From Bdellovibrionota bacterium FG-2 (GTDB lineage Bacteria; Bdellovibrionota; UBA1018): DNA of 13,891 nt. The notes under the pieces were generated by a model. That model saw only the letters and a program-made list of their open reading frames with translations, searched no databases and was not told the origin of the DNA. A program made the position numbers and the translations under genes. This document shows positions 1-13,891 of this stretch, in pieces. The DNA is taken from contig JBBCAV010000163.1 in NCBI GenBank assembly GCA_051382305.1, positions 1 to 13,891 on the forward strand, given 5' to 3'. Numbering within the stretch: the first letter of the stretch is position 1; the number at the start of each line of letters is the position of its first letter.

Positions 1-48
1 GTCATGAACACAATGCTCGCATACAAAAGAGCCAGTGTCCAGAGCTAA
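1..48 (+). CDS. Possible 3' end of an upstream gene (…VMNTMLAYKRASVQS*)
   Basis: Frame 1 is open from the window edge to TAA at 46-48, followed directly by a second TAA at 49-51. Too short to identify. Confidence 0.2.
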   Translation, partial: VMNTMLAYKRASVQS

Positions 49-127
49 TAAAAAGCGAAGTCAGCTCAGGCGCTTAACCGAGCGTATGCCGGAACCCTGG
101 ATGCCCCCGCACCATGGCATTTCCCTC

Positions 128-156
128 TAGACCTTTTCGAGATTTGGGTTAATGCT
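128..156 (+). promoter_or_regulatory. Weak sigma70-like promoter candidate for pilH (TAGACC-N17-AATGCT)
   Basis: TAGACC at 128-133, 17-nt spacer, AATGCT at 151-156, ATG 8 nt later at 165. Same geometry as the pilM promoter, but both hexamers are poor matches. Confidence 0.2.
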
Positions 157-164
157 TGGTTATC

Positions 165-1055
165 ATGACCCTTTCCGCCCCGATTCTCGAAGTCACGCAG
201 GTCACCCAAAGCTTTCGCTCGGGGTTTTGGCTTAAGCGCGCGCAAGTGTTACATAGTGTGAGTCTCACGGTGCCTCGAGGCTCCGTGTTTGGTTTCTTGG
301 GACCCAACGGCGCGGGCAAGACGACGTTGATTCAACTCATTGTAGGCCATCGGGCGCCCACCTCAGGCAGCATTAAAGTCGCAGGATATCCGGCACTGAG
401 TCGCGAAGCGAAAAGCCGCGTGGGGTATTTGCCTGAGCGGCCTTACCTTTATGAACACCTCACGGGTGAGGGGATTTTGCGGTATTTTGGCGCGCTTTCG
501 GGGATGACGGCGCAAAGACTTCGGGAGAGAATGCCGGTGGTGTTGGAGCTGGTGGGTCTAAGTGAGGCGGGTAAACGTGAATTACGCAAATACTCCAAAG
601 GTATGCTCCAGCGAATCGGGATTGCGCAAGCGATCTTGCATGAGCCTGAGTTTCTGGTTTTAGATGAACCCATGAGTGGGCTGGATCCGGTGGGGCGCAA
701 AGAGATGCGCGAGCTGATTGCGAAACTGGCGCGTGAAGGACATACCGTATTTTTTAGCTCGCATGTGATTCCAGATGTTGAAGCGATTTGTGATCAAGTG
801 GCGCTGATACAAAAGGGCCACATCGTGCGTTCGGGGCCGGTGAGTGAGTTTTTGAGTGTGGGCGGCGGTGGCCGCATTGAACTTCGTTATCAGTATGAAA
901 AAGGGGGACTCGTTCAAGTGAATCTGGAAGGGCAAAAAGCCTTGGATGAGCTCTTGCCACAAATCGTCGCAAGAGGCGGACAAGTAATCTCCGTGACGCC
1001 AGAGCGTGGATCACTGGAGGATCTATTTTCCACCTCTCCGGAGAGGTCCAGATGA
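165..1055 (+). CDS. pilH: ABC transporter ATP-binding protein, type IV pilus-associated PilH-like (Myxococcus/Bdellovibrio sense of PilH)
   Basis: Walker A GPNGAGKTT, GYLPE loop, signature variant YSKGMLQR, Walker B LVLDEP, H-loop SSH. Lies before a permease and pilD, as in deltaproteobacterial pil(G)HID. ATG at 165 is preferred to TTG at 156. Confidence 0.85.
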   Translation: MTLSAPILEVTQVTQSFRSGFWLKRAQVLHSVSLTVPRGSVFGFLGPNGAGKTTLIQLIVGHRAPTSGSIKVAGYPALSREAKSRVGYLPERPYLYEHLTGEGILRYFGALSGMTAQRLRERMPVVLELVGLSEAGKRELRKYSKGMLQRIGIAQAILHEPEFLVLDEPMSGLDPVGRKEMRELIAKLAREGHTVFFSSHVIPDVEAICDQVALIQKGHIVRSGPVSEFLSVGGGGRIELRYQYEKGGLVQVNLEGQKALDELLPQIVARGGQVISVTPERGSLEDLFSTSPERSR

Positions 1056-1852
1056 ATACCCCTTTTCCTACCTTTTTGACCGTAGTTCGGGCGGTGGGGC
1101 GCGTGACCTTTTCTGAAATCGTACGCGACAAAGTGCTTTACAACATCGTCTTGTGTGCGTTTCTGCTGTTTGCGCTGAGCGTCCTGGGTATGCGCCTTAT
1201 GTTCATGCATCAAGATCGCTTGCTCCTGGATTTTGGCCTCAGCGCGGTGGGGATTTCTTCAACCGCCATTGCAGTCTTTACCGGCTCAAGCCTTTTAGGG
1301 CGTGAATTTGAGAAGCGCACGATTTTTGTCGCGCTCTCGCGGCCCATCTCCCGCCTCTCCTTTATAGGGGGTAAATATCTTGGCTTGGTCGCCGTCCTCG
1401 CTGTGAACGCGCTCCTCCTGAGCCTGACCTTGCTTGCGTTGCTTGGTTTTGCGACGAGTTCCATGCAAACCTTGATGAACCCGGCGCTTTATTGGGCCTT
1501 GGGCTTGGCGTTTGTTCAGAGTATCGTGATCGCCTCAATCTCCATCTTCTTTTCGACGTTTTCGACGACCTCTTTGTCGGTTATCATGACGTGCGGATTT
1601 TATCTCGTCGGTACCAATATCTCGGGGATTAGGCTTATCGCTCTGAAGTCCGAATCGGAGTTTTATCGCATGCTCTTGCAAGGGGTCTCGCGCGTTTTGC
1701 CCAATTTGGAGCATTTCTCGCTGGGCACGCGGGTCACTTATGGCCTGCCGGTTGAATGGACCTTTGGAGTGGGCGCGATTTTCTACGGCCTCCTTGTGAG
1801 TGGCTTTTTTCTCCTCCTTTCTGGTATTCTAGTTCAGAAAAGAGAAAATTAA
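1052..1852 (+). CDS. pilI: ABC-2 type permease, PilI-like
   Basis: About 6 hydrophobic segments and the motif REFEKRTIFVALSRPISRLSFIGGKYLG typical of ABC-2/NosY-like permeases. ATGA overlap with pilH; SD-like GGAGAGG upstream. Confidence 0.82.
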   Translation: MNTPFPTFLTVVRAVGRVTFSEIVRDKVLYNIVLCAFLLFALSVLGMRLMFMHQDRLLLDFGLSAVGISSTAIAVFTGSSLLGREFEKRTIFVALSRPISRLSFIGGKYLGLVAVLAVNALLLSLTLLALLGFATSSMQTLMNPALYWALGLAFVQSIVIASISIFFSTFSTTSLSVIMTCGFYLVGTNISGIRLIALKSESEFYRMLLQGVSRVLPNLEHFSLGTRVTYGLPVEWTFGVGAIFYGLLVSGFFLLLSGILVQKREN

Positions 1853-2682
1853 TGTTCAATTTGGCCCTGATCCCCCAGCCTCTTATTACCCTTTTTATCA
1901 TTGCTTGTGGCCTAACTCTCGGGAGTTTCTTGAATGTCGTGGTTGCCCGTTTGCCGCATAAAAAATCCATCGTGCGGCCCGGAAGCCACTGTCCGCATTG
2001 CCAAGCGGTCGTCCGCTGGTATGATAATATCCCGGTTTTGAGCTACTTGCTGCTTCGAGGGCGGTGCCGCGCGTGCAAGGCAGAAATTTCGATAAGGTAT
2101 CCAGTCATCGAACTCTTAACGGCACTCCTTTTTGTCGCAGTCTACGTGCGTTTTGGCTTTGGTCCTTGGCTCTTTTTCCGGGATTGGCCGTTTGTGATGA
2201 TCTTGGTGGCCGTGACTTTTATCGATTTGGAGCACCGATTGATTCCGGATGTCTTGAGCCTCGGAGGGCTGGTGTTGGGTTTACTCACCTGTTGGATGGT
2301 TCCTTCAGTGGGTTGGGTTTCGTCGATTTCAGGGGCAGCGCTGGGTTTTGGGGTTTTCTACGCCTTTGCCTGGATCTATGAGCGGTTAACAGGGCGCAGC
2401 GGATTGGGGGGCGGTGATATCAAGTTCTTGGCAATGTTAGGCGCATTCATCGGACCCGAAGGCGTTTTTCACGCCATTTTGATTAGCTCCGTTTTGGGGA
2501 GTGTGATTGGTTTGGGGTGGGGCGTTTTTCTTCGGTTTAGGTATAAAAGAGCAGAGAATTCGCCGAATCTGCCGAATTTAATGAAGCTTTCAATTCCCTA
2601 TGGACCTTTCTTGGTCTTGGGGGGACTGTATTATTATCTTTTGGGTGATCTCATATGGTTCCGATTTACGACACCGATCTAG
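1852..2682 (+). CDS. pilD: Type IV prepilin peptidase / N-methyltransferase (peptidase A24A)
   Basis: GSFLNVV motif, Zn-binding CPHC…CRAC, WYDNIPVLSYL, catalytic aspartates in FIDLEHRLIPD and GGGDIK, C-terminal IPYGPFL. Start moved to ATG 1852 (TAATG coupling with the pilI stop), giving 276 aa. Confidence 0.96.
   Translation: MFNLALIPQPLITLFIIACGLTLGSFLNVVVARLPHKKSIVRPGSHCPHCQAVVRWYDNIPVLSYLLLRGRCRACKAEISIRYPVIELLTALLFVAVYVRFGFGPWLFFRDWPFVMILVAVTFIDLEHRLIPDVLSLGGLVLGLLTCWMVPSVGWVSSISGAALGFGVFYAFAWIYERLTGRSGLGGGDIKFLAMLGAFIGPEGVFHAILISSVLGSVIGLGWGVFLRFRYKRAENSPNLPNLMKLSIPYGPFLVLGGLYYYLLGDLIWFRFTTPI
2644..2650 (+). promoter_or_regulatory. Shine-Dalgarno-like site for the 2655 ORF
   Basis: GGTGATC is complementary to the 16S 3' tail (GAUCACC) and ends 4 nt before ATG 2655. 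Confidence 0.5.
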
Positions 2683-3290
2683 CTGAAGAACGATACGCAC
2701 GCGAAGAGTGGCGGCACGTTGAGCTTTGGGAGAAGCTTGAGATCCAGTTTCGCAGGCGTAGAAAACTTTGGATTGTGCTGGCGATCATCCTGTTTTTGGG
2801 TCTTTCTTCGGTTCCGGTGGTTTGGGAGTCTGCACCGCGCTGGGCGGCGCTCAATGCCGCTCGAAAGCTGGCCTATGAAATGAGTCGCGTAAAACGCCAA
2901 GCGGGACTCGAGCACGCCCCCTACCGAATCATTTTTGATTCTGACGGCTCCCTTCAATACGGAATTGAAACCGTTTCATCCTGTATAAAGGGCGAAAATC
3001 CGAAACTCGTTAGAAGAGGAAGACTCGTGGGGGAGTCGAAGCTTTCGGATTTTGTCCTTTTGACCCCAGCACAGGGAGAAAAGGCGGGTTTACCTAATCT
3101 CGTTCGCATCTTTTGTTACGATCCTCTTTTGGGCGCACAGTTCGCAAGTCCAGATCATCTGGCCGCGAGTTTTGCCATTGCCCCCGCCAAAGATTTGACG
3201 ATCACACCCGCTGGGCAAGAATTGACTGATCATGAGCGGATTGCCTTGTTACTTTTTCAGGGGCAATCGGCAGAAATTTCCTTCGAGTAG
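2655..3290 (+). CDS. FimT/FimU/GspH-like minor-pilin-fold membrane protein lacking the prepilin cleavage motif
   Basis: Single hydrophobic helix LWIVLAIILFLGLSSVP followed by PRWAALNAARKLAYEMSRVKRQA…YRIIF, in register with the FimT/GspH alpha-1 consensus. Two Cys (C110, C154). RRRRK occupies the place of FTLIE. Lies between pilD and pilM and overlaps pilD by 28 nt. Confidence 0.7.
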   Translation: MVPIYDTDLAEERYAREEWRHVELWEKLEIQFRRRRKLWIVLAIILFLGLSSVPVVWESAPRWAALNAARKLAYEMSRVKRQAGLEHAPYRIIFDSDGSLQYGIETVSSCIKGENPKLVRRGRLVGESKLSDFVLLTPAQGEKAGLPNLVRIFCYDPLLGAQFASPDHLAASFAIAPAKDLTITPAGQELTDHERIALLLFQGQSAEISFE

Positions 3291-3319
3291 TTGACCGCTT
3301 TCTTCAGGATGATTACACT
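3291..3319 (+). promoter_or_regulatory. sigma70-like promoter upstream of pilM (TTGACC-N17-TACACT)
   Basis: -35 TTGACC at 3291-3296, exact 17-nt spacer, -10 TACACT at 3314-3319. Fills the 37-nt intergenic gap. Confidence 0.7.
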
Positions 3320-3327
3320 TCAATAGA

Positions 3328-4431
3328 ATGGGTCTATTGTCATCCCTCAACGCAGGTGGAATTTTATCGCAGTTCCAAGGTCTTCTCTCCTTTGGTGGGG
3401 GGGGCTCCGCCGTGGGACTCAGCATCGGAACATCCTCGATCAAACTGGTTGAACTCAAGAAATCTGGCAAGACTTGGAAACTGATTCACTTCGGAATTGT
3501 GCAGCTACCCGATGAAGTAATTGTTAATCGCGAAATCGTAAATCAAATTGCGGTCGTCGAAAGCCTTAAGACGTTGGTTGCCCAGTTGAAGCTTTCTACA
3601 AAAAATGTTTGCACCTCGCTTTCAGGAACCTCTGTCATTATTAAGCGAATGTCGATTGAAGTTCCAAATCCTCGCGAAATTCAAGATCAAGTATTTTGGG
3701 AGGCCGAGCAGTATCTCCCTTTTGATGTTTCGGAAGTTGTCATGGATTTTCAGGTTCTTTCAAAGGGCAAGGATACGAAGACGGATGTGCTATTGGTCGC
3801 GGTGAAGCGATCTGTTTTGGATACCTACATGGCTTGCATCGAAGACGCAGGGCTGGTTCCGAAGATTGTGGATGTCGACTTTTTTGCACTTCAAAATCTG
3901 TTTGAAGTGAACTATCCCATCAATCCCTCCGAAGCGGTTGCTATAGTTGATATTGGGGCCTCGTCTACAAAACTGGTCGTCATGCAGCAGGATATTCCGG
4001 TGTTTACGAAAGACTCGGCGCTGGGAGGCCGAAACCTCACCTTAGAAATTCAAAAGAACCTCAACTTCACATTTTCTGATGCGGAAATTCTAAAAACGAA
4101 TAGTCCGGCGACTGAACTTCCTCAAGAAGTGAGTGATCTCATGCGCGTGATGAATGAAAACCTGGCGACCGAGATCAAGAGAGCTTTGGACTTTTACGCA
4201 GCCTCTTCTGTGGGTGCTCCGGTCTCTTACGTACTGCTGACCGGAGGGGGGGCGAAGGTTCCTGGCTTGTCTCAGATCGTCGAAGAAACCTTGAGACTGC
4301 CCACGCAAGTCATGAATCCCTTTAATTCTATTTCGTATGATCCTTCGGTGTTCACGCAGGATTATATGGCGGCGATCGGGCCGATTGCGGCCGTTCCGAT
4401 CGGCCTCGCTTTACGGGCGGGTGCCCGATGA
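3328..4431 (+). CDS. pilM: Type IV pilus assembly protein PilM (actin/FtsA-like)
   Basis: GLSIGTSSIKLVEL (phosphate-1 variant), WEAEQYLPF, VLLVAVK, VDVDFFAL, IVDIGASST (phosphate-2), LTGGGAKVPGL (adenosine), terminal VPIGLALR. First gene of pilMNOPQ. Confidence 0.96.
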   Translation: MGLLSSLNAGGILSQFQGLLSFGGGGSAVGLSIGTSSIKLVELKKSGKTWKLIHFGIVQLPDEVIVNREIVNQIAVVESLKTLVAQLKLSTKNVCTSLSGTSVIIKRMSIEVPNPREIQDQVFWEAEQYLPFDVSEVVMDFQVLSKGKDTKTDVLLVAVKRSVLDTYMACIEDAGLVPKIVDVDFFALQNLFEVNYPINPSEAVAIVDIGASSTKLVVMQQDIPVFTKDSALGGRNLTLEIQKNLNFTFSDAEILKTNSPATELPQEVSDLMRVMNENLATEIKRALDFYAASSVGAPVSYVLLTGGGAKVPGLSQIVEETLRLPTQVMNPFNSISYDPSVFTQDYMAAIGPIAAVPIGLALRAGAR

Positions 4432-5033
4432 TCAAAATCAATCTCGCGACACGAAAACAAATGGGGGGCGGCGCCCCCAGCGGTGGTAAGACTTCGAAAC
4501 TATCAGGGTTAAATCTCAGTGGCTTGAGTGATTTGCCGATTCGCAAGTTTCTCCCCTTTGTTTTGGCCGCGGTTGTGTTCACGTTCTTTATAGACGGGAT
4601 GAAGGATTCGGATCTTCAGAAGTTTGATGCCGGCATCGTAAAAATGCGCAAAGAGCAGGAAAAATTGCACGCCGAACTTCAAAAAACTCAGGGGTTCGAA
4701 GCGGTTAAAAAAGCGCTTGAAGTGGACGAGCAAATGGTTCGCAAGAAAATTGAGACGATTCAAAAACTTTTGAGCGATAGGGAAGCCAACTATAAAATAT
4801 TGGTGTCTTTGGCGTCTTCTATTCCGTCGGATGTGTGGTTTCGCAATCTCAAACTTGATCAAAGTGAGTTGGCGATCAAGGGGGGGGCTATGGGGTTTAA
4901 TCAAGTGACCGATTTTATGAAATCCTTGAATGAGAGTGCCCTTTTTACTGAAGTACAGGTTCCCAGCACTCAGCAAGAAAAGGATGAGGCAGGGCAAATA
5001 GTGGGTTTTGAAATGTCAGCCAAAAGGCGTTAA
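4428..5033 (+). CDS. pilN: Type IV pilus assembly protein PilN
   Basis: N-terminal MIKINL, one TM helix, coiled coil, and IPSDVWF…IKGGA…VTDFMKSLNES…F of the PilN domain. ATGA overlap with pilM. Confidence 0.92.
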   Translation: MIKINLATRKQMGGGAPSGGKTSKLSGLNLSGLSDLPIRKFLPFVLAAVVFTFFIDGMKDSDLQKFDAGIVKMRKEQEKLHAELQKTQGFEAVKKALEVDEQMVRKKIETIQKLLSDREANYKILVSLASSIPSDVWFRNLKLDQSELAIKGGAMGFNQVTDFMKSLNESALFTEVQVPSTQQEKDEAGQIVGFEMSAKRR

Positions 5034-5048
5034 ACGAGGCGGTAAGCA

Positions 5049-5672
5049 ATGGCCAGTGCAGGACTTAAGGAGTTGTTAGACCGAATTCCTATCAAAGCAG
5101 TTTTTATCGCCTATGTAGCATTCGTGGGTTACGGATATTATGAATTCAAATCCGACCCGAGCTCCCCCCTGAAACAAAAAGAAGCTTTGTATAAATCCTT
5201 AAAGACTGACAATGCACAGCTTCAAGCAAAGGCGAGTCAGGCCCAGGAATTTATTAAGACGCTCGATATGAAGCGAAACGAATTGAGGACACTCACCCAG
5301 CAACTTGCCGATCTGAAGTCGAGTATCAAAAGTCAAGTTGATGTCCCTTCGGTCGTAAAACTCCTTGTCAGTGAAGCCGGGCGGGTGGGTTTGCGAGTTT
5401 CAGGAATCAAGCCCCTCGCACAGGTCACCAAAGAATATTACGTGGAGCAGCCTTTTGATTTTGTGTTTCGTGCGGTTTACGTTCAACTTTTGGTCTTTTT
5501 GCAGCGAATTTCGGAGCTGACGGAACTCTTTGGGGTCGATCGAATTGAACTCAAACCCGTGGGTACAAGTGCGGGCCGGTTCGTGGAACTTGAAGGAAGC
5601 ATTCAAATCAAAGGTTATCGTTATCTCGGGACTCCAGCAGACGAAATCGGCAAGAAGGGAGCTGGAAAGTGA
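5049..5672 (+). CDS. pilO: Type IV pilus assembly protein PilO
   Basis: N-terminal TM, long coiled coil, IP-like segment, KEYYVEQPF…YVQLLVFLQRISEL, C-terminal YRY. Third gene of pilMNOPQ. Confidence 0.9.
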   Translation: MASAGLKELLDRIPIKAVFIAYVAFVGYGYYEFKSDPSSPLKQKEALYKSLKTDNAQLQAKASQAQEFIKTLDMKRNELRTLTQQLADLKSSIKSQVDVPSVVKLLVSEAGRVGLRVSGIKPLAQVTKEYYVEQPFDFVFRAVYVQLLVFLQRISELTELFGVDRIELKPVGTSAGRFVELEGSIQIKGYRYLGTPADEIGKKGAGK

Positions 5673-6169
5673 GCGCACGCTTGTTGATTCTTCTGGCCCT
5701 TCTGAGTGTCGTGCTTCGTTTTACACTTGCGATGGGCGCTGAAACTCCACCGGAGACCCAAACGGCGGCCCCGCCGGAAGCCAATCCCTCTTCAGAGTTA
5801 CTCAAGCTTCGCGATCCTTTTAAAAGACCCAGTGCCTTGGGGGCGGGAGGAGCGGGAGGAGCGGGAGAAGGGCTCAAGCCGACTTCGGCGCTGGAGACTT
5901 TGAGTATCGATCAAATTAAAGTCGTGGGTATCATGACCGGACCCGGTGCGCATCGGGCGATGATTCAAGCGGCAGATGGGCGAACCTTCTTTGTAGCCGA
6001 GAATTCAAAAGTTGGAATGCGCAAGGGTGTGGTAAAGAAAATAACGGCCGATTCAGTGCGCATTCGCGAGAAGATTCTGAATGCCTTAGGCCAAGAAGAG
6101 AGTGTGGATACGGAAATCCGCCTGCCTGCAGAGAGCAGAGGACAAACGGCGTCTGGTGGCGGACCATAG
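5669..6169 (+). CDS. pilP: Type IV pilus assembly protein PilP (no lipobox cysteine)
   Basis: Signal-like N-terminus, RDPF motif, LE…DQIKVVGI…RAMI…DGRTFFV…VG…GVVKKI beta domain. GTG start overlaps the pilO stop (GTGA). Confidence 0.9.
   Translation: MSARLLILLALLSVVLRFTLAMGAETPPETQTAAPPEANPSSELLKLRDPFKRPSALGAGGAGGAGEGLKPTSALETLSIDQIKVVGIMTGPGAHRAMIQAADGRTFFVAENSKVGMRKGVVKKITADSVRIREKILNALGQEESVDTEIRLPAESRGQTASGGGP
5843..5869 (+). repeat. In-frame 9-bp tandem repeat x3 (GCGGGAGGA GCGGGAGGA GCGGGAGAA) in the pilP linker
   Basis: Read directly from the sequence; encodes AGG-AGG-AGE. Confidence 0.85.
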
Positions 6170-6173
6170 GAGG
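6168..6173 (+). promoter_or_regulatory. Strong Shine-Dalgarno site for pilQ
   Basis: AGGAGG 5 nt upstream of ATG 6179. Confidence 0.8.
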
Positions 6174-6178
6174 AAGCG

Positions 6179-8038
6179 ATGAAATTAAAATCAAAATTGA
6201 GACCTTTAGGAGTGCTATTTTTCTTGCTAGGTGGCGCTTGGGTTGGCCTCGCGCTCGGGGCTGCGAAGATTACTTCGGTCGATTTTAAGAATGGCGAAAA
6301 TGAGGGCATACTTGAAATTCGTTCAGATGGTCCCCTGAGTTTTGAAAAACAGGAGAATGCCTCCGACAAACAGATCATTGTCGAGATCAAAGGAGCAAAG
6401 ATTCTTCCCAGTGCTTCACGAAAACTCGATACCTCCTCTTTTCCAGGAAACGTGAGTTTAGTGAGTCCATATCAGGTTGAGGGGCAAGAGGACACGGCGC
6501 GAGTCGTGATCCAACTCCGGCAAGAGGGGAGCGCTGAAGTCGCGCAGGACGGCAACATTTTACGCGTAAAACTTCCGCACGGCACGGACGTAGCTTCGTC
6601 ACAAGCTGCGAAAAGCCCCGCGACCCCAGAGGCGCCTCCTGTGGCGTCGGCTGCTGAACCAGATAAAACACTGGACAAAGCACCGGAAAAAGCATCGGGA
6701 GACAAGACACTTGACGTCTTTGCCGAGAGCCAAGCCACTCGCCGCTTTATTGGCAAGCCCGTGACGTTACAGGTTCGTGATGCCGACGTGAATGATGTGT
6801 TGAGACTGATCGCTGATGCCAGTGGTTTCAACGTGATTGTGGGCGATGACGTGAAGGGCAAAGTGACGCTTTCGATGGTTGATGTCCCTTGGGATCAGGC
6901 CTTGGATGTCGTGCTAAGAACAATGAAACTGGGAGCAGAGCGAAGTAACAATCTCCTTCGGATTGTGACGCTTTCAAATTTGACCACCGAAAAAACCCAA
7001 GAACTTCAAGCCAAAAAGGCCGCGCAGGCAAGTGCGCCTCGCGTGACGCGGGTGTTTCCGATTAGTTATGCTGATCCTAATGACTTGCAAGTGCTGCTGG
7101 TAAAATTTGGAGCGCAGCAGGGCAGTGGAGGCGGCACTGCCGGGGACGCAGCATCAGGAGGGGCTTCGGTCCAAGTGGATAAGCGAACTAACAATATTGT
7201 TGTCCAAGATATTCCCGAAAATATTGAACGAATGAAGAAACTCGTCGAACTGCTGGACACCCAAACACCTCAAGTGATGATTGAAGCGAAGGTTGTCGAA
7301 GCGTCGGAGAATTTTTCGAAGTCGTTGTCGGGAAACCTTGGAATCGGGGCGACTTCAGGAAAATATTTTGCCAGTGTGGGTGGGGGAGCCAACCCCACGG
7401 ATGCCTTGGTGGGAACGCCAGGGGTTTTTTCCGATGGAAACGCCATAGGGACCGGCCCGACGGGAAACAATCGGTTTGGGGTAAGTTTATTGGCTGGCGC
7501 CTTTCGCATCAACGCGCTCTTGAACCTAGCTGAAAGTGAGTCACAAATTAGGCTCGTTTCTGCGCCAAAGACAGTGGTGCTCAATAAACAAAGTGCGACC
7601 ATTGTGCAGGGAACTCCTGTGCTGGTTCCAAAAGGCGCGACCATTGCCGGAGTGGGCAATACGGTAATTCCGGAAGTCCAAAGTGCGAACCTGAGCATGA
7701 CCGTTAAGCCCACTGTGACTAATGACGGAAACGTTCTCATGGATCTCACCGTAACGCGTGACGTGCCTCAGTCGCTTGGGGGCGGACAAAGCGGAATCGG
7801 CTCTCGCTCGATGACAACGAGCGTGGTGGTTGAAAGTGGTACGACCTTGGTGATTGGCGGGATCTACACGATGCGGACGAATCAGGAGAGTTCGGGATTC
7901 CCTATCTTGCGAAAAATTCCTCTTATTGGGTGGCTCTTTGGGAGTGAATCCTCTGCGACAGACAAGTCTGAGCTTTTCTTTTTCATCACTCCAAGGATAT
8001 TGAATGTAAAAGAGGCGGGTATTTCAAGCCCGAGTTGA
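6179..8038 (+). CDS. pilQ: Type IV pilus secretin PilQ
   Basis: Signal peptide, one AMIN-like domain, Pro/Ala-rich linker, N0 domain (FIGKPVTL…VPWDQALDVVL), a second N-domain (VDKRTNNIVV), secretin core (QVMIEAKVVE, VKPTVT, TTLVIGGIY, GFPILRKIPLIGWLF, ELFFFITPRI). Confidence 0.97.
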   Translation: MKLKSKLRPLGVLFFLLGGAWVGLALGAAKITSVDFKNGENEGILEIRSDGPLSFEKQENASDKQIIVEIKGAKILPSASRKLDTSSFPGNVSLVSPYQVEGQEDTARVVIQLRQEGSAEVAQDGNILRVKLPHGTDVASSQAAKSPATPEAPPVASAAEPDKTLDKAPEKASGDKTLDVFAESQATRRFIGKPVTLQVRDADVNDVLRLIADASGFNVIVGDDVKGKVTLSMVDVPWDQALDVVLRTMKLGAERSNNLLRIVTLSNLTTEKTQELQAKKAAQASAPRVTRVFPISYADPNDLQVLLVKFGAQQGSGGGTAGDAASGGASVQVDKRTNNIVVQDIPENIERMKKLVELLDTQTPQVMIEAKVVEASENFSKSLSGNLGIGATSGKYFASVGGGANPTDALVGTPGVFSDGNAIGTGPTGNNRFGVSLLAGAFRINALLNLAESESQIRLVSAPKTVVLNKQSATIVQGTPVLVPKGATIAGVGNTVIPEVQSANLSMTVKPTVTNDGNVLMDLTVTRDVPQSLGGGQSGIGSRSMTTSVVVESGTTLVIGGIYTMRTNQESSGFPILRKIPLIGWLFGSESSATDKSELFFFITPRILNVKEAGISSPS

Positions 8039-8044
8039 GAAACC

Positions 8045-8677
8045 ATGGCGAAGTCGGAAAAATCAGAGATTCAGCCGCTTATCTATTCCTATCTCAAGAG
8101 ATATCAAGAGGACCCTTCTTCTCGTGTCTTTGCCCCTCTTGCTGAGGCCTACCGCCGGGCGGGCCTCATTGATGAAGCTATTGAGATTGCGCGCGAAGGC
8201 CTGCGCGTTCATCCCGCTTTTGTGGGCGGGCGAGTGGCTTTGGCTCGTGCTCTTTTCGAAAAGCAACTTTATGCCGAAGTGGTCGAGCAGATGGCGCCGA
8301 TCGTTCAAGATGTGCCCGATAATCTGGTCGCTCAGCGCTTATTTGCAGACTCTTGTTTGATGTTGGGTCGGCTGATGGAGGCTTTGTCTTCATATAAGAT
8401 GCTTTTGTATTTCGCGCCTCAGGATTTTGAGACTGCGCAGATCGTTCAAGAGCTTGAAGCAAATGCCTATCAGGGTGGGGCCTTAGTGCTTCAAACCGAT
8501 GCCAAGAAGACGGAACTTTCGGCCTTTTCGGTAAGGAGTGCTGGGGAGGCGATCGACGGGGACCCGGATACAAAGAAATCCCGTTGGATTGCCCAAATTG
8601 AACGGTTGCAGAATCTGCTGCAGAAGGTCGAGGGGTATCGCATTACTAATGCGATGCGCCAAGATCACAGCGCATAA
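8045..8677 (+). CDS. Cytoplasmic tetratricopeptide-repeat protein
   Basis: DPSSRVFAPLAEAYRRAGLIDEAI…GL…HP…GRVALARAL…PDNLVAQRL gives about 3 TPR motifs, followed by a C-terminal amphipathic helix. No signal peptide. Confidence 0.85.
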   Translation: MAKSEKSEIQPLIYSYLKRYQEDPSSRVFAPLAEAYRRAGLIDEAIEIAREGLRVHPAFVGGRVALARALFEKQLYAEVVEQMAPIVQDVPDNLVAQRLFADSCLMLGRLMEALSSYKMLLYFAPQDFETAQIVQELEANAYQGGALVLQTDAKKTELSAFSVRSAGEAIDGDPDTKKSRWIAQIERLQNLLQKVEGYRITNAMRQDHSA

Positions 8678-8706
8678 TTGACAATCTTACTTCATTTAGA
8701 TAGGAA
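8678..8706 (+). promoter_or_regulatory. sigma70-like promoter candidate upstream of efp (TTGACA-N17-TAGGAA)
   Basis: Perfect -35 TTGACA at 8678-8683 in an AT-rich 38-nt gap. The -10 is imperfect and overlaps an AGGA SD-like sequence. Confidence 0.5.
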
Positions 8707-8715
8707 TACCAAACT

Positions 8716-9279
8716 ATGTACGCAACAAATCAGTTTAAAAAAGGTTTGAAGGTTGAACTCGAAGGAGTTCCCTTTGAGATCGTAGATTTTCAACACGTCA
8801 GTCCTGGGAAAGGTCGCGCATTTACACGCACCAAGCTCAAGAATATGCTGAATCAAAATGTCATCGAACGCACCATTACTTCGGGCGATAAGCTCGATCG
8901 TGCGAACACTGAAGAAAAAGAAATGCAATTTCTCTATAAGAATTTAGAGGGTTACCATTTCATGAATAGTGCTAACTATGAGCAGGTTGTGCTTACCGAT
9001 GAGCAGTTGGGCCAAGACAAAGACTTTTTGATGGAGAACCTCACGATCAAAGTGATGTATTTCAATGAAAGACCGATTGGCGTTGAACTTCCAACTTTCG
9101 TGGTGCTTAAGATCACTTCCACAGAACCCTCGTTTCGTGGCGATACAGTAACCGGGGGAAGTAAGCCTGCTACGCTCGAAACAGGCGCTGTGGTTCAAGT
9201 TCCCTTTCATTTGAAGGAAGGGGATTTGATTAAGGTCGATACCCGGGACTACTCGTACAGTGAAAAAGCCAACAAATAA
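8716..9279 (+). CDS. efp: Translation elongation factor P
   Basis: 187 aa with [28 protein letters not shown]…[14 protein letters not shown]…IKVDTR. Confidence 0.98.
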
Positions 9280-9790
9280 GCCTAAGAAACGGGGTGTTTC
9301 CCAAAACCCTCCCGCAGGATTTGAGCATATCGAGCGCTACGTCGCGCTGATGCGAAAACATGATTTGGCGGAACTAGATTGGGAGTTTGAGGGCGCGCGC
9401 GTTCATTTGCGCTTTAATTCGCCCGAAGAAAAGCCGTCACAACGGGGGCTTTCATTAGCCGCTTTAACGCCCCCTTTGCCTTTGCCGAGTGCGCCGCAAG
9501 CGCACGCAGTTCCCGAAGTGGTTTCGAAAACGCCTCAGCTTTCGTCTAATCAAAAACAAATCGTCTCACCGTTCGTGGGAACATTCTATCGAGCGCCTTC
9601 CCCCGGAGCGGACCCTTACGTTCGAGAGGGCAAAATGATTAAGCGCGGGGATGTGCTTTGTATCATTGAAGCCATGAAGCTGATGAACGAGATTGAAGGC
9701 GAGTTTTCGGGCAAAATTACCTCCATTCTAGTGGAAAATGGCCAGCCCGTTGAGTTCGGAGAGCCGCTTTTTGTTTTAGAGGTTCTGTAG
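9260..9790 (+). CDS. accB: Acetyl-CoA carboxylase biotin carboxyl carrier protein
   Basis: [13 protein letters not shown], biotinylation motif [24 protein letters not shown]. The N-terminal helix/strand region aligns with AccB. GTG 9260 is the only in-frame start upstream of it and overlaps efp by 20 nt. Confidence 0.96.
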
Positions 9791-9797
9791 CGAGGTT

Positions 9798-11153
9798 ATG
9801 ACTCCTCCCTTTCGAAAAGTTCTGATTGCAAATCGAGGCGAAATTGCTCTTCGAATTATTCGGGCATGTCGCGAGCTTGGGATTTCGACGGTGGCCGCTT
9901 ATTCCACAGCGGATGCTGATTCGCTCCCGGTTAAATTCGCAGATGAAGCAGTTTGCATTGGTCCTCCTCATCCAAAATTCAGCTATTTAAACATGCCTAG
10001 CATTCTCTCGGCTGCGGATATCACCGGTGCGGATGCGATCCATCCCGGGTATGGGTTTCTCTCTGAAAATCCTGAATTTGCCAGACTTTGCGCGCAATGT
10101 GATATTACTTTTATTGGTCCCAGTCCTGAAAATATTGAAGCGATGGGAGTGAAGACCCGCGCGCGCGCTATTGCAAAAGAGGCTGGCGTACCCCTGCTTC
10201 CCGGAACGCTTGCCGCGGTCCCAGATTGCGATGCGGCGATTCAGGCCTCTGAGCAGATAGGTTATCCTGTCATTCTTAAGGCCTCAGGAGGGGGCGGGGG
10301 ACGTGGGATTTATGTCATCTACAATGCGGATCAGCTGCGTGCGGTTTTTGACCGCGCCTCTCTTGAGGCCCTCTCGGCCTTTGGGGATCGCGCAATGTAC
10401 ATTGAGAAATATTGTGAGCACCCTCGGCATGTGGAGATTCAAGTCCTGTGTGATCGCGAGGGTAACCGAATCGCCTTGGGTGAACGCGATTGCACGATCC
10501 AGCGCCGGCATCAAAAACTGATTGAAGAATCCCCCAGTCCTGTTGTGGATGCTTCGCTTAGGCAGGCCATGGTGAAGGCGGCCTTGAAACTTTGCGCTGC
10601 CGTAAAATACGATAGTGTGGGGACCGTGGAGTTTCTGGTCGATGAAAAGAAGAATTTCTATTTCATGGAGATGAACACTCGTATTCAGGTAGAGCATGCC
10701 GTCACGGAGATGGTGACGGGTATTGATTTGATCAAGGAACAGATTCGAATTGCGGCAGGTCAAGCGACCAAAATAAAACAATCAGATGTCGTGATTCGTT
10801 CGCATGCGATGGAATTTCGAATCAACGCAGAGGATCCAGATCGCTTTTTTCCGTCACCGGGCACGATCACTGCGCTTCATGTTCCGGGCGGCTTTGGGGT
10901 ACGAGTTGACTCGTTTGTTTTTGCGCAATACAAGGTCGTTCCCTTCTATGATTCGATGATCGCCAAAGTGATCGTGCATGCGCCAACCCGCGCAGAGGCG
11001 ATTCTTAAAATGCGTCAAGCTCTTGACGAGTTCGTGGTCGAAGGGATCAAAACAAACATTCCTTTCTATAAAAAGATCCTCGCTTCAAAGAAATTTAGGG
11101 ACTCGGATTACGATACGCATTTCTTGGAAGCCTTTCTTCCAAAATACGAGTAA
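9798..11153 (+). CDS. accC: Acetyl-CoA carboxylase biotin carboxylase subunit
   Basis: KVLIANRGEIA, HPGYGFLSEN, KASGGGGGRG, RDCTIQRRHQKLIEE, FMEMNTRIQVEH, RINAEDP, YDSMIAK. SD GAGGT; follows accB. Confidence 0.98.
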   Translation: MTPPFRKVLIANRGEIALRIIRACRELGISTVAAYSTADADSLPVKFADEAVCIGPPHPKFSYLNMPSILSAADITGADAIHPGYGFLSENPEFARLCAQCDITFIGPSPENIEAMGVKTRARAIAKEAGVPLLPGTLAAVPDCDAAIQASEQIGYPVILKASGGGGGRGIYVIYNADQLRAVFDRASLEALSAFGDRAMYIEKYCEHPRHVEIQVLCDREGNRIALGERDCTIQRRHQKLIEESPSPVVDASLRQAMVKAALKLCAAVKYDSVGTVEFLVDEKKNFYFMEMNTRIQVEHAVTEMVTGIDLIKEQIRIAAGQATKIKQSDVVIRSHAMEFRINAEDPDRFFPSPGTITALHVPGGFGVRVDSFVFAQYKVVPFYDSMIAKVIVHAPTRAEAILKMRQALDEFVVEGIKTNIPFYKKILASKKFRDSDYDTHFLEAFLPKYE

Positions 11154-11165
11154 AATTAAACTGTT

Positions 11166-12095
11166 GTGACAAACTCTAAGTCCTCTAAACCTCCACGCAA
11201 TTCGGAAGGGACGCGGATCGATCTCGGCGAAGATTTGCTTGATGATTCTCCGATTGTTTTGCCGGAGGTGCTAGAGGTTTCAGCGCCCTTAACGGCACCT
11301 CCAGAAACTTCTGATGACGAGTTCGAGAGCGCGCGCATTTTGCTCAGTGAAGGTCTGGTTGAAGATGCGAAGAAAATACTTCGAAAACTTCTTCGTAGCG
11401 ATACCGAAAAAAAGGGAAACACTGTCGCCGTTCGAGAAATGCTGGATCGTATTCAGAAAACCGAACTCGATGAGTTGATTCGTGGCAATGGACAGCTTCG
11501 CGCCCGGTTTCGAAGCTTAGGTCCCCTTGAGAAGGGAGCTTTGTCGGAAGTCGATTCAGAAGCTCTAATGCGAAAACTTGATCAAGATTTTGGCCTGGGG
11601 CTATTTCCGGATCGGACTTCAGAACAATCGTCGCATCCACTTGCACTTTTTGGCTCGCAAGAGGCCATGGATCAGTTTGCCACCAAGTTGGAGGGCGATC
11701 TCAAGGACGCATCGGTTCAAGATCGCCTCGATGTGGGGATCGCTTTTTTGGAAATGGGTCTCTATATCTTGGCGGGTCGTCAGTTTGAGGCCGCCATACG
11801 GATCGGGCATCCGCCATCCATGCCCGCCTTGGCTCTTTTGTCTTATGCTTGGCTTTTGGCGGAGAGGCCTTTTGAGGCGATCGGCGTTTTGCAGCCCCAT
11901 CTTGGAAAAACAGAACTTACGCAAGAGGAGAAACTAGAGTTTTTCTATTTGATGGGTCGTGCCCATGAGTCTTTGCATAAGCTTGAATCTGCATTCTTTT
12001 GGTATCAGAAGATTCAGGAAATGGATTATCATTACCGCGATGTGAGCGAACGAATGGACCGCCTAGTACGAAGCGCATCGGACGTAAAGGGATGA
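11166..12095 (+). CDS. TPR protein, Bd2492 / SgmX C-terminal-like (putative MglA-interacting polar protein)
   Basis: Acidic low-complexity N-terminus, a TPR-like unit (ARILLSEGLVEDAKKILRKLL), then three C-terminal TPRs (DVGIAFLEMGLY…F; FYLMGRAHE; DYHYRDVSERMDRL) resembling the recalled DLGIAYKEMGL…YRDV..R pattern of the SgmX family. Sits directly before a TamB-like gene. Confidence 0.7.
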   Translation: MTNSKSSKPPRNSEGTRIDLGEDLLDDSPIVLPEVLEVSAPLTAPPETSDDEFESARILLSEGLVEDAKKILRKLLRSDTEKKGNTVAVREMLDRIQKTELDELIRGNGQLRARFRSLGPLEKGALSEVDSEALMRKLDQDFGLGLFPDRTSEQSSHPLALFGSQEAMDQFATKLEGDLKDASVQDRLDVGIAFLEMGLYILAGRQFEAAIRIGHPPSMPALALLSYAWLLAERPFEAIGVLQPHLGKTELTQEEKLEFFYLMGRAHESLHKLESAFFWYQKIQEMDYHYRDVSERMDRLVRSASDVKG

Positions 12096-13891
12096 AAAAG
12101 AACGCCGTCTATCTCTTCTTGCTAGGGGTTATTCTCTCCATTATTGGGGTTTTGTTTTTCATTCAAAGCGCGGCTTTTGCACCGATTTTTAAGGGTGTTG
12201 TAACCCGTTTGCTGCCGGTAGATTCGGGGATTGACGGTGATTTTGAGGGGCTTTCAATAAAAATTTTTCCACCTGGTTTTAGGGTGATTAAGCCGAGCGT
12301 CGTTTTACGTGAGCGCAATATTCTACGCCTCCCTTCGGGTTCGCGCCTGCGGGCGGAAAGCGTGGACTTGGGTTTTTTGCCCTTTCAAATGCTGACCGGA
12401 AGCATTCGCATTCATTCGGTGCAGGTAGTGGGGGCGGATATTAGATTGGATCTTACGCAATCCATAGAATCCCCGGCATCCAAAGAAAAGAAAATCCACC
12501 TTGATGAGTTTCTCAACTTTCAAGTCGATTCTCTTGCCGTCGAGCGGACGCAAGTGGGGCTCGTTTTGCCCGATTCTGTCGGTGCGGTTGATTTTAAGAT
12601 TAACAAGGCTCAGCTGGAGCAGCGGGTTGTTAAGAACGGGAAAAAAGGTTTTGCACTTTTTTCCGATCTTTCAACGCTCAAGAGTGAGAAGTTAAGCGCT
12701 TTGGGTGTTTCTATACCCATGGAAGCACTCCAAATTGAAGCCCAGGTGGAGGCTGATCGGGTTGAGATTTCAAAGTTAGAGTTACGAGGCGGCGCACCTG
12801 GAGATGCGCACGTTGAAGCCGCAGGAGTAATTTCGGGCAATCTCTTTGACCCCAAGACGCTCACACTCGATCTGGATACAAAACTTGAGGCCGATCTTCT
12901 CGCCTTAAAGGAACCGCTGATGAAGTTGGGTCTTGGCAAAACTCTACCTGGGGGAGGGCTTTATTGGACCGGAAAAGTTCATGGGAATTTGCTGGAGTTT
13001 CCGCGATACGGCAGTGTTCAAGGACAAATTTCATTAAAGAACCTGCGCTTCAAAAGCTGGGAGGCTGATCAAGTCAGTGTGAATGGTGGTTGGTTGGGCG
13101 CAAAAGGGGGTGGGTTTCTCGCAATCGAAAAAGGTCTGATTCAAAGTCCTGAGCGCGCACGTGTTGGCGGGAATCAGCCGGGAGGGGGAGGCCGAATTGA
13201 GATCGGTGCTTTTAAGGTTCCCGTGAACAATCCGGCAAAGGAGCCGATTGAGATTCCTTTGAAACTCTCTCGGGCGCATTTGCATTGGTTAGCAGGCCCA
13301 GTGACTCGCGAGCTCTACCCCTTGGATGTTCGAGCAAGTGGGGAGGTAAATCTCTCCGTCCAAAAAGGTTCCGAGCGTTCGGCCCCCTGGCTAGTGATGG
13401 CGAGGGTTGATTTGGCAGCTACGGATTTGCAACTCGACAACCAAAGGCTCGGAAAAGTAAAAGCGTTGCGTTGGATTTTGAAAGTCTCACATGTTCAGAT
13501 CAACGGAGAAGTCGCAATCGATGCGGATGCGGTTCGAATGCGGGGGCCCTCGGGGGTCTCATTAAGTCTCGGGGAGACTCACTTGAATGTCGGCGGAGAA
13601 GTAAACTTCAAGGATGGCTTTGATCTTAAGGCCTCGGGGCCCGTGAACTTGTCAGATATCGGCGCTATCGCGCAAAAGCCTATTTCAGGAAAGGGTTCGC
13701 TTAAACTGCATGTGCATGGCCCCACTTCGAAGGTGTTTTTGGATTTTGATCCTGATTTAAAAGACGCTTCGTATTTGGGCTTGTATTTGGGCGACCTCAA
13801 GGGACGAATCACCTGGGATGATGATCCTTCCCATCTCATATTTTCTGATGTGCAGGCTAAGAAGGGGCGCACTTCTTATCTGGGTAAAGGG
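12092..13891 (+). CDS. tamB: AsmA/TamB-like (translocation/assembly module) protein, 3'-truncated by the window edge
   Basis: Absent from the ORF track. ATG 12092 (ATGA overlap) opens 600 stop-free codons to the window end: MKKNAVYLFLLGVILSIIGVLFFIQSAAFA…; N-terminal anchor, AsmA-like LRAESVDLGFLPFQMLTGSIRIHSVQVVGADIRL, then Gly-punctuated beta-strand repeats. The diagnostic DUF490 C-terminus is not in the window. Confidence 0.72.
   Translation, partial: MKKNAVYLFLLGVILSIIGVLFFIQSAAFAPIFKGVVTRLLPVDSGIDGDFEGLSIKIFPPGFRVIKPSVVLRERNILRLPSGSRLRAESVDLGFLPFQMLTGSIRIHSVQVVGADIRLDLTQSIESPASKEKKIHLDEFLNFQVDSLAVERTQVGLVLPDSVGAVDFKINKAQLEQRVVKNGKKGFALFSDLSTLKSEKLSALGVSIPMEALQIEAQVEADRVEISKLELRGGAPGDAHVEAAGVISGNLFDPKTLTLDLDTKLEADLLALKEPLMKLGLGKTLPGGGLYWTGKVHGNLLEFPRYGSVQGQISLKNLRFKSWEADQVSVNGGWLGAKGGGFLAIEKGLIQSPERARVGGNQPGGGGRIEIGAFKVPVNNPAKEPIEIPLKLSRAHLHWLAGPVTRELYPLDVRASGEVNLSVQKGSERSAPWLVMARVDLAATDLQLDNQRLGKVKALRWILKVSHVQINGEVAIDADAVRMRGPSGVSLSLGETHLNVGGEVNFKDGFDLKASGPVNLSDIGAIAQKPISGKGSLKLHVHGPTSKVFLDFDPDLKDASYLGLYLGDLKGRITWDDDPSHLIFSDVQAKKGRTSYLGKG

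Follow-up and report, generated by a model that had tools for sequence, protein, structure and literature searches.

A gene directly behind the prepilin peptidase gene pilD of Bdellovibrionota bacterium FG-2 raises the question of what a protein built like a pilin can do when the motif at which prepilins are cut is missing from it. [quoted passage not shown]

Predicted fold and relation to known pilins

The protein divides into three parts, all encoded on the forward strand. Residues 1-37 (2655..2765) form a putative cytoplasmic tail that is helical from residue 6 and ends in RRRRK. Residues 38-57 (2766..2825) form the membrane helix, the equivalent of pilin alpha1N, which contains Pro54 and was assigned from the conservation of this proline and from its continuity with the head-packing helix in the AF2 model. 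Residues 58-211 (2826..3287) form the predicted periplasmic alpha1C and a beta-sheet head of the FimU/EpsH/GspH/FimT type, as placed by VIA-align and Foldseek, with a cysteine pair (C110/C154) and a C-terminal strand that is conserved. The preliminary description of this DNA had set Pro54 as pilin position 22, and the residues fall as it proposed, with A-I-I at 43-45, A-A at 68-69, L72, M76, K80 and A83. The YRIIF segment that it took for a beta strand (residues 90-94) is a strand in the AF2 model, its cysteine pair corresponds to C110 and C154, and its reading of F|RRRRK in place of G|FTLIE is correct, F32 being followed by R33-R34-R35-R36-K37 at nt 2748-2765.

The AF2 model (pLDDT 93.8, pTM 0.80) consists of a single helix from residue 6 to 86 followed by a beta-sheet. 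As in pilins, a hydrophobic alpha1N (38-57) with a kink proline is continuous with alpha1C, and alpha1C lies against an antiparallel beta-sheet in the lollipop arrangement (AF2, Foldseek, VIA-align). Among 48,161 chains compared by VIA-align, the best matches were FimU (Z 11.0, 126 residues aligned, rmsd 3.0), EpsH (9.8), GspH (8.6) and FimT (7.3), whereas the rows below these four GspH-type structures had Z <=5.9 and were generic long helices; the match of the predicted model to GspH-type structures, and to a GspH-type head, is thus far above chance. A prediction lacking a pilin fold would, by the preliminary description, have refuted its reading; the one obtained is of the FimU/GspH type. 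These matches cover model residues 54-211, with 55-211 aligned onto FimU 4ipu_A 23-150, 60-211 onto EpsH 27-181 and 57-204 onto FimT 28-144. The FimT/FimU/GspH register, suggested at first by eye, is therefore recovered by structure alignment, Pro54 corresponding to about pilin position 21-25 if the matched entries are numbered from the mature N-terminus. The best 11 Foldseek rows, chains of five entries, were all FimU, EpsH, GspH or XcpH (FimU E 6e-5), and the ESM Atlas neighbors beyond the protein's own cluster were N_methyl/GspH clusters at 0.89. A distant member that lacks the leader is predicted to have the same fold (pLDDT 94.3, FimU Z 10.8); against full-length pilins it aligned at low Z (4.5-5.4).

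The head fold and the alpha1 arrangement are shared with FimU and FimT, minor pilins of type IV pili, and with GspH, EpsH and XcpH, minor pseudopilins of type II secretion, and the equivalent of Pro22 is conserved. In contrast to these proteins, the pilin-like protein has no Gly-1, Phe1, Glu5 or N_methyl match. Moreover, it carries a conserved 37-residue cytoplasmic helix, or just two residues in distant members, and its gene lies with pilD and not among minor-pilin genes. As an anchored pilin-like parallel we also considered TadG, which was dropped since the accessible literature treats it as a tip minor pilin.

Sequence searches gave little toward a name. Pfam and NCBIfam returned zero matches for the protein; N_methyl (PF07963) did not match it at E<=1 and was absent among the 25 families listed for 145 relatives. 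PF12019 likewise had no match to it at E<=1, short of the family cut-off, and no match in a scan of the genome; weak PF12019 matches occurred in 4 of 145 members (best E 0.056). Matches to OppC_N (18/145) and Wzz (10/145) span the basic and membrane-helix region and were taken as compositional. A profile search of the PDB gave 0 matches at E<=10, a likeness to FimU/GspH being undetectable in sequence by this means. When the family profile was aligned by hhalign with the prepilin that occupies the GspH position in the same genome, the match was weak (probability 1.2%, E 0.043, 46 columns across alpha1C and beta1) and can be regarded as a hint only. Searching a 5.8-billion collection yielded 28 matches, all of the same family and named solely 'hypothetical protein' at source. 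The literature search, whose reach ended at subscription journals and bioRxiv supplements, found no paper on such a protein. Within the type IV pilus genes of one branch of predatory-type bacteria, the family is a component without a name.

Conservation, selection and distribution of the family

With E<=1e-3 as the limit, the family numbers 194 relatives (clusters at 50% identity) out of 1.84 billion representatives searched; almost all have a length of about 200 aa, their alignments beginning at residue 1. The preliminary description held that homologs keeping G|FxxxE would make this gene a recent lesion or an assembly error, and none keep it. In 145 aligned full-length relatives, glycine occurs at the -1 column in 0/145 and glutamate at the +5 column in 0/145, the latter being occupied by R (74), L (16), K (15) or W (10), and the cleavage motif is found in none of 14 more distant homologs. 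Thus neither a leader ending in Gly-1 nor Glu5, the marks of a class III signal peptide, is present in the family. A G-hydrophobic-xxx-E pattern does appear in 6/145, and in the members inspected it lies in a GYELWE-type stretch of the tail or past the membrane helix, never before the helix; we take these as chance matches. A single member of 145 has D or E inside the membrane helix (columns 38-55), Pro54 is kept in 138, C110 is invariant, C154 is at least 90% conserved, and a basic cluster precedes the membrane helix in nearly all members. Within the tail, W19 and E23 are each conserved in 143 of the 145, E26 in 141, W25 in 134, and D8 and R13 in 132 each.

Against an orthologue of 84% identity, dN/dS is 0.10 at dS 0.99, with 0.055 for the cytoplasmic tail. 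The estimate agrees with the earlier view of an intact gene and indicates, as judged from the sequences, that the gene is under purifying selection and is not a lesion. The one PilD-X fusion encountered, P0152 (362 aa, X being the pilin-like protein), has a frame-shifted PilD tail as its middle part and was taken as an assembly or frameshift artefact.

The gene occurs in 77 of 301 sampled genomes and is confined to part of Bdellovibrionota. It is present in all sampled genomes of 13 families, and was found in 0/20, 0/34, 0/9, 0/35, 0/14 and 0/18 genomes of sister families of the phylum; in one further sister family (67 genomes) the only match was weak and contained an internal stop. The leader, whose conservation the preliminary description proposed to check, is conserved in part: the long Glu/Arg/Trp-rich tail with its conserved cytoplasmic helix is kept across one order and found there only, whereas distant members have shorter tails or just two residues (Met-Lys or Met-Arg) before the helix. 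The genome also encodes ordinary prepilins, one of them in the GspH position, so the pilin-like protein is an addition to these and not a replacement.

Gene order and linkage to pilD

All genes of the window described here lie on the forward strand. The operon begins with an ABC transporter ATPase in a PilH-like position (156..1055; PF00005, E 9.8e-28), the stop of which overlaps the start of the gene for an ABC-2 type permease in a PilI-like position (1052..1852; PF12679/PF12730); upstream of the ATPase, relatives have unrelated genes, mostly on the opposite strand. The permease gene ends at 1852, the first base of the probable ATG of pilD (1852..2682; PF06750, E 3.1e-37; PF01478, E 4.7e-21), the likely start within an open reading frame that as listed begins at 1756. 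This gene encodes a prepilin peptidase/N-methyltransferase whose four-Cys motif and residues of the catalytic region do not vary across 50 orthologs. The pilin-like reading frame begins 28 nt ahead of the end of the pilD stop codon (2680-2682), so that the two genes share 2655..2682 in two reading frames. ABC ATPase, permease, pilD and the pilin-like gene are four genes overlapping end to end, and they are followed by pilM (3328-4431; Pfam PilM_2), pilN (4428-5033; PilN), pilO (5049-5672; PilO), pilP (5669-6169; PilP) and pilQ (6179-8038; Secretin).

The order ABC ATPase, permease, pilD and pilMNOPQ is shared with the type IVa pilus cluster of the Myxococcus xanthus type (pilG-pilH-pilI-pilD ... 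pilMNOPQ), which presumably has pilS2/pilR2 between pilD and pilM in M. xanthus itself. Clusters in Bdellovibrionales share the arrangement of those in Cystobacterineae, and in the accessible text of that report no pilin-like gene between pilD and pilM is described (PMC6060248).

The preliminary description proposed to test whether pilD, the pilin-like gene and pilM form one conserved unit. The comparison of loci does not bear this out, the conserved linkage being that to pilD. In 64 loci gathered by two N-terminal peptide patterns, a set biased toward members keeping that N-terminus, pilD is directly upstream in 63, and the 64th locus is too short to hold it. Of these 63 loci, 54 show exactly the 28-nt overlap with pilD; the other junctions are a gap of <=7 nt in 7 loci, an overlap of about 24 nt in 1 (with an uncertain start call) and a gap of 835 nt in one. 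Among 14 distant loci, pilD adjoins in 13, with a 4-nt overlap in L081, L084, L085, L089, L091 and L097 and a gap of about 2.7 kb in one locus; pilM comes next in 5/14, and in 9/14 the gene stays beside pilD with no pilM within about 3.5 kb. The constant neighbor of the family is pilD, not pilM.

Within its own order, pilM lies directly downstream in 58 of 64 loci, at a spacing of -11 to 339 nt (median 72.5), and locus L035 has 4 kb of downstream sequence without pilM. This place before pilM would be just as compatible with a function in the pilus machine.

Candidate roles at the prepilin peptidase and the pilus base

We consider it somewhat probable that the protein is a pseudo-pilin permanently anchored in the inner membrane, which is not a substrate of PilD and assists this prepilin peptidase as an accessory partner; its binding, retention and role are what we infer here. 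Its FimU/GspH-type head would stand in the periplasm on an alpha1N helix that, with the Pro22 equivalent, acts as membrane anchor, and the basic clamp RRRRK together with the 37-residue cytoplasmic helix would take the place of the short leader, Gly-1, Phe1 and Glu5. Gly-1 is required for prepilin processing according to the accessible text of PMC4471445. Because leader, Gly-1, Phe1 and Glu5 are replaced, the protein should be neither cut by PilD nor pulled into a filament, and would presumably remain uncleaved in the membrane in vivo. Produced alongside PilD, whose gene its reading frame overlaps, it may connect PilD with (pre)pilins or with the minor-pilin primer by contacts of the pilin-pilin type, while its cytoplasmic helix may bind a cytoplasmic partner, which would be lineage-specific since that helix is limited to one order. 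Physical binding to PilD is likewise conjectural, and the adjacency of the genes could reflect operon history alone. The roles of priming scaffold, chain terminator, PilD decoy or sensor with a cytoplasmic tail, put forward in the preliminary description, would be conjectural too. PilD does not need the pilin-like protein in general, since sister families are without the gene and pilD is followed directly by pilM in 3 of 5 of their genomes inspected. More tentatively, and with less expectation that it is right, the protein may be a stoichiometric, non-cleavable pseudo-substrate subunit of PilD, with alpha1N lying on PilD, the head capturing prepilins or the minor-pilin primer and passing processed subunits to the machine, and the cytoplasmic helix coupling to PilM, PilC or the ATPase.

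It is also conceivable, though we regard it as unlikely, that the protein is a fixed component of the pilus basal body independent of PilD, which docks the minor-pilin/PilY1 primer, forms the stem of an idle machine, or acts as a chain terminator by capping and anchoring the base of the filament. FimU and GspH, whose fold it is predicted to share, are minor pilins that adjoin the major subunit, and in its order the gene mostly stands between pilD and pilM. Moreover, in the accessible text of PMC4425475 archaeal FlaF is monotopic, signal-peptide-less and archaellin-like and acts at the filament base. FlaF/FlaG (ArlF/ArlG) there combine a long N-terminal helix with an incomplete filament-subunit domain, lack a class III signal peptide and are thought to remain at the base rather than join the filament (PMC4425475). 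They differ in belonging to another domain of life, in their archaellin beta-sandwich and in their S-layer binding role, and that text does not mention linkage to a peptidase gene (PMC4425475). FlaF was absent among the structural matches listed by Foldseek and VIA-align. By analogy, FlaF/FlaG would be the nearest concept, a monotopic, signal-less subunit-like domain, the likeness being one of architecture only. However, the overlap is with pilD while the spacing to pilM varies, L035 is without pilM, and most distant loci keep pilD as neighbor with no pilM nearby, which argues against a role tied to the basal body.

The overlap of the four genes end to end, the presence of ABC genes upstream in most related loci and the need for PilG, PilH and PilI in M. 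xanthus piliation (PMC3724824, accessible text, citing Wu 1998) would suit a protein that belongs to the PilH/PilI-like ABC transporter as an accessory subunit and is a functional counterpart of PilG. We find this improbable, as two loci of one distant family (L084 and L089) have the gene after pilD without ABC genes directly upstream (in L082 of the same family an ABC permease gene lies about 2.5 kb upstream), and families without the pilin-like gene retain the ABC-ABC-pilD order. It is more doubtful still that PilD or another protease processes the protein at a non-canonical site and that it becomes part of pili in the manner of an unusual minor pilin. Processing does not depend on Glu5 (PMC4471445, accessible text), and glycine occurs inside the membrane helix at column 41 in 21/145 and column 42 in 23/145, but these glycines are not conserved, Gly-1 is absent throughout, and the tail is a conserved helix that runs on into the membrane helix behind a basic cluster. 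The loss of the pilin-defining motif might suggest a decaying, functionless relic of a minor pilin gene, which we find scarcely credible, for such a relic already appears contradicted by 194 relatives of constant length, by 13 families in which no sampled genome lacks it and by the low dN/dS of gene and tail.

Prepilin peptidases are generally regarded as acting alone, and all known bacterial pilin-fold proteins as their substrates. A conserved pilin-fold protein that lacks the cleavage motif, is unable to leave the membrane and is translationally coupled to PilD would mean one of two things: pilin maturation involves an accessory subunit, or the pilus base includes a fixed piece that resembles a pilin. 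If the protein is a subunit of PilD, no accessory subunit of a prepilin peptidase would have been known before it; if it belongs to the pilus base, it would correspond in bacteria to archaeal FlaF/FlaG. The unnamed family could be given its own profile and name, and its N-termini, graded from two residues to a conserved 37-residue helix, offer a natural experiment on the function of the pilin N-terminus.

Genomic context and coupling of X to pilD

The long ORFs of the window, all on the forward strand, make up a type IV pilus block. Consecutive overlaps join its first four genes: an ABC ATPase (156-1055), an ABC-2 permease (1052-1852), pilD (probably starting at 1852, with its stop at 2682) and the gene of the pilin-like protein X (2655-3290, 211 aa), whose first 28 nt (2655-2682) are shared with the end of pilD. 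[quoted passage not shown] The overlaps of the ABC genes and pilD, at 1052-1055 and 1852, resemble M. xanthus pilH-pilI-pilD, and the M. xanthus-type pilGHI-pilD...pilMNOPQ order is the same operon context as that of the window. This arrangement has been reported for Bdellovibrionales (excerpts of PMC6060248), and according to excerpts of PMC3724824 pilin export depends on PilG, PilH, and PilI. Directly after pilQ, a TPR protein of 210 aa (8045-8677, forward strand) has an N-terminus without an obvious signal peptide or lipobox and may act in a pilotin-like or PilF/Tgl-like way; efp, accB, and accC lie 3' of it on the same strand. The ORFs at 11166-12095 and 11999-13891 have no Pfam match at E ≤ 0.001. 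As listed they share about 100 nt, which makes a wrong start likely for one of them; the latter (>600 aa, with an N-terminal membrane helix) is still open where the window stops.

Among 64 X loci in genome contigs, collected with two N-terminal peptide patterns that favour members keeping that N-terminus, pilD lies directly upstream of X in 63, and the remaining locus begins 143 nt before X. Measured from the pilD stop, X starts at exactly -28 nt in 54 of these 63 loci, at +1 to +7 in seven, at 835 nt in one, and at about -24 in one with a doubtful start call. The 28-nt length is fixed in those 54 loci though the proteins are only 30-47% identical, and it makes this stretch dual-coding, the conserved first nine codons of X serving in a different frame as the final nine of pilD. 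Downstream, pilM follows X in 58 of the 64 loci at spacings of -11 to 339 nt (median 72.5); four of the other six have no room for it, L071 has about 550 nt, and L035 extends 4 kb downstream without pilM. The preliminary description had pointed to a pilD-X-pilM order, of which the pilD-X half is kept in distant homologues as well (13/14), whereas pilM follows in only five of these 14. Where ORFs are listed for these loci, pilD and X overlap by 4 nt in L081, L084, L085, L089, L091, and L097 and abut in L090. The coupling of pilD to X is tight and outlasts the linkage to pilM, and it is probably translational.

Exceptions to the tight spacing are L074, with the 835-nt gap, and L083 (G221:C1), where three inserted ORFs place pilD about 2.7 kb away. 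The ABC genes are not always beside pilD: upstream in L084 are histidine-kinase-like and response-regulator-like genes, as judged by N-terminal sequence only. Four loci of family f14 (L085, L086, L090, and L091, in small genomes of 1.3-1.7 Mb) share a conserved set of short genes upstream of pilD, which may be a reduced PilG/H/I-like module and encodes two membrane proteins (about 230 and 215 aa) and an ABC-ATPase-like protein (about 200 aa). Five genomes lacking X were inspected; in three of them ABC-ABC-pilD-pilM are directly adjacent, and in two pilD is followed by unrelated genes. The metagenomic protein P0152 (362 aa) reads from PilD through into X and so shows pilD followed by X in another organism as well. 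Its reading as a true PilD-X fusion was rejected, since the last third of the PilD part is scrambled, most likely by a frameshift or assembly error.

Conservation and the missing cleavage motif

A phmmer search with X over 1.84 billion cluster representatives returned 194 relatives at E ≤ 1e-3, with 168 at E ≤ 1e-10. Almost all have about 200 aa and align from residue 1. The only name that source records give to relatives of X is 'hypothetical protein'. The family alignment holds 145 of 159 proteins (185-230 aa); P0148 was removed, and the other 13 dropped were fragments or longer forms. C110 is invariant, and conservation reaches at least 90% at D8, R13, W19, E23, W25, E26, P54, W63, C154, D180, and R195. 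Comparison with the 84%-identical orthologue in locus L014 gives a dN/dS of 0.098 (dS 0.99), being 0.055 over residues 1-37 and 0.104 over the rest. X is under purifying selection, in agreement with its preliminary description as an intact gene; this is a genuine, conserved gene rather than a lesion.

The 64 loci, nearly all labelled MAG, carry Bdellovibrionota-type labels except for single MAGs filed under Pseudomonadota and Deltaproteobacteria. In a profile search of 301 Bdellovibrionota genomes sampled evenly across the phylum, X was found in 77. All sampled members of families f1-f13 have it (e.g., 34/34, 12/12, 5/5, and 6/6), and 7/9 genomes of f14 gave weak matches; other large families had none (0/20, 0/34, 0/9, 0/35, 0/14, and 0/18). 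One match among 67 f21 genomes, of 45 residues with an internal stop, is probably spurious.

Translation places all residues named in the preliminary description where it had put them. At pilin positions -1 to +5, X reads F|RRRRK, preceded by a tail of 32 residues in which Glu, Arg, and Trp are abundant. Gly at -1 is required for prepilin processing, and Glu5 has a role in pilus assembly but not in processing (parts of the review PMC4471445). Gly is found at -1 in 0/145 aligned members and Glu at +5 in 0/145 (Arg 74, Leu 16, Lys 15, Trp 10); any Asp or Glu occurs within the membrane helix of only one, and Pro54 is kept in 138. The G|FxxxE motif is likewise absent from all 14 distant homologues (families f3, f6, f7, f12, f13, and f14). 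Its absence is not a lesion of this genome, and the motif recognized by PilD is, as judged from sequence, absent across the whole X family.

The same genome has at least ten N_methyl sites above cut-off. Among them are sites in a T2SS-G type pseudopilin, in GspH-position and GspJ-like prepilins (one of each), in PilA-like pilins, and in pilin-like proteins of 526 aa, each with a motif of the type G|F(T/S)L(V/I/L)E. Three neighbouring genes on contig G000:C264 (L006, L009, and L012) encode the very large pilin-like proteins, with canonical class III signal peptides; they are 526 aa as called, in open frames of 649-685 aa. A second, short A24 peptidase gene on another contig (G000:C40:37289-37594, 189-aa open frame) is possibly a Tad-type prepilin peptidase.

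Predicted fold and N-terminal topology

Sequence comparison does not place X in the pilin/GspH families. There was no match in Pfam or NCBIfam, even at E 1 and E 10, PF12019 was touched by only four of the 145 members (best E 0.056), a PDB profile search found nothing, and hhalign matched X weakly to the GspH-position prepilin of its own genome. In the ESM Atlas, N_methyl/GspH clusters score 0.89, right behind X's own cluster at 0.95. The AlphaFold2 model from the 145-sequence alignment (mean pLDDT 93.8, pTM 0.80) has a single helix (6-86) followed by a beta-sheet (first strand 90-94). In Foldseek against the PDB, the first 11 rows are all FimU, EpsH, GspH, or XcpH chains, the FimU matches (4ipu and 4ipv) having E from 6e-5 and target-normalised TM of 0.64-0.68. 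Independently of Foldseek, VIA-align against 48,161 representative chains ranked FimU (4ipu_A; Z 11.0, 126 aligned, rmsd 3.0, model 55-211 vs 23-150), EpsH (4dq9_A; Z 9.8, 60-211 vs 27-181), GspH (2knq; Z 8.6, 54-211 vs 1-135), and FimT (7qyi; Z 7.3, 57-204 vs 28-144) before a drop to Z ≤ 5.9, where generic long helices align with residues 1-89. This ranking and drop support the FimU/FimT/GspH assignment proposed earlier and its register, to within a few residues, and the model thus shows a pilin fold of the FimU/GspH type. FimU, FimT, GspH, and EpsH are structurally closest; X is not filed with them because Gly-1 and Glu5, two defining features of pilins, are missing and it does not match the family profile.

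The basic cluster before the hydrophobic helix suggests that the N-terminus lies in the cytoplasm, and the conserved Cys pair is consistent with a periplasmic head. In the model, the cytoplasmic part is a helix continuous with the membrane helix. Conservation of the charged leader was upheld in part: the 37-residue tail is kept in the order containing the window, but f3 members lack its first ~15 residues, f6 and f7 have about 20 residues, f12 and f13 have 25-30 of different sequence, and f14 members begin Met-Lys or Met-Arg and enter the hydrophobic helix directly, with Pro at about residue 20. The model of L099 from f14 (39-sequence alignment; pLDDT 94.3, pTM 0.87; helix 2-51, then sheet) ranks FimU (Z 10.8), EpsH (10.2), GspH (8.5), and FimT (7.5) at the top in VIA-align, followed by full-length pilins (Z 4.5-5.4) that place its first residue on pilin residues 7-18. 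Taken with the f14 N-termini, this model indicates that the family core is a FimU-type pilin starting a few residues into alpha1N. That core has neither leader nor Glu5, and the long conserved tail may be a later or lineage-specific addition.

Proposed role of X

X has a basic clamp and, in the window's order, a conserved cytoplasmic helix. We propose that it is not cleaved, stays in the inner membrane, and works with PilD. A full-text literature search found no description of a pilD-coupled, signal-less protein of pilin fold; archaeal FlaF is the closest conceptual parallel. The main rival is that X acts independently of PilD, as a stationary pilin-like part of the basal body that would serve as primer dock, stem, or terminator. 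The two readings are mutually compatible. As a partner of PilD, X would, for example, hold (pre)pilins or a minor-pilin primer beside the peptidase, using the contacts that FimU/GspH normally make with neighbouring subunits, while its cytoplasmic helix would bind a cytoplasmic partner.
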